A DNA stretch of 63,963 bases, filler included, from Acidimicrobiia bacterium (GTDB lineage: Bacteria; Actinomycetota; Acidimicrobiia; Spongiisociales; CAZKJJ01), in NCBI GenBank assembly GCA_046759765.1. It is 3 parts of 3 records of this genome, joined end to end, with 100 filler letters (N's around TTAATTAATTAA, not from the genome) between each part and the next. Parts side by side here need not be neighbours in the genome. Positions count along the whole stretch, not along the records: positions 29,165 to 57,325 come from JBHICV010000017.1; 2 more parts are not named here. The stretch is one strand, 5' to 3'. Each line of letters begins with the position of its first letter. Within the stretch, counting starts at the first letter, position 1. Below the pieces are notes generated by a model that did not search any database, had not been told where the DNA came from, and saw nothing but the letters and a program-made list of their open reading frames with translations. Position numbers and translations under genes: made by a program. This document shows positions 1 through 63,963 of the stretch, one piece after another.

Positions 1-12
1 GGGGGAGGGTCT

Positions 13-549
13 TTGAAGCTTCTGATCCTCGGTCCCCCCGGGGCTGGAAAAGGCACCCAAGCCGAGCGCCTGGCAGCCCATTTCGGGATCGCTCATATAT
101 CGACGGGTGAGATGTTTCGAGAACAGACCGGGGAGTTGGGGAAGCTCGTCTCCGAGATAATGGAAAGTGGCGACTACGTACCTGACGAGATCACCATCCA
201 GATGTTGAAACAGCGGATAGCCAAGCCCGACGCCGTTCCTGGCTTCGTGCTCGACGGGTTTCCTCGCACCCAACCTCAGGCAGAGTCACTGGACGAGCTG
301 CTGTCGACCGGTGGGCTCGACGCCGTGGTAGTGCTCGAGGTCCCGACCGAACAGTTAGTGACTCGATTGCTGCAACGGGGGAGGGCCGACGACACCGAAG
401 CTGCCATCAGAACCCGCCTGCAGGTGTATGCCGCACAGACCGAGCCGCTGATTGACCTCTACAGTGCACGCAACCTCGTGCGCACCGTGATCGGTGTAGG
501 CGAGGTCGAATCGATCACCAACCGGATAATCGATGCTGTGAGCGCATGA
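13..549 (+). CDS. adk: Adenylate kinase
   Basis: GPPGAGKGTQ P-loop, HISTG and LDGFPRT motifs; short LID-less form; upstream of map. Confidence 0.97.
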   Translation: MKLLILGPPGAGKGTQAERLAAHFGIAHISTGEMFREQTGELGKLVSEIMESGDYVPDEITIQMLKQRIAKPDAVPGFVLDGFPRTQPQAESLDELLSTGGLDAVVVLEVPTEQLVTRLLQRGRADDTEAAIRTRLQVYAAQTEPLIDLYSARNLVRTVIGVGEVESITNRIIDAVSA

Positions 550-1331
550 TTACGATCAAGACCAAGAGGGACTTCGAGAAAATGGCGGTCGCGGGCACCG
601 CCGTTGCCGCCGTCCTGGATGCTGTCGAAGAAGCCGCTCGTCCTTCGGTGAGCATGAAAGAACTCGACGAGCTCGCCGCCGGAATAATTCGTGCCCACGA
701 CTGTGAGCCTTCGTTTCTGGGCTATCACGGCTTCCCGGGTCACATCTGTACCTCCCCGAATGACGTGATAGTTCATGGCATACCCGGGTCCTACAAGCTG
801 CGAGAGGGCGACATCCTGTCCATCGATGCCGGGGCGATCTACAAAGGCTGGCACGGCGATGCCGCGATCACGTTTGCCGTTGGGGAGGTGGCGCCCGAAG
901 TCGCGCAGCTTCTCAAAGTGACCGAAGAGGCACTGTGGGCGGGCATCGGGCAGGTACGGGCAGGCGCTCGGCTGGGCGACATCGGCCATGCCGTGTCGCA
1001 AGAGGCCGAAACCGTCGGCGTTGGGGTGGTCCGGGAGTACGTGGGACATGGAATCGGCAGGCAGATGCACGAGGAACCGCAGGTTCCCAACTTCGGCGAG
1101 CCGGGTACAGGCATGCGGATTCGCAAGGGGATGGCCATCTGCATCGAGCCGATGTTCAACCTCGGTGGACAGGAGACCCAGGTCGAGGATGACGGCTGGA
1201 CGGTAAAGACCGCCGACGGCAGCCTCTCCGCGCACTTCGAGCACACGGTGGCGGTCACGGCCGAGGGTCCCAGGGTGCTGACCGCGGCCGAGGACGCCAG
1301 AGATTTGGTACAGCCGAAGAGGTCCCGGTAA
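546..1331 (+). CDS. map: Methionine aminopeptidase type I
   Basis: HGIP, IDAG, HGDAA, GHGIG..HEEP, IEPM and HFEHTV motifs. Confidence 0.97.
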   Translation: MITIKTKRDFEKMAVAGTAVAAVLDAVEEAARPSVSMKELDELAAGIIRAHDCEPSFLGYHGFPGHICTSPNDVIVHGIPGSYKLREGDILSIDAGAIYKGWHGDAAITFAVGEVAPEVAQLLKVTEEALWAGIGQVRAGARLGDIGHAVSQEAETVGVGVVREYVGHGIGRQMHEEPQVPNFGEPGTGMRIRKGMAICIEPMFNLGGQETQVEDDGWTVKTADGSLSAHFEHTVAVTAEGPRVLTAAEDARDLVQPKRSR

Positions 1332-1405
1332 TCTGTTAGCCGGTCGAGCGACCGCTGGTTCTGCCTGCCCGCATGGGCGCACTCTTGGGAAATACGAGGA
1401 GTCGC

Positions 1406-1519
1406 GTGAAGGTTCGTCCGTCTGCCAAGAAGATGTGCGAGAAGTGCCGGATCATCCGGCGACATGGCCGCGTCTGGGTGATCTGTACTAACCCGCGCCA
1501 CAAGCAGCGGCAGGGATGA
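1406..1519 (+). CDS. rpmJ: 50S ribosomal protein L36 (zinc-binding type)
   Basis: Read manually, not in the ORF track: GTG start after [43 protein letters not shown]. Confidence 0.97.
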
Positions 1520-1523
1520 GCTG

Positions 1524-1907
1524 ATGGCCCGTATCGCAGGTGTCGACCTACCGCGTGAGAAGCGATTGGAGATAGGCCTCACGTACATCTTTGGCGTCGG
1601 GAGATCGCGCGGTCTGGAGGTCTGTCGCACGCTCGACATCGACGCCGGCACGAAGGTACGCGACCTCACCGATGAGGAGATCGTGAGGATCCGGCAGTTC
1701 ATCGAGCAGAACTACAAGGTGGAGGGTGACCTCCGTCGAGAGGTGTCACAGAACATTCGCAGGAAGATCGAAATCGGGTCCTATCAAGGAACCCGTCACC
1801 GCCGTGGCCTTCCGGTTAGAGGCCAGCGGACGCACACCAACGCGAGAACGCGCAAAGGCCGGCGAGTCGCCATCGCCGGTAAGAAGAAAGCCCAAGTCAA
1901 GAAGTAG
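1524..1907 (+). CDS. rpsM: 30S ribosomal protein S13
   Basis: [14 protein letters not shown]..., [18 protein letters not shown]. Confidence 0.98.
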
Positions 1908-1918
1908 CGGGAGATCAG

Positions 1919-2335
1919 GTGACCCAGCCAGCCCAGCCAGCCCAGCCAGCCCAGCCGAAGCGCGTTCGTCGACGTGAGCGGAGAAACATCAACCACGCGG
2001 TCGCCCACGTGAAGGCGAGCTTCAACAACACGATCATCACTATCTCGGACCTGGAGGGGGATGCAGTCGTATGGACCTCCGGTGGATCCGTGGGTTTCAA
2101 GGGATCCCGTAAGTCGACGCCATACGCGGCGCAGGTGGCGGCCGAGGAGGCGGCGAGACGGGCCGGCGAACATGGAATCCGCAAGCTCGATGTGATCGTG
2201 AGTGGCTCCGGCTCGGGCCGGGAGACCGCCATTCGCACGTTGCAGAACATGGGGATGGAGATCACCGGCATCCAGGATGTGACGCCTATCCCGCACAACG
2301 GCGTCCGCCTGCCCAAGCGGCGGAGAGGCAAGTAG
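1919..2335 (+). CDS. rpsK: 30S ribosomal protein S11
   Basis: [32 protein letters not shown]. Confidence 0.98.
1925..1957 (+). repeat. 9-bp tandem repeat (CAGCCAGCC) encoding QPA x3 plus QP in the S11 N-terminus
   Basis: cagccagcc cagccagcc cagccagcc cagccg. Confidence 0.9.
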
Positions 2336-2943
2336 TGGCTCGCTACACCGGCCCTGTCCACAAAGTGTGCCGTCGCGCTCGCATTCCGCTATGTCAAACC
2401 AAGCGCTGTGCCGTTGACCGGAGACCGTACCCGCCGGGAGAGGCCGGCAGGGGTCGCATCAGGGAGTCGGACTATCTGATCCAGCTCCGAGAGAAGCAGA
2501 AGCTACGAGCCATGTACGGGCTACTCGAGCGCCAGTTCCGCCGGTACTATCGGGAGGCCGCCCAGGAGCGCGGCATCACGGGTGACAACCTGCTCCGAAG
2601 GCTCGAGACCCGCCTGGATAACGTCGTCTATCGGGCCGGACTGGCCGCTACGAGAGCCCAGGCGCGGCAACTAGTGAACCACGGCCACTTCCTTGTCAAC
2701 GGAACAAAGGTCGATATTCCGTCCTATCGGGTGAAGGTCGGAGACGTCGTCAGCCTCCGTTCCCGAAGCGAGGATCTGATTGTCGTCCAGCACGCCATCG
2801 ATACGGGTGGCGATCGGGCCATGCCCGACTGGATCGACGTCAGCCAAGACGACCGCAAAATCGTCGTGAACGAGATGCCCAGCCGAGACCAGATCGATAC
2901 ACCCATCAAAGAACAGCTAATCGTTGAGCTGTATTCGAAGTAA
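2335..2943 (+). CDS. rpsD: 30S ribosomal protein S4
   Basis: MARYTGP, QLREKQK, LETRLDNVVYR, ARQLVNHGH, VELYSK. Confidence 0.98.
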   Translation: MARYTGPVHKVCRRARIPLCQTKRCAVDRRPYPPGEAGRGRIRESDYLIQLREKQKLRAMYGLLERQFRRYYREAAQERGITGDNLLRRLETRLDNVVYRAGLAATRAQARQLVNHGHFLVNGTKVDIPSYRVKVGDVVSLRSRSEDLIVVQHAIDTGGDRAMPDWIDVSQDDRKIVVNEMPSRDQIDTPIKEQLIVELYSK

Positions 2944-2954
2944 GGGGTCAAGCC

Positions 2955-3902
2955 TTGTTGATCGTCCAGCGTCCGCAAATCGAAGAAGAGTCAGTTGAGC
3001 CTGTCCGCTCGCGGTTCGTAGTCGAGCCGCTTGAGCCCGGGTTCGGCTACACACTCGGGAACACGTTGCGAAGGACACTCCTATCGAGGATTCCCGGTGC
3101 CGCCATTACCTCGATCCAGATCGAGGGCGTCCAACACGAGTTCACGACCGTTACCGGTGTGGTGGAGGATGTGGTCGACATAATCCTGAATCTGAAACAG
3201 CTGGTTGTGCGCACAGAGGAGTTGGAGCCGCAGACGCTGTACCTGTCGGTCAAGGGTGCCGGCGAGGCCACCGCAGCCGACCTCAAGATCCCAACCGGGG
3301 TGGAGATTGTCAACACCGATCTGCATCTCGCCACTTTGACCTCGGGTGGGCGGCTCGAAATGGAGATGACGGTCGAGCAGGGCGTCGGCTATCGCTCTGC
3401 TGAGCGAAACAAGAAGAGCGACACGATCGGTGTGCTTCCGATCGACTCGATCTTCTCTCCGGTACGCAAAGTTGCCTACCGCGTCGAGAACACGCAGGTC
3501 GGCCAGATGACCAACTTCGACAAACTCATTCTCGATGTCGAGACCGACGGTTCGATTCCGCCCTCCGAAGCCCTTTCGTCGGCCGGCAAGACCCTACGCG
3601 AGATACTGGGACTTTTCGCCGACCTCGGAGAGGGTCAGGGGCTTGAGCTCGGGGACGTGACCGTGCAGGAGTCGACCTCTCCCGATCTCGACCTCCCGAT
3701 CGAGGCGCTCGACCTCTCTGAGCGTCCGCGCAACTGCCTCAGGAGGGCCCAGATCCACACCGTCGGCGAGCTGATCCAAAAGACGGAGGAGGAGCTTTTG
3801 AATATCACCAACTTCGGGCAAAAGAGCCTGGAGGAGGTGGTGGCCAAGCTCGACGAGCTGGGTCTCAGCATTCGTAGATCGACGGACGCCGAGGAAGACT
3901 GA
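2955..3902 (+). CDS. rpoA: RNA polymerase subunit alpha
   Basis: [25 protein letters not shown], alpha-CTD NFGQKS. Confidence 0.98.
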
Positions 3903-4252
3903 TGCCGAAGCCCAGGAAAGGGCCTCGGCTCGGCGCTGGACCCGCTCACTCACAGCTGATGCTTGCCGGCCTGGCCGCCTCGCTCTTTTCCCACGAAAGA
4001 GTCACCACGACTTTGGCCAAGGCCAAGGCGGTGCGACCGGTGGCTGAGCGGCTCATCACGAAGGCCCGCAGGGGCGACATCCACTCACGACGCCAGGTCC
4101 TGAAGCTGATCCCGGACAAAGAGGTCGTAACCCGACTCTTTGACGAGGTCGCCCCGCGATATATCGACCGGCCCGGTGGCTACACCCGCATAACGCGGGT
4201 CGGACCCCGGCGTGGGGACTCAGCCGAGATGGCGGTTATCGAGCTCGTCTGA
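3902..4252 (+). CDS. rplQ: 50S ribosomal protein L17
   Basis: [33 protein letters not shown]. Confidence 0.98.
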
Positions 4253-4253
4253 C

Positions 4254-4795
4254 TTACTGAACGCCAGCAGGGATCGACGAACGAAGCGGTTTGTTGGCGA
4301 CGGTGAAGCTGTCGATCAAGGTCCCGTCAGCGGCTATGGCCTCCACCCCGATCGATCCAGGCTTAATCGTCAGCACGAGGAAGTGGTGGTCGGTGTCATT
4401 CGCCACCAGCGGCTCGGTGGTGCCCGGCGGGCACGCCCCCACCGGATAGAGATCCCTACCTCCGCCCCCCGTGACGATATACGTCATATTTCGCTGGAAG
4501 ATCCGCTGGTAGTTGTGATCGTGACCGGAGAGCACCATTTCGACGCCTCTCCGGTTGAGGAGAAACTGCCAATTCTTGACCACCTCGGGAATGCTGCCGT
4601 GCTGTGAGCAGCTGTGCGACCGGGGTGGCGGTAGTCGTCGGGCGCGCCTCAGTGGTGGTGCTCGCGCTCGTGGTGACAGGCGCCAGGGGTCGTCGTCGGA
4701 GATGTCGTCGCCACAGGCGCCGTCTCACCAGAGGTCTGGGTACAGGCGGAAACGACCAGCGCCACTACGAGCGTGGCAACTGGGGCCCGTTTCAT
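4254..4795 (-). pseudogene. Decayed lipoprotein metallophosphoesterase (frameshift plus internal deletion)
   Basis: Lipobox MKRAPVATLVVALVVSAC at 4795, a Thr-rich linker in a second frame, and C-terminal motifs HSCSQHGS...VLSGHDHNYQR..YIVTGGGG in a third frame; N-terminal metal-binding motifs are missing. Confidence 0.7.
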
Positions 4796-4796
4796 G

Positions 4797-5504
4797 TCAG
4801 AAGCGGCGCTGAACCTTCTCTGACTGGGCGTCTTCGGACTCGACAAAGCCGGCTTTTTTGAACAGCTTCACCCGGCCGTGGTATGCGGAGGCGTCCTCCA
4901 CATGGTCCGGAACCGGGTAAGCCTCGGCCAGCTCGACTCCATCCGATGGCAGCTCCGACATGGCCGCGTCCAGGAGTTGGGCGCCAATGCCGTAGCCGCG
5001 ATGTGTGGGTGCAACCGTGAAACACACGAGAGAGGCCACGCCTTCATCGTCGCCAGTTGCGTGTTCCGGAAACTCGCCCCGGTCCGAGGCGTTGCACCAG
5101 CCGACGACCTGGTTGCCCTCGTAAGCGAGGAACGCCCGCATGGAGCCGCTCTCGATCCGCGTTCGCAGCTCGTCCCGGTTGTCCTGCCAGCTCCGGTCCT
5201 CCCACCGGGGCTCTGCGTCCTGGCCCAAGTGGTGGTAGATGCAGTAACAAGACGCCCAACCGGGGTTATTGGCGAAGGCCCGATTGTCGAAGAAATCGAG
5301 GATGTCCTCCGCGCTTTCGGGACCGGCCCGGCGCATCTCAACCCGACCCACCTCTGCGCGGCCCTTAGTGGGCTGGCCTTGCATTCGATCCTGAGCGTCC
5401 AGGTAGTTGTTCAGCTGCGTGTCGGTTAACTGAAGGTCGGGATACTTGGCTTCGAGGCGTTGGCGCAGGCGGTTCCTCTGTTCTGTGCGGTCGGTCATGG
5501 GCAC
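4797..5504 (-). CDS. GNAT family N-acetyltransferase
   Basis: W-x-x-CYC, VVGWCN, CFTVAPTHRGYGIG (acetyl-CoA motif), EAYP..YHG. Confidence 0.85.
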   Translation of the reverse strand: MPMTDRTEQRNRLRQRLEAKYPDLQLTDTQLNNYLDAQDRMQGQPTKGRAEVGRVEMRRAGPESAEDILDFFDNRAFANNPGWASCYCIYHHLGQDAEPRWEDRSWQDNRDELRTRIESGSMRAFLAYEGNQVVGWCNASDRGEFPEHATGDDEGVASLVCFTVAPTHRGYGIGAQLLDAAMSELPSDGVELAEAYPVPDHVEDASAYHGRVKLFKKAGFVESEDAQSEKVQRRF

Positions 5505-5516
5505 CGGAAGATAACA

Positions 5517-5600
5517 GCACTCAGCCGTCAGTTGTCAGTCGTCAGTTCTCAGTTCCGGAATGATGACCGAAAACTGAATACTGATTACTGACAGCCGCAG
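5517..5600. repeat. Heptamer-periodic palindromic intergenic repeat (TCAGNNN ... NNCTGAN), copy 1
   Basis: tcagccg tcagttg tcagtcg tcagttc tcagttc, followed by actgaat actgatt actgaca. Confidence 0.8.
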
Positions 5601-5616
5601 GCTGTACTGTTCCCCC

Positions 5617-6318
5617 GTGGTCGCCGCCGTACCGAAGCTCCGAAAGGCGCTTCGCAAGAGCGCTCCTTCGCTCAGGCTCGAACGCGCGTTGTGGGACCAG
5701 GGACACGAGATCGTCATCGGAATGGACGAGGTCGGGCGTGGGGCTTGGGCCGGACCGATCAGCGTGGGGGCTGCGGTCATACCGAAGGATCGCCGCGTCT
5801 ACAAGATTCGCGACTCGAAGCTCCTCACTCGCCAGGAGCGGGAAGCGCTGTTCGACCGACTGGCCGCCTGGTGTGCAGCGTGGTCTGTTGGTCATGCCAC
5901 GAACACCGAGTGCGATGAGTTGGGCATGTCAGAAGCGCAAAGGCTCGCCGCCCGGCGTGCCCTCGATGGCCTCGGAGTGGCAGTAGACCAGATCCTGCTG
6001 GACGGGCGCTGGGATTTCGTCGGCGGCGACGGAACCCACCGGATTGTGCGCGGCGACGTCTCCTGCCTTTCCATCTCTGCCGCCTCGATCCTGGCGAAGG
6101 TCACCCGGGATCGGCTGATGTCCGAGGAGGCGCCGAACTTTCCGGGGTACAACTTCGAGAGCAACAGTGGGTACCCGAGTCCTACGCACAAGGCGGCCCT
6201 GCATGCCTGGGGTCCGACGGTGCTCCACCGGCGCAGCTGGGTGTTCATGGACTATCTGGCCTGGTCAGGGGTGGCCCGTTACCGGAGACCGGACCCGCAA
6301 GGGACACTCTTCGAGTGA
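5617..6318 (+). CDS. rnhB: Ribonuclease HII
   Basis: GMDEVGRGAWAGP, DSKLL, ISAASILAKVTRD, GYPS..H, HRRS. Confidence 0.95.
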   Translation: MVAAVPKLRKALRKSAPSLRLERALWDQGHEIVIGMDEVGRGAWAGPISVGAAVIPKDRRVYKIRDSKLLTRQEREALFDRLAAWCAAWSVGHATNTECDELGMSEAQRLAARRALDGLGVAVDQILLDGRWDFVGGDGTHRIVRGDVSCLSISAASILAKVTRDRLMSEEAPNFPGYNFESNSGYPSPTHKAALHAWGPTVLHRRSWVFMDYLAWSGVARYRRPDPQGTLFE

Positions 6319-6384
6319 GTCGTCAGTTGTCAGTCATCAGTAACTGAGAACTGAAAAACTGAAAACTGAGAACTAAGACTCACT
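6319..6384. repeat. Heptamer-periodic palindromic repeat, copy 2
   Basis: gtcgtcagttgtcagtcatcagt aactgagaactgaaaaactgaaaactgagaactaagact, immediately after the rnhB stop. Confidence 0.8.
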
Positions 6385-6413
6385 ACCCTCGTCGAAACCC
6401 GTAATGGAGGTCC

Positions 6414-6920
6414 TTGATCCTCCAGCAGATGTTTCGTGCGGCGCGGCTCGACCGGACTCTCTATAGCGAGCTGGTCTTCGACTCCTATGCGACTGGTAAC
6501 GCCGTTTTGCTGGTAGCCGGCATCTACGGCGCCGTATATGTGGCGCTGGTGCTCGGCAGTTCCCGCGGTTTCACGGTCATCCTTTTTCTGAACGTTGTCT
6601 TGGGCGGAGTCGTGCAATGGATCGTTGCGGCCGGCGCACTTTGGCTGGCCGGCACCAAGATCTTCCCCGGAGATGCCAGATTCCCGACTGTTCTGAGGCT
6701 CAGCGGGTACGCATTCACGACTCTTATCCTGTTGGTGGTCCAGCCACTCGTATCGGGTGCCCTGGCCCAGCTGGTATTCGCCGCCGCTCTCCTGTGGTTT
6801 GGCGTGGCTCTGGCCGTTGTGGCGGAGGTGTCGATGGATCTGCAGCGGCGCCAGTCAATCCCCACGGCGCTGATCGCCGTCGCCGTCTGGTTCATCTTCG
6901 CAGGTCTCGTCGGCTTCTAG
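6414..6920 (+). CDS. Yip1-like membrane protein
   Basis: About 5 hydrophobic segments; GGAGG RBS before TTG; RAARLD..YSEL N-terminus resembles the bacterial Yip1 family. Confidence 0.65.
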   Translation: MILQQMFRAARLDRTLYSELVFDSYATGNAVLLVAGIYGAVYVALVLGSSRGFTVILFLNVVLGGVVQWIVAAGALWLAGTKIFPGDARFPTVLRLSGYAFTTLILLVVQPLVSGALAQLVFAAALLWFGVALAVVAEVSMDLQRRQSIPTALIAVAVWFIFAGLVGF

Positions 6921-7654
6921 TGCCCGCATATCGATTGGACGTCTCCTACGACGGGACCGACTTCCATGGCTACGCCCGACAGGCCGGCCTTCGGACCGTC
7001 CAAGAGGTACTGGAGGGGGCATTGGCCACTGTCATCGGCCCGGTGGAAACAGTCGTGGCAGGTAGGACCGACGCCGGTGTTCACGCTGCCCATCAGGTAA
7101 TCAGCTTCGCCACCGAGGAGGGAGTGGATCCCAGCCGGTTGGTCGGTCGCCTGGCGAAGTTGCTCCCGCCGGATGTAGCCGTCCAGGACTTTGTCGAGGT
7201 TCCTCCCGAGTTCAATGCGCGGTTCGACGCCGTCAGCCGCACTTACCGCTACATGGTCTATAACCGGGCGGTGGCCGACCCGCTCCTACGGAGAACGTCG
7301 TGGCACGTGCCGACGCCTCTTGATATCGAGGAGATGAGGAAGGCATCCGCTCATTTCGTCGGCCGCCATGACTTTGCGTCGCTGTGTCGCCGCGCCGAAG
7401 GTCGCTCGAGCGTGCGCACTGTTCTGGCCGCGTCGTGGGATGAACCAAGCGACGGTGTCCTCACCTTCGAGGTGGAAGGAGAGTCCTTCTGCCACCAGAT
7501 GGTCCGGTCGATGGTCGCGTTAGCCATCGAGGCAGGACGGGGCAAGGTCGCTCCCCATGAGGTTCCTGCCATTTTGGAGGCCCGTGACCGCAACGCAGCG
7601 AAAGGCGCAGCTCCGGCGAGGGGCCTTATCCTGTGGGCGGTTTCGTATGGGTAG
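6920..7654 (+). CDS. truA: tRNA pseudouridine(38-40) synthase
   Basis: YDGTDFHGY, AGRTDAGVHA, FNARF, SFCHQMVR; GTG start overlaps the upstream stop. Confidence 0.96.
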   Translation: MPAYRLDVSYDGTDFHGYARQAGLRTVQEVLEGALATVIGPVETVVAGRTDAGVHAAHQVISFATEEGVDPSRLVGRLAKLLPPDVAVQDFVEVPPEFNARFDAVSRTYRYMVYNRAVADPLLRRTSWHVPTPLDIEEMRKASAHFVGRHDFASLCRRAEGRSSVRTVLAASWDEPSDGVLTFEVEGESFCHQMVRSMVALAIEAGRGKVAPHEVPAILEARDRNAAKGAAPARGLILWAVSYG

Positions 7655-7909
7655 AGGCAGCCCCGCCAATGCTTCGACTGATCGTCGGGCGCACCTTCTC
7701 GGGCCTGGCCGCCCTCGTGAGTGCCAGCCGGTGTGGCCCTTTCGATATTCGCAGCCGCCTTCTGCATGGTGTCGGTGGGGCTGCGGCAGGTCGTCGATCC
7801 AAGGCGAACGAGCGCAAACCGCCGGCGTTAAGCGGCCTCCTTGAGCTCGCCCAAGGACCAACGATCCGGTACCATGCAGGCCGCGCTCCGCCGCGGCGGG
7901 GCCTTTTCT

Positions 7910-8380
7910 ATGCAGACCATGCCGAAGACGCAGAAGACCTATTCACCGAAGATCACCGACATCGAGCGCGAGTGGTTCGTGGTCGACGCGACCGATCTGC
8001 CTCTGGGGCGCCTCGCGTCGGAGGTGGCCAAGGTCCTCCGTGGTGTCCACAAGCCGATGCGAGCTCCCCATCTCGACGTGGGTGACTATGTGATCGTTGT
8101 AAATGCCGCCAAGGTGGCCGTGACCTCCGGCAAGAGCCAGTCGAAGATCTACTACCGCCACTCCGGATACCCGGGAGGGCTAAGGGAGGAGACCTTCGAG
8201 CGCCTGGTCGAGCGCCGGCCCGAAGCTGTGATCGAGCGAGCGGTCCGTGGAATGCTGCCGAAGAACAAACTTGGGAGGCAGATGTTCCGCAAGCTCAGGG
8301 TTTATGCGACTGAGAAACACCCGCATGAGGCACAGGGGCCGGAACCGCTCGATCTCGGAATTCGCCGGGTGGAGGCATGA
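7910..8380 (+). CDS. rplM: 50S ribosomal protein L13
   Basis: [39 protein letters not shown]; start is 7910 or 7919. Confidence 0.97.
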
Positions 8381-8772
8381 TGCGGGAAGTGCTCGCACAG
8401 GCGGTGGGACGGCGCAAAGAGTCAGTCGCTCGGGTCAGAGTGTTCCGGGGAACGGGGAGCGTCGTAATTAACGGTCGGTCGATCGATGACTTTTTCGGCA
8501 CGATCTGGCAGCGAAGCCGTGTGATGGAGCCGCTTCGTTCAGTGAGCCTCGACGGTCATTATGACGTGCAGGCGAATGTCGGCGGAGGTGGCACGACCGG
8601 TCAGGCTGATGCCCTCAGGTTGGGCATCGCTCGAGCCCTGGTGGAGTTGGACTCCACGCTACGTAGGCCGCTGAAGAAGGGCGGATTCCTGACTCGTGAC
8701 GCCAGAATCGTCGAACGTAAGAAGTACGGTCTGAAGAAGGCCCGGCGCGCCGAGCAATACACCAAGCGCTAA
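8377..8772 (+). CDS. rpsI: 30S ribosomal protein S9
   Basis: [32 protein letters not shown]. Confidence 0.98.
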
Positions 8773-8784
8773 CCGGGCGGGATT

Positions 8785-10116
8785 ATGCGCGAAGGCAAGC
8801 GTCTATTTGGCACCGACGGTGTCCGCGGAGTTGCCAACGTCGACCTGACGCCGGAGTTCGCCACTGAGCTCGGGCGTGCTGCCGGCGAGCTTGTACAGGG
8901 AAGCGTTGTGACGATAGGCCGTGATACCCGTCGCTCAGGTCCCATGCTGGCAGCTGCGATCAAAGCCGGGTTCAATTCGCTGGGTACCGATACGATCGAC
9001 CTCGGTGTCCTGCCTACCGGAGGCATCTCCCATCTGACTCGAATGTCGTCCGCTGACTTCGGCGTAGTCATCTCAGCCTCACACAACCCGGCTCCGGACA
9101 ATGGCATCAAATTCATTGGAAGGGACGGCTCGAAGCTGTCCGATGCCATGGAGGATGCCATCGAAGCCAGGTATCGACTGGGCCCGCCCTACCCGAGCGC
9201 CACGGGTGAAGGCGTGGGGACCGACTTTCCGATGGAGGACGCCCTCTCGTCATACGTCGAGTACTTGGCTTCGGAGAGCTCCTACACCCTTCGCGGTATA
9301 TCACTTGCCCTCGACTGTGCCAATGGGGCTGCCTACGAGGCTGCGCCGCAGGTGTTCGAGCGTCTTCATGCGGAGGTCGAAGCGTTCGCCGCAGACCCGG
9401 ACGGGACCAACATCAACGACGGCTGTGGGGCCACCAACCCGTCGTTTCTCGCCGCGCGGTCTGCCGGACGTATCGGGCTGGCATTCGACGGCGACGCCGA
9501 CCGATTGATAGCTATTGACGAGGATGGAGTTCCTGCGAACGGTGACGTCGTCATGGCGATCATCGCCCGTCATCTGAAGGAGCAAGGGAAGCTCAAGGGA
9601 GATCAGGTGGTGGCAACGGTGATGGCCAACCTGGGTTTCCGCAAGGCAATGCATGAGGCGCAGATCGAGATCGTCGAGACGCAGGTAGGTGATCGTTATG
9701 TACTCGAAGCTATGCGGGAGCACGAAGCCATCCTCGGAGGCGAGCAGTCGGGTCACATCATCTTCACTGAAACCGCCCGGACCGGCGACGGGCTACTGAC
9801 GGCGATTCGCTTGTTGGAAGTCATAGCCGGAACCGGTCGGGAGCTTCGGGAGCTGCGCCAAACAGCCATCACTGAATATCCCCAAGTGACGCGAAATGTC
9901 ACGGTGGCGGAGAAAGAGGCGCTCGACGAGGCAGAAGTGGTCTGGGAATCCGTGCAGGCGGCTGCCGAACGGCTTGGCGACGACGGTCGCGTTCTGGTAC
10001 GGGCCTCCGGCACCGAGCCTATGGTCCGCGTCATGGTGGAGGCGCCAACGCGCGAGGACGCCAATGCCGTCGCCGAAGAGCTGACCGCCGTCATTCGCTC
10101 AGAAATGGGTCAGTAG
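8785..10116 (+). CDS. glmM: Phosphoglucosamine mutase
   Basis: LFGTDGVRG, ISASHNP, DGDADR, GGEQSGH, RASGTEP. Confidence 0.97.
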   Translation: MREGKRLFGTDGVRGVANVDLTPEFATELGRAAGELVQGSVVTIGRDTRRSGPMLAAAIKAGFNSLGTDTIDLGVLPTGGISHLTRMSSADFGVVISASHNPAPDNGIKFIGRDGSKLSDAMEDAIEARYRLGPPYPSATGEGVGTDFPMEDALSSYVEYLASESSYTLRGISLALDCANGAAYEAAPQVFERLHAEVEAFAADPDGTNINDGCGATNPSFLAARSAGRIGLAFDGDADRLIAIDEDGVPANGDVVMAIIARHLKEQGKLKGDQVVATVMANLGFRKAMHEAQIEIVETQVGDRYVLEAMREHEAILGGEQSGHIIFTETARTGDGLLTAIRLLEVIAGTGRELRELRQTAITEYPQVTRNVTVAEKEALDEAEVVWESVQAAAERLGDDGRVLVRASGTEPMVRVMVEAPTREDANAVAEELTAVIRSEMGQ

Positions 10117-10171
10117 GCCAGGCTGTAGCCCTCCGTAGCTTGAGCGGGTAGCCTGACTGCAAAACCGGGAC

Positions 10172-10317
10172 CAAGAAAGCGCCTGGCCCCTCTCGGGGTG
10201 ACGAGGGAGAGGGAGTATCGAACCATTCGGCGGATGCCCTCTCGGCTTCCCACGGTCGTAACGGAATGAGCAAAAGCCGGGGGTAACCCCGGCCACAGAG
10301 ATCCTTCCGATGTGGGC
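10172..10317 (+). ncRNA. glmS ribozyme (GlcN6P-activated self-cleaving riboswitch)
   Basis: Conserved core A^GCGCCUGG, a short P1 (CCCC/GGGG), UGACGAGG, P2 GAGAGGG/CCCUCUC, UAUCGAA...UUCGGCGGAUG, hairpin GCCGGGG-GUAA-CCCCGGC and CCCAC/GUGGG pseudoknot pairing; lies in the 5' UTR of glmS. Confidence 0.92.
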
Positions 10318-10368
10318 GGCACTGACGCGTGCCGTTCGTATCCCGGTCACTACGAGAAGGGAGTCGCT

Positions 10369-12192
<1,824 letters not shown>

Positions 12193-12215
12193 GGAACCCC
12201 CTCCGCCTCGCCCGA

Positions 12216-12335
12216 CCCCCTCCGGCCCTTCCGGCCACCTCCCCCCAGGACGCGGTGCTTCGCCCCGCTTCTGCCTCCCACAGAGAACCCCCTCCGGCCC
12301 TTCGGGCTCCCTCCCCCAGCGAGCTGGAGGAGGGA
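12216..12335 (+). repeat. Two REP-like direct repeats CCCCCTCCGGCCCTTC(C/G)GG...CCTCCCCC
   Basis: Copies at about 12216-12246 and 12288-12317, each with a GGCCCTTCGGGC-type hairpin; the second closes with a GGAGGAGGG arm. Confidence 0.7.
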
Positions 12336-12379
12336 AGGGCGGGGGTTAGGAGAAGGGCCCGTCCCTAGTCTGGAGCACC

Positions 12380-12751
12380 ATGCGGATAATTGGGCTCGGG
12401 ACCGATCTCGCCGAGATCGAAAGGGTGGCCCGGATTCTGGAGGCCTACCCGAGGTTCGCCGAACGTTGTTTCACGGACCATGAGCAGGCCTACGCGGCGC
12501 GGTTCGCCAACCCCGCCCGTCGCTACGCGGCGCGGTTCGCGGGGAAGGAGGCCGTGATGAAAAGCCTGGGCACCGGATGGCGTCGAGTTCGCTGGCGCGA
12601 TATCGAGATCACCGGAGGCGGTCAGCCTCGGGTTCGCCTCTTCGGCACCGGCCAGAGCCGCGCCGACATACTCGGCGTCTCCGAAGTCCACGTCTCGATC
12701 ACGCACACCGACACGACGGCGATGGTCTTCGCGATCGCGGTTGGGGAGTGA
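12380..12751 (+). CDS. acpS: Holo-[acyl-carrier-protein] synthase
   Basis: GLGTDL, FTDHE, ARFAGKEAVMKSLG, HVSITH. Confidence 0.95.
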   Translation: MRIIGLGTDLAEIERVARILEAYPRFAERCFTDHEQAYAARFANPARRYAARFAGKEAVMKSLGTGWRRVRWRDIEITGGGQPRVRLFGTGQSRADILGVSEVHVSITHTDTTAMVFAIAVGE

Positions 12752-12789
12752 CTGCGGGCCGTTTGGCCCGGGCCGTTACGATTCGGAAA

Positions 12790-12845
12790 GTGACACCCGA
12801 GGAGCGCTTCTTCTTTGACATCTCCGGCTATCTGGTCCTCCCAAG
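12790..12845 (+). pseudogene. Possible N-terminal remnant of a phytanoyl-CoA dioxygenase family gene
   Basis: GTG TPEERFFFDISGYLVLP resembles PhyH-family N-termini; the similarity stops after about 18 codons. Confidence 0.4.
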
Positions 12846-12953
12846 GATCTGCCGCGGAAGGTCGAGGGGGCACTCACAGCTCGGCAGCGGAGACTGGTCG
12901 AGCCGCCGTACGTTGGTTACCGACAGCCTGTCGCGCAGTAGCTTGGACGCCTG

Positions 12954-14372
12954 ATGCAGCCGGTCATCACCTCCGCTCAGGCCGCCTCCTGGGATGCCCG
13001 GTCGGAGACTCCCGTTACCGATCTGATGGAGCGTGCCGGAATGGCCGTGGCCATCGGCGCAGCCGAGCTCGGGGCTTCCTACGGGCGGCGGGTAATAGTC
13101 CTGGCCGGGCCGGGCAACAATGGCGGCGACGGGTACGTCGCGGCCAAGCATCTGAAGCGCCGCGGAGCGGCAGTTGAGGTACTCGCGCTGGCAGAGCCCA
13201 AAACCGATGCTTCCCGCTGGGCGCGTAGTCAGGCACACGCCGCGCGAGTCCCGATTTCGCCTTGGAGGGCACCCAAGGAGGGCCCGGTGCCCGACCTGAT
13301 CGTCGATGCTCTTTTCGGCGCGGGCTTTCGTGGCGTTCTGGGCGAGGAGACTCTGCCCTGGACCACGGCAAACGTCCCCGTGGTCTCCGTTGACGTTCCT
13401 AGCGGCCTCGACGCCACGAGCGGAACCGCAGAGGGGCCCACCTTCGCGGCCGATCTGACGGTGACCTTCGCCGCTCTCAAAGTCGGGCACCTTCTCGGTA
13501 TCGGGCCCGAGTGCTCGGGAAGGGTGACGATCGCCGACATCGGCCTGAGTCCGGGCTCCTTTGAATTCGCCCTCTGTGAGGAATCGGACGCGCCACGACC
13601 CACGCGACCTCGCGCCGGCCACAAGTGGTCGGTTGGTTCTGTCATGCTGGCCGGCGGGTCGCCGGGAATCTCAGGAGCTCTCTGGCTGGCTGCCCGTTCG
13701 GCCCTCAGAGCCGGGGCTGGCGCGGTCCGGATGGCCCTGCCGGGGGCCCTCGAAGCCGCTTTCTCCGCGCCGGAGCTCATGACCCTCGGAGTAGGCGCCT
13801 CGGACAGGTTCTCGGAGGCTGACGCCGACACGGTGCTGCAAGCCGCCGGTCGCTTTGATGTCCTCGTAGTAGGCCCCGGCTTGGGCGATAGCCAAGAGGG
13901 CTTCGTTGGCAGCATCGTCGAGAGACGCGTTGGACCGCTTCTGCTCGACGCCGATGCCCTCAACGCTATTTCGGATCCCTCGATCCTCACGCAGAGAACC
14001 GAATCGACCGTAATCACCCCCCACGCGGGCGAGTTCGCGCGTATCACCGGAAGTGAGGCGAGCTACGCGTCGGCCGCCGACCTGGCCCGATCCACCGGAG
14101 CCGTCGTGCTGTTGAAGGGCTCGCCGACCTTTGTCGCGGGCGAAGACCTGTGGGTCGTCACCAGTGGCGGTCCCGAGCTGGCCACTATTGGAACGGGCGA
14201 CGTTCTGGCCGGGATGGTGGCAGCTTTGTGGGCGAGGGGATTGGAGGGAGAAGCAGCAACTCGATCGGCCGCCTACTGGCACGGACGTGCCGGTTCTCAT
14301 CTCGCCCGGCGGGGCACCGTTACCTCGGAGGCCCTAGCCGAAGAAATCCGGGCCTGGGCTTGGCCCGAATGA
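12954..14372 (+). CDS. nnr: Bifunctional NAD(P)H-hydrate epimerase/dehydratase
   Basis: LMERAG, GPGNNGGDG, VDALFGAG, DVPSG, DADAL, TPHAGE, GTGDVLAG. Confidence 0.93.
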   Translation: MQPVITSAQAASWDARSETPVTDLMERAGMAVAIGAAELGASYGRRVIVLAGPGNNGGDGYVAAKHLKRRGAAVEVLALAEPKTDASRWARSQAHAARVPISPWRAPKEGPVPDLIVDALFGAGFRGVLGEETLPWTTANVPVVSVDVPSGLDATSGTAEGPTFAADLTVTFAALKVGHLLGIGPECSGRVTIADIGLSPGSFEFALCEESDAPRPTRPRAGHKWSVGSVMLAGGSPGISGALWLAARSALRAGAGAVRMALPGALEAAFSAPELMTLGVGASDRFSEADADTVLQAAGRFDVLVVGPGLGDSQEGFVGSIVERRVGPLLLDADALNAISDPSILTQRTESTVITPHAGEFARITGSEASYASAADLARSTGAVVLLKGSPTFVAGEDLWVVTSGGPELATIGTGDVLAGMVAALWARGLEGEAATRSAAYWHGRAGSHLARRGTVTSEALAEEIRAWAWPE

Positions 14373-15466
14373 GGCCTACCTGGGCAGAAATCGACCTCGA
14401 GGCCATCTCGGCCAATGTGCAGACTCTCTCCAAAGTGGCAGCTCCAGCCCGGCTGTGCGCAGTCGTGAAAGCGGACGGGTACGGCCACGGCGACGTCCCT
14501 GTAGCTGATGCGGCGCTCTCCGCCGGCGCCGATTACTTGGCCGTTGCCCTGGTGGAAGAGGGAGTGAGGCTGCGCGACGCCGGGATAGTGGCGCCGATAC
14601 TCCTGCTCTCAGAGCCTCCGCTGTCTGATGCGCCGGAGCTGTTTGCGCACGACCTGATCCCTACGATCTACACGCAGAGGTTCCTCGACGCAGTAGCTGA
14701 CGCAACAACACATGTCCGAAGGGTGCACGTCAAAGTCGACACCGGCATGCATCGAGTAGGAGCAGATCCCGAAAGCGCACTGGACCTCGCCACCCAGATT
14801 GCATCCTCAGACAACCTCTCTCTCGAAGGCGTGTGGACGCACTTTCCTGTGGCGGACACTGATCCCGAGTTCACGTTCTCCCAGATAGGCCGCTTCGGGG
14901 AATTCGTGGCGGCTCTGCAGGAGCAGGGAATCAGACCGGACATCATTCACGCCGCCAACACGCCCGGGACGCTGCTGCATCCCCAGTCCCACTTCGACAT
15001 GGTCCGGACCGGATTGGGTATCTACGGGCTCCGGCCTAAGCCAGAGGACGCTCCGGACGTCGAGCTGCGACCGGCGATGCGGGTCGTCTCACACGTGGCG
15101 CTGGTTCGGTCGTACCCGGCCGGGACGCGATTCTCCTACGGGCTCCAGCGTTCTCTTCCCGACGACGCCTGGGTCGCCACCGTCCCGGTCGGCTACGCCG
15201 ATGGGATCTGGCGACCGTATGCGGAGGTGGGAGGAGAGGTGCTCATTTCTGGTCGGCGGCGCCCGCTGGCGGGATCGGTCACGATGGACCAGATCATGGT
15301 GGACTGTGGGCGCGAGCGGGTTCCAGAGGGTTCCGAGGTGGTGCTTCTCGGTACGCAGGGCGACGAGGAGATCACGGCCGACGAGTGGGCGAGTCGCCTT
15401 GGGACCATCAACTATGAGGTGGTCTGCCGGATCGGGCCCAGAATGCCTCGACGCTATCTCCGATGA
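14369..15466 (+). CDS. alr: Alanine racemase
   Basis: MRPTWAEIDL, AVVKADGYGHG, KVDTGMHRVG, GYADG, TMDQ, GTINYE. Confidence 0.97.
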   Translation: MRPTWAEIDLEAISANVQTLSKVAAPARLCAVVKADGYGHGDVPVADAALSAGADYLAVALVEEGVRLRDAGIVAPILLLSEPPLSDAPELFAHDLIPTIYTQRFLDAVADATTHVRRVHVKVDTGMHRVGADPESALDLATQIASSDNLSLEGVWTHFPVADTDPEFTFSQIGRFGEFVAALQEQGIRPDIIHAANTPGTLLHPQSHFDMVRTGLGIYGLRPKPEDAPDVELRPAMRVVSHVALVRSYPAGTRFSYGLQRSLPDDAWVATVPVGYADGIWRPYAEVGGEVLISGRRRPLAGSVTMDQIMVDCGRERVPEGSEVVLLGTQGDEEITADEWASRLGTINYEVVCRIGPRMPRRYLR

Positions 15467-16368
15467 CGCTCACTTCTGTCCCCGGTGTGGAGGTGGGCCA
15501 CTGGACTGATCGGAAGGCACGGACCGGCTGCACGGTGGTCCTGTTGCCGGAGCCCAACGTGGCCGCGGTGGAGATCCGCGGGGCTGCGCCCGGGTCCCGG
15601 GAAACCGCTCTCCTGGAACCAGGCATGAAGGTGGAGCAGATTCAGGCCATCTTTCTAACGGGCGGAAGCGCCTATGGGCTGGCGGCGGCTGATGGCGTGG
15701 TTGCCCGGCTCGAGCAGCACGGCCGCGGCCATCCCACTCTGTCGGGCGTTGTGCCCATTGTGCCGGCGGCAGTCGTCTACGACCTCCATCTCGGCAACCG
15801 GCCCTTACGACCTGGTCCAGAGCAAGGGGCGACGGCGTTCGACCAGGCCAGCGGAGGCCCTGTCGAGCATGGAAATGTGGGTGCGGGCACGGGAGCCACG
15901 GTGGCCGGCTGGCGCGGATTCGACAATGTGCGTTGGGGAGGCATCGGCTCCGTATCGATGGCCGTCGGCCACGCGACTCTCGGCGCGCTCGTAGTCGTGA
16001 ACGGCGTGGGTGATGTATTCACTCTGGCTGGGGAGCCCTTGACAGGCGGAAGTGCGGAAACAGGACCACCGGCCATGGAGGCCAACCCGTCCGAGAACAC
16101 GACGCTCGTAGTCCTAGCCACCGATGCCCGTCTCGTCCGCACCGATCTGATGCGGCTTGCCGTTCGAGCACAAGACGCCATTGCGACCTGTCTGCGGCCC
16201 AGCCACACCCGATATGATGGCGACGCCGCATTCGCAGTCTCCTGCGGGGCCGCCGAGGCCGACCTGGATGCGCTGGGGGAAGCGGCATACGTGAGTTGTG
16301 GGCGGGCTATCGAGGCAGCTTTGCGGGCTGCCGACCGTGGCAATCCCCTGGATGAGGTGCGCGAGTGA
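15463..16368 (+). CDS. P1/S58 (DmpA-like) peptidase
   Basis: VGH..TGCTV, RGAAPGSRET, GGSAYGL, GNVGAGTGA, NTT, HTRYDGD. Confidence 0.9.
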   Translation: MTLTSVPGVEVGHWTDRKARTGCTVVLLPEPNVAAVEIRGAAPGSRETALLEPGMKVEQIQAIFLTGGSAYGLAAADGVVARLEQHGRGHPTLSGVVPIVPAAVVYDLHLGNRPLRPGPEQGATAFDQASGGPVEHGNVGAGTGATVAGWRGFDNVRWGGIGSVSMAVGHATLGALVVVNGVGDVFTLAGEPLTGGSAETGPPAMEANPSENTTLVVLATDARLVRTDLMRLAVRAQDAIATCLRPSHTRYDGDAAFAVSCGAAEADLDALGEAAYVSCGRAIEAALRAADRGNPLDEVRE

Positions 16369-16979
16369 CTGAGACGAGCTTCGTCGAGCAGCTCTCGGAG
16401 CTCGAGCGGATCGCTGCCGTTTGCACCGACTGCCGGCTCTGCGAGTCGCGGACACAGGTCGTGTTTGGAGACGGCTCTCCCACGGCCGACATCATGTTCA
16501 TCGGCGAGGGTCCGGGATACCACGAGGACCAGCAGGGAATCCCGTTCGTGGGAGCCGCGGGACAGCTCCTGAATCGGCTACTTGATGAAGTAGGCCTAGC
16601 TCGAGAACAGTGCTACATCGCCAACGTCGTGAAGTGCCGTCCCCCCGGCAACCGCGACCCGCGCCAGGACGAGATCGACGCCTGCAAGCACTACCTCGCC
16701 GATCAGATTCGATTGATCGACCCGAAGGTCGTCGTGACGTTGGGCAACTTCTCCAGCAAGCTGCTTCTCAAGGAGGACTCCGGGATCAGCCGGCTGCGAG
16801 GGCGCCCTTTCAACTGGTGGAACCGAATCGTTGTTCCTACCTACCACCCCGCAGCCGCGCTGCGGGGAGGAGCCGGGACGCTGGATGCGATTCGAGAGGA
16901 CCTGGCGCTCGTCATATCGATCGCGGAGAGACCAGCAGAAGTCGAGGCGGAGCCGGAGCAACTCGGGCTCTTCGGATGA
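16365..16979 (+). CDS. udg: Uracil-DNA glycosylase family 4 (Fe-S)
   Basis: CTDCRL, GEGPG..ED..G.PFVG, NVVKCRPPGNR, TYHPAA. Confidence 0.93.
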   Translation: MTETSFVEQLSELERIAAVCTDCRLCESRTQVVFGDGSPTADIMFIGEGPGYHEDQQGIPFVGAAGQLLNRLLDEVGLAREQCYIANVVKCRPPGNRDPRQDEIDACKHYLADQIRLIDPKVVVTLGNFSSKLLLKEDSGISRLRGRPFNWWNRIVVPTYHPAAALRGGAGTLDAIREDLALVISIAERPAEVEAEPEQLGLFG

Positions 16980-17431
16980 ACCTGGTCTTTCGCAGCGAGA
17001 GCGAGGTGGACACGCGGGCGCTCGGGCGCCGATTGGCCAGTTTTCTGCGGCCGAACGACGTCATCGCGCTTTGCGGTGAGTTGGGATCGGGCAAGACTGC
17101 CTTTGCCGCCGGGTTGGCCGAGGGGCTCGGTATTTCCGAACGCGTAACCAGCCCGAGCTTCATCCTCTCGCGCCGCTATGACGGCGGGTTCATGCCCCTA
17201 GTCCACGCCGACGTATACCGGCTGACCTCGATGGCAGAGTTCGATGACCTGGGTGTGTTCGAGGAGGCAAGGGATGCAGTGCTGGTTGTCGAATGGGGAG
17301 ATGCGGTGATGCCCGAGCTGCCTTCTGATCAGCTGACGATGGAGATCCAGGTGGTCGACGAGAGCACACGCATCTTGCGACTATTCCCCCGGGGTCGGTG
17401 GGCGGAAAGGCCATTGGAGGAGCTCGGATGA
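16976..17431 (+). CDS. tsaE: tRNA t6A biosynthesis ATPase
   Basis: GELGSGKT, VTSPSF, HADVYR, VEWG. Confidence 0.95.
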   Translation: MNLVFRSESEVDTRALGRRLASFLRPNDVIALCGELGSGKTAFAAGLAEGLGISERVTSPSFILSRRYDGGFMPLVHADVYRLTSMAEFDDLGVFEEARDAVLVVEWGDAVMPELPSDQLTMEIQVVDESTRILRLFPRGRWAERPLEELG

Positions 17432-18150
17432 CCAGGCTGCTGGCGCTGGAGACGGCGACTCCCGCCTCGTCAGTCGCCCTCGGAGAAGGCCCCGACCTGG
17501 TCGCGTCGTCGATCAGGGTTGATGCCCGAGGACATGAGGCATTTTTGATTTCCGCCGTTGACTTCTGCTTCGACCAGTCCGGATGGCAGCCCTCCGAGCT
17601 CGACGCCGTGATCGTCGACATAGGACCTGGTCTCTATACCGGAATACGGGTCGGGCTGGCTACGGCGCAAGGGCTGGCGGCGGCGCTCGGCGTGCCGATC
17701 ATCACGGTCAGCTCCCTAGATGCCATCGCGTTACGCGCTGCCACCCGAAGGCGTGATATCTGGGCCATAGTCGACGTGAGGAGAGGAGAGCTTGCGGCGG
17801 CGGAGTATCGACCTCTACCCGGAGGTGTTGTCCGGGAAGGCTCGCCGGAGCTCACGAACCCTGATGCTCTGCGAGGGGTGCTGGAGTCCGCTCCCGAAGA
17901 GATCCTGCTGGTGGGAGACACCGAAGCTCTACCAGACGGCTTCACGAGCGGGCTCCATCGCGTCAAGACGGGGCGGCCTCGATATCCGACCCCCGATGCC
18001 TTGCTCGAGCTGGGCGCCGGCAAGCTCGAACGGGGCGAAGAACTGAGTCCCTCCGAAGTACGGCCTTTCTACTTGCGCGAGCCCGATGTGACGATCAACT
18101 GGCAGCTGCTGCGGGAAGAGGGTCCGTGGCAAGGGTGGGAAAGCCCGTGA
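17428..18150 (+). CDS. tsaB: tRNA t6A biosynthesis protein TsaB
   Basis: LALETAT, GPGLYTGIRVG, PFYLR. Confidence 0.95.
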   Translation: MTRLLALETATPASSVALGEGPDLVASSIRVDARGHEAFLISAVDFCFDQSGWQPSELDAVIVDIGPGLYTGIRVGLATAQGLAAALGVPIITVSSLDAIALRAATRRRDIWAIVDVRRGELAAAEYRPLPGGVVREGSPELTNPDALRGVLESAPEEILLVGDTEALPDGFTSGLHRVKTGRPRYPTPDALLELGAGKLERGEELSPSEVRPFYLREPDVTINWQLLREEGPWQGWESP

Positions 18151-18632
18151 CTCGTCTCCGCCCAATGAGGAGGAGCGATCTGGCGGCGGCCATGAAGATC
18201 GAACGGGCGGTCTATCCGGAGCCGTGGCCCGAGCGTGTCTTCTCGGAGGAGCTCGGAGGTGCGGACCGCTCCTACATCGTGGCGGAGGACGCGAGCCAGC
18301 TGGTCGGCTATGCAGGCTTTGTGAAGCTGGGAGAAGACGCGCATGTGACGACCATCACGGTCACTGCCGACCGTCACAGCGAGGGAATCGGTACAGAGCT
18401 GATGCTGGCCCTGGTCGATGAGGCCCTTGCCCATGGTGCCGAGAACCTGACACTCGAAGTGCGGGTCTCCAACGATCGCGCCCAGGCTCTATACCGGCGG
18501 TTCGGATTAGCGCCGGTTGGGATCCGACGGCAGTACTACCGCTCGGAGGATGCATTGGTCATGTGGGCCGAGGGGATTGACCAGCCCTCCTATCGCGAGC
18601 GTCTTCAGCGCATTCGAGAGGGAGCCGCATGA
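18147..18632 (+). CDS. rimI: Ribosomal-protein-alanine N-acetyltransferase
   Basis: LEVRVSN..A..LY..FG...G.R..YY...EDAL.M; located between tsaB and tsaD. Confidence 0.93.
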
Positions 18633-19639
18633 GCGGCCCGACCATGCTCGCCTTCGAGACCAGCTGCGACGAAACAGCCGTCGCCGTCGTCAGAGGCACC
18701 GAGGCGCTCTCCAACGTGCTCTCTTCCCAAGTCGAGGCGCACGCCCGCTTTGGCGGGGTGGTTCCCGAAGTAGCGGCTCGCGCTCATGTCGAGGCCATCC
18801 GGGCACTGACCCACCGAGCCATACAGCAGGCCGGTGTCCATCCGGATGAGCTCGAAGGGGTGGCGGCGACGCAGGGGCCCGGATTGGTCGGGGCTCTGCT
18901 CGTGGGTTTCTCGTTCGCCAAGGCGACAGCTTGGGCACGGCGTCTGCCCTTCGTCGGCATCGACCACATGGAGGGCCATCTGTTCGCTCCCCGCCTGGAG
19001 CACTCGGAGTTCGAGCCACCGGCCGTGGTGCTGCTGGCCTCCGGCGGTCACAGTCAGATCGTTCACGTCGAGGACTGGGGGTCCTATCACGTGCTCGGCC
19101 AGACCATCGACGACGCCGCCGGGGAGGCGTTCGACAAGATCGGCCGTTTTATGGGCCTCGGCTTTCCCGGTGGTCCGGCAATCGACGCCGCTTCAGAGGG
19201 CGGAGACCCCGACTTCCACCGCTTTCCCCGCGCCCTCGAGGACCGGCGTTATGACGTCTCGTTCTCTGGACTGAAGACCTCGGTCGTGAGCTTCATCCGC
19301 AAAGCACAGGCCGAAGGAGCCCTCCCTTCGCAGGCCGACGTGGCGGCCTCGGTTCAGGAAGCGATCGTCGATGTCTTGGTTGCGCGGACGATGAATGCCG
19401 TCGAGGACACCGGGGTCGAGGTGATCGGAGGCGGAGGAGGAGTGCTGGCCAACCGTAGGCTCCGAGCTCGCCTCTCGGAGGAAGCCGACCGGCGCGGCGC
19501 GGGTCTCTTCCTGCCGCGGGCGGAGCTTTGTACCGACAATGCCGCCATGATCGGCGCGGCGGCCGCGCATTGGCTGGCGGAAGGAAGAGTGACGGCCTGG
19601 GACAGCAACGTTGATGCTTCGATGTCTCTGGAGGCTTGA
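18629..19639 (+). CDS. tsaD: tRNA N6-adenosine threonylcarbamoyltransferase
   Basis: [48 protein letters not shown]. Confidence 0.97.
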
Positions 19640-19690
19640 GCCGTCAGCACTCAGCTGTCAGCCGTCAGTTCCGACTGATAGCTGATTAGC
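19640..19690. repeat. Heptamer-periodic palindromic repeat, copy 3
   Basis: gccgtcagcactcagctgtcagccgtcagTTCCGACTGATagctgattagc, right after the tsaD stop. Confidence 0.8.
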
Positions 19691-19712
19691 AGTCTTCATA
19701 TACGAGTGCTAA
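19686..19712 (+). promoter_or_regulatory. CIRCE element 1 (HrcA operator)
   Basis: TTAGCAGTC-N9-GAGTGCTAA versus consensus TTAGCACTC-N9-GAGTGCTAA (1 mismatch). Confidence 0.92.
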
Positions 19713-19718
19713 TCTATT

Positions 19719-19745
19719 CTGGCGCTCTCGAGGTGAGAGTGCTAA
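19719..19745 (+). promoter_or_regulatory. CIRCE element 2 (HrcA operator)
   Basis: CTGGCGCTC-N9-GAGTGCTAA, upstream of groES. Confidence 0.88.
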
Positions 19746-19769
19746 ACGCGAGTAGAGGGGGAAACCCGT

Positions 19770-21697
<1,928 letters not shown>

Positions 21698-21717
21698 GGG
21701 ATAACCTAAAGAAGAGT

Positions 21718-21747
21718 GAAGGGGCCCGAGTGGGCCCCTTCTTCCTT
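21718..21747. terminator. Intrinsic terminator hairpin, possibly bidirectional
   Basis: GAAGGGGCCC-gagt-GGGCCCCTTC followed by a pyrimidine tract, between convergent genes. Confidence 0.8.
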
Positions 21748-22351
21748 ATGCGGGAACCTCGACCCACTCCCGGTACCGGTCGGCATCCTTCCGATACTCG
21801 TTCTCCAGCAGACCCCACACGCTGTGATCAAGCCACTCTCCCTTGACTTTGATCTCCTCGCGCAAGAGGCCTTCGCGCGTAAAGCCGAGTTTCTCGGCGA
21901 CGCGCTCGGAGGAGCGGTTGCCTACCGCGATGCGCAAGATCACACGGTGAAGATTCAGCTCGTCGAATGCGATCGGAAGAGCTCGCGCGGCGGCTTCGGT
22001 GGCCAGCCCGCGAGTGGTGGAGTCGGTACGGACCCAGTAGCCGATCTCGCCGATCCGGTACGCCTTCGATACATACCAAAGCGAGACGTTGCCCATATGG
22101 TGCTCGGGTGAGTCGCGTAGCCGCAATGCGAAGTCGTACGCCTGACCATCCCGCCAGGAGGCTTGACTTTCCCGAATGAAGCGCAGCGCGTCTGATTTTC
22201 TGTAGTTCAACTGTGCCCACGGCAGCCAGTCGTGTAGCTCATGTAGGGAGGCCATCACTGCTTCATACAGTGCATCCGCGTCCCGGCGCCGGAAGGATCT
22301 CAGTTGCAGGCGCCGAGATAAACGCGGCTGCGTGGACAGCGACATCCGCAC
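21746..22351 (-). CDS. RimJ/RimL-family GNAT N-acetyltransferase
   Basis: L..WLPW, EIGYWV, GLATEA, N..S.RVAEKLGFTREG, WLDH. Confidence 0.9.
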   Translation of the reverse strand: MRMSLSTQPRLSRRLQLRSFRRRDADALYEAVMASLHELHDWLPWAQLNYRKSDALRFIRESQASWRDGQAYDFALRLRDSPEHHMGNVSLWYVSKAYRIGEIGYWVRTDSTTRGLATEAAARALPIAFDELNLHRVILRIAVGNRSSERVAEKLGFTREGLLREEIKVKGEWLDHSVWGLLENEYRKDADRYREWVEVPA

Positions 22352-22377
22352 AGCTTACGCAGCCGTAGCATGTTGAC

Positions 22378-22923
22378 GTGAGCGGTCTTTGGGATCTTCC
22401 CGGCGTTCTTCCCAACTTGCCGCCAAGTGAGGGAGAACCCCGCGCCGCTGTTCTCGTGCCACTGTATGAGCGCAACGGCGAGCTCCATACGATCCTCACC
22501 AAGCGTCCGATGCACATGCCGACTCATGCCGGAGATCTCGCCTTCCCGGGTGGCAAGCCGGATCCCCGCGACGATGGACCCGTCTCCACCGCACTCAGAG
22601 AGGCATCGGAGGAGGTCGGGATCGAGCCCGAATCGGTCGAGGTGATCGGGTTCCTGCGTCCTATCCACACCGTCGCCTATGAACGAATGGTGGTTCCAGT
22701 AGTTGGGCGTCTGCCCAGGCGACCAGCCCTTCAGATCGATGCCACTGAGGTCGAGGCGGTCCTCGAAGCGCCTCTGGGGCCGTTCTTCTCGGACGACAAC
22801 TGGCGTTTCGAGACCTGGCAGGGGCACCGGATTTTCTTCTTCGACCTGGACGACGAGGTGTTGTGGGGAGCGACGGCCGCAATGGTGCGGAGGCTGGTCG
22901 GTTTGGACGATGATCACCCGTAG
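22378..22923 (+). CDS. CoA pyrophosphatase (Nudix, NudL type)
   Basis: AAVLVPL, LTKR..HAG..AFPGGK, ALREASEEVG, LWGATA. Confidence 0.9.
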   Translation: MSGLWDLPGVLPNLPPSEGEPRAAVLVPLYERNGELHTILTKRPMHMPTHAGDLAFPGGKPDPRDDGPVSTALREASEEVGIEPESVEVIGFLRPIHTVAYERMVVPVVGRLPRRPALQIDATEVEAVLEAPLGPFFSDDNWRFETWQGHRIFFFDLDDEVLWGATAAMVRRLVGLDDDHP

Positions 22924-22990
22924 GAAGCTGTCAGCCGTCAGCAGTCAGCCGTCAGTTGTTTTCCGACTGATAACTGATAGCTGATAGCTA
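22924..22990. repeat. Heptamer-periodic palindromic repeat, copy 4
   Basis: gaagctgtcagccgtcagcagtcagccgtcagttgt TTCCGACTGAT aactgatagctgatagc, between convergent genes. Confidence 0.85.
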
Positions 22991-24418
22991 AGAAGCGGCC
23001 TTAGCCGCTTCCTTTATCAGTTCCCAGGTCTCGCGCACGTGATGCTCCTCCGTGAGTGCTCCTCCCACGTTCATCCGGATCACGAACCGGTCGCCGATCC
23101 TGGTGTGGGTGAGAAACGCCCGTCCCGAAGCGTTGACTCTCTCCAGGATCCGCTCGGTCGCCTCATCGCCACTCCGGTGGCGGAAGCAGACCAAGTTGAG
23201 CCACACCGGCGCGGCGAGCTCGAAGTCCGGGTCCTTCTCCACCCACTCGGCGAAGGCGCGGCCCTGGCGGACGTGCTCGCGCACGTGGTGCCTTATGCCG
23301 TCGACGCCATAGTGACGGATCACGAGCCATAACTTGAGAGCCCGAAATCGGCGACCCAGTGGAACCTGCCAGTCGCGGTAGTCGATCACCTCGCCGGAGG
23401 AAGAAGCATCGTTTCTCAGGTATTCGGGAAGAATGCTCAGCGCTCGGATGAGAGCCTCCCGGTCCGCGACGAAGAAAGCGCTGCAATCGAAGTTCGTGAA
23501 CATCCACTTGTGCGGGTTGAACACGTAGCTGTCGGCCAGCTCGACACCGGCGTGCATCCACCTGAACTCCGGGCAGATCGCCGCCGTTCCGGCCCAGGCC
23601 GCGTCCACATGCAGCCAGATGTCGTTGGCTCTGGCTATCTCTCCAATGGGACCGATGGGATCGAATGCCAGGGATGAAGTCGTGCCCGTCGTCGCGCATA
23701 CAAAGGCCGGGACCAGGCCCGCGGCCCGATCCTGACGAATCAGAGTCTCCAGATGCTCCGGTCGCATGGCCAGGTCAGCATCTACTCGAACGGCTCTGAG
23801 ACTCTCCGAGCCCAACCCCGCGATGCGGATGGCCTTCTCTATAGATGAATGAGCCTCGCTCGACGCATAGGCGATGAGCGTTCCTGGATTCCCGGACCGG
23901 TTGGCCTGTTGGTCGCTGGCCCGCTCGCGTGCGGCCAGAACAGCACATAGCGTCGCGCTCGAAGCCGAGTCCTGTATCACCCCGCCTCCGGAGGAGTCAG
24001 ATGAGAAGCGATCCGGCAGGTCGAGCATCTGGACCAGCCAGTCGAGGACATGCGTTTCCAGCTCGGTGGCCGCCGGGCTCGTCGCCCAGGAGAAACCAAC
24101 CACACCCAGCCCCGACGACAGGAGGTCGCCGAGCATCGAAGGACCCGAGGAATTGGCGGCAAAGAATCCAAAGAACCGGGGCGACTGCCAGTGGGTGATC
24201 CCAGGCATGATGATCTCGTCCACGTCGCGCATGACGTCCTCGAACGATTCGCCCGTCACAGGCGGATGCTCGGGAAGCCGGCTTCTGACTTCCCCGGGTT
24301 TGATGGCGGCGAGGACAGGAAGCTCCTCCACATGTTCCAAGTAGTCGGCGATCCACTCGACGACCTCTCGGCCGCGACGCCGGAACTCGTCGGGGGTCAT
24401 GTGATAGCCGTCACCCAT
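22988..24418 (-). CDS. PLP-dependent aromatic L-amino acid decarboxylase (group II)
   Basis: PGITHWQSP, SPAATELE, AHSSIEKA, HVDAAWAG, NPHKW (PLP lysine), RRFRALKLW. Confidence 0.93.
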   Translation of the reverse strand: MGDGYHMTPDEFRRRGREVVEWIADYLEHVEELPVLAAIKPGEVRSRLPEHPPVTGESFEDVMRDVDEIIMPGITHWQSPRFFGFFAANSSGPSMLGDLLSSGLGVVGFSWATSPAATELETHVLDWLVQMLDLPDRFSSDSSGGGVIQDSASSATLCAVLAARERASDQQANRSGNPGTLIAYASSEAHSSIEKAIRIAGLGSESLRAVRVDADLAMRPEHLETLIRQDRAAGLVPAFVCATTGTTSSLAFDPIGPIGEIARANDIWLHVDAAWAGTAAICPEFRWMHAGVELADSYVFNPHKWMFTNFDCSAFFVADREALIRALSILPEYLRNDASSSGEVIDYRDWQVPLGRRFRALKLWLVIRHYGVDGIRHHVREHVRQGRAFAEWVEKDPDFELAAPVWLNLVCFRHRSGDEATERILERVNASGRAFLTHTRIGDRFVIRMNVGGALTEEHHVRETWELIKEAAKAAS

Positions 24419-24490
24419 CTCGGTCGACGCTAGCTAGCGGTAGGGCCGGCGGCTCGCCAGAATCAGCCGCCACCAGACACCCGAGGAGCC

Positions 24491-26080
24491 ATGCAGGACG
24501 CCGCCGCCCGCGTACAAGACGCCACCAAGATCTACGGCGAGGGGGACACCGCCGTAACCGCACTGAACGACGTGTGTCTTCAGTTCAGCACGGGCCAATA
24601 CACGGCGATCATGGGCCCATCGGGGTCCGGCAAGTCGACCCTGCTGCACTGCACCGCCGGACTGGATCGCCTGGCTTCGGGGTCCGTCTATATCGGCGAA
24701 GTCGAGCTTGGTGCGCTCAACGACCGAGAGCTGACCAAGCTGCGCCGCGACAAGGTCGGGTTCATCTTCCAGACGTTCAACCTGGTTCCCACTCTGTCAG
24801 CTGAGAAGAACATTGTCCTGCCGATGGCGATCGCAGGACGAGACGGAGAGCGAGTGGTCGGCTTAGGAGTTGTTTCGCTCTTCGTCGGTGTAGCCGTGTT
24901 GAGCCCTGCGTTCGCTCGTCCCGTCACCGCCTTCATAGGTTCGCCCCTGCCTGCGGTGGCGGGAGTCTCGGGCAACCTTGCTCGGGAGAACTCGATGCGA
25001 AGTCCTCGTCGCACTTCGGCGACCGCCGCCGCCCTTATGGTCGGGCTGGCTCTGGTGGCACTCGTAGCCATCATCGCCCAGTCGCTCCGGAGCACGGTCT
25101 CTGACGTGCTGGCTGAGAGCTTTCTGGCCGACTTCGTCGTGCAGCAGGCCAACCCCTTCGCACCCCCGGGTGGACTTCCCACAGCAATTGCGGACGACAT
25201 CGCCGATCTGGAAGAGGTGTCCGACGTCTCGCGGGTCAGATTCAGTCAGGCGAAGGTGGAGGACAGCGTGGTGTTCCTAGGCGCCATTGAGTCCAATTAC
25301 ACCAGCATGTTTGACCTCGACGTCACCGAGGGAACCCTCTCAGAATTCAGCGGGAACCAGACCGCGGTGTTGCGTGGCTGGGCCGAAGGTCAGGCCCTTG
25401 GGTTGGGGGACGTCGTATCGATGCAGTTCGCCGCTACCGGCGCGGACGTGTTTCGGATTACCGCCGTCTATGAGGAGGAAACGGCCGGACCCGTCTTGAT
25501 TCCTCTCGACGCCTACGAAGCCAACTTTGTCGAACAACTCGACGGGTCGGTGTACGTGCTCTTGGCCCCGGGAGTCAGTGCCCAGGCCGGGCGAGCTGCG
25601 GTGGAGGTCGCCACCGCGCAGGATCCGAACGCCAGCGTCCTAGATGCGACAGGATTCCAGGAGCAGACGGAGGAAGCTCTCGACCAGCTGCTCAATGTCT
25701 TCATCGGACTGCTCTCGTTGGCCATCCTCATCTCGATCCTGGGCATCACAAACACCTTGTCGCTCTCTGTTATCGAGCGCACCCGCGAAATCGGGCTGCT
25801 ACGCGCCATTGGCATGTCGAGGCGACAGGTGAGACGAACGATCCGATGGGAGGCGGTCATCACGTCGCTTTTCGGTGCGGTGCTCGGCATCGCCATCGGG
25901 ATCCTCTTCGCCTGGTCGATCGTCCAGGCATTGGAGGATCAAGGGATTCGCTTCACCGTTCCGGTTGGGCAGTTGATTCTGCTCATCATCGCCGCCGGAC
26001 TGGCGGGGGTGTTGGCCGCCATCCCGCCGGCGGCAAGGGCGTCCAACCTCGACATCCTCGAGGCCATCGCCTACGAGTGA
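24491..26080 (+). pseudogene. In-frame fusion of a truncated LolD/MacB-type ABC ATPase with the C-terminal half of an FtsX-like permease
   Basis: The first ~120 aa have Walker A (GPSGSGKST) and a Q-loop but no LSGGQ, Walker B or H-loop; after ~24853 the sequence is permease (ARENSMRSPRRTSATAAAL...ERTREIGLLRAIG). Confidence 0.75.
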
Positions 26081-27285
26081 TCGACCGCTACCGCGCCACG
26101 TCGAATTTGTGCCAGCCAGACGGCACCCAGGACGGCGCCGCTCACAAAGAGCACCAGCACGCTCCAGAGACCGGGCGCGTAGCTTCCGGTCGAGTCGACC
26201 GAGTAGCCGAACACCAAGGGCCCAATCGCGAAGCCGGCGAGGAATCCAAGCACGACAATGCCCGACGATCTTCCCGCCAGGGCCGTGCCGGCCTCGTCGA
26301 TGACGGCCAGCATCGCCACCGCGTTCCAGGTGGTCGCACCCACTCCTCCGAGAACTATCGCAACCCACAGAACCAGGTTTCCGGCGCTCGGCGCGATCAG
26401 TAACAGCAAGACTGCCACGGCGGCGATTATCGAAAGCGTTCCCAGCACACCGGCGAAGGAGCCTGCCTTCTCCGCGATAGAAGGCGAGATGATCCTTACG
26501 ATCATCGCTACGAGACCGAAGACGGCGACGACCAGTCCGGCTGCAGTGACTGTCATGCCGAAGTCTTCTTGCAGATAAAGCGGCAGAAACGTCAACAGGG
26601 AACCCGCACCCATGCCCATGATCAAGCTGTAGCCGGCGAGCCACCACACAGCTTCCGGGAGTCGTGAGCGTCGCCGCGCCGCGTGGTCGTCGGCAGATGT
26701 TCCGGCGCGGGGGACGATGAATGTCGTAGCGAGCAGAGCGGCCGCCGGCACCAAGGCGACCAGGGCCAGAGTCGCTCGCCAGCCCAGAGCGATCGCTCCG
26801 GCGGGGAGGAGCAGACCCCCGAGGAACAAACCCGCCTGCACCCCAGACTGCTTGATTCCCGTGATTAGCCCTCTCCGTCCGTGTCGGATGTGGAGCGCGA
26901 TGAGCTTGTTGGTGGCCGGGTTGGCCGTCGCTTGAGCCACCCCAGCGATAACGGCGGCTAGCAGCAACAGCGCGTAGATAGGCGCGGCGGCGAGGCTCAG
27001 CAGTCCCAGCGTGCTCAGTGTGAAGAGAACAAAAAGCGTTCGGCGCCCTCCGATCCGATCCGTAAGTCGCCCGCTCGGGGGAGATCCTGCTGCGGCGGCA
27101 ACCGCGGCGGCAGTGACGAGACCCCCAACCTGGGCTCGGGAGATGCCGAGGTCGTCGATAAGGAAGCGCGACAGGACCGAGATCGACACAATTGCGATTG
27201 TTCCCGCCACCATGGCAGTCAGAAGCAGGCCCCCGAATACGGTGCGGCGACCCTTGCCCTCGATCGCGAATACCTCGTCTGGCAT
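26071..27285 (-). CDS. MFS transporter
   Basis: About 12 TM segments, motif A GRLTDRIGGRR, RG.ITGIKQSG. Confidence 0.9.
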   Translation of the reverse strand: MPDEVFAIEGKGRRTVFGGLLLTAMVAGTIAIVSISVLSRFLIDDLGISRAQVGGLVTAAAVAAAAGSPPSGRLTDRIGGRRTLFVLFTLSTLGLLSLAAAPIYALLLLAAVIAGVAQATANPATNKLIALHIRHGRRGLITGIKQSGVQAGLFLGGLLLPAGAIALGWRATLALVALVPAAALLATTFIVPRAGTSADDHAARRRSRLPEAVWWLAGYSLIMGMGAGSLLTFLPLYLQEDFGMTVTAAGLVVAVFGLVAMIVRIISPSIAEKAGSFAGVLGTLSIIAAVAVLLLLIAPSAGNLVLWVAIVLGGVGATTWNAVAMLAVIDEAGTALAGRSSGIVVLGFLAGFAIGPLVFGYSVDSTGSYAPGLWSVLVLFVSGAVLGAVWLAQIRRGAVAVDHS

Positions 27286-27370
27286 GGCCGCGCCACCCTA
27301 CCGGCAGTCGCTGATGGGGAAGTCTGTGCTTAGCTGAGACAGCTGCGGCCTTCGGTTACAGTTGCGCGCC

Positions 27371-28345
27371 GTGAAGAAGACAGTCTTTTCCGGTATCCAA
27401 TCAACGGGGAACGTCCACATCGGCAACTACATAGGCGCGCTCCGGCACTGGGTGGAGATGCAGGACACGCACGACGCGATCTACTGCGTCGTCGACCTGC
27501 ATGCGATGACGGCGCCCTACGACCCTACGGAATTGGCGCGGGCGCGGCTCGAGACAGCCAAGACTCTGCTTGCGGTCGGGATCGATCCGGACCGGTCACT
27601 GCTGTTTTTCCAGAGTCAGGTTCCGCAGCATGCCGAGCTTTACTGGATTCTCGGCACGATCTCATCGATGGGAGCACTGGGGCGCATGACGCAGTACAAG
27701 GAGAAGTCGGAGAAGGGCGGGGCAACGTTCGGCCTATTCGCCTACCCGGTGCTGATGGCGGCTGACATCCTGGTGCACAAAGCCCATGAGGTCCCGGTCG
27801 GCGACGACCAGACCCAGCATCTCGAGCTGACGCGCGACGTAGCTCAGCGCTTCAACCAGCGCTTCGGAGAGGTCTTTCCTATCCCCGAGCGGATTACCCC
27901 CGAGGTAGGCGCCAGAGTGCTCTCGCTGAAGGACCCACTCGCAAAGATGTCCAAGTCTGATCCCGATCCGGACGCCATCGTTCGGATCGGGGATCCACCG
28001 GATGAGATCGTCCGAAAGTTCCGCGGTGCGGTGACGGATTCTGGCAAGGAGATCATCTACGACACAGAGGAAAAGCCAGGGATAGCCAATCTGCTCGAGA
28101 TCCTCTCGGGATTCACCGGCACCCCCATTCCGGAGCTCACTACCTCTTACAACGGCCTTGGCTATGCCGCCTTCAAGGAAGTCGTAGCCGAGGCAGTCAT
28201 CGGGGGTCTCGCCCCATTCCAAAAGGCCTTCGCAGCTTTGGATGACGGTGAGGTGGAGGAAGTGATGCGAAAAGGCGCGGCAAGCGGCCGAGAGCGGGCC
28301 GAACCGACCCTGCTCGAGGTTCGGGAGAAGGTGGGCCTCGGCTAG
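27371..28345 (+). CDS. trpS: Tryptophan--tRNA ligase
   Basis: FSGIQSTG, HIGNYIGA, YPVLMAADIL, VPVGDDQ, KMSKS. Confidence 0.97.
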   Translation: MKKTVFSGIQSTGNVHIGNYIGALRHWVEMQDTHDAIYCVVDLHAMTAPYDPTELARARLETAKTLLAVGIDPDRSLLFFQSQVPQHAELYWILGTISSMGALGRMTQYKEKSEKGGATFGLFAYPVLMAADILVHKAHEVPVGDDQTQHLELTRDVAQRFNQRFGEVFPIPERITPEVGARVLSLKDPLAKMSKSDPDPDAIVRIGDPPDEIVRKFRGAVTDSGKEIIYDTEEKPGIANLLEILSGFTGTPIPELTTSYNGLGYAAFKEVVAEAVIGGLAPFQKAFAALDDGEVEEVMRKGAASGRERAEPTLLEVREKVGLG

Positions 28346-28346
28346 C

Positions 28347-29064
28347 TCAGGTCTCGAACAGCGTCGGCGCGGCCACGAGCAGCACGAACGACAACAGGTC
28401 ATATCCGGAGTGAACAAAGATCGCCGGGCCCAACCTTCCGTGCCGGAGGGTGAGCCAAGCCATCACAACCCCGAGGACTAGGAAGACCGGCACCACGACG
28501 ACGAAGAAGAACACCAATGTCTCGCGATCGAAGCTCCGCAGAGCGACGATGTGCGCTAGCGCGAATACGACCGAGGACACGATCACTGCGGTCCACGCGC
28601 TCGTGCGTTGCATACTCAGCCGCAGCAGCAAGCCCCGGTAGGCCACTTCCTCGACAACAGGCACGCCGACCGCCAAGACGAGGGCAGCGGCCAGGATGGC
28701 GAAAGGGCCTTCCAGCTCCTTGATGATCTCGACGCTTCCGAGGGGGTTCTCTTCTGACGGCAGTGCCTGCGCGATGGGAGACACGGCAAAGGCGAGCAGG
28801 ATGTTCAATCCCGCTCCGAGCGCCAGGTACCTGACGTCGGAGGTCTCGATCGAGAGCCCGTAGGCCTCGGCGAAGCCGGCGAAACCGCGGCGCGTCCTTA
28901 TCGATGACAGTGCCAGCAGAGAGGCGCCCAGTTGAGCCGGCACGACCACCGTAAAGATAAGGGTGGGAGTGAGGGTCTCCGATCCGGTGAGGGTCACGAT
29001 CACTAGGAATGCCAGGATGTTGGCCGCGTAGCCGGCCGCGAGACGACGCAGTCGGTTGAGCCCC
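28347..29064 (-). CDS. CPBP family intramembrane metalloprotease (5' end lost at the contig edge)
   Basis: PVVEEVAYRG, FALAH, H...D motifs; the frame stays open up to the gap. Confidence 0.85.
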
Positions 29065-29164
29065 NNNNNNNNNNNNNNNNNNNNNNNNNNNNNNNNNNNN
29101 NNNNNNNNTTAATTAATTAANNNNNNNNNNNNNNNNNNNNNNNNNNNNNNNNNNNNNNNNNNNN
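29065..29164. other. Artificial contig-joining linker
   Basis: 100 nt of N with a central TTAATTAATTAA (stops in all six frames). Confidence 0.97.
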
Positions 29165-29283
29165 CGGAGTGAGTCAAGTGACTCGAAGTCAACGAACATC
29201 AACAGCACGAGCGTGACTGTGATTAACCCCAGCAGTGTCAGGTAGCGATCGAGACGTTCTGGTTCCTGTGCCTCAGCGGTCAT
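29165..29283 (-). CDS. Membrane protein, N-terminal fragment truncated by the gap
   Basis: MTAEAQEPERLDRYLTLLGLITVTLVLLMFV... after an AAGGAG RBS. Confidence 0.55.
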
Positions 29284-29372
29284 GGGCGCTCCTTCCAAGT
29301 CGGCCTGCCGACACTACCGAGCATCGATTCAGGCCACCTAGGGTTCGCACCCCAGAAGGGAGGCCGCAACCT

Positions 29373-30722
29373 ATCGCTGATACGCAAGAAGACCGGAAGT
29401 CCTGGGGAAAGAGCCGTCGCAAGCTGGTCCCGCGATCCAGCCACGCGGCTTGGGGCGGAGGCGCAGGGCGCGACGCCGTCGAGCTGATCCGACAACAGGA
29501 TGAGGATCGCCTCGCGTGGCTCATCCCGGAGCGCCATCGCCGTATGGCGCAATCTCCGTTCACCTTCTTTCGGGGAGCCGCCGCGGTCATGGCCGCCGAT
29601 CTGGCTACCACCCCCGCGTCGGGAATCTCGGTCCAGGTGTGCGGCGATGCTCACCTCTCCAACTTCGGAGTCTTCGGATCCCCTGAGCGGTCGGTGGTCT
29701 TCGACCTCAACGACTTCGATGAGACGCTGGCCGGTCCTTGGGAGTGGGACGTCAAGCGAATGGCAGCCAGCTTTGTCGTTGCGTCGCGCAACAACGAGCA
29801 CAGTGAGTTGCACTCTCGGAGGGCAGCCACTACAGCCGTTGAGTCCTACCGAGAGGCGATTCGCCAATTCGCCAGCATGCGCTATCTCGACGTCTGGTAC
29901 TCGTCCGTAGACGTAGAGAGAGTGCGACAGCTCTTCGCGGACGAGGGCCGATCCAGGAGAGTGAGACAGATCGACAAGACGATCAATCGTGCCCGCAAAC
30001 GCGACCATCTCCGCGCCCTCCGGAAGCTGACCACCGACGAGGGCGGGACGCTCCGCATCAAGTCAGAACCGCCGTTCATCATCCCGATGCGAGACATGGA
30101 CGCGGACGCGGACACAATTGAAGAAGGTGTCAGGAAGACACTCGCCACGTACGCGGCAACGCTGTCCCACGCAGAGGCGTCCCTGCTCGGTCAGTACCAA
30201 GTGATCGACGTAGCCCTGAAAGTGGTGGGAGTGGGCAGCGTGGGAACCCGATGCAGCATTGTGTTTCTTCAGGGTCGCGACTCCGAAGACCCACTCTTCC
30301 TCCAGGTCAAGGAGGCCTCTTCTTCAGTGCTCGAGCCATACTTGACCTCGAGCCGTTATGAGCATCACGGGCGTCGAGTGGTCGAAGGCCAGCGCTTGAT
30401 GCAAACCTCCAGTGACATCTTCCTTGGATGGACTCGGGGGGAGGTCTCTGGCCATCACTACTACGTTCGCCAGCTATGGGACATGAAGGCCGGAGGCGAT
30501 GTCGAGGACTATTCGCCGAGTCGAATGGAGGACTACTCGCGGGTGTGCGGCTGGACGCTGGCCAAGGCCCACGCCCGCTCGGGTGAAGCCGCCTCCATCA
30601 CCGGCTATCTCGGTAAGGGAAACCGTTTTGATGAGGGGGTGACGGAGTTCGCAGTGTCCTACGCCGACCAAAACGATCGTGACTACCGGGCATTCGTCGA
30701 TGCCGTGGGCACTGGGGACTGA
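29373..30722 (+). CDS. DUF2252 family protein (kinase-like)
   Basis: RMAQSPFTFFRGAA, CGDAHLSNFG, FDLNDFDE, WEWDVKR, KVVGVGSVG, YYVRQL.D.K; start uncertain (strong SD precedes an in-frame ATC at 29373). Confidence 0.9.
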   Translation: MADTQEDRKSWGKSRRKLVPRSSHAAWGGGAGRDAVELIRQQDEDRLAWLIPERHRRMAQSPFTFFRGAAAVMAADLATTPASGISVQVCGDAHLSNFGVFGSPERSVVFDLNDFDETLAGPWEWDVKRMAASFVVASRNNEHSELHSRRAATTAVESYREAIRQFASMRYLDVWYSSVDVERVRQLFADEGRSRRVRQIDKTINRARKRDHLRALRKLTTDEGGTLRIKSEPPFIIPMRDMDADADTIEEGVRKTLATYAATLSHAEASLLGQYQVIDVALKVVGVGSVGTRCSIVFLQGRDSEDPLFLQVKEASSSVLEPYLTSSRYEHHGRRVVEGQRLMQTSSDIFLGWTRGEVSGHHYYVRQLWDMKAGGDVEDYSPSRMEDYSRVCGWTLAKAHARSGEAASITGYLGKGNRFDEGVTEFAVSYADQNDRDYRAFVDAVGTGD

Positions 30723-31706
30723 TCAACCGGCCAGTCGGCGCAGCTCGGGAAGTACTTCCTTGCCTACGAGTTCGATGGTCCGACCCGGGTCGGTGCTGGC
30801 GATTTGGACCGCGACATAGTCGCCCCCGATTTCGGTCACGAGGGGCGCATAGGCCTCGACGAGCTCTTTCACATCATGGACGATCGCGTACTTGGAGAGA
30901 ACCTCGTCACGCCCCAGTACGTCGGCCCTTTGCCTCAGCACCATAGGGTCAACGGCTTGGAGGCGGCCAGGCGCCCGCAGGCCACGCATCGAGCCGAGCG
31001 CTTTCCACGCTTCGTCGTCGTCAGCGGCAAGAACCGTCCACCTCGTGGCCATAACCGTGCCGGGGTTGCCCGTCTCCTCGGAGGCGGCATAGAACGGCGG
31101 GAGGATGCGGCCGGTGGTGTCTTCGGGATCCTTGACGCTCGTGATCAACCCCCCGGCATGAGCGCCCGCGAAGGCGGCGCTCATGGGTCCTCCGGCAGCC
31201 ATCCAAACAGGGACTTCTCGCACCGGTGGGCTGTAGAGCTTCGCCCTGTCGGTCGTGTAGTACTGGCCTTGGTAGTCCAGCTTTTCCCCGGCCAGGAGCC
31301 GGCGGATGATCGCCAGCGCTTCTCGCATCCGCTCCAGCCGCTCGTTGTAACCCGGGAAGGTGAAACCCAGCGGTCCTTCGTTGATGTTCTCGCCGGTTCC
31401 CGTCCCGAGAATGAACCGCCCTCCCGAGAGCCGGTCGATCGTGGCGGCCGCCTGCGCAACCACCCCCGGGTGGTAGTGGAACAGGGGACAGGTGACGCTG
31501 GTCGCCAGCTCGACGCGCTCGGTTCGGGCGGCCACCGAGCCCAACCATGACCATACGAACCCGGCAGCAGATTCATCATCAACCCAAGGGTGAAAGTGGT
31601 CCGAGCCGAGCACTAGGTCGAAGCCTGCCCGCTCGGCGCCTACGGCTTGAGACACGAGAACCTCAGGCTGATAGGACTCGTGGCTGCATAACCAGGCGAA
31701 CTTCAC
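30723..31706 (-). CDS. F420-dependent LLM-class oxidoreductase (G6PDH/Adf-like family)
   Basis: SHE, SDHFHPW, TSVTCP..YHP.VVAQA.AT, GTGENINE. Confidence 0.88.
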   Translation of the reverse strand: MKFAWLCSHESYQPEVLVSQAVGAERAGFDLVLGSDHFHPWVDDESAAGFVWSWLGSVAARTERVELATSVTCPLFHYHPGVVAQAAATIDRLSGGRFILGTGTGENINEGPLGFTFPGYNERLERMREALAIIRRLLAGEKLDYQGQYYTTDRAKLYSPPVREVPVWMAAGGPMSAAFAGAHAGGLITSVKDPEDTTGRILPPFYAASEETGNPGTVMATRWTVLAADDDEAWKALGSMRGLRAPGRLQAVDPMVLRQRADVLGRDEVLSKYAIVHDVKELVEAYAPLVTEIGGDYVAVQIASTDPGRTIELVGKEVLPELRRLAG

Positions 31707-31751
31707 GGGCTGACCCCTCTCAGAGTTTGTGCTGCTCGAGCCGGGCGGGAG

Positions 31752-32141
31752 TTAGAGGCCGAGAATCTGCTTCTTCTTTGCCTCGAACTCGTCCTCGGTG
31801 ATAACACCCTGATCTTTCAGCTGGGAAAGGCGTTCAAGCTCATCCAAATAGGAGCCGGTACCTGTCGATTCGGTTGGTGTGCCGCCTCCTTCTTCCTGGT
31901 CTTCGCTGGTCACCTGCTGCTTCTCGATGCCAAGCTGGTCCATCGCCTGCTCAAGCTCATGATCCTCGAGCTCCTCGGGCGGGACCCCGGTGTGCTGCTG
32001 GATTCGGTCTGCGTCACGCTTGCTCATCTTGTAAGCGCCGAACGCCACCAGTCCTCCGACCAGGATGATCCTTCTTCTTCTGCGCCGTCGCCGTCTTCGC
32101 CTCGTGCGTCTCATAGCTCGGCCGCGCCCGCGTCCTCGCAC
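31752..32141 (-). CDS. Small SHOCT-domain protein with an RG-repeat/poly-Arg N-terminus
   Basis: GTG start after a GGAGGAGG SD; MRGRGRGRAMRRT(R)11-IILVGGLVAFGAY; C-terminal SHOCT YLDELERLSQLKDQGVITEDEFEAKKKQILG. Confidence 0.85.
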   Translation of the reverse strand: MRGRGRGRAMRRTRRRRRRRRRRRIILVGGLVAFGAYKMSKRDADRIQQHTGVPPEELEDHELEQAMDQLGIEKQQVTSEDQEEGGGTPTESTGTGSYLDELERLSQLKDQGVITEDEFEAKKKQILGL

Positions 32142-32174
32142 TAATGCCTCCTCCCGGCTGGTCGTGGCTGGATC

Positions 32175-33143
32175 CTAACTAGAGCCGCCTGGAAGGAATC
32201 CAATCCTCTTCGAGGCACCCGAGGCGGTGGATTGGCGTTGCTCCGGCCGTTCGCTACCGGGCCGGCCAACACCCCACTCCCATCGGGAACCGTTCTCGCT
32301 GACTTCGAGCTCGACATGGACTTGATCGCCAGCCTCGACGCGAATCGGTTTAGCAAGCGGAAGGAAACCGTGGAACCAGCTCTTGCATCGGTTGGGCGGG
32401 ACGGTATCGATCCAGATACCAGCGCTCAGCTCGCCTTTGAACCAACACCCGAGGCCGTGAACCGTACCGTCGCGCTTGACAGCGAGGGATTCACGGGCGG
32501 CGAGTGTCGACGACGAGACCTCGATTAAGGACACCGTAAGCGAAATTGAAGGCTCCCCCAGAACATGTGCAGGGGAGAAGTCGGTCGACCACAAAGTATT
32601 GGCGGCCAGCTCCTGGGCCGGGGAGAGGTCAATTGTGTAGCGACCGTCCCCCCAGCGAGCGACCTCGGCATAATCGAACGAGCTCTCCACCAGACCTACC
32701 TCGAGGGTCAGCTTCTGCGGGATGATCCGGCCGCCCCCGCGCAGAAAGCGGTCTCTGGCGTCGGCTACGGTGCCCACGATGCCTTCGTCGAAGGCGGCGT
32801 TGCCAATCGTCTCGGTAACTATGACATCAACCGCCTCGGGGAGATCGATGTCGGTCGACCAGTCGTTGATGAACACCACCTTCTCCGAGAACCCGTTCTG
32901 CTCGCAGATCTGGCGGGCCAACTCCACCACCGGGCCCTGTTCCACCGCGTAGATCCGCTTCGCACCTGCCAGGGCAACAAAGTAGGCGAGGATCCCGGTC
33001 CCAGTCCCCAAGTCCAGCACTACGTCGCCTGGTCGCACCGTGGCCAGGATCGCCTTCAGGTAGCCGTCGGTTCGTTTCCGGTCGTCCAACATCTCGCGAT
33101 GAAAGGCGAGCGTCTGGGCTCCAGTGTCGTCATAGGCTGTCAC
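32175..33143 (-). CDS. Eukaryote-like protein arginine N-methyltransferase (PRMT fold)
   Basis: H.EML.D..RT..Y, motif I VLDLGTGTGIL, post-I YAVE, double-E loop VIVTETIGNAAFDE, motif III RFLRGGGRIIP, beta-barrel VHGLGCWF, THW-like KSW. Confidence 0.85.
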   Translation of the reverse strand: MTAYDDTGAQTLAFHREMLDDRKRTDGYLKAILATVRPGDVVLDLGTGTGILAYFVALAGAKRIYAVEQGPVVELARQICEQNGFSEKVVFINDWSTDIDLPEAVDVIVTETIGNAAFDEGIVGTVADARDRFLRGGGRIIPQKLTLEVGLVESSFDYAEVARWGDGRYTIDLSPAQELAANTLWSTDFSPAHVLGEPSISLTVSLIEVSSSTLAARESLAVKRDGTVHGLGCWFKGELSAGIWIDTVPPNRCKSWFHGFLPLAKPIRVEAGDQVHVELEVSENGSRWEWGVGRPGSERPEQRQSTASGASKRIGFLPGGSS

Positions 33144-33190
33144 CGCCGGAATGCTCGCAGATCGGGCTGGCGGCGGCGGAAGGGGAGCGT

Positions 33191-34588
33191 ATGGACACTT
33201 ACGAGATGATCACGATCGGCTCGGGACCGGCCGGTGAGAAGGCTGCCACCCAAGCCGCTTACTTTGGCAAGCGCGTCGCCGTGATCGACCGCGACGCTCG
33301 TCCCGGCGGAGCACCGGTGAACAGCGGCGGCATCCCCACCAAGACGCTCCGGGAGACCGCCCTCTAGCTGACGGGTTTCCGTCGCGAGGTCTACGGCGTG
33401 GGCCTGGGCTTGAGTCCTGAGTTCACCTTGGAGCGACTCAAAGCAAGGGCGGCAGAAGTACAGGAGGCCATGGGGGCCACCGTGGCCGAGAACCTCGAAC
33501 GCCACAGGATCCAGTTTGTTCACGGGGAAGCCTCCTCCCTTGGGCCGCAGCGTGAGGTTCTCGTTACGACGGGCGACGGGTCGCGGAAGGAGCTGGCTGC
33601 CGACATCGTTCTGATCGCCACGGGATCGCGACCCTGGCACGCTCCGGGGGTGCCGTTCGACGACCCGGACGTATACGACTCGGAGACGATACTGGGACTC
33701 GATGGGATCCCTGAGAGCTTGGTCGTGATTGGAGCGGGGCCGGTGGGGTCCGAGTACGCATCAGTATTCACCGCCTTGGGCGTCGATGTCACTCTGATCG
33801 ACATGGCCGACCGACTCGTCCCTTTCCTCGACGCCGAGGTGGCTGATGTCTTGCGCCAGGTCTTCGAAGAAGGAGGCATGTCGGTGGTGCTTGGCACAGG
33901 CGGACAGGTCGATCGGGCGAATGGCACCCTCCGAGTGACGTTGGATAACGGGGATGTACTGGAACCGGAGAACGTCCTCTTCGCGGCTGGAAGGCTCGGC
34001 AACACAGAGAACCTCGGGCTCCAGGAAGCCGGGGTGGATCTGGATGACCGGGGCCGGATCATCGTCGACGCCCACTATCAGACTTCCGCAGCCGGGATCT
34101 ACGCAGCAGGCGATGTGATCGGACCGCCTGCGCTGGGCTCTGTCTCAGCCGAGCAGGGTCGGGTAGCGGCCTGTCACGCGTTCGGCATTCCATTCAAGGA
34201 GACCGTGGATCCGCTTCCACCGTACGGCGTTTACTCAATTCCGGAGGTAGGTATGGTCGGTCTGACCGAGGAAGCAGCAGCAGAGGCGGGACTGGACTAC
34301 GAGGTCGGCAAGGCCTGGTTCGCTGACAATGCCCGGAGCTGGATAGCCGCCACCAGACAGGGTCTCGTGAAGTTGGTGCTCTCTAGAGAGGATCGGCGTC
34401 TGATTGGTGCCCACGTTGTCGGTGAGGAAGCGTCGGAGCTCATCCACCAGGCGCAAGCGATCATTCATGCCGATGGCACGATCGACCAGTTCATCAACTC
34501 GACCTACAACATTCCCACCAGGTCAGAGGCCTTCAAGTACGCCGCCTACGACGCGCTTCAGCGGCTGAGCGGCAGCCGACTGCGCTAG
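33191..34588 (+). pseudogene. sthA: Soluble pyridine nucleotide transhydrogenase-like flavoprotein with an in-frame amber stop
   Basis: MDTYEMITIGSGPAGEKAATQAAYFGK...GIPTKTLRETAL*LTG; TAG at 33365-33367 is in frame with the 33398-34588 ORF (GAGPVG.EYAS, YAAGDVIGPPAL, YNIPT.SEAFKYAA). Confidence 0.8.
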
Positions 34589-35586
34589 GCGTGTAGCTCC
34601 ACCACGTCTCCGTCCGCGAGCACGTGGTCCCGTCCAACCTGTTGCCCGTCGAAGGTGGCAGGACCCCACACCCGCGCATACCGGAAGCCGGACGCAATGT
34701 CGCGATGGACAAGAGTCGCCAGGTCAACCACCGTGTCGCCGGCTCTGAGTGTGTAAGGTCGCCCGAGGTCGGGAGCGTGTCCCGGCATCTTCGTGTAGAC
34801 CCGGACAATCCGGAGATGCTCGAACAACCATGCCGCGAGTTCCTCCGTGCCTTCTCCGGTCTCAGCGGAAACGGCGAGAGTTGGGTAGTCGACCTCAGTT
34901 AGTTCCTCGAGCACGGAAAGCTCTCCGACCGGATCCGCCAGAGTGTCCGATTTGTTGGCGACGAGCAGGGCGGGTACGAGCTTCGTAAAGAGATCACCAT
35001 TTTTGGTTGCCGCGTCCCAGTCGCCGGTCAGTATTACCTTTCGTTCGCCCAAGAGACCGTGGATCTCTAGAACCTGGGCTACGCAGTCGGGGTTCCCGAG
35101 GTCGACAACCAGCAGGGCACCGTCGGTGGCATAGAGCGTGTTCCCGATCCAAGGCACCGGATGCGACTTGGCAAGGGGAGGGAGGTCGAGCAGCTGGAGA
35201 GCGATGTCCTCAAACGGCATCATGCCTGGCTGTGGGTATTGAGTCGTGAACGGGTAAGGACCGACGGGTGCGTGAGACCCGGTCAGTCGGTCGTGGAGCG
35301 TTGACTTGCCTGAATTGGGCGGGCCGAGCAGGGCAAGTTGTGCGGCGCCCTCAGGCCGGATCACCGTCACAGGGCCGCCACGTGTCCCAACCTTGGCGGG
35401 TGCCTCGAGGTCTTCTCTTAGCTCCTTGATCTTGGTCTTGATGTCAGCGCGGAGGTGTTCGGTTCCTTTGTGTTTGGGGATGGTGCGAAGCATTTCCCGT
35501 AGCGCCTCGAGTCGGTCTTTCGGGTCCCGAGCGCGGCGGTAGGCCAATTCGGCATCTTTGTACTCAGGTGTGAGATTGGCCGGCAT
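34585..35586 (-). CDS. DRG/Rbg1-like OBG-family GTPase with a TGS domain
   Basis: MPANLTPEY, IPKHKGTEHL, GPPNSGKST, YPFTT, DLPP, NKSD, IVRVYTK, VGRDHVLADGDVVELH. Confidence 0.88.
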   Translation of the reverse strand: MPANLTPEYKDAELAYRRARDPKDRLEALREMLRTIPKHKGTEHLRADIKTKIKELREDLEAPAKVGTRGGPVTVIRPEGAAQLALLGPPNSGKSTLHDRLTGSHAPVGPYPFTTQYPQPGMMPFEDIALQLLDLPPLAKSHPVPWIGNTLYATDGALLVVDLGNPDCVAQVLEIHGLLGERKVILTGDWDAATKNGDLFTKLVPALLVANKSDTLADPVGELSVLEELTEVDYPTLAVSAETGEGTEELAAWLFEHLRIVRVYTKMPGHAPDLGRPYTLRAGDTVVDLATLVHRDIASGFRYARVWGPATFDGQQVGRDHVLADGDVVELHA

Positions 35587-35691
35587 CGCGGTGGCCTATG
35601 TTGCACCGTGACCCGACCAAGGGCCAGTCGTCGACGCCGGCGACAGTGCTCCGGTCTCTATTCTGCGGCGCGGCAGAATCACGGGATCATC

Positions 35692-35967
35692 GTGGCCCTC
35701 ACCGCTAAGCAGCTGGCAGAGCTTCTTTCGGAGACCGCCGCGCGACACCACGACGCTTACCGCGCCACAGACGGCTATGACCCGTCCTGGCCCGAGTGGT
35801 ACGCGGAGCATCTATACCAGCACCTCAAGGACCGGATTGAGCCTGCGCCCTCACAGCAGAAGCTCGAGTCGCTTCTCAGGAGCGCCGACGAAGCGTTCAC
35901 GGCCGACGGGCTGCCCTTCGATGAGTGGCCGAGCTACTACGCCGAATTCTTCCTCGCTCGGCTGTGA
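35692..35967 (+). CDS. Hypothetical protein
   Basis: HHDAY...DG.DP.WPEWYAE and a repeated WPSYYAE motif; GC3-rich codons. Confidence 0.65.
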   Translation: MALTAKQLAELLSETAARHHDAYRATDGYDPSWPEWYAEHLYQHLKDRIEPAPSQQKLESLLRSADEAFTADGLPFDEWPSYYAEFFLARL

Positions 35968-36006
35968 CTCTGCGCTCCTCCCGGACAGCTACGCTTCCGC
36001 TTCGGA

Positions 36007-36363
36007 GTGGACATCGAGACGATCGACCGAGAAGAGCTGAAGCACAAGCTCGACGCCGGAGAGAACTTCAAGCTGGTCATGACCCTTCACGATTGGGCCT
36101 TCCGCGCACTTCACATTCCGGGATCGATCCATTTCCATACGGTCGAGCAGGCAGCCGAAGCGCTGGACACGGACGACGAGATCGTCGTGTACTGCTCTGA
36201 CGAGGCGTGCGTCGCCAGCCAAATCGCCTACCAATGGCTCGTGGAGAACGGCTATGAAAACGTGCGTCGCTACGCCGGCGGGTTGGCCGACTGGTCGGCG
36301 GCTGGCTATCCACTCGAAGGCGAGTCCGCCGACGATCCTCGATTCGCGGGCACCGTCTCCTAA
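36007..36363 (+). CDS. Rhodanese-like domain protein
   Basis: HIPGSI, IVVYCS...C..S, YAGGLADW..AGYP. Confidence 0.9.
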   Translation: MDIETIDREELKHKLDAGENFKLVMTLHDWAFRALHIPGSIHFHTVEQAAEALDTDDEIVVYCSDEACVASQIAYQWLVENGYENVRRYAGGLADWSAAGYPLEGESADDPRFAGTVS

Positions 36364-36440
36364 GAACCCTCAGCTCCACGGGCGGACGATCGATCCCCGA
36401 CTCGCGACAAGCAGACCTCTACCCTTCCGGAGGGATTCCG

Positions 36441-36935
36441 ATGAAGGGCGCGGTGCAGCCGGAAGATGCGCGGGATTTCCGCGACATGCTCGGCAATTTC
36501 GCGACCGGTGTGGTGGTGGTGACCGGGCTCCACGATGACAACCCCGTTGGTTTCTCGGTCAACTCGTTCACCTCCGTGTCGCTGGAGCCTCCGCTCGTCC
36601 TGTTCTGTATTGCACGAGAGTCCACGACTTGGCCCAAAATTCGAGCATCCGGGGTTTTCGCCGTGAACGTACTAACAGAACAGCAAGAAGACCTGTGCCG
36701 TACGTTTGCGTCCCCGGGTCTAGAACGGTTTGATGGCGTCGCCTGGAGCCAGGCGCCCTCCGGTTCTCCGATTCTCGATGAGGCCTTGGCGTGGCTCGAT
36801 TGCACCACCGACGCCGTCCATCCGGGCGGAGACCACGAGATCGTCTTGGGACGCGTGGCGGCTATGGGCCTACCGGACGCGACCCGGCAGCCTCTCATCT
36901 TCTACCGGGGCTCGTATCACCGACTCTACCCGTAG
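36441..36935 (+). CDS. Flavin reductase family protein
   Basis: FATGVVVVT, NSFTSVSLEPPLV, GGDHEIVLG, PLIFYRG. Confidence 0.93.
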   Translation: MKGAVQPEDARDFRDMLGNFATGVVVVTGLHDDNPVGFSVNSFTSVSLEPPLVLFCIARESTTWPKIRASGVFAVNVLTEQQEDLCRTFASPGLERFDGVAWSQAPSGSPILDEALAWLDCTTDAVHPGGDHEIVLGRVAAMGLPDATRQPLIFYRGSYHRLYP

Positions 36936-36990
36936 GAGCTGAGCAGACGGTCTGTGCGGTTTTGGTAGCCTCCTGCGGCCAACAAGGAGG

Positions 36991-37353
36991 GTGCTCATTA
37001 CTTTCTGGAACGTCTTCTGGCTACTGATCTGGCTCTGGTTCCTGGTCGTCATCTTCTGGATCTTCATCCGGATTTTCATCGATATCTTCCGTCGGGAGGA
37101 TCTGTCGGGCTGGGCGAAAGCCGGGTGGGTGATTCTCATCGTGCTGCTGCCGTTTCTAGGCGCATTGATCTATATCATCGCCCGTCCCAAGATGACGGAG
37201 CAAGACAAACGGGAGATGGAGGCCTACGAGCAGGTTCAGAGGCGCGCGGCCGGCTATTCCTCAGCCGACGAGATCACCAAGCTAAAGAAGCTGCACTCCG
37301 AGGGAACGCTGTCCGACGAGGAATACGAGGCACTCAAAGCCCAAGCGATGTAG
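36991..37353 (+). CDS. Small membrane protein, PLDc N-terminal-like plus SHOCT
   Basis: DIFRREDLSGWAKAGW..LPFLG..IYIIAR; C-terminal ADEITKLKKLHSEG.LSDEEYEALKA. Confidence 0.85.
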   Translation: MLITFWNVFWLLIWLWFLVVIFWIFIRIFIDIFRREDLSGWAKAGWVILIVLLPFLGALIYIIARPKMTEQDKREMEAYEQVQRRAAGYSSADEITKLKKLHSEGTLSDEEYEALKAQAM

Positions 37354-37356
37354 CCG

Positions 37357-38148
37357 TCAGAGAGTCCCGAACAGGTCTCCGAGCTCCACCGGCAAGGAGA
37401 CGACGATGACTGTGCCCACGACAAGGAAGACAGTGGCCACCCCGACCATTATCTTCCGGTTTCTGGGACGCTGCATCTTCGTCGACACGCCGGCGAAGAA
37501 CAGCACGGACGCAAAGAGGACGGCCGTCAGAACGTAGTCGTCAGAAGTCTGGTTGGCGACGAGCGCCGCGCTTCGGTGCTCGTCGGCCAGTGCTTGCAGA
37601 CGGTCGGCCTCCTGTGCGGCCTCCAGCTGGTACTCCGGCATCTCGAACGGCGACTTGGGCGCCTCGGGATTGGTCACGGGCTCGAGAGCCAGCCAGGCGT
37701 CCATGGCAGGGCGAAACTCGGGGCGAAAGCGTTCGAAGAGAAAGCCCGAGAGAGTGCCGGGCGTGGGTTGGTATCCCTGGCCCGGCTCGACAGAAATCGC
37801 GCCAGCATTCAGATCGTCGTTGAGAGCTGCCAGCCAGTTCGTGAAGAGCCCTACGTCAACCTGGGCCTGCTGCCCCGCCAGAGTGTCAAAACGCGTGGAC
37901 TCGGTGCGGGCTGTTCCGGCCGAGTTGAAGTCGATCGACATGACACCACTCCATTTGGCGCTCTGGAACGCTGACCAAGCGGTTAGGACCGCCGCAACGG
38001 CGAGAATGATCGTGGACAGCAGCTCCACCCGGTCGGTGGCCTGAATCCCCAGAAAGGAGACTCCTTCATCCGGGGCGCTCTGCGCCGGCGGCCCGGGACC
38101 TGGCTCGGCCTCGTCTGAGGCTGGTTGGCTTTCGGCGGCATCGGACAT
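37357..38148 (-). CDS. Hypothetical membrane protein
   Basis: TM at LAVAAVLTAWSAFQSAKW, soluble domain with SPF.MPEY, two C-terminal TMs. Confidence 0.75.
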   Translation of the reverse strand: MSDAAESQPASDEAEPGPGPPAQSAPDEGVSFLGIQATDRVELLSTIILAVAAVLTAWSAFQSAKWSGVMSIDFNSAGTARTESTRFDTLAGQQAQVDVGLFTNWLAALNDDLNAGAISVEPGQGYQPTPGTLSGFLFERFRPEFRPAMDAWLALEPVTNPEAPKSPFEMPEYQLEAAQEADRLQALADEHRSAALVANQTSDDYVLTAVLFASVLFFAGVSTKMQRPRNRKIMVGVATVFLVVGTVIVVSLPVELGDLFGTL

Positions 38149-38196
38149 GGCGGCTGGAGGATAGTGGTCCCGCGGGTGGTCCCCGATGGAGGGCCG

Positions 38197-39981
38197 TCAG
38201 CCTCCGTAGATGCCCGAGATCACCATGGCGTACTTGTCAGTGACCACGTTGCGCTTGACCTTCAGGGAAGGTGTCAGCTCTCCGCCCTCGATCGTGAAAT
38301 CCTCGGGAAGGATACGGAAAGTTCGGATTGACTCCGCCCGAGAAACGGCCTTGTTGGCCTCATCAACCGCGACTTGAACAGTCGCAATCAGGTCCTCGTC
38401 ATCGACCAGATCGGCGACCGTCTTGCCTTCCTTCTCTGCCTGAGCGGCCCAAGCGGGGAATGCCTCCTCGTCGATCGTCACCAAGGCCGCAATGAAGGGC
38501 TGGCCGTCACCTATCACTACGCATTGGCTGACCAGAGCGTGAGCCCGCAATCGGTCCTCTAGAACCGCCGGTGCCACATTCTTACCACCAGCAGTGACCA
38601 GGAGCTCCTTCTTTCTGCCAGTGATCCGGAGATAGCCGTCTTCGTCCAGCTCCCCGATGTCACCGGAGCGGAACCATCCATCTGATGTGAACGCTTCTTG
38701 CGTGGCGGTCTCATTGTTCCAATACCCCTGGAACACGCAGCCCGCCTTCAGAAGTACCTCGCCGTCCTCTGCGATCTTGACGGCGGCGCCAGGCAGTGGC
38801 TTCCCAACGGTGCCGACTCGAGTCTCCGCCGGTGTGTTGAGGGTGATGGCGGCAGTGGTTTCGGTAAGTCCGTATCCCTCGAAGGTCGATATCCCGATGC
38901 CTCTGAAGAAATGGCCTAGTCGCTCACCGAGGGGAGCGGCACCGGATATGGCGTACTCGAGATTGCCTCCCGTGACGTCGCGAAGCTTCGAGTAGACAAG
39001 CCGGTCGAAGATGGGGTGAAGAATGCGCGTCTTTAGGCTGGGCTTGTCTCCTTGCTGAGATGAGTCGATGGCCACCTGAGCCGCCATATCGAAGATCCGC
39101 CCCTTGCCTTCGGCATCGGCCTTGGTCTTGGCTCTGTTATAGATCTTTTCGAAGACCCTGGGTATCGAAACCAGGTACCCGGGCTTGACGATGGCCAGCT
39201 CCTCGACGAGGTTCTGTATCCCAGTCGTGTAGGCGATCTTTACCCCACCTGTGAAGCTGGCAACGACTACGACTCTTGCCAAGACGTGCGCAAGCGTCAG
39301 GAATTGGTAGGTCACTCGACCGGGGGTGAGTAGGTCAGGAAGGGAACCAATGGTGTGGCGGACCTCCCAGATGAGGTTGCCGTGGGTGATGATGCACCCT
39401 TTGGGACGCCCAGTGGTTCCCGACGTGTAGACGAGGGTCGCCAGGTCGGAGTGCGAGATCGCCGCCCGGCGTCGATCAGCCTCGGCCTGCTCCGCGTCGC
39501 CGGCAAGACCCGAGATCTGCTCGATCGCACCGTTGTCGATAACGAACACGTGCTTGCAGTCCGGCACTCGGTCTGCGACCTCCTCGTAGACCGCTCTGAG
39601 GTTGTCGTCTGCGCAGATAAGGGCAACGGCCCCGCTGTCGCTGAGGATCCACTCGACCTGCTCCGCCGAGTCTGTTTCGTAGATTGTCACGGTCGCGCAC
39701 CCCACCGCCAGAATGGCGTAGTCGACGTAGGTGAACTCCACGCGAGTAGGGGAGAAGATGGCGATTCGGGACCCGGGCTCGATGCCCAGCGCCACGAACC
39801 CAGCCGCCAGCTCTTGCACCGTGTCGGCAAACTCCGAGGTGGTCACGTCCTCATAGGCGTCGCCGCGGCGAAACGCGAGCGCGGGCACATTGGGAAACCG
39901 CTCGGCTCGATCGAAAAGGGCAGCCACGACGTTGTCGCCTCTATCGATCGTGAGTTCGCCCGCTTCCGTGTATTCCTGCAT
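38197..39981 (-). CDS. Long-chain fatty acid--CoA ligase
   Basis: YTSGTTGRPKG, EGYGLTET, GWFRSGDIG, GRKKELLVTAGGKNVAP, ELTPSLKVKR. Confidence 0.93.
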   Translation of the reverse strand: MQEYTEAGELTIDRGDNVVAALFDRAERFPNVPALAFRRGDAYEDVTTSEFADTVQELAAGFVALGIEPGSRIAIFSPTRVEFTYVDYAILAVGCATVTIYETDSAEQVEWILSDSGAVALICADDNLRAVYEEVADRVPDCKHVFVIDNGAIEQISGLAGDAEQAEADRRRAAISHSDLATLVYTSGTTGRPKGCIITHGNLIWEVRHTIGSLPDLLTPGRVTYQFLTLAHVLARVVVVASFTGGVKIAYTTGIQNLVEELAIVKPGYLVSIPRVFEKIYNRAKTKADAEGKGRIFDMAAQVAIDSSQQGDKPSLKTRILHPIFDRLVYSKLRDVTGGNLEYAISGAAPLGERLGHFFRGIGISTFEGYGLTETTAAITLNTPAETRVGTVGKPLPGAAVKIAEDGEVLLKAGCVFQGYWNNETATQEAFTSDGWFRSGDIGELDEDGYLRITGRKKELLVTAGGKNVAPAVLEDRLRAHALVSQCVVIGDGQPFIAALVTIDEEAFPAWAAQAEKEGKTVADLVDDEDLIATVQVAVDEANKAVSRAESIRTFRILPEDFTIEGGELTPSLKVKRNVVTDKYAMVISGIYGG

Positions 39982-40043
39982 TTAGCCCACCCCTGGCTCG
40001 CGTCGGCGGGGAGTCTAACGAGGGGGTCGAGAGCGAGGCCGGC

Positions 40044-40994
40044 CTAAGCGGCCGTGCCGAGATGAGTCTCGAGAATCGACCAGACGCTGGGGTGAGAGAG
40101 CATGCCGTGCATCGACTCGAGCGACCCGATAAACGAGGAGACGGCGGCGTCGGACCGCATCGGGTTGGACCGCATCACGGAGAGCACATCCTCTCCCGGA
40201 CGCAGGACTAAAACCTTCGAGTCGGGCCAGGCCTGTTCGATGAGCTCAACCTCCTCGGAGAGCCTCTGCCAGCCCGCATGGTCGAGCAGCTGCTCGTAGA
40301 GAGCTGCTCCGTTCCTTGTCTTCTCCGCCGCAAGCGGCGCCAAAACGATCACCAGGTCGAGGGGCTCGGGGTTGCCGAGGACGAGGTCGGCATGGGTCCC
40401 CGAAGCCACGCCCCCATCAACGTAAGCGCTTCCGTTGATCTCATAGGGATGGAACAAGACCGGAATGGCAGACGAAGCGGCAACAGCTTCGCGCAGCGTG
40501 ACTTCGGGCGCCTCGTGAGTGCCGAAGGCAACCCGCTTCTTGGCAGAGATGTCGAAGGCGACAATGACCGTCGGCCGAGGTGGCCAACCGTCCACGCCGG
40601 GACCGGCCTGCTCAGCCAGCCAGTCCGAAATGCCCGCGGGATCGTAGGGCGCAGGGCAGCCAAGCATCATCGTTAGGCCTGGTCGGCGGAGCCCAGGGAT
40701 AACCCCATGACGCAGCCAGCGTCCGAAGCCGTTGACCTTCGCCCTGCGATAGACGTGAGAGCGGATCCTCATAGCGATGTCGACGTCAGTGTCGGTGGGG
40801 CGGGCGATCGAATCGAGGTGTAGCGCGTCTTCCCTGACAAGAGCGCCTACGTAGGCGCCGGCCGAGGTTCCGACGACGACGTCGGCGGAGTTCGGATCCC
40901 AACCGGTGGCCATTTCGATCGCGAACAAGGCGGCTAACTCCCAAGAAGCGCCAGTGACTCCGCCCCCACCTAGGACCAGGCCCACTTTGCTCAC
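40044..40994 (-). CDS. Patatin-like phospholipase
   Basis: LGGGG, GTSAG, ASSAIP, YVDGG. Confidence 0.92.
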   Translation of the reverse strand: MSKVGLVLGGGGVTGASWELAALFAIEMATGWDPNSADVVVGTSAGAYVGALVREDALHLDSIARPTDTDVDIAMRIRSHVYRRAKVNGFGRWLRHGVIPGLRRPGLTMMLGCPAPYDPAGISDWLAEQAGPGVDGWPPRPTVIVAFDISAKKRVAFGTHEAPEVTLREAVAASSAIPVLFHPYEINGSAYVDGGVASGTHADLVLGNPEPLDLVIVLAPLAAEKTRNGAALYEQLLDHAGWQRLSEEVELIEQAWPDSKVLVLRPGEDVLSVMRSNPMRSDAAVSSFIGSLESMHGMLSHPSVWSILETHLGTAA

Positions 40995-41038
40995 AAAACG
41001 GCCAGGCTACTTCGGTTCAGCCAGTTTGCGGTTAATGG

Positions 41039-41239
41039 TTAGCCAAATCGGCGGCCGCAACCCGGGCAGCGGGCGTCGTTCTCGGAAGTGGCGGCGCGAC
41101 ACCAGGGACAGGGGAGATCCTCGGTGCTCTCTTCGGAGACAGGAGCCTCAATTGCCATCGTGAGCGCTCTTCCGCCGACAGTTCGGATGGCGAGAATCGC
41201 GCCAGTGATGAACGTAGCGACGATCAACCATTCAGCCAC
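41039..41239 (-). CDS. Small membrane-anchored zinc-ribbon protein
   Basis: N-terminal TM, CPWC...CPGC; GGAGG RBS. Confidence 0.65.
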   Translation of the reverse strand: MAEWLIVATFITGAILAIRTVGGRALTMAIEAPVSEESTEDLPCPWCRAATSENDARCPGCGRRFG

Positions 41240-41336
41240 GTCTACACCTCCCTACCGGATCCCGAGGTTAGGAGGTAGTCACTTGACAACGGTGGATTTG
41301 AGCCCGGCTGAGCCGCGTTCTCCAGCGCTCAGGCGA

Positions 41337-41367
41337 TTCCGACTGATTGCTGACGGCTGATAGCTTC
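41337..41367. repeat. Heptamer-periodic repeat, copy 5
   Basis: The minus strand reads TAG-gaagctatcagccgtcagcaatcagtcggaa, nearly identical to 22921-22950; contains TTCCGACTGAT. Confidence 0.8.
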
Positions 41368-42201
41368 CTACCCGGATCCCGCCAAGGCAGCTTCCAGAGT
41401 CGCCACGATCTCCCGAAGGTGATCCAACCGCCCTTCCTGCGTTTCAGCATCGTGGAGCAGGCTTTGGGCGGAGTGATAGGCGATCCAGGCGTCATATTGG
41501 TCCGTCGCCATATCCCTTCCGTATCCCTCCTGAAAAGCGGCCATCCCGGCTTCGCCCATGTCGATTCCGACTCTCCATGATGCGTAGCTCAGGTCCCACT
41601 CGGGAGGCGCGAGTGTGGCCCAGCCCCATCCAACGAGTGTCACCTGCCCGTTCTCGGAGACGATGAAGCTCTCAGTTCCTGGACGAGTGTGGGCCGCGCG
41701 GGCCTCCGAGGCCTGTGGGGGAGCGGTCGCTTCAGCGGCTTGAAACACATCAGGGGCGATTTGGAGCTTTCGCCGATAGCGACCCAGCCGCTGAAATGTC
41801 GTTACGAAGTCAGCGGCGATGGTGTCAGCGTCCATGCCTCCGGAGAGGTTGGTCAAGTCACCAGGATCGGCGTCGTGAATGCCGCGCAGGACTTCTCCGG
41901 CGCGACCCGCCGCGTCGAGATTGCCGGTCAACGTCGCCAAGCTCCAGCTGCCCGCGTCGGCGAAGACCACCCATGGATGTTCAGCATCCGACTTACGACC
42001 TAGGACCCGAGGAATCCCGTGGACGCCCCCAAGCGCGTCAAGGGCGCGCTTCTCGCGCCGCTCCCTGCTCTGCGAGGCGTATACCTTGACGATGGCCGTC
42101 TCGTCCTCACGCCAGACGCGGTAGACATGGTTGGCTCGGTCGGAGACCAACTTGACGTTACCGCCTTTGGCAATCGCCTTCGCGATCTCAGCCGGTTCCA
42201 T
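41368..42201 (-). CDS. Aminoglycoside phosphotransferase/choline kinase-fold protein with degenerate catalytic motifs
   Basis: N.VYRV..AIVKVY..RE..AL..L...P.VL, AGEVLR.IH; HTRP and LVGWG sit where HGD and LIDW are expected; PPEWDL. Confidence 0.65.
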   Translation of the reverse strand: MEPAEIAKAIAKGGNVKLVSDRANHVYRVWREDETAIVKVYASQSRERREKRALDALGGVHGIPRVLGRKSDAEHPWVVFADAGSWSLATLTGNLDAAGRAGEVLRGIHDADPGDLTNLSGGMDADTIAADFVTTFQRLGRYRRKLQIAPDVFQAAEATAPPQASEARAAHTRPGTESFIVSENGQVTLVGWGWATLAPPEWDLSYASWRVGIDMGEAGMAAFQEGYGRDMATDQYDAWIAYHSAQSLLHDAETQEGRLDHLREIVATLEAALAGSG

Positions 42202-42286
42202 TTGGAACTCCGTGGGGTAAATCGGGCGTACGAGGCCCGGGCCGCCTATACCCTATTGTCTTCAAAGCTACGACATAGAGGCCGAA

Positions 42287-44218
42287 ATGTCACTCAACTA
42301 CGAGCTGCCAGACGGCTCCGTCATGGAGCTGACACCCGGGACAACCGGCCTCGAAGCCGCGGAGCAGATCGGCCCCCGGTTGGCACGGGCTGCTGTAGCG
42401 GTCCGTCTCGATGGGGAGCTGCGTGACCTCACGCTTCCTCTCCCAGAAGGAGGGAACCTCGAGATCCTCACCATCGATAGCGAAGAAGGCAGACACGTTC
42501 TGCGCCATTCCGCCGCCCATGTGTTGGCTCAGGCCGTGCTCGACCTGTTTGAGGGAGCCAAGTTCGCCATCGGACCGCCGATTGCCGACGGCTTCTATTA
42601 CGACTTCGACATCGGCCGACCCTTTACGCCGGACGACCTGGAACGGATTCAGGAGCGAATGAGCGAGATCGTCGCCGAAGATCAGCCTTTCGTGCGCGAT
42701 GAGATGAGCCGCCAGGAGGGCCTGGCCCTCTTCGAGGACCAGCCCTTCAAAGTCGAGATCATCGAATCGGTGGACGAGTCAGAGGTACCCGGACTCGATA
42801 CCGTCTCGGTGTACCGCAACGACGGCTTCGTGGATCTCTGCCTCGGACCACATGTGCCGTCGACTGGGCGCATCGCCGCCTTCGAGTTGCTACGGAGTGC
42901 CGGCGCTTACTGGCGCGGCGACGAGAAACGTCCTCAGCTTCAGCGGATCTATGGAACCGCCTGGGAGACCCGGGCCGCCCTCGAGGGCTATCTGGAGCGA
43001 ATCGAAGAAGCGGAGAGGCGCGACCATCGACGGCTTGGTGCGGAGCTGGACCTCTTCTCCTTCCCGTCCGAGTTAGGAAGCGGTCTGGCGGTCTGGCATC
43101 CAAAGGGAGCCATCGTTCGGCAGGTGATCGAGGACTACTCCAGGCGCGTACATCTCGATCGCGGCTACGAGTTGGTGGGTTCGCCGCATGTCGCTCGGGC
43201 CGGGCTGTGGGAGACCTCGGGCCATCTCGACTACTACTCCGACAGCATGTACCCGCCGATGGAGCTCGGAGAGGGCGACGACTACTACGTCAAGCCGATG
43301 AACTGTCCCTTCCACATCCTCGTTTTCAAGAGCCGGAGCCGCTCCTATCGGGAGCTACCGATGCGATTGTTCGAGCTCGGCACCGTGTATCGCTACGAAC
43401 GTTCGGGGGTAGTGCACGGGCTGATGCGGGTGCGTGGGTTCACGGTGGACGATGCCCACATGTTCGTCCCGCGGTCTGAGTTGGGAGATGAGCTACGCGA
43501 AGTCTTGGATCTCGCCATGGGAATGCTGTCCGACTTCGGGTTCGACACCTTTGAGGCAAGCCTGTCGACTCGTCCGGACGAGTTCGTGGGCGACGCCGAG
43601 CTGTGGGACGCGGCCACCGATGCGCTCAGGGAGTCTTTGGAGGCTACCGAGGTGCCTTATGAGGTGGCCGAGGGCGAAGGCGCCTTCTACGGCCCCAAGA
43701 TCGACCTGCATATACGGGATGCACTCGGACGCCGTTGGCAGATGACCACTATTCAGGTGGACTTCTCCTTACCGGAGAAATTCGACATCTCATACATCGA
43801 CTCGGACAGTGCCAAGGTCCGGCCCGTGATGATTCACCGTGCCCTTCTTGGCTCCGTGGAGCGGTTCATCGGTGTGCTAGTCGAGCACTACGCCGGTGCG
43901 CTGCCGGCCTGGCTGTCGCCTGTTCAGGTGACGATCGTTCCGGTAGCTGATCGGCACGCAACCTTCGCCGCCGAGGTGGCAGGAGAGCTCGGGGCCCGGG
44001 ATCTGAGAGTCGAAGTGGACGGCTCGGATGCGACCGTTTCCGACAAGATCCGTAGGGCACTGGCGGACAAGCATCCGGCCGTCCTGGTTGTCGGCGACGA
44101 AGACGTGGATCACGGAACAGTAGGTGTGCGAATGCGAGGCGATGATGTGGAGGAGAGAGCCGTTCCTATTGAGGATGTAGCAGAACGTTTGGCTGAGCTA
44201 GCCCGGCAACCTCGATAG
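42287..44218 (+). CDS. thrS: Threonine--tRNA ligase
   Basis: RHSAAH, GPPI.DGFYYDF, DLC.GPH, RDHRRLG, KPMNCP, GAFYGPKID. Confidence 0.98.
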   Translation: MSLNYELPDGSVMELTPGTTGLEAAEQIGPRLARAAVAVRLDGELRDLTLPLPEGGNLEILTIDSEEGRHVLRHSAAHVLAQAVLDLFEGAKFAIGPPIADGFYYDFDIGRPFTPDDLERIQERMSEIVAEDQPFVRDEMSRQEGLALFEDQPFKVEIIESVDESEVPGLDTVSVYRNDGFVDLCLGPHVPSTGRIAAFELLRSAGAYWRGDEKRPQLQRIYGTAWETRAALEGYLERIEEAERRDHRRLGAELDLFSFPSELGSGLAVWHPKGAIVRQVIEDYSRRVHLDRGYELVGSPHVARAGLWETSGHLDYYSDSMYPPMELGEGDDYYVKPMNCPFHILVFKSRSRSYRELPMRLFELGTVYRYERSGVVHGLMRVRGFTVDDAHMFVPRSELGDELREVLDLAMGMLSDFGFDTFEASLSTRPDEFVGDAELWDAATDALRESLEATEVPYEVAEGEGAFYGPKIDLHIRDALGRRWQMTTIQVDFSLPEKFDISYIDSDSAKVRPVMIHRALLGSVERFIGVLVEHYAGALPAWLSPVQVTIVPVADRHATFAAEVAGELGARDLRVEVDGSDATVSDKIRRALADKHPAVLVVGDEDVDHGTVGVRMRGDDVEERAVPIEDVAERLAELARQPR

Positions 44219-44232
44219 GAGTAGCTAGGGAC

Positions 44233-44634
44233 ATGCCCTCGGTCTTCACTCGGATAATCGACGAGGAGCTCCCGGCTCACTTCGTCTGGTCTGACGACCT
44301 GTGCGTCGCCTTCCTCAGCGCCAATCCTCTCCGAGCCGGGCATACCTTGGTCGTGCCGAGAGCGGAGATCGATCATTGGTTGGATCTCGATTTGGAGACA
44401 ATGTCCCACCTAATGGAGGTGGCACAGAGGATCGGCAAGGCCATTCAGAAGGCGTTCGAGCCGACGAAGGTGGGGTTGATGGTGGCCGGCCTCGAGGTTG
44501 CCCATGTTCACTTGCATGTCAGCCCGATCGACAGCGTCCATGACCTGGACTTCGGCAACGCCGCACGGGATCCCGACCCGGCCGAGCTGGAAGATGCCGC
44601 CAACCGAATTCGCGCGGCCCTCGAAGCGACGTGA
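44233..44634 (+). CDS. HIT family protein
   Basis: SVFTRII, GHTLVVP, HVHLHV. Confidence 0.93.
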   Translation: MPSVFTRIIDEELPAHFVWSDDLCVAFLSANPLRAGHTLVVPRAEIDHWLDLDLETMSHLMEVAQRIGKAIQKAFEPTKVGLMVAGLEVAHVHLHVSPIDSVHDLDFGNAARDPDPAELEDAANRIRAALEAT

Positions 44635-45104
44635 TGGTCGAGATCCCGCGTGATGTCGCGTCTTCGGAGGGTGTCCCCGATGATCTCGACTCCGCTTCCG
44701 TTGGTCCTTACCAGTTCCCGAGCCCGAGGCGAAGGAGGATTGCCGGCAGCCTCTATCTCGGAGCGGCGGCGCTTATGGCCCTAGGCGCCGCCGTCGGACT
44801 TCCCACCGGTCTATGGATAGCGGCAGGCGGATTGGTTCTGCTGGCCTCCTATCACTTCGCCACCGCGTGGAAGGTGACGATCGACGAGAGGGCGGCCCTT
44901 CAGACCGCCGGCAGCTCAGTTGACTTCGCCGTCGGTCATGCTTCCGCCGCATTGCGGTTTGAGGGATTTCTTTCGAGACCCGTTTGGAGCGTAATTCTGT
45001 ACTCGGCCAGCGAGCCACCCACGAAGCGAGCCCTAGTGCGAATTGATGCACGAAGCTCGACGCTGCGGGCGGAACCCTACGTCGAGGAGATCGAGACCCC
45101 TTAA
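44631..45104 (+). CDS. Hypothetical membrane protein
   Basis: Overlaps the HIT stop; two TMs; VGHASA, RPVW..LYSA.EPP. Confidence 0.7.
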   Translation: MMVEIPRDVASSEGVPDDLDSASVGPYQFPSPRRRRIAGSLYLGAAALMALGAAVGLPTGLWIAAGGLVLLASYHFATAWKVTIDERAALQTAGSSVDFAVGHASAALRFEGFLSRPVWSVILYSASEPPTKRALVRIDARSSTLRAEPYVEEIETP

Positions 45105-46384
45105 CGATCGGCTATGTCGACGTAGTCGCGGGCCTGCGGGCCCACGTAGAGCTGTCGTGGCCGCCAGATTCGAGTGCCCGGATCTTGATTCATCTCCCTC
45201 CATTGCGAGATCCAGCCTGGCAAGCGACCGATGGCGAACAGTACAGTGAACATCTCGGTGGGGAACCCCATGGCTCGGTAGATGATGCCCGAGTAGAAGT
45301 CGACATTCGGGTACAGCTTGCGCTCTACGAAGTACTCGTCTGCAAGGGCAGCTTCTTCGAGCTCGAGCGCGATGTCGAGCAATGGGTCCTTGGCCCCGAG
45401 CCTGTCGAGTACTTCACTCGCCGTCTTCTTGATGAGCTCGGCCCGAGGGTCGAAGTTCTTGTAGATTCGGTGGCCGAACCCCATCAGCCGGAACGGATCG
45501 TCGCGGTCCTTGGCGCGATCGACCCAGCTCTGCACCTCCCTGCCCTGTTCTCGGATCAGGCCGAGCATTTCGACGACTTCCTGGTTGGCTCCCCCGTGGC
45601 TGGGTCCGGACAAGGCGTGAATTCCGGCGGCCATAGAGGAAAAGATGTTGGCCTGGCCCGATCCGACCATTCGCACCGTCGACGAAGAACAGTTCTGCCC
45701 GTGATCGGCATGGAGGATGAACAGCTGGTCCAGAGCCCGTGCGATCACCGGATCGACCTCAAAGGCCTCGGTCGGCAGTGCGAACATCATGTTGAGGAAG
45801 TTGGTCGTGTATTCGAGATCGTTGCGGGGATACACGTACGGCTGGTCCATCGAGTGTTTGTAGGCCCAGGCCGCGATCGTCGGCATCTTGGCTATGAGCC
45901 TTGTGGTGGAAATGGCTATCGACGACTCATCGAAGGGATCGAGCGCATCCGGGTAATAGGAGGCGAGAGCGGAGGTTGCCGACGCGAGGATCTGCATCGG
46001 GTGGGCGTCCATCGGAAACGCTTCAAAGAGGTGTTTGGCGTCCTCCCGTAGCAAGGTGTGGCTGGAAATCGAGTCTTGGTACGCCTCCAGCTCGTCCTTA
46101 GTCGGAAGCTCTCCGTGGTAGAGCAGATAGGCCACCTCGAGGAACGTGGACCGTGCGGCCAGTGCCTCGATCGGGTAGCCGCGGTACCACAGAATTCCTT
46201 CCTCCCCGTTGATGAACGTGACCTCGGAAGCTGTCTCCGCAGTGTTGGCAAAGCCCTTGTCAATCGTCACGAGGCCCGTCTCGGAGCGAAGACGCGAGAT
46301 GTCGACTCCCTTCTCGCCCTCAGTGCCTGACAGCACCTCAAATGTGGAGGTGTTGCCTTCGTAGTCAAGTGTTGCCTCTGTCAC
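45101..46384 (-). CDS. gltA: Citrate synthase
   Basis: YRGYPIE, DAHPM, ILHADH.QNCS, HGGAN, LMGFGHR, YPNVDFYSG; GTG start after AAGGAG. Confidence 0.96.
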   Translation of the reverse strand: MTEATLDYEGNTSTFEVLSGTEGEKGVDISRLRSETGLVTIDKGFANTAETASEVTFINGEEGILWYRGYPIEALAARSTFLEVAYLLYHGELPTKDELEAYQDSISSHTLLREDAKHLFEAFPMDAHPMQILASATSALASYYPDALDPFDESSIAISTTRLIAKMPTIAAWAYKHSMDQPYVYPRNDLEYTTNFLNMMFALPTEAFEVDPVIARALDQLFILHADHGQNCSSSTVRMVGSGQANIFSSMAAGIHALSGPSHGGANQEVVEMLGLIREQGREVQSWVDRAKDRDDPFRLMGFGHRIYKNFDPRAELIKKTASEVLDRLGAKDPLLDIALELEEAALADEYFVERKLYPNVDFYSGIIYRAMGFPTEMFTVLFAIGRLPGWISQWREMNQDPGTRIWRPRQLYVGPQARDYVDIADR

Positions 46385-46395
46385 GGCTCTCTCCT

Positions 46396-48450
46396 TCACT
46401 CCTGCGCCGCCCGCGCTGCGGTGATGATCCGAGTCGACTCCTGGTGTGGAACGGGCTCATAGCGATCGAAAACCATCTCGAACGTTCCTCTTCCTCCGGT
46501 CATGGAGCGGAGATCGACTGCATAACGCTGCACTTCGGCCAGGGGTGCTTCGGCCGTAACGACGCGAGCCTTGCCATCGGTGTCCATCCCTAGGACCGCG
46601 CCTCGCTTGGCGGAAAGATCACCCATGACGTCGCCGGTGGCGTCCTCCGGAATCTTGATCTCGAGCTTGACGATCGGCTCGAGCAGGACGGCTCCCAACG
46701 AAGGAGAGGCTCCGCGGAACGCGAGGATCCCCGCCATTCGGAACGATGTCTCGTCGGAGTCGACCGAGTGGTATTTGCCGTCATAGACGGTTGCCCTCAC
46801 GTCCACCACCGGGAAGCCCGCAACGGGTCCACGCTCCATTGCTTCCTTGACGCCCTTGTCAACTGCGGGAATGAACCCACGCGGGATGGCGCCGCCCTTG
46901 ATCTGGTCGACGAACTCATAGCCGGTGCCACGGGTTAAAGGCTCGAAGCGAACCCATGCCACCCCGAACTGTCCCCTGCCACCGGTCTGCTTCTTGTGTT
47001 TACCTTCGGCCTCGGCGCTGGTCGTGATGGTCTCGCGGTAAGGAACCAGGGGCACAGACGTAACGGCCTCAGCACCGAACTTGCGAGCGACCCGGGCCAG
47101 CGTCACGTCGAGGTGCGTTTCGCCCATCCCAGACAACACCGTCTCGCGCGTCTCTTTCCTTCGCTCCAGCGCCAGGGTCGGATCGTCCTCCGTCGCCCTT
47201 CGAAGTGCCAGAGAGAGCTTGTCCTCGTCAGCCGAGGACTTCGGCGTCACCGCGACGCTCATGAACGGACGTGGGAACGGTACCGGCTCGAACTGGAGCC
47301 CTGATCCGACCGTTCGGAGCGTGTCGCCCGAGAAGGCCCCTTCCAGCTTGGCGACGGCCGCAATGTCGCCCGTTGTCACGTTGGTGGCATCCTGGTGCTC
47401 CTTGCCCTGCATGAAGAAGAGGTTGTGCATCCTTCCTCTGGTGCCACGTCCGGCGTTCTCGACCTCCGCATCCTGGGGGATCGCGCCCGTGAACACTCGA
47501 AACAACGAGATCTGTCCCACGTACGGGTCTGCAACTGTCTTGAAGACATAGACCGCCGCGGGTCCGCCGGGGTCGACCTGCGTCAGCTCCCCCGCCAACA
47601 GCGGGGGAGGCTTGCGCTCCAGGGGAGTGGGCGCGAACTCGACTAAGAAGTCGGCCAGGATGTCGATGCCGATCAGGTGCGTCGCCGAGCCACACAGAAC
47701 AGGCACGATCTCGCCGTTGATCATTCCCGAGTGGATAGCGGCTACCAGCTCGTCGGGCGTCGGCTCGTCACCATCGAAATACCGTTCGAGAAGCTCGTCG
47801 TCGGTCTCGACGGCCGACTCGACCACCGCGGTGCGGACCTCTTCTAGCTCCGGTGCGATATCATCTGGGATCTCCGCAGCTTGGCCGGCCGGATCCTCGG
47901 GCGCGTAGACGAAGGCCTTCGAGGTAATCGCCCGGACCAGGCCTTTGAACTCATGCTCGGCACCGATCGGGACGTGGATGGGAGCGATCTCCTTGCCGAA
48001 CCTCTCTCGCAGCTCCGCAAGGACGCGCGGGAACGAGGCCCGCTCGCGATCCAGCATGTTTACGAAGACCGCCCGCGACACTCCCTCTTCGACTGCCGCC
48101 TCCCATAGGAGCTCCGTCTGGACCTCGACGCCGGCGACGGCGTTGACTACGAAGAGTGCTAGGTCGGCGGCCCGGAGGGCGCTGCGCGCCTCCCCCAGGA
48201 AGTCGGCGTACCCGGGGGTATCGATCAGGTTGATCTTGATGCCCTTCCGCTCCAGCGAGGAGATCGCCAGGCTGAGCGACAGGCCTCGGTCGACCTCTTC
48301 CGGCTCGAAGTCCATGGTTGTGGATCCTTCCTCGACCCGTCCTAGACGCGTCGTAACGCCGGCGGAGTAAAGCAAGGCCTCAGCAAGTGACGTCTTGCCG
48401 CTGCCGCCGTGGCCCACCAAAGCGATATTGCGGATCCCTTCCGGTTCCAC
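46396..48450 (-). CDS. Elongation factor G-like protein (EF-G paralog)
   Basis: GHGGSGKT, DTPGY, GMGETHL, KKQTGGRGQFG, DGKYHSVDSDE; effector loop RGLSL instead of RGITI. Confidence 0.93.
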   Translation of the reverse strand: MEPEGIRNIALVGHGGSGKTSLAEALLYSAGVTTRLGRVEEGSTTMDFEPEEVDRGLSLSLAISSLERKGIKINLIDTPGYADFLGEARSALRAADLALFVVNAVAGVEVQTELLWEAAVEEGVSRAVFVNMLDRERASFPRVLAELRERFGKEIAPIHVPIGAEHEFKGLVRAITSKAFVYAPEDPAGQAAEIPDDIAPELEEVRTAVVESAVETDDELLERYFDGDEPTPDELVAAIHSGMINGEIVPVLCGSATHLIGIDILADFLVEFAPTPLERKPPPLLAGELTQVDPGGPAAVYVFKTVADPYVGQISLFRVFTGAIPQDAEVENAGRGTRGRMHNLFFMQGKEHQDATNVTTGDIAAVAKLEGAFSGDTLRTVGSGLQFEPVPFPRPFMSVAVTPKSSADEDKLSLALRRATEDDPTLALERRKETRETVLSGMGETHLDVTLARVARKFGAEAVTSVPLVPYRETITTSAEAEGKHKKQTGGRGQFGVAWVRFEPLTRGTGYEFVDQIKGGAIPRGFIPAVDKGVKEAMERGPVAGFPVVDVRATVYDGKYHSVDSDETSFRMAGILAFRGASPSLGAVLLEPIVKLEIKIPEDATGDVMGDLSAKRGAVLGMDTDGKARVVTAEAPLAEVQRYAVDLRSMTGGRGTFEMVFDRYEPVPHQESTRIITAARAAQE

Positions 48451-48538
48451 TCACCGTCCCTTCGCGCCTTGTGATCGAGTGTAGTGAGGGTGGTTCAAGC
48501 ACCAACCGGGTGGTACTTTTCGCCCCTCAGGTGTTGAC

Positions 48539-49111
48539 GTGATCGAAGTTCGGGCCCGCAAACAGGCCGAGAGGCTGGTCGCTCCCATTGGCCGCTTTCT
48601 CGCTCGAATGCATGTCTCTCCCGCGGGAGTGACGCTCGCCGGGCTGGTTATCACGATCGGGGGGGCCGTCCTGGTTGCCGTCGGACAGCTGGCTGTTGGC
48701 TCGTGGATAGTGGTGATCGGATCGATTGTCGACAGCCTCGACGGTGCGGTGGCGAGAGCCACGGGAAAGGTGACTGACCGGGGAGCCTTCGTCGACTCCG
48801 TGGCCGATCGGATGGGCGAAACCGCCATGTGGGCCGCCGTGGTAGTGGCGGTCCCAACCCAACCAGTAGCGGTGTTGTGCGTCCTGGTCTTGGGAGGCTC
48901 GCTCCTAACGTCCTATCTCAGGGCGAAGGCGGAGAGCGTTGGGATCGACGGCACCGGGGGGGTGTTCGGGAGGGCAGAGCGGATCATTCTCTACACAGTC
49001 GGGCTCACATTCTCGGGCATCCTCGTGCCCGTCCTTTGGATACTCGTCGTGGGTACCTGGGTGACCGTCGCCTACCGCTTCTCCATCAACTGGCGCCAGC
49101 TCCGCGAGTGA
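48539..49111 (+). CDS. pgsA: CDP-alcohol phosphatidyltransferase (phosphatidylinositol phosphate synthase)
   Basis: DSLDGAVAR...G...D...DR, SYLRAKAE, RAER; heads the PIM operon. Confidence 0.9.
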   Translation: MIEVRARKQAERLVAPIGRFLARMHVSPAGVTLAGLVITIGGAVLVAVGQLAVGSWIVVIGSIVDSLDGAVARATGKVTDRGAFVDSVADRMGETAMWAAVVVAVPTQPVAVLCVLVLGGSLLTSYLRAKAESVGIDGTGGVFGRAERIILYTVGLTFSGILVPVLWILVVGTWVTVAYRFSINWRQLRE

Positions 49112-49980
49112 GTGACTGGCCCCGATACGTAGCCTTTCGTCTGGCGTCGGGAGCGATCGGTCTACTCCCCCTATCTGTTGCGGCGCGGGCCGGCGATCGT
49201 GCTGGCCGCGTCGTCTACCAGTTGGACCGACCGCGGCGTGAGATGGCCCGGCGTCACATGCATCGTGTCCTCGGCCCCGAGGCAGATGTCACGAAAGCCG
49301 CGAAGGGTGTCTTCGGTGCCTACGGACGGTATTGGAGCGAGGTCTTCTGGTTCAGGCCGCGCCGCAAGTCCGAGCTGTTGCAACAGACGAAGGTAGAGAA
49401 CATCCGTACCGCCCTCGACATCCACGATCGAGGTGAGGGCATGGTCTTAGCCCTGCCCCATATGGGTAACTGGGAGCTGGCGGGCACGGAGGCGACGAGG
49501 CACGGCTTGGAGGTGATCGCCGTGGCCGAATCACTCGGTAACCAGCTGATTGCCGACTGGTTCGTTTCGCTGCGGGCGCAATTCGGGATCGAGGTCCTTC
49601 TGATGGGTTCAAAGGCCAACCTGACAAGACAGCTGGTGGAGGGACTCAAACGCGGCGCGGCCGTGGCGCTGGTCGCCGACCGTGACCTCACCGGCCGGGG
49701 CATATCGGTGGAGTTCTTCGGAGAGAAGACCACCCTGCCGGCGGGACCGGCCGCGCTGGCTCTCCGGGCGGGAGTCCCGCTACTCCCCATCGGGACGTAC
49801 TTTCGCGGAGCGACCGGTCACCTCATCGTGGTGGACGACCCCATTCCGGTGCCACAGGGCGTCGAAGCAGACCAGGTGGCGGAGATGACCCAGGCGCTTG
49901 CCAACCGATTCGAGAGCCTCATACGCCGCCAACCTGAGGACTGGCACCTGGTTCAGCCCAACTGGCCGTCCGACAAATGA
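49108..49980 (+). CDS. patA: Phosphatidylinositol mannoside acyltransferase
   Basis: YGRYW.E.F, LPHMGNWE, LVADRDL, PAGPA.LA, DWH..QP.W. Confidence 0.88.
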   Translation: MSDWPRYVAFRLASGAIGLLPLSVAARAGDRAGRVVYQLDRPRREMARRHMHRVLGPEADVTKAAKGVFGAYGRYWSEVFWFRPRRKSELLQQTKVENIRTALDIHDRGEGMVLALPHMGNWELAGTEATRHGLEVIAVAESLGNQLIADWFVSLRAQFGIEVLLMGSKANLTRQLVEGLKRGAAVALVADRDLTGRGISVEFFGEKTTLPAGPAALALRAGVPLLPIGTYFRGATGHLIVVDDPIPVPQGVEADQVAEMTQALANRFESLIRRQPEDWHLVQPNWPSDK

Positions 49981-51014
49981 AGGTCGCAGTCGTATCTCCG
50001 TACGCCCTGGATCGTCCGGGCGGAGTCCAACGTCAGTGCTCCGGGTTGATCACTGGATTGACGGAGGCCGGACATAACGCGTGGTTGGTCGGACCCGGTC
50101 GCTCCGGACCTGAAGGGAGCAAGCTGATCTCGAGCAGTACTCCCGTGCCCGCCAACAGGTCCGTTGCTCCTATTGGCCTCGACCCGCGGCTGGGAGCGAG
50201 GTTGCGAGCTGCCATCGACGGCGCCGACCTCGTGCACGTGCACGAACCCCTAACGCCGTTGGTCTCCTGGGCCGCGCTCCGCGCTGCCGTTCCGCTTGTC
50301 GGCACGTTTCATGCTGATCCTCCGCCCTGGGTACGGGTCATCTACCGAGTTGGCAGACTTGCAGTCGCCGCCGCCATTGGGCGCCTCTCGGCGGCCACAG
50401 CCGTGAGCAAGGTTGCGGCCGAGGCAGTTGCCGACTTGACCGATCGCGTGGAAGTCATACCCAATGGCGTGAGCACAGCTGCCTTCAGGCCCGGCGACCG
50501 CGGCGAGCAGAGAGTCGCCTTTCTGGGGCGCGACGAACCCCGCAAGGGACTCGATGTGCTCCTGGAGGCGTGGCCGGTCATTGCGGCAGCCAACTCAGAG
50601 GCAGAGCTGGTGGTCATGGGAGCCGTCCGAGCATCAGCGCCTCCCGGCGTCAGGCTTCTCGGTGAGGTCGACGAGGACCGAAAGCAAGGCGAGTTGGCGC
50701 AGACCGATGTGCTGTGCGCCCCTAATCTGGGCGGAGAGAGCTTCGGGATAGCTGTCGTCGAAGCCATGGCGTCCGGGTGTGCGGTGGTGGCCTCGGACCT
50801 TCCGGGCTTCAGAGATACGCTCGGTGGCGCCGGTCTGCTGGTTCCTCCGGGTGACCCGCAAGCGCTAGCCGCCGCGGTCTCCTCTCTCCTGCAGGACATG
50901 GACCGGAGGGCTCGATTGCAGGAGGCGGCGCGAACGCGCGCCAAGGAGTTCGACTGGAGCGTCGTCCTCCCGGCCTACGAGGCCGTCTACGAGCGGGTAC
51001 TTCACGGAGGCTGA
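49977..51014 (+). CDS. pimA: Phosphatidyl-myo-inositol alpha-mannosyltransferase (GT4)
   Basis: SPY..PGGVQ, HVHEP, GTFH, EPRKG, GGESFGI.VVEAMA. Confidence 0.88.
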   Translation: MKVAVVSPYALDRPGGVQRQCSGLITGLTEAGHNAWLVGPGRSGPEGSKLISSSTPVPANRSVAPIGLDPRLGARLRAAIDGADLVHVHEPLTPLVSWAALRAAVPLVGTFHADPPPWVRVIYRVGRLAVAAAIGRLSAATAVSKVAAEAVADLTDRVEVIPNGVSTAAFRPGDRGEQRVAFLGRDEPRKGLDVLLEAWPVIAAANSEAELVVMGAVRASAPPGVRLLGEVDEDRKQGELAQTDVLCAPNLGGESFGIAVVEAMASGCAVVASDLPGFRDTLGGAGLLVPPGDPQALAAAVSSLLQDMDRRARLQEAARTRAKEFDWSVVLPAYEAVYERVLHGG

Positions 51015-51022
51015 CCACGAGG

Positions 51023-51077
51023 CGCGTTCCTGTCAATCTCAGCCGCGGAAAGCGCGGTTCAGATTGACAGAAACGCG
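51023..51077. terminator. Long stem-loop (terminator or REP-like element) after the PIM operon
   Basis: cgcgttcCTGTCAATCT-cagccgcg gaaag cgcggttc-AGATTGACAGaaacgcg inverted repeat. Confidence 0.65.
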
Positions 51078-51125
51078 GCCTTAGGCCTCTGAGGGCTGGC
51101 CCACGCCATCGCTACACTCAGCCGC

Positions 51126-52001
51126 GTGGAACGCGGAACCGACACGGTCAAACGAGGCCTTGCTGAGATGCTCAAAGGCGGCGTGATAATGGACGTTGTC
51201 TCGGCTGACCAGGCCAAGATTGCCGAAGAGGCCGGCGCCGTCGCTGTAATGGCGCTCGAACGGGTCCCGGCCGACATTCGGGCCCAGGGCGGTGTCGCAC
51301 GGATGGCAGCCGTCCAGAAGATCGAAGAGGTGATGGCGGCCGTCACGATCCCCGTAATGGCGAAAGCTCGAATCGGTCACTTCGTCGAAGCCCAGGTTCT
51401 CCAGGCGCTCGGTGTGGATTACATCGACGAGAGCGAGGTGCTGACGCCTGCCGACGAGGCCAACCACATCGACAAGTGGGCATTCACGACACCGTTTGTG
51501 TGCGGCGCCCGAAACCTGGGGGAGGCGCTGCGCCGGATCGGTGAGGGCGCCGCGATGATCCGGACCAAAGGCGAAGCCGGAACGGGGAACGTTGTCGAGG
51601 CGGTTCGGCACATGAGGGGCATTACGGACGAGATTCGGCGCCTCACCACATTGGGCGACGACCAGCGGATGTCGGCCGCTAAGGAACTGGCAGCTCCGTT
51701 CGAGCTGGTCCGGGAGGTGTCGCAGCTGGGAGCGCTTCCAGTCGTGAACTTCGCGGCGGGAGGCATCGCCACGCCGGCGGACGCGGCGATGATGATGCAG
51801 CTCGGCTGCGACGGTGTCTTCGTTGGTTCGGGGATCTTCAAGAGCGATGACCCTCCGTCGTATGCACGTGCGATAGTCGAGGCCGTGACCTTCTACGAGG
51901 ATCCAGAGATTCTCGCCAAAGTGTCGCGCGGGCTCTCCGAGGCGATGAAGGGCCTCGAGATCTCGGATATCGAGAACCGCCTCCAGGAGCGGGGCAACTG
52001 A
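51126..52001 (+). CDS. pdxS: PLP synthase lyase subunit
   Basis: [33 protein letters not shown]. Confidence 0.97.
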
Positions 52002-52003
52002 CA

Positions 52004-52570
52004 GTGCCCCGGATCGGAGTGCTGGCTCTCCAGGGAGACTTCCGCGAGCACTCGCGCATGCTCGAGGCGCTGGGCGCGCAGCCACAGATGGTCCGCCGAG
52101 CTGCGGACCTCGACGAGGTCGACGGGCTGATCATCCCCGGCGGTGAGTCGACGACCATCGGACGCCTAGCCCGCCGATACGGACTACTCGAGCCCCTGAG
52201 AGCGCAGATCGTGGCCGGCCTGCCCACGTTCGGCACATGCGCCGGCCTCATCTTCCTGGCCGAGCGACTCACCGAGGGAGACCAGGTTCTGTTGCAGATC
52301 CTGGACGTGACGGTGCAGCGCAACGCCTTTGGAAGACAGAACGAATCCTTCGAGACCCTCTTGTCGGTTGCTGGTCTCGACGACCCGTTCCCCGCCGTCT
52401 TCATCAGAGCACCCTGGGTTGAGAAGGTCGGAGCCGACGTCGAGATCCTGGCCTCCGTAGACGATCATCCCGTGCTAGTCCGGAAGGACCGAGTACTGGC
52501 CTCTTCCTTCCATCCTGAGCTGACGGCTGACGGCCGACTCCATCGCTTGTTCCTGGAGATGACGAGCTGA
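52004..52570 (+). CDS. pdxT: PLP synthase glutaminase subunit
   Basis: GVLALQG, PGGEST, GTCAG, RNAFGRQ, FIRAP, FHPE. Confidence 0.97.
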   Translation: MPRIGVLALQGDFREHSRMLEALGAQPQMVRRAADLDEVDGLIIPGGESTTIGRLARRYGLLEPLRAQIVAGLPTFGTCAGLIFLAERLTEGDQVLLQILDVTVQRNAFGRQNESFETLLSVAGLDDPFPAVFIRAPWVEKVGADVEILASVDDHPVLVRKDRVLASSFHPELTADGRLHRLFLEMTS

Positions 52571-53319
52571 TGTCCGGTCACTCGAAGTGGTCGACGATCA
52601 AGCGCCGGAAAGGAGCCCAGGACGCCCGGCGCGGCAAGCTATTCGCCAAGCTCGTTCGGGGCATCGAAGTAGCGGCGAGGCAAGGTGGAGGCGACCCGGA
52701 GGCCAATCCCGCCTTGGCCACGGCCATCGACAAGGCAAAGAGCAACTCGGTTCCACAGAGCAACATCGAGCGGGCGATCGCTCGGGGAACCGGGGCCGGC
52801 GAAGGTGCCTCCTCCTACGAGGAGATCTGGTACGAGGGATACGCGCCTGGCGGCGTGGCCCTCTACGTCCACGTCCTGACCGACAACCGTAACCGGGCTG
52901 CCTCGGATGTCCGGTCCACATTCACTCGGAACGGTGGAAACCTCGGCGAGCCGGGTTCGGTGGCCTACCTGTTCGAGCAGAAGGGCTATCTGCTGGTCAG
53001 CGGGGACGAGGACGTAGTCATGGAGGCCGCGCTCGACTCGGGCGCCGAAGATCTCCGAAGCACCAACGGGTCTTTCGAGGTGATTACCGATCCGTCTGAG
53101 CTTCAGAACGTTCGGGAGGCAATGGCAACCGCGGGCCTGTCGCTCGACGTGGCCGAGGTTACCCAGCTGCCGAAGACCACCGTGCCGGTCGGAAAGTCCA
53201 ACGCGGGGAAAGTTCTGCGGCTCGTCGACGTGCTCGACGACCTCGACGACGTCCAAGCCGTCTACGCGAACTTCGACATTCCCGACGATGTGATGGAGTC
53301 GGTCCAGGCATCGGCCTAG
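52570..53319 (+). CDS. yebC: YebC/PmpR family protein
   Basis: MSGHSKWSTIK, YEGYAPGG, TDNRNR, DDVQ.VY.N. Confidence 0.95.
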   Translation: MSGHSKWSTIKRRKGAQDARRGKLFAKLVRGIEVAARQGGGDPEANPALATAIDKAKSNSVPQSNIERAIARGTGAGEGASSYEEIWYEGYAPGGVALYVHVLTDNRNRAASDVRSTFTRNGGNLGEPGSVAYLFEQKGYLLVSGDEDVVMEAALDSGAEDLRSTNGSFEVITDPSELQNVREAMATAGLSLDVAEVTQLPKTTVPVGKSNAGKVLRLVDVLDDLDDVQAVYANFDIPDDVMESVQASA

Positions 53320-53356
53320 AGGTAATACGTAGTGGGCGACGGCCCCAGCGTTAGGA

Positions 53357-53372
53357 TCGTACATATGTTCGT
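53357..53372 (+). promoter_or_regulatory. LexA (SOS) box overlapping the ruvC start codon
   Basis: TCGTAC-ATAT-GTTCGT versus actinobacterial TCGAAC-N4-GTTCGA; -10-like TAGGAT at 53352-53357. Confidence 0.75.
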
Positions 53373-53856
53373 TTTGGGGATCGATCCCGGGTTGGCTCGT
53401 ACCGGCTATGGACTCGTAGGGTCCGAGGGCGGCACGGAGCGAGTCGGCGCGGCGGGAGTCGTGCGAACGAACCGTGAGCAGAGCGTCTCCTCCCGACTCC
53501 GGGAGTTGCATACCGATATTCGGGACCTCATTCGCGATTATCAGCCCCACGCGATGGCGATAGAGACGCTATTTGTAAATCAGAACACCCAGACCGCGGC
53601 CAGCGTCGGGCAAGCCTCGGGTGTCGTGATGCTGGCCGCCGCCGAAGAGAACCTGGAGGTCTTCGAGTACACCCCTTCCCAGGTAAAGGCCGCGGTGACC
53701 GGCTACGGGAGCGCTCCGAAGGAACAGGTCGCCAGGATGGTCGCGCGGTTGCTCGGCCTGGAGGATCAGCCGTTCGACGCAGCCGATGCCTTGGCCGTTG
53801 CTCTCTGTCACGTCCAGACTGCCGGCCTGAGAACGGCCTTGGAGCGGTCGACATGA
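53365..53856 (+). CDS. ruvC: Holliday junction resolvase
   Basis: LGIDPG..TGYG, AIE..F, EYTP.QVK.AVTGYG, DAADALAVA. Confidence 0.96.
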   Translation: MFVLGIDPGLARTGYGLVGSEGGTERVGAAGVVRTNREQSVSSRLRELHTDIRDLIRDYQPHAMAIETLFVNQNTQTAASVGQASGVVMLAAAEENLEVFEYTPSQVKAAVTGYGSAPKEQVARMVARLLGLEDQPFDAADALAVALCHVQTAGLRTALERST

Positions 53857-54425
53857 TCGGACGCCTACGCGGCACGTTGGCCTCCGTCCATCCCGATGGC
53901 GTGTTGCTCGATGTCGGAGGAGTCGGATATGACGTGAAGATGACTCCGGCCTCGATGGAGCTGCTCCCAGTGGTGGGGGAGGAGGTGGTCGTCCACACGC
54001 ACCTCCACGTCCGCGAGGACGTCCTTGAGCTGTATGGCTTCTCGAACGAGGGCGACCGGTCCTTGTTCCGCATACTGCTCAGCACATCCGGTGTGGGCCC
54101 GAAGCTGGCCTTGGCCACCTTGGGGACCCTCGGCGGCGACGGCCTTCGCAACGCGATCACGACCGAGGATGTCGAGGCGCTCTGTCTCGTCCCAGGGATT
54201 GGCAAGCGAAGCGCCCAGAAGTTCGTGCTCGAACTTCGTCCGAAGCTGGGCGCCGGTGACGCTGAGCTTCCGGCCGGTCCGGGTTCTATCTCCGAAGTCC
54301 GCGAAGCCCTGGAGGGTTTGGGGTACCAGCCGACGGAGATCAGGGACGTGCTGGCGTCGCTTCCGTCGGAGGAGCCCGCGGAGGGGTTGCTTCGCTTGGC
54401 CTTGCAGGAGCTGGGTCGCAGATGA
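53853..54425 (+). CDS. ruvA: Holliday junction branch migration protein
   Basis: [38 protein letters not shown]. Confidence 0.96.
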
Positions 54426-55459
54426 GGGAAGAGTCCGTCCCGTCATTGCTCACTTCTGATGTCCTTGATGACGAGCTCGAGCTGGAAGCTTCGCTGCGGC
54501 CAAGACGGCTCGACGAGTTTGTCGGACAAAGCAAACTGAAGGAGCGGCTGTCGGTGCTGATCGAAGCGGCGACGGGTCGCAACGAGCCGCTCGACCATGC
54601 CCTCTTCTCGGGTCCTCCCGGCCTCGGCAAGACCACCTTGGCCGGAATCCTTGCCAACGAGATGTCGACACGGCTTCGCCCCACCTCCGGCCCGGCGCTC
54701 GAGAGGCCCGGTGACATCGCAGCCATCCTGACCAACCTGGAGGACGGCGATGTCCTGTTCATCGACGAGATCCACCGGACGCCCCGAGCGGTCGAGGAGG
54801 TCCTCTATCCGGCGATGGAGGACTTCCAGCTGGACATCGTTCTCGGGAAGGGGCCCACTGCCCGCTCCATCCGGCTGGATCTACCTCAATTCACCCTGGC
54901 CGGTGCCACGACCCGGGTGGGGAAGGTCGCGGCTCCGCTGCGGGACCGGTTCGGGTTCGTCGAACGTCTCGACTACTACGAGATCCCGGAGCTCGAAACG
55001 ATCGTCAAGCGCTCGGCCGGAATACTCAGTGCGGAGGCAACCGCCGACGGGGCCGGGATCATCGCCGCCCGTAGCCGAGGCACACCCCGAGTAGCCAACC
55101 GTTTACTGCGAAGGGTCCGCGACTTCGCCGAGGCCCGCGGCGAGGGGATCGTTGATGCGACCACGGCCGAGCGCGCCCTGGCGCTGTTCGAGGTCGACGA
55201 ACTGGGCCTCGACAAGGTGGACCGCGCCATTCTCGAGGCAGTTGTCAGCAAGTTCGACGGGGGACCGGTCGGGCTATCGACGCTGGCTATAGCGGTCGGG
55301 GAGGAGCCCGAGACTGTCGAGGACGCATACGAGCCGTTTCTCCTTCAGCAGGGTCTTCTCAAGAGAACCCCTCGAGGCCGAGTGGCCACCGCGTCGGCCT
55401 ACGATCACCTCGGGGTGGCTGCTCCCGTAGGGGACGGCTCGCAACAGCCTTTGCTGTAG
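54422..55459 (+). CDS. ruvB: Holliday junction branch migration helicase
   Basis: [43 protein letters not shown]. Confidence 0.98.
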
Positions 55460-55479
55460 ATCGTCGCTACGTTCTCCGT

Positions 55480-56496
55480 GTGAAGACGGACGGCTTTCGC
55501 TATCAGCTGCCTGAGGGTGCAATTGCGCAGCAACCGATCGAGCCCAGGGACGCAGCCCGGCTGCTCGACACCCGAGATCTGAGTGACCGGCGCTTCTCGG
55601 ACCTGCCCAACCTCCTACAACCGAGTGATCTCCTTGTCATCAACACGTCACGTGTGCGCGCGGCTCGTCTGCTAGGCACGAAGGTCGGAACAGGAGGCGC
55701 AGTCGAGCTGCTTCTCCTCTCCGATCTCGGGGACGGACGGTGGAGCGCTCTGGCCAAGCCCGCACGGCGTCTTCGGGAGGGCGTCGCGATCGACTTAGGC
55801 AACCTGCAAGCCGTCATAGAGCAGGGTCCGAGAGACGGGAAAGTGGTGGCCGCTCTCTCTTCCCGCACGGGGTCGGTCGAGGAAGCAATAGAGGGCGTTG
55901 GGAGGCTGCCCCTGCCGCCGTACATACGAAGCGAACTATCGGACCCGGAGAGGTATCAAACGGTCTACAGCGACAAAGTTGGGTCGGCGGCGGCGCCGAC
56001 TGCGGGTCTGCACTTCACGCCGGGGCTGCTCGACGGGCTGGCGGACAGGGGAGTTTCGGTGGCGCACATTGATCTCGAGGTGGGGCTGGACTCTTTCCGA
56101 CCGATTGCGAGCTCTCGGATCGAGGACCACGCCCTGCACGCAGAGCGGTACAGAGTCCCGGCAGAGACCGCAGCCTCGATCTCCGAGACGCGCAGGCACC
56201 AGGGGCGGGTCGTGGCGGTGGGAACAACTGTCGTCAGAGCGCTCGAGACGCAAGCTCGCCGCGGTGGCGACGTCGAGCCGGGTGCGGGAAACACGTCCCT
56301 CTTCATCAAACCCGGCTACGAGTTCCGGGTCGTGGACGCGCTGGTCACCAACTTCCACCTCCCGGCCTCGACGCTCATAGTCCTAGTGGCGGCGTTCATG
56401 GGAGAGCCCTGGCGCAAAGCCTACGAAGTGGCGCTTGATCGCGGATATCGGTTTCTGTCTTTTGGGGACGCCATGTACGCCGAGCGAGCGTCATGA
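55480..56496 (+). CDS. queA: S-adenosylmethionine:tRNA ribosyltransferase-isomerase
   Basis: IAQ.P, PLPPYI, YQTVY, AAPTAGLHF, AVGTT..RALE, TNFHLP, YRFLSFGDAM. Confidence 0.96.
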   Translation: MKTDGFRYQLPEGAIAQQPIEPRDAARLLDTRDLSDRRFSDLPNLLQPSDLLVINTSRVRAARLLGTKVGTGGAVELLLLSDLGDGRWSALAKPARRLREGVAIDLGNLQAVIEQGPRDGKVVAALSSRTGSVEEAIEGVGRLPLPPYIRSELSDPERYQTVYSDKVGSAAAPTAGLHFTPGLLDGLADRGVSVAHIDLEVGLDSFRPIASSRIEDHALHAERYRVPAETAASISETRRHQGRVVAVGTTVVRALETQARRGGDVEPGAGNTSLFIKPGYEFRVVDALVTNFHLPASTLIVLVAAFMGEPWRKAYEVALDRGYRFLSFGDAMYAERAS

Positions 56497-57325
56497 CACC
56501 GGTCTCTTTCGAGGAACAGGCGCGTAACGGCTCCGCCCGGACGGGAATGCTCTCTACTCCGCATGGAGCGGTACCAACGCCCGCATTCATGCCGGTCGGG
56601 ACACAAGGCGCCGTCAAGGCGGTCGACAGCCGCGACCTCAGAGACGTCGGCGCCGACATAGTTCTCGCCAATACCTACCACTTGATGCTCCGACCCGGCT
56701 CCGACCGTGTCGCGAATCTGGGCGGACTCCACGACTTCATGGCGTGGAATGGACCGATCCTGACCGACTCGGGTGGCTTCCAGGTGTTTTCCCTCGATCC
56801 GGCCATCACCGAGGAGGGAGCCGAGTTCAAGTCGACTTACGACGGCTCAGTGGTACACCTAACGCCCGAGGACGCGGCTCGACACCAGGAACGGCTGGGA
56901 TCCGACATCGCCATGGCGCTCGATGTTTGCGTCGGGCTTCCGGCCCCGCGGGGCGTCGTGTCCGAGGCAATGCATCGGACGCTGCGGTGGACGGAGCGGT
57001 TTCTCGACGCTCACCAGCGGTCAGACCAGGCCGTCTTTGGGATCGTGCAAGGTGGTGTCGACGTCGAAATGCGGGAAGAGAGCGCGAGAGGAACCGGCGC
57101 CTTCCCGGTGGATGGTTTCGGCATCGGAGGCCTGTCGGTGGGCGAAACTACGGCCGAGCGACGAGCTGCGCTCAAAGTTGTGATTCCCGAGCTCCCGCCG
57201 GACCGGATGCGCTATGTGATGGGCGTGGGCGACCCCACTGGAGTCCTCGAGGCCGTCGCGCTGGGGGCAGACCTCTTCGACTGTGTGTGGCCCACGCGGC
57301 TGGCACGCCACGGGAAGGTGCTGAC
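56493..57325 (+). CDS. tgt: tRNA-guanine transglycosylase (3' end lost at the gap)
   Basis: TPAFMPVGT, NTYHL, LTDSGGFQV, FGIVQGG, GGLSVGE, DLFDCV.PTR. Confidence 0.95.
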
Positions 57326-57425
57326 NNNNNNNNNNNNNNNNNNNNNNNNNNNNNNNNNNNNNNNNNNNNTTAATTAATTAANNNNNNNNNNNNNNNNNNN
57401 NNNNNNNNNNNNNNNNNNNNNNNNN
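57326..57425. other. Artificial contig-joining linker
   Basis: 100 nt of N with a central TTAATTAATTAA. Confidence 0.97.
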
Positions 57426-57472
57426 GTTCGGGAGTTCGACGAGACCTGCGGCCTTTCCCTATGGCCCGTCTA

Positions 57473-57581
57473 GTTCTTGTGTCGTTCGAAGACCGTATAG
57501 GTAGCTGAACGTCACACGAATCGCGGGCCCCCGTTCCTGTGTCGTCTCAAGACCGCATAGGTAGCTGAACGTCACAAGAAC
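57473..57581. repeat. Two ~48-bp direct repeats (period 60), each with terminal inverted arms
   Basis: GTTC(T/C)TGTGTCGT...AAGACCG(T/C)ATAGGTAGCTGAACGTCAC(AC/AA)GAA at 57473 and 57533. Confidence 0.85.
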
Positions 57582-57594
57582 GGGACGGCTCACC

Positions 57595-58230
57595 TCAGCT
57601 GGGCTCAGCCGGTTTCTTCTCGACCGAGAATCCCGTTTTGGCGAGCAGACGAAGAAGCGCGGGTGCCGGGTCCTTGAACTGAGCAGGTCGAAGGACATCG
57701 TCGAAGTCCTCCATATAGGAGACCATCGTCCGGAAGACATGAGTCAGTGAGATCGCATGGAGGGTGTTGCGAGGTGTCCTCCCGAAAGCCACCAGCCGGG
57801 TTCTGATCGTGCCGTCACCGCGAGTAGGGACGATCGAGACTCCGTCGTCCTGTAGATCCGAGACGACCTGCGAAAGAGGCTCTGCGTATATCCACTTAAG
57901 CCGTTGCAGAACGGTGTGCAGCACTTCGTGGTTTCTCAGGGCGGGGTTGAACACTGCGTCCCCCTCTTTGACCTCCCCGATGATCACATCCACGCAGTCC
58001 GGTATCAGCATCAAGGTCTCGTCTTCGATGAGCAAAAGCCGACCCTCGGGTGGCTCGTCGTGCCAGTCGGCGGCGTAGATCGGGCCTGGGAACCGAAGCC
58101 CAACAACGTCTACGTCAGTGGCGGTTTCAAACGACCCGTCGTCTAGGCGTCGCTGCACCTCGAACTCGCTGAGCGTGAGGTAGCCGTTGATACGGAGATA
58201 CGACTCAATGAGGTTGACGGATATGTCCAT
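57595..58230 (-). CDS. Hypothetical protein, possible PD-(D/E)XK nuclease fold
   Basis: MDISVNLIESYLRINGY..., TDVDVVGLR, IIGEVKEG. Confidence 0.65.
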   Translation of the reverse strand: MDISVNLIESYLRINGYLTLSEFEVQRRLDDGSFETATDVDVVGLRFPGPIYAADWHDEPPEGRLLLIEDETLMLIPDCVDVIIGEVKEGDAVFNPALRNHEVLHTVLQRLKWIYAEPLSQVVSDLQDDGVSIVPTRGDGTIRTRLVAFGRTPRNTLHAISLTHVFRTMVSYMEDFDDVLRPAQFKDPAPALLRLLAKTGFSVEKKPAEPS

Positions 58231-58276
58231 TTCTTCATTCTCGTCAACGCGAAGAGGCAAGCTAGCGTTCCGGCCG

Positions 58277-59239
58277 ATGTCCTGGGAGCCCGGCCGGCAC
58301 TTCGGAAATCGCGCCACATTCGCCGGTGTGCCGAAAGTAGAGCCTGACAATCTGGGCGAGCCCGAAGTTGTGATCATCGGCGCGCCGTTCGACTGGGGGA
58401 CCACTTTTCGACCCGGAGCGCGTTTCGGCCCGAGGGCAATTCGAAACGCTGACTATCTGTCGCCCGACGGCAGCCGCCCTCACCTTCCTACCGGGATCGA
58501 CCCCCTGGAAGTATTAGGGGTTGTCGATGCGGGAGACGTCGGAGTCATCCCGGGTTACCTCGATCCGAGCATGAAGGAGATCGCCAAGGCGGTCAAGGCT
58601 ATTAGCCGGGCGGGAGCGGTCCCGATCGTCCTGGGAGGCGATCACACGATCACGTTCCCCAACGCCACCGGCGTGGCGACCACACACGGTTTCGGCAACG
58701 TTGCTCTCGTCCATTTCGATGCCCACGCCGACACCGGCGAAGACCACTGGGGGATGCTGCACGGCCACGGCACGCCAATGCGCCGCCTGATCGAGTCGGG
58801 AGCCGTGCCGGGAAACCGGTTCGTGCAGATCGGTCTCCGTGGCTATTGGCCTTCGCCTGAAGTCGTGGAGTGGATGCGGGCACAGGAAATGAGGTCATAT
58901 CTGATGGAGGACATAGCTCGCCGCGGCCTGGACACCATCGTCGACGAGGCGGTCGCACACTCCTCGGAGGGAGCGGCCGGCGTGTTCTTGTCGATCGACA
59001 TCGACGTGGTGGATCCCGGTATGGCCCCGGGAACTGGTACGCCTGAACCAGGCGGCCTCACTTCTCGCCAGCTGCTCGACACGGTGCGCCGCGTGGCAAG
59101 AGAGACCGTCGTGTTGGGGGCCGACGTAGTCGAGGTGAGCCCGCCGTATGACGACCCAGGAGAGATCACAGCCTTTCTGGCCAACCGGGTAGTGCTGGAG
59201 ATCCTCAACGGGATGGCAGAACGGAAGGTCGCGGCCTGA
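58277..59239 (+). CDS. speB: Agmatinase / ureohydrolase
   Basis: RPGARFGP..IR, LGGDHTI, HFDAHADT, HGTP, SIDIDVVDP..APGTGTPEPGG. Confidence 0.9.
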   Translation: MSWEPGRHFGNRATFAGVPKVEPDNLGEPEVVIIGAPFDWGTTFRPGARFGPRAIRNADYLSPDGSRPHLPTGIDPLEVLGVVDAGDVGVIPGYLDPSMKEIAKAVKAISRAGAVPIVLGGDHTITFPNATGVATTHGFGNVALVHFDAHADTGEDHWGMLHGHGTPMRRLIESGAVPGNRFVQIGLRGYWPSPEVVEWMRAQEMRSYLMEDIARRGLDTIVDEAVAHSSEGAAGVFLSIDIDVVDPGMAPGTGTPEPGGLTSRQLLDTVRRVARETVVLGADVVEVSPPYDDPGEITAFLANRVVLEILNGMAERKVAA

Positions 59240-60246
59240 ATCCGGCTATCGAAACCACCCAGCTCGGGCGGATCTTCAAGGCTCGCCGCGGCACGAAGGA
59301 GGTGGTTGCCCTCCGGGAGGTGAACCTCACCGTGCCTCAGGGTGAGTTCTTCGGCCTGCTGGGACCGAATGGGGCCGGCAAAACGACCCTGATCAAGATT
59401 CTCACCACCCTCCTTTTACCTTCAGAAGGGACTGCGAAGGTGCTCGGGTTCGATGTCGCCACCGAGTTCACGAATTTGCGTTGGCACATCTCAATGGTCT
59501 CGGGGGGCGAGACATCAGGCTACGGGCTGCTGACAGTGCGAGAGCAACTGTGGATGTTCAGCCAGTTCCACGGTCTAGCCACGAAAGTGGCCAGGGACCG
59601 AATCGACGAGCTGCTCGACGTCGTTGGGCTCGCCGAATGGGCGGACACGAGGATCTACAACCTCTCTACCGGGATGCGGCAGAAGATGAATCTCGCGCGG
59701 GGCCTCATATCGGATCCAAAGGTGTTCTTCCTGGACGAGCCGACGCTCGGTCTCGATGTGGAGATTGCCCGCGACGTCCGCGCCTACTTGCTCCGGTGGA
59801 TGGCCGAGGGTGAGGGCGACAGAACCATCCTCCTCACCACTCATTACATGGCGGAGGCAGACGATCTGTGCGATCGCATTGCGATCATCGACCAGGGCAG
59901 GATCGTTCGCTTGGGGACGGGAGCCGACCTCAAACGGCAGGCCGAGTTCAAGGAGCGCTATCGACTGGAGTTCGACGGGGAAGGGGAGGTGGCTGAGCTT
60001 TTCCGGTTCGGATCCGTTGAGATCCTCGCTTCCGCGGACGGAGAGACCGCCGTCGTCACTCTCGACGAGGCTGCAGCCGGTCCGGAGCTGATCAGGGCAG
60101 CGGCAGCTCTGCCGCGGCTCCGATCCTTTACGCGCGAAGAGCCCAGCTTGGAGGATGCCTTCGTGGCCTTGACTGGGCGCGCCTTCGAAGAAGCGTCTGA
60201 GCCGGGGGAGGCAGCGACCTCGCCTGCCGATCTTCCTGAGCGATGA
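59236..60246 (+). CDS. ABC-2 exporter ATP-binding protein
   Basis: GPNGAGKTT, LSTGMRQK, FLDEPT, TTHYM; the frame extends to a CTG at 59236 (alternative GTG at 59302). Confidence 0.9.
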   Translation: MNPAIETTQLGRIFKARRGTKEVVALREVNLTVPQGEFFGLLGPNGAGKTTLIKILTTLLLPSEGTAKVLGFDVATEFTNLRWHISMVSGGETSGYGLLTVREQLWMFSQFHGLATKVARDRIDELLDVVGLAEWADTRIYNLSTGMRQKMNLARGLISDPKVFFLDEPTLGLDVEIARDVRAYLLRWMAEGEGDRTILLTTHYMAEADDLCDRIAIIDQGRIVRLGTGADLKRQAEFKERYRLEFDGEGEVAELFRFGSVEILASADGETAVVTLDEAAAGPELIRAAAALPRLRSFTREEPSLEDAFVALTGRAFEEASEPGEAATSPADLPER

Positions 60247-61064
60247 GCCGGCCATCAGCACTCGAGCACTTCGGGCGCACGGTTATTGCTCGGGCCTATC
60301 CACGCGTTGTCGGGGCTAACCGCGAGCCATCGTGGGTCTTCTTCGAGATCGTTCTTCCTCTGCTCGGGGCCATCGCCCTGGTTCTGGTCTATCGGTCGCT
60401 GGGCGCGCCCAGCGAGTTCGAGGGGTTCGTGATCATCGGCGCCGCGATGACCGCGTTCTGGCTCAACACGATCTGGAACATGGCGACACAGCTCCGATGG
60501 GAAAAAGAGGGAGGGAACCTCGAGATCTACCTCGCCTCCCCCACTCACATCATGTATGTGCTGACGGGGATGGCTCTCGGCGGGAGCTTCTCGACGACCC
60601 TACGAGCGATCGCCGTGGTGGCGCTGGGCGCGCTCGCGTTCTCGGTCCCGTTCCAGTGGTCCAACCTGCCCGCGGCGATGCTCGTTCTGGCCGTGACGAT
60701 CACTTCGCTGTATGGCGTGGGGATGGCCCTGTCGTCACTCTTTCTCAAGTTTGGTCGTGACGCCGAGCAGGGAATCTCCACGCTGGCCGAACCGGTCTAT
60801 CTCTTCACCGGGGCCTATTTCCCCGTGCGAGCGCTCGGGCTGGGCCTGGCGATCGGCGGCAGTCTGATTCCCATGACGCTCGGCATGGATGCCTTGCGCC
60901 AGCTGCTGCTCCCGGGTGAAACGCTGGAGCTGATGAGCTGGCAAGCAGAGGTAGTCCTGCTCGCTGTCTACACCGTCTTCATCTTTCTGGTGGCCAGGTG
61001 GGCCCTGGCCCGAATGGAGCAGTCGGCCAAGCGTGACGGGAGGCTCACTCTCCGATGGCAGTAA
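60243..61064 (+). CDS. ABC-2 type permease
   Basis: About 6 TMs, WEKEGGNLE.YL.SP, GAYFPV..L, P.T.G.DA.R. Confidence 0.88.
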   Translation: MSRPSALEHFGRTVIARAYPRVVGANREPSWVFFEIVLPLLGAIALVLVYRSLGAPSEFEGFVIIGAAMTAFWLNTIWNMATQLRWEKEGGNLEIYLASPTHIMYVLTGMALGGSFSTTLRAIAVVALGALAFSVPFQWSNLPAAMLVLAVTITSLYGVGMALSSLFLKFGRDAEQGISTLAEPVYLFTGAYFPVRALGLGLAIGGSLIPMTLGMDALRQLLLPGETLELMSWQAEVVLLAVYTVFIFLVARWALARMEQSAKRDGRLTLRWQ

Positions 61065-61897
61065 GGCTGGAAGCACTCCGCCGCGGCTTGGTGAGCGCGT
61101 TTCGGGTCGGCTGGGCCGTAGAGACCAACTGGGCCAGCCCTATCGTCAACTTCTTCTTTCAGCTCCTGCGACCGCTGGGGGCCGCCTTCATCCTGGTCTT
61201 CATCTATCAGGTAGTAGTCGATGAGCCCATCGCCGGAGCCCTGGAGTGGCTTGTCATCGGAGCCGCGATGTGGTCTTACGTGATGAGCGCGCTGCAGGGG
61301 ATCTCCTTCGCCGTGATCCAGGAGCGCGAGTGGATGCGCGTACTCAAGTATGTGGTAATCACGCCGCTTCCGTTCTCCGCCTATCTCTTGGGCCGGACGG
61401 CGACCTGGGTGGTTTGGGGCACTCTCCGAGCGGCCGCCGTGCTCCTCGTGACCACCTTGGTTCTGGACTTGGATTTGACCCTCGCGGGCATCAATGGGAC
61501 GGCGTTGGCAGTGGCGATGCTTATCGGGCTGATCGGTCTGCTCGGTATCGGGATGACGCTGGCCGGAGTAGCACTGGGAGTCGCACGCCACCCATTCGGG
61601 GTGGGCGAGGGGACGATAGGGGTCTTGTACTTGCTATCCGGTGCGATCTTTCCCCCTTCGCTATTGCCCTCATTCATTCAGCCGATCTCGTATGCGCTGC
61701 CGCTCACTTACTGGCTCGAGGCGGTACGCCAAGCCATGCTGCCAGGCTACGAGACCTCGGCGATCGGGATCTCGGATCCTTGGGCACCTCTGGTCATCAC
61801 AACGGTTGCGTGGCTGATCGCCGGAGCTGGCATCTTCTGGTTCTACAACTATCGGGCTCGATCGGAGGGCCGATACGACCGGACCACCGAGTATTGA
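61055..61897 (+). CDS. ABC-2 type permease
   Basis: About 6 TMs, ERE...LKY, GAIFP...LP, LPLTYWLEA.R. Confidence 0.88.
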   Translation: MAVRLEALRRGLVSAFRVGWAVETNWASPIVNFFFQLLRPLGAAFILVFIYQVVVDEPIAGALEWLVIGAAMWSYVMSALQGISFAVIQEREWMRVLKYVVITPLPFSAYLLGRTATWVVWGTLRAAAVLLVTTLVLDLDLTLAGINGTALAVAMLIGLIGLLGIGMTLAGVALGVARHPFGVGEGTIGVLYLLSGAIFPPSLLPSFIQPISYALPLTYWLEAVRQAMLPGYETSAIGISDPWAPLVITTVAWLIAGAGIFWFYNYRARSEGRYDRTTEY

Positions 61898-61900
61898 GAG

Positions 61901-62045
61901 TTACTTTGCTCGGGCGCGCTCGTAATAGTGGATGAAGTCGTCTACGGGCGTGGAGGCAATCGTCGTACCTATCAGGTCGAGGGGTAGGTCGTCGAGCTTC
62001 CGGAACATGACACACGACTTGCCCATGTCGAGCCGTTTGCCCGTT
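61901..62045 (-). pseudogene. 3' remnant of a DUF1801 (YdhG-like) gene
   Basis: GKRLDMGKSCVMFRKLDDLPLDLIG..IASTPVDDFI..YE matches the typical C-terminus; there is no start or N-terminal domain before the upstream gene's stop at 62064. Confidence 0.65.
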
Positions 62046-62063
62046 GAGGGATGCCGGGTCAGT

Positions 62064-63770
62064 TCAGGAAACAATGCCCCGCCAGATCTGGGTCGGAGGT
62101 GGGACGTACTCAGCAGGGTCGAACACGGGTTCCGGGCCGAACGCCTGCACTGCCGCGAAGACAACGTCCTCGAAGGCAAACACGGGGGTGAAGAGCGTCT
62201 CAACACCGAAGATGTCAACTGCCGATTGGGTGGTCCATTGCTGCCCATCAGGAGAGAACACGACCAGCGACTCCTGTCGCATGGGCTCGAACTGACCGTA
62301 GGCCTCCTGCTGAGCTGCCTCGATCTCCTCAAAGGTGACCGTGACGAGGTCCTCGCCCGAGTCCGGGTTGACGAACGTCATTGTCCGGTTGCCAGCATCG
62401 AAGGCGACCTGGTCCGGAACCTGCTCCATCCACGTGCTGACCTCCAGAAGGCTCTCGTCACCGCGGCTCACTACAACTAGTCCGTGCATCTCGTCGTGAG
62501 TGACCGTGATATCGCCTTTCGTTATCACGATGCTCGGCGGCTCCATCTCGACGAAGGGCTCCTCTGCGTAGCCCATGGCCACCGCCACGATCCCGTAGCT
62601 ACTGGCCGAAAGCGACCCGAAATGCCACATTATGTCGTCACTGAACAGCCCAGTGGGTGTGAGCGACTTCCAGGTCTCCGCGTCGCTCGAGGCAATTAAC
62701 TCCGAAGAGCCGAATCCGGAGTCATTGGTAGCAATCAGTTGATTCCCAAACACCGCGATCTGGCCGATCCCTTCCGGGGCGCGCGTGGTCTCCCAGCTCA
62801 GGCCATCGCGGGAAGTCCATAGCAGCGGTCCGAGGAGCCCGTATCCGTGGGCGATGAACTCCCCACGTGGTCCTAACACAACCTCGTGGATTGACTCCTC
62901 CCCTCCGAGGGAATCCGAGGCGTCCCAGGACCGCAGGTCATCCGAAGTCCACATGATGCCGCCCGCATCTCCCGGTCCCATGAAAAACTGATCAGTCACC
63001 TCTGGGGCGACGCCCAGTTCCTCGAAGGTGGCGCTGAAAATGGTGATCCCGAGCGGAGCGTGGATCTGGATCGAGAAGGGTGGCCCGCCCATGCCCGTGC
63101 TGAAGCTTGTGGATCCAAGGAGGTCGCGATACTCGCCGGGTATGGCCGCTTCTATGACGCTCTCGACATCCGGGTGGGCCGAGCCGAAGACCACCGCTCG
63201 CTCCTCGGTCGCGGCAACTGCCTGGGCGTTGGCCGCATAGTCGATCCCGGGCTCGGCTTTAAAGGGAAGGTCATGTCGCTCCCAGCTGGTTCCGTCCCCT
63301 GATGTCCAAACGGCAGGCGCCCCCGCCGACATACTGAAGGCTGTGGTGTGTATCGGGCTTTCATGAAACGCACCAACAGCCAGGATTTGATCGCCGGTGG
63401 AGGCCACGTCGAACAGGCTGGCACGGGCTATAACGACACCGAGGTCGGACCACTGCCGTCCATCATCGGAGCGGTAGGCCCGAACACCGGGCGTCTTCTC
63501 GGCTAGCCCGTCGAAATCAGCACCGAACGCTAGATAGCTGCCGTCGAACTCAACGACGGAGTCCAGAAAGGCCAAGTCCAGCGTTCCGCCCGCCTCCCAC
63601 GACAACGGCCCACTCTTTTGAGTATCCCGGCTGGCAAAGAAGCCGATCGCAACCGCGGCCAGAACCGCCAGCACGACTAGCGAGGCGATGAGTACTGCGG
63701 TCTCTCGACGTTGGGCAGCGGTGTTATCCGGCAAGGGAGGATCGGTACTCCCTGAGCCGTTGGTAGCCAT
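62064..63770 (-). CDS. Membrane-anchored extracytoplasmic protein with Asp-box-like (S.DG..W) repeats
   Basis: N-terminal TM; repeated YRSDDGRQW, WTSGDGTSW, WTSDDLRSW, WTSRDGLSW, FSPDGQQW; probable beta-propeller. Confidence 0.75.
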   Translation of the reverse strand: MATNGSGSTDPPLPDNTAAQRRETAVLIASLVVLAVLAAVAIGFFASRDTQKSGPLSWEAGGTLDLAFLDSVVEFDGSYLAFGADFDGLAEKTPGVRAYRSDDGRQWSDLGVVIARASLFDVASTGDQILAVGAFHESPIHTTAFSMSAGAPAVWTSGDGTSWERHDLPFKAEPGIDYAANAQAVAATEERAVVFGSAHPDVESVIEAAIPGEYRDLLGSTSFSTGMGGPPFSIQIHAPLGITIFSATFEELGVAPEVTDQFFMGPGDAGGIMWTSDDLRSWDASDSLGGEESIHEVVLGPRGEFIAHGYGLLGPLLWTSRDGLSWETTRAPEGIGQIAVFGNQLIATNDSGFGSSELIASSDAETWKSLTPTGLFSDDIMWHFGSLSASSYGIVAVAMGYAEEPFVEMEPPSIVITKGDITVTHDEMHGLVVVSRGDESLLEVSTWMEQVPDQVAFDAGNRTMTFVNPDSGEDLVTVTFEEIEAAQQEAYGQFEPMRQESLVVFSPDGQQWTTQSAVDIFGVETLFTPVFAFEDVVFAAVQAFGPEPVFDPAEYVPPPTQIWRGIVS

Positions 63771-63915
63771 GCCCTGCTCCTCCATCTACCGCGGCAGTCT
63801 TCACTCCGAACGCTACGGAAACGTTACGACCGCCGGAACCGTTTCCGAAGCCTCGAGGCCCAACGACGTCCTCGTGATTCAGGGGTCTAGATCTTGTCTC
63901 AGGCTGGCTGTATGA

Positions 63916-63931
63916 TCGAACATATGTTCGA
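63916..63931 (+). promoter_or_regulatory. Perfect LexA (SOS) box
   Basis: TCGAACATATGTTCGA palindrome overlapping a -10 TATGAT (63911-63916), then GAGGAG and an ATG at 63947 that runs off the window. Confidence 0.9.
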
Positions 63932-63963
63932 TTGAGGAGTGAGCTGATGTCTGAGTGGGAGAG

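Follow-up and report, generated by a model that had tools for sequence, protein, structure and literature searches.

In a 63,963-nt stretch of Acidimicrobiia DNA (the window), a gene with the motifs of a protein arginine methyltransferase (PRMT) lies directly upstream of a small gene whose product begins with arginine repeats, which raises the question of whether the two encode an enzyme and its substrate. PRMT arginine methylation is a central regulatory modification in eukaryotes, and Gly/Arg-rich, poly-Arg sequence is the class of target that PRMTs prefer. Methyl-arginine has been detected in bacteria (10.1101/2023.06.29.546327), and SepIVA methylation is a bacterial case referred to in another paper; the literature searched yielded neither a bacterial enzyme–substrate pair of the PRMT family nor the phrase 'bacterial PRMT', and no listed paper has a bacterial PRMT as its subject, judged by title or abstract. 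The answer that we prefer, with a probability of roughly 0.5, is that a bacterial PRMT and a 129-aa protein make up a two-gene module, in which the enzyme would methylate the Arg tail of its partner and alter what this tail engages. The features on which this reading draws are as follows.

32175..33143, minus strand: PRMT-type protein arginine methyltransferase gene (ORF of 322 aa, short form, i.e. without a C-terminal PqqD-like extension)
32994..33020, minus strand: SAM-binding motif I, VLDLGTGTG, residues 42–50 (aligns to VLDVGCGTG of Hmt1)
32784..32813, minus strand: double-E loop E111-TIGNAAFD-E120, within TETIGNAAFDE at residues 110–120 (aligns to the SEW...YES loop of Hmt1 and PRMT2)
32376..32381, minus strand: S255-W256, the H-W position of the THW loop with Ser for His (aligns to THW of PRMT2)
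32147..32155, minus strand: Shine–Dalgarno-like GGGAGGAGG, from reading of the sequence (5-nt spacer, then GTG at 32139–32141)
31752..32141, minus strand: small conserved protein of 129 aa, with GAR/poly-Arg tail, short hydrophobic helix, acidic linker and SHOCT domain (ORF and Pfam)
32070..32141, minus strand: MRGRGRGRAMRRT plus R11, codons 1–24, candidate methyl-acceptor tail (17 Arg, net charge +17)
32025..32069, minus strand: IILVGGLVAFGAYKM, codons 25–39, short hydrophobic glycine-containing helix (Kyte–Doolittle 15-residue maximum 1.79)
31761..31844, minus strand: SHOCT domain, residues 100–127 (Pfam E 1e-10; modelled docking surface for the methyltransferase)
30723..31706, minus strand: F420-dependent LLM-class oxidoreductase (TIGR03557 228 bits against a cut-off of 210.4; Pfam Bac_luciferase E 2.3e-52)

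The methyltransferase gene and its family

The enzyme ORF starts at a GTG that is the first start codon past the in-frame stop, and ends with TAG at 32175–32177. An earlier note on this DNA had read an ordered PRMT signature here, leaving the strand unstated; every motif that it listed is present, on the minus strand, beginning with H15-R-E-M-L-D-D-R-K-R-T and continuing through motif I, YAVE (65–68), the double-E loop, LRGGGRIIP (134–142) and KSW (254–256). Across 56 of 56 PRMT family members, V42, G46, G48 and G50 of motif I are invariant, as are the double-E glutamates E111 and E120, nine positions apart, and both S255 and W256, whilst the post-I acidic residue, E68 in YAVE, aligns to Hmt1 and PRMT2. 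As PRMT5 likewise carries Ser-Trp at the H-W position of the THW loop, Ser255 may be a tolerated variant.

Structure prediction and profile comparison, proposed by the earlier note for distinguishing a PRMT from a PrmA-type enzyme, both spoke for the former. The AF2 model (pLDDT 93.1, pTM 0.90) contains a PRMT barrel and arm, with strands running from residue 134 to 305 and inserted helices at 155–165 and 174–181, and Foldseek alignments to solved PRMTs span 311–341 columns, with TM scores of 0.75–0.81 to PRMT6, PRMT2, CARM1, PRMT1 and Hmt1. In a phmmer search of the PDB the best match was PRMT2 (E 1.2e-31, enzyme residues 11–283), with PRMT2, Hmt1 and PRMT6 falling between E 1e-31 and 1e-28; 75 distinct PDB sequences matched at E ≤ 0.01, and the best 60 of these 75 are all named as arginine methyltransferases or PRMT-type proteins. 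Pfam likewise assigned PRMT5_C (38.7 bits, cut-off 30.3) and PRMT_C (34.3 bits, cut-off 27). Sequence and model together point to a genuine bacterial PRMT, that is, a class I SAM methyltransferase with double-E loop, beta-barrel and helical arm, for which arginine methylation would be the predicted activity. The description 'eukaryote-like' has to be qualified: identity to solved eukaryotic PRMTs is only 22–27 %, and the family is a bacterial one that counts at least 488 proteins, its full-length relatives extending across many bacterial phyla and into Asgard archaea. The enzyme is a member of a large bacterial family and not a recent eukaryotic import.

Amongst known methyltransferases the enzyme is most like the type I PRMTs. 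With the eukaryotic members of that type (PRMT1/Hmt1, PRMT6, PRMT2 and CARM1) it shares the Rossmann SAM domain, beta-barrel and helical arm, together with motif I, the post-I acid, the equally spaced double-E loop, motif III and the THW Trp; furthermore, its Met18 sits in the H-x-x-M-L motif, at a position that is Met in type I PRMTs and Phe in PRMT5. It differs from them in being bacterial, in a very short N-terminus where the YFxxY helix is not evident, in the replacement of the THW His by Ser, and in having its gene adjoin that of a candidate dedicated partner. PrmA has in common with it the class I SAM-binding core (Pfam PrmA on enzyme residues 25–112, E 2.5e-9), but that match spans just profile positions 148–234 of 296, and the window enzyme possesses a PRMT barrel instead of the L11-binding N-terminal domain. 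PrmA was accordingly rejected as an identity for this protein, the equivalog profile TIGR00406 lying far under its cut-off (34.1 bits against 183.15, profile positions 155–233 of 288 only). The automatic naming of relatives of the enzyme as PrmA or L11 methyltransferase is a mis-annotation. A role in anti-phage defence was also considered and set aside, as PADLOC returned only a methyltransferase-core match to mad2 (residues 29–141, E 4e-14) and none for the small protein.

The small partner protein and its locus

The enzyme gene and the small ORF are separated by an intergenic gap of 33 nt (32142–32174). The Shine–Dalgarno sequence, RG-repeat with R11, hydrophobic stretch and SHOCT domain that had been described 33 nt downstream were all found, on the same (minus) strand. 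In the 129-aa protein, RGRGRGR makes up residues 2–8 and then come 11 consecutive Arg; at the other end, the SHOCT match covers profile positions 1–28 of 28 (41.4 bits against a cut-off of 27). Within the hydrophobic helix L27, G29, G30 and G35 are invariant in the family alignment, and by Kyte–Doolittle hydropathy a canonical transmembrane helix is unsupported in this protein, the 19-residue maximum being only 0.75. The small ORF shows the GC3-over-GC2 bias of the real genes in the window, which together with its in-frame Pfam domain marks it as more than a chance reading frame.

One worry raised at the outset was that translation might start at the second Met, so that RGRGRGR would not be made. 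The family alignment answers this in favour of the upstream GTG: Met10 of the window protein is not conserved, many relatives having Val there, and R15, R18, R19 and R21–24 of the tail do not vary across the 22 members aligned. Judged from this conservation, the RG/poly-Arg N-terminus is very probably translated. The public record of the protein begins at residue 32, without the Arg tail; a mis-called start codon has thus concealed the partner's most informative 31 residues.

The protein's family numbers about 1000, with 958 of the 987 candidates scored being relatives at E ≤ 0.01, and mean column identity in the family alignment is 66 %. Of 206 relatives examined, 202 were scorable, meaning that their N-terminal segment ran to 12 aa or more. 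All 202 contain poly-Arg (at least 6 Arg in 8 residues) and keep the order of poly-Arg, short hydrophobic helix, acidic linker and SHOCT, and 161 have two or more RG/GR dipeptides before the hydrophobic helix. In the placement of a C-terminal, 28-residue, two-helix SHOCT after a hydrophobic N-terminal part the protein is like other SHOCT-domain proteins (PF09851), from which its own conserved subfamily is set apart by the poly-Arg/GAR tail and by a conserved KMSKRDADRIEEHTG...AMDELGIEKQ segment. The founding paper on SHOCT (PMC3581485) proposes oligomerisation or nucleic-acid binding for the domain, and reports experiments that gave no support to oligomerisation. Amongst the best 150 of 919 representative matches to the small protein, none was a fusion to a methyltransferase; the only long proteins in that set, of 821 and 558 aa, match by way of SHOCT repeats. 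Searched with the small protein, the ESM Atlas gave unnamed SHOCT clusters only, most commonly in Chloroflexota, and a plasmid collection gave only the SHOCT domains of three Bacillus plasmids. The same collection searched with the enzyme returned seven distant PRMT-like regions, which are uninformative for the gene pair.

The 33-nt gap and the strong ribosome-binding site suggest that the enzyme and small-protein genes are co-transcribed, and from the gene arrangement we regard this as likely. The F420-dependent oxidoreductase gene begins 45 nt downstream of the small ORF on the same strand, just as had been noted earlier, and is a possible further member of the operon. A weak scan of the locus found no terminator-like site between the genes, the sole such site falling inside the oxidoreductase gene. 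Promoter scanning of the locus gave zero promoter-like sites, Rfam no matches, and repeats there were short and at chance level only.

Apparent recurrence of the gene pair and the modelled complex

For pairing, 120 listed PRMT homologues (of at least 488) were compared with 206 small-protein homologues (of about 975). In a first set of 120 PRMT and 119 small-protein homologues, we identified four pairs that share a source and lie on contigs of identical nucleotide size, compared with a mean of 0.8 when sizes were offset by ±1 to 100 nt (1 of 200 offsets reaches four). A replicate with 87 new small-protein homologues added three further pairs against a mean of 0.32 (again, 1 of 200 offsets reaches three), bringing the matched pairs to seven where about 1.1 would be expected by chance. 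One of the replicate pairs is on a contig of 959,310 nt, and on a contig of 1825 nt the enzyme and small-protein genes leave 262 nt. Moreover, the identity matrices of eight enzyme–partner pairs are correlated, with a Mantel r of 0.82 that was reached by 24 of 40,320 permutations. Short-form enzymes like that of the window occur in two of the seven pairs (P0047 and P0100), and long-form enzymes in the other five. Contigs of equal size but different source were set aside as chance matches (P0002/P0156, 1426 nt; P0117/P0152, 1102 nt; P0074/P0273, 1360 nt), and the latter two sizes are unable to hold both genes. Equal contig size, equal source and correlated divergence thus lend indirect support to co-location, and it seems that the enzyme and the 129-aa protein form a two-gene module present in other bacteria as well.

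In a survey of gene neighbourhoods for Arg- or RG-rich neighbours, which the earlier note had suggested, a contig scan yielded, among the matches listed, two close relatives along with 35 distant PRMT-like loci, either full-length or partial, and the small protein was found at none of them. The two close ones (L001 and L002), the closest genome loci among the matches listed, are from Microthrixaceae and encode enzymes with 44–46 % identity to that of the window; a small-protein homologue is absent from their flanks of up to 5 kb, where the neighbours are unrelated. An Arg-rich neighbour was found at none of the 32 loci with a called PRMT-like gene, namely these two and 30 distant ones, in gene calls from a crude caller that left 5 of the 37 loci uncalled. 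Amongst contigs of at least 5 kb, 1 of 27 with the small protein and 1 of 33 with the PRMT matched a listed partner contig (among the matches listed). Given that large-contig matches are few and that only listed homologues entered the comparison, the pairing looks frequent rather than universal.

These loci bear upon an alternative that we consider unlikely, in which the adjacency is meaningless and a general or otherwise targeted PRMT, acting for example on ribosomal or cell-division proteins, happens to stand beside a common SHOCT gene. Such a reading would suit the absence of the small-protein gene beside the closest relatives listed, as well as the character of the window, which is core chromosome with housekeeping genes (ribosomal proteins, rpoA, groES/EL, tsaD and tRNA synthetases), and many bacterial proteins are reported to be arginine-methylated (10.1101/2023.06.29.546327). 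It is opposed by the excess of same-source, equal-size contig matches and the co-divergence of the partners, by the short gap and strong ribosome-binding site that suggest co-transcription, and by a model of the complex that passed with its three controls at 0.00.

In that model the enzyme and the small protein together scored 0.63, which supports binding; 116 of 157 solved complexes attain the mark used, against 2 of 215 mismatched pairs, although with alignments of our own these counts apply only approximately. Agreement between the runs is at least 1 % of contacts and partner pLDDT is at least 65, with one of the three runs scoring 0.00. The modelled interface joins partner residues 98–128, which is to say SHOCT, to enzyme residues 26–38, 57–60 and 84; it lies off the active site, and the Arg tail is not in the active site. 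In solved dimers of eukaryotic PRMTs, this enzyme surface receives the dimerisation arm of the other protomer, and as only one enzyme copy was present in the model, a helical hairpin could be drawn to the arm-binding surface artefactually. With that reservation, the model supports binding of the enzyme to the small protein through the SHOCT domain.

Contact through SHOCT rather than through the Arg tail would also fit a cooperation in which the small protein accepts no methyl groups and acts instead as an adaptor, membrane tether or regulator, with the substrates elsewhere: the enzyme could be localised by way of the hydrophobic helix and cationic tail, or its dimerisation controlled by SHOCT on the arm-binding surface. 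Recurrence of the pair is compatible with any functional partnership, and SHOCT-like domains have been put forward as anchors of disparate activities at the inner face of the membrane (PMC11237479). Nevertheless, we rate this arrangement as distinctly improbable, as it leaves the conserved Gly/Arg-rich, poly-Arg tail of all scorable members unexplained, and docking distant from the active site is also expected of a domain that recruits a substrate.

Recruitment of the latter kind has precedents, in that PRMT3 with ribosomal protein S2, and PRMT5 with its substrate adaptors, bring in an RG-rich tail through docking off the active site, as the SHOCT-mediated model suggests here. Those systems differ in relying on a zinc-finger domain or on separate adaptors, whereas the candidate docker at our locus is the substrate's own SHOCT. 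Under the preferred reading, of an enzyme that methylates its partner, the enzyme would first bind the small protein with the contact at the SHOCT helical hairpin, after which methyl groups from SAM would be transferred to guanidino nitrogens of the Gly/Arg-rich, poly-Arg N-terminal tail. Methylation would then alter how the +17 tail engages anionic partners, for which membrane lipids, nucleic acid and the small protein's own acidic linker are candidates. We infer in this way both that the small protein is a substrate of the enzyme and that its methylation has a consequence.

If the pair is real, it offers a directly testable two-gene system with a candidate substrate built in, as well as a first function for the widespread and unexplained SHOCT, and it would correct the names of hundreds of 'L11 methyltransferase' genes. 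A bolder and more doubtful extension is that this is the first recognisable dedicated bacterial arginine-methylation module, widespread in Chloroflexota, Acidimicrobiia and neighbouring phyla, in which the substrate itself would recruit the PRMT through SHOCT, the domain thereby gaining a first concrete function as an enzyme-docking hairpin. The enzyme would then methylate the poly-Arg/GAR tail multiply, and so switch whether the tail binds membrane, nucleic acid or the acidic linker of the small protein. Were that true, GAR-tail methylation with substrate docking would predate or parallel the eukaryotic system.

Long-form relatives and their PqqD-like extension

In long-form homologues of the enzyme the C-terminal end forms a three-helix domain (model pLDDT 93–97). 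Of ten such C-terminal extensions, seven match the NCBIfam model of the peptide chaperone PqqD, the best at E 2.2e-4 and all below the curated cut-offs; in PDB profile searches, too, the top hits include PqqD (E 0.4–0.6). Pfam called an extension domain in none of six whole long-form homologues; given four isolated extensions, it returned PqqD for two (E 0.12–0.16) and HTH_47 for one (E 0.13). As these Pfam matches are weak and sub-cut-off, the PqqD likeness is a lead, not a finding. The long-form relatives thus resemble PqqD/RRE-dependent peptide-modifying enzymes in a three-helix end that weakly matches PqqD, but the strands that precede the PqqD helices are not seen in the domain model, and the window enzyme ends at residue 322 with no such domain. 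A RiPP-type system was rejected for the window, where the enzyme has no RRE/PqqD and the neighbours are an oxidoreductase and a conserved 129-aa protein.

It is accordingly very unlikely that enzymes of this family serve natural-product pathways by modifying short peptides or small guanidino compounds instead of a cellular protein, with the window copy a remnant or variant of such a tailoring enzyme: the PqqD-like extension, the locus L012 (two PRMT-like genes with an HPr-kinase-like gene, a 2OG oxygenase, an ABC exporter and an NTP_transf_5 gene) and a PRMT-like stretch that is annotated as NRPS on a plasmid of Nostoc would agree with it, but every PqqD match is under curated cut-offs, the window enzyme is without the domain and has no precursor-like short ORF or biosynthetic genes beside it, and five of the seven pairs join a long-form enzyme with a 130-aa SHOCT protein. 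That last observation instead indicates that the PqqD-like domain may serve the SHOCT protein. Were there a dedicated methylation module, recruitment in the long-form relatives might fall to a PqqD-like peptide-binding domain, and the docker there would perhaps be this domain, unlike the zinc finger or separate adaptors of the PRMT3 and PRMT5 systems.

The methyltransferase and its relatives

The earlier note had placed a eukaryote-like protein arginine methyltransferase (PRMT) gene directly upstream of an RG-repeat/poly-Arg ORF with a SHOCT domain, and had read the two as an enzyme–substrate pair. Every motif that it quoted was found in the two translations; the observation holds, and its interpretation is supported in part. 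The features concerned are as follows.

32175–33143, minus strand: enzyme ORF, 322 aa, started by a GTG that is the earliest start codon past an in-frame stop
32147–32155, minus strand: GGGAGGAGG, 5 nt ahead of the small-protein GTG
31752–32141, minus strand: small-protein ORF, 129 aa, GTG start, 33 nt past the enzyme ORF
30723–31706, minus strand: third ORF, F420-dependent oxidoreductase, 327 aa, 45 nt beyond the small-protein ORF; a possible member of the same unit

Against Pfam, the enzyme scored above the cut-offs of PRMT5_C (38.7 bits, cut-off 30.3) and PRMT_C (34.3 bits, cut-off 27), the other matches being generic methyltransferase models and, over the core only, PrmA. The automatic annotation of relatives as PrmA or 'L11 methyltransferase' is wrong, as the NCBIfam PrmA equivalog, with a cut-off of 183 bits, scored only 34. 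Seventy-five distinct PDB chains matched at E ≤ 0.01, and all of the best 60 were arginine methyltransferases or PRMT-type proteins, led by PRMT2 (1.2e-31, residues 11–283), Hmt1 (6.8e-30) and PRMT6 (4.3e-28). In these alignments VLDLGTGTG corresponds to motif I, E68 to the post-I acid and LRGGGRIIP to motif III, whilst E111 and E120 fall on the double-E loop with identical spacing and S255-W256 on the H-W of the THW loop; all 56 sequences of a family alignment keep E111, E120, S255 and W256 unchanged. The AlphaFold2 model built from that alignment (mean pLDDT 93.1, pTM 0.90) contains a Rossmann domain, the PRMT barrel and an inserted helix pair (155–181), and Foldseek matched it to PRMT6, PRMT2, CARM1, PRMT1 and Hmt1 (TM 0.75–0.81, E about 1e-27). 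On the strength of these sequence and model results, the enzyme is a full PRMT, and adds a new bacterial protein to a known fold. Its departures are a very short N-terminus and a Ser in place of the THW His; Met18 of its H-x-x-M-L motif presumably hints at type I chemistry.

The family comprises at least 488 proteins at E ≤ 0.001 (8000 candidates scored). Among the matches listed, the best relatives are metagenomic, with 40–54 % identity besides one 99 % copy, and the few named ones belong to Chloroflexota and Acidimicrobiia. A genome scan added Microthrixaceae relatives (44–46 % identity) and full-length PRMT-like genes of 25–35 % identity in Cyanobacteria, Myxococcota, Verrucomicrobiota, Acidobacteriota, Proteobacteria and Asgard archaea; 'eukaryote-like' therefore holds for the fold and not for ancestry. 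The Asgard matches, at 29 % identity, lie in Thorarchaeota and Hermodarchaeota MAGs (L034:1874–2725, a 283-aa ORF, and L036:5001–5750, with no called gene). In a Planctomycetaceae MAG (L033:1070–2121) the gene appears as two overlapping ORFs of 160 and 190 aa, which suggests a frameshift or assembly error. On plasmid NZ_CP046706.1 of Nostoc sp. ATCC 53789, a PRMT-like stretch (205357–206142; 27 % identity across 81 % of the query) is covered by a non-ribosomal peptide synthetase annotation. A Pyrinomonadaceae MAG (L012:1728–9181) carries two PRMT-like genes (408 and 382 aa) in a co-oriented cluster with HPr-kinase-like, 2OG-Fe(II) oxygenase, ABC exporter/transporter and NTP_transf_5 genes, which looks like a peptide natural-product cluster.

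Approximately two-thirds of the close relatives are 375–420 aa long owing to a C-terminal extension (long-form enzymes) that the window enzyme, a short-form member, lacks. Modelling of one long-form protein gave the extension as a three-helix domain with high confidence. Pfam called it in none of six whole long-form proteins, whilst isolated extensions gave PqqD at E 0.12–0.16 in two of four cases. NCBIfam PqqD models matched seven of ten C-terminal segments of ∼70 aa (P0003, P0005, P0008, P0021, P0026, P0029, P0032, P0036, P0038 and P0112; best E 2.2e-4), and a PDB profile search placed PqqD chains within the top four (E 0.4–0.6). The extension of most close relatives thus weakly but repeatedly matches PqqD, a likeness to that peptide-binding chaperone domain (peptide chaperone/RRE) that is consistent but sub-threshold.

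The Arg-rich SHOCT protein

The C-terminus of the small protein forms a SHOCT domain (E 1e-10). It has 958 relatives at E ≤ 0.01, and in a 50 %-identity library 919 representatives matched at E ≤ 0.001, 115 of them with E ≤ 1e-10. By alignment the family is strikingly conserved in its order: an R/G-rich start, poly-Arg, (I/L)LLVGGLVAFGAYKMSKRDADRIEEHTG, an acidic segment containing AMDELGIEKQ, an acidic, variable linker and SHOCT. The hydrophobic motif is present in 204 of 206 relatives, 202 of which have at least 12 residues ahead of it; there, all 202 contain at least six Arg within eight residues and 161 at least two RG/GR dipeptides. In the window protein, residues 1–24 carry a charge of +17 and residues 40–129 of −14, and the hydrophobic stretch is short (Kyte–Doolittle maximum 1.79 over 15 residues, 0.75 over 19). 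The tail's 17 Arg codons (32070–32141, minus strand) use AGA/AGG seven times (41 %, vs 16 % in 15 other window genes); they are mixed, and there is therefore no nucleotide repeat.

Public records of the protein (P0121, 98 aa; an ESM Atlas entry) begin at Val32 (region 32046–32141, minus strand). This is very probably a start-codon mis-call, because the invariant poly-Arg tract and half of the hydrophobic helix would be lost. Translation from the second Met, which would also remove the RG repeat, is not favoured either: Met10 is unconserved in the family alignment, and the poly-Arg tract is invariant.

The 2013 paper defining SHOCT assigned no function and proposed oligomerisation and nucleic-acid binding, the former without support from experiments (PMC3581485). 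In a later comparative study, SHOCT-like domains are predicted to tether activities to the membrane inner face (PMC11237479).

Apparent recurrence of the gene pair

Direct neighbourhood evidence on the pairing is thin and negative: no small-protein homologue occurred in 80 fetched loci, no Arg-rich neighbour in 32 loci with a called PRMT-like gene, and the two closest relatives have unrelated neighbours (glyoxalase, PNPOx-like, DUF2200 and RCC1-repeat proteins). We also compared the enzyme and small-protein match lists for entries of the same source and identical contig size. Among the matches listed, four pairs agreed exactly, against a mean of 0.8 at neighbouring offsets, of which one in 200 was as high. 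A replicate with relatives of a second small-protein family member (87 new entries) gave three more (0.32 expected), one on a 959,310-nt contig. On five matched contigs, 262 to 1282 nt are left over beside both genes. For eight enzymes and the eight small proteins presumed to be their partners, the pairwise identity matrices were correlated, as predicted by shared genomes (Mantel r 0.82, reached in 24 of 40,320 permutations), and the three replicate enzymes, chosen solely via contig size, were among those nearest to the enzyme presumed to partner the query. Five matched pairs involve long-form and two short-form enzymes. From source, contig size and co-divergence, we conclude that the pair appears to recur with both enzyme forms. 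It is not universal: among contigs of ≥ 5 kb, a listed counterpart was matched to 1 of 27 partner contigs and 1 of 33 enzyme contigs, counts covering roughly a quarter of the enzyme family and a fifth of the small-protein family. That the enzyme is a general methyltransferase, its adjacency to the small protein being without meaning, seems to us unlikely in view of this recurrence.

Predicted complex, proposed function and surrounding genes

A complex of one enzyme copy and the small protein, modelled with their own family alignments and three controls, returned the verdict 'supports binding' (score 0.63, best control 0.00; single runs 0.63, 0.00 and 0.65). The passing mark is attained by 116 of 157 solved complexes and by 2 of 215 mismatched pairs, counts that are only roughly valid with own alignments. 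Runs shared at least 1 % of contacts, with a partner pLDDT of at least 65. Confident contacts join SHOCT residues 98–128 to enzyme residues 26–38, 57–60 and 84, three helices of the SAM-binding domain away from the active site. The model thus supports binding; we know of no solved SHOCT–PRMT complex, and the pass is therefore unlikely to be memory. The site is, we take it, the surface that receives the second protomer's dimerisation arm in solved PRMT dimers, and because a single enzyme copy was modelled, a helical hairpin may have been drawn to it.

The best-supported reading, to which we give a probability of about one half, is a dedicated enzyme–substrate module. The small protein would dock on the enzyme (in the model, by way of SHOCT), and methylation of its flexible GAR/poly-Arg tail would follow, altering how the +17 tail meets anionic partners. 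The same docking would suit a small protein that tethers or regulates the enzyme while itself unmethylated, which we hold to be rather improbable. Least probable is the tailoring of peptides or small molecules, which the PqqD-like extensions of relatives and the gene set of the Pyrinomonadaceae locus suggest. Methyl-arginine is described as common but understudied in bacteria in one report (10.1101/2023.06.29.546327). The non-subscription literature searched yielded neither a paper on a bacterial PRMT nor one on a PRMT–PqqD fusion. What is new about the enzyme is its repeated pairing with a SHOCT protein bearing poly-Arg, together with the fusion of relatives to a PqqD-like domain.

The window belongs to the core chromosome, with genes for ribosomal proteins, rpoA, groES/EL, tsaD and tRNA synthetases. 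It comprises three contigs, the middle piece being 28,161 nt, which equals the listed contig size of P0121; the N runs at 29065–29164 and 57326–57425 each consist of two 44-N runs (29065–29108 and 29121–29164; 57326–57369 and 57382–57425). At 33191–34588 (plus strand), a pyridine-nucleotide-disulphide oxidoreductase gene (Pyr_redox_2, Pyr_redox_dim) is broken by a single in-frame TAG (33365–33367), past which the frame is unchanged (...LRETAL*LTGFRREVYG...). The TAG may have arisen by nonsense mutation or sequencing error, or the codon may be recoded. The usual pair of redox cysteines is absent from the N-terminal piece of the gene product (GGAPVNSGGIPTK). Upstream, past this divergent gene, lies a 333-aa GTPase that carries an MMR_HSR1 and a C-terminal TGS domain (34585–35586, minus strand). 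Furthermore, a second SHOCT protein of 120 aa (36991–37353, plus strand), unrelated to the small protein and without an Arg-rich tail, has a strongly hydrophobic, Trp/Phe-rich N-terminal half.
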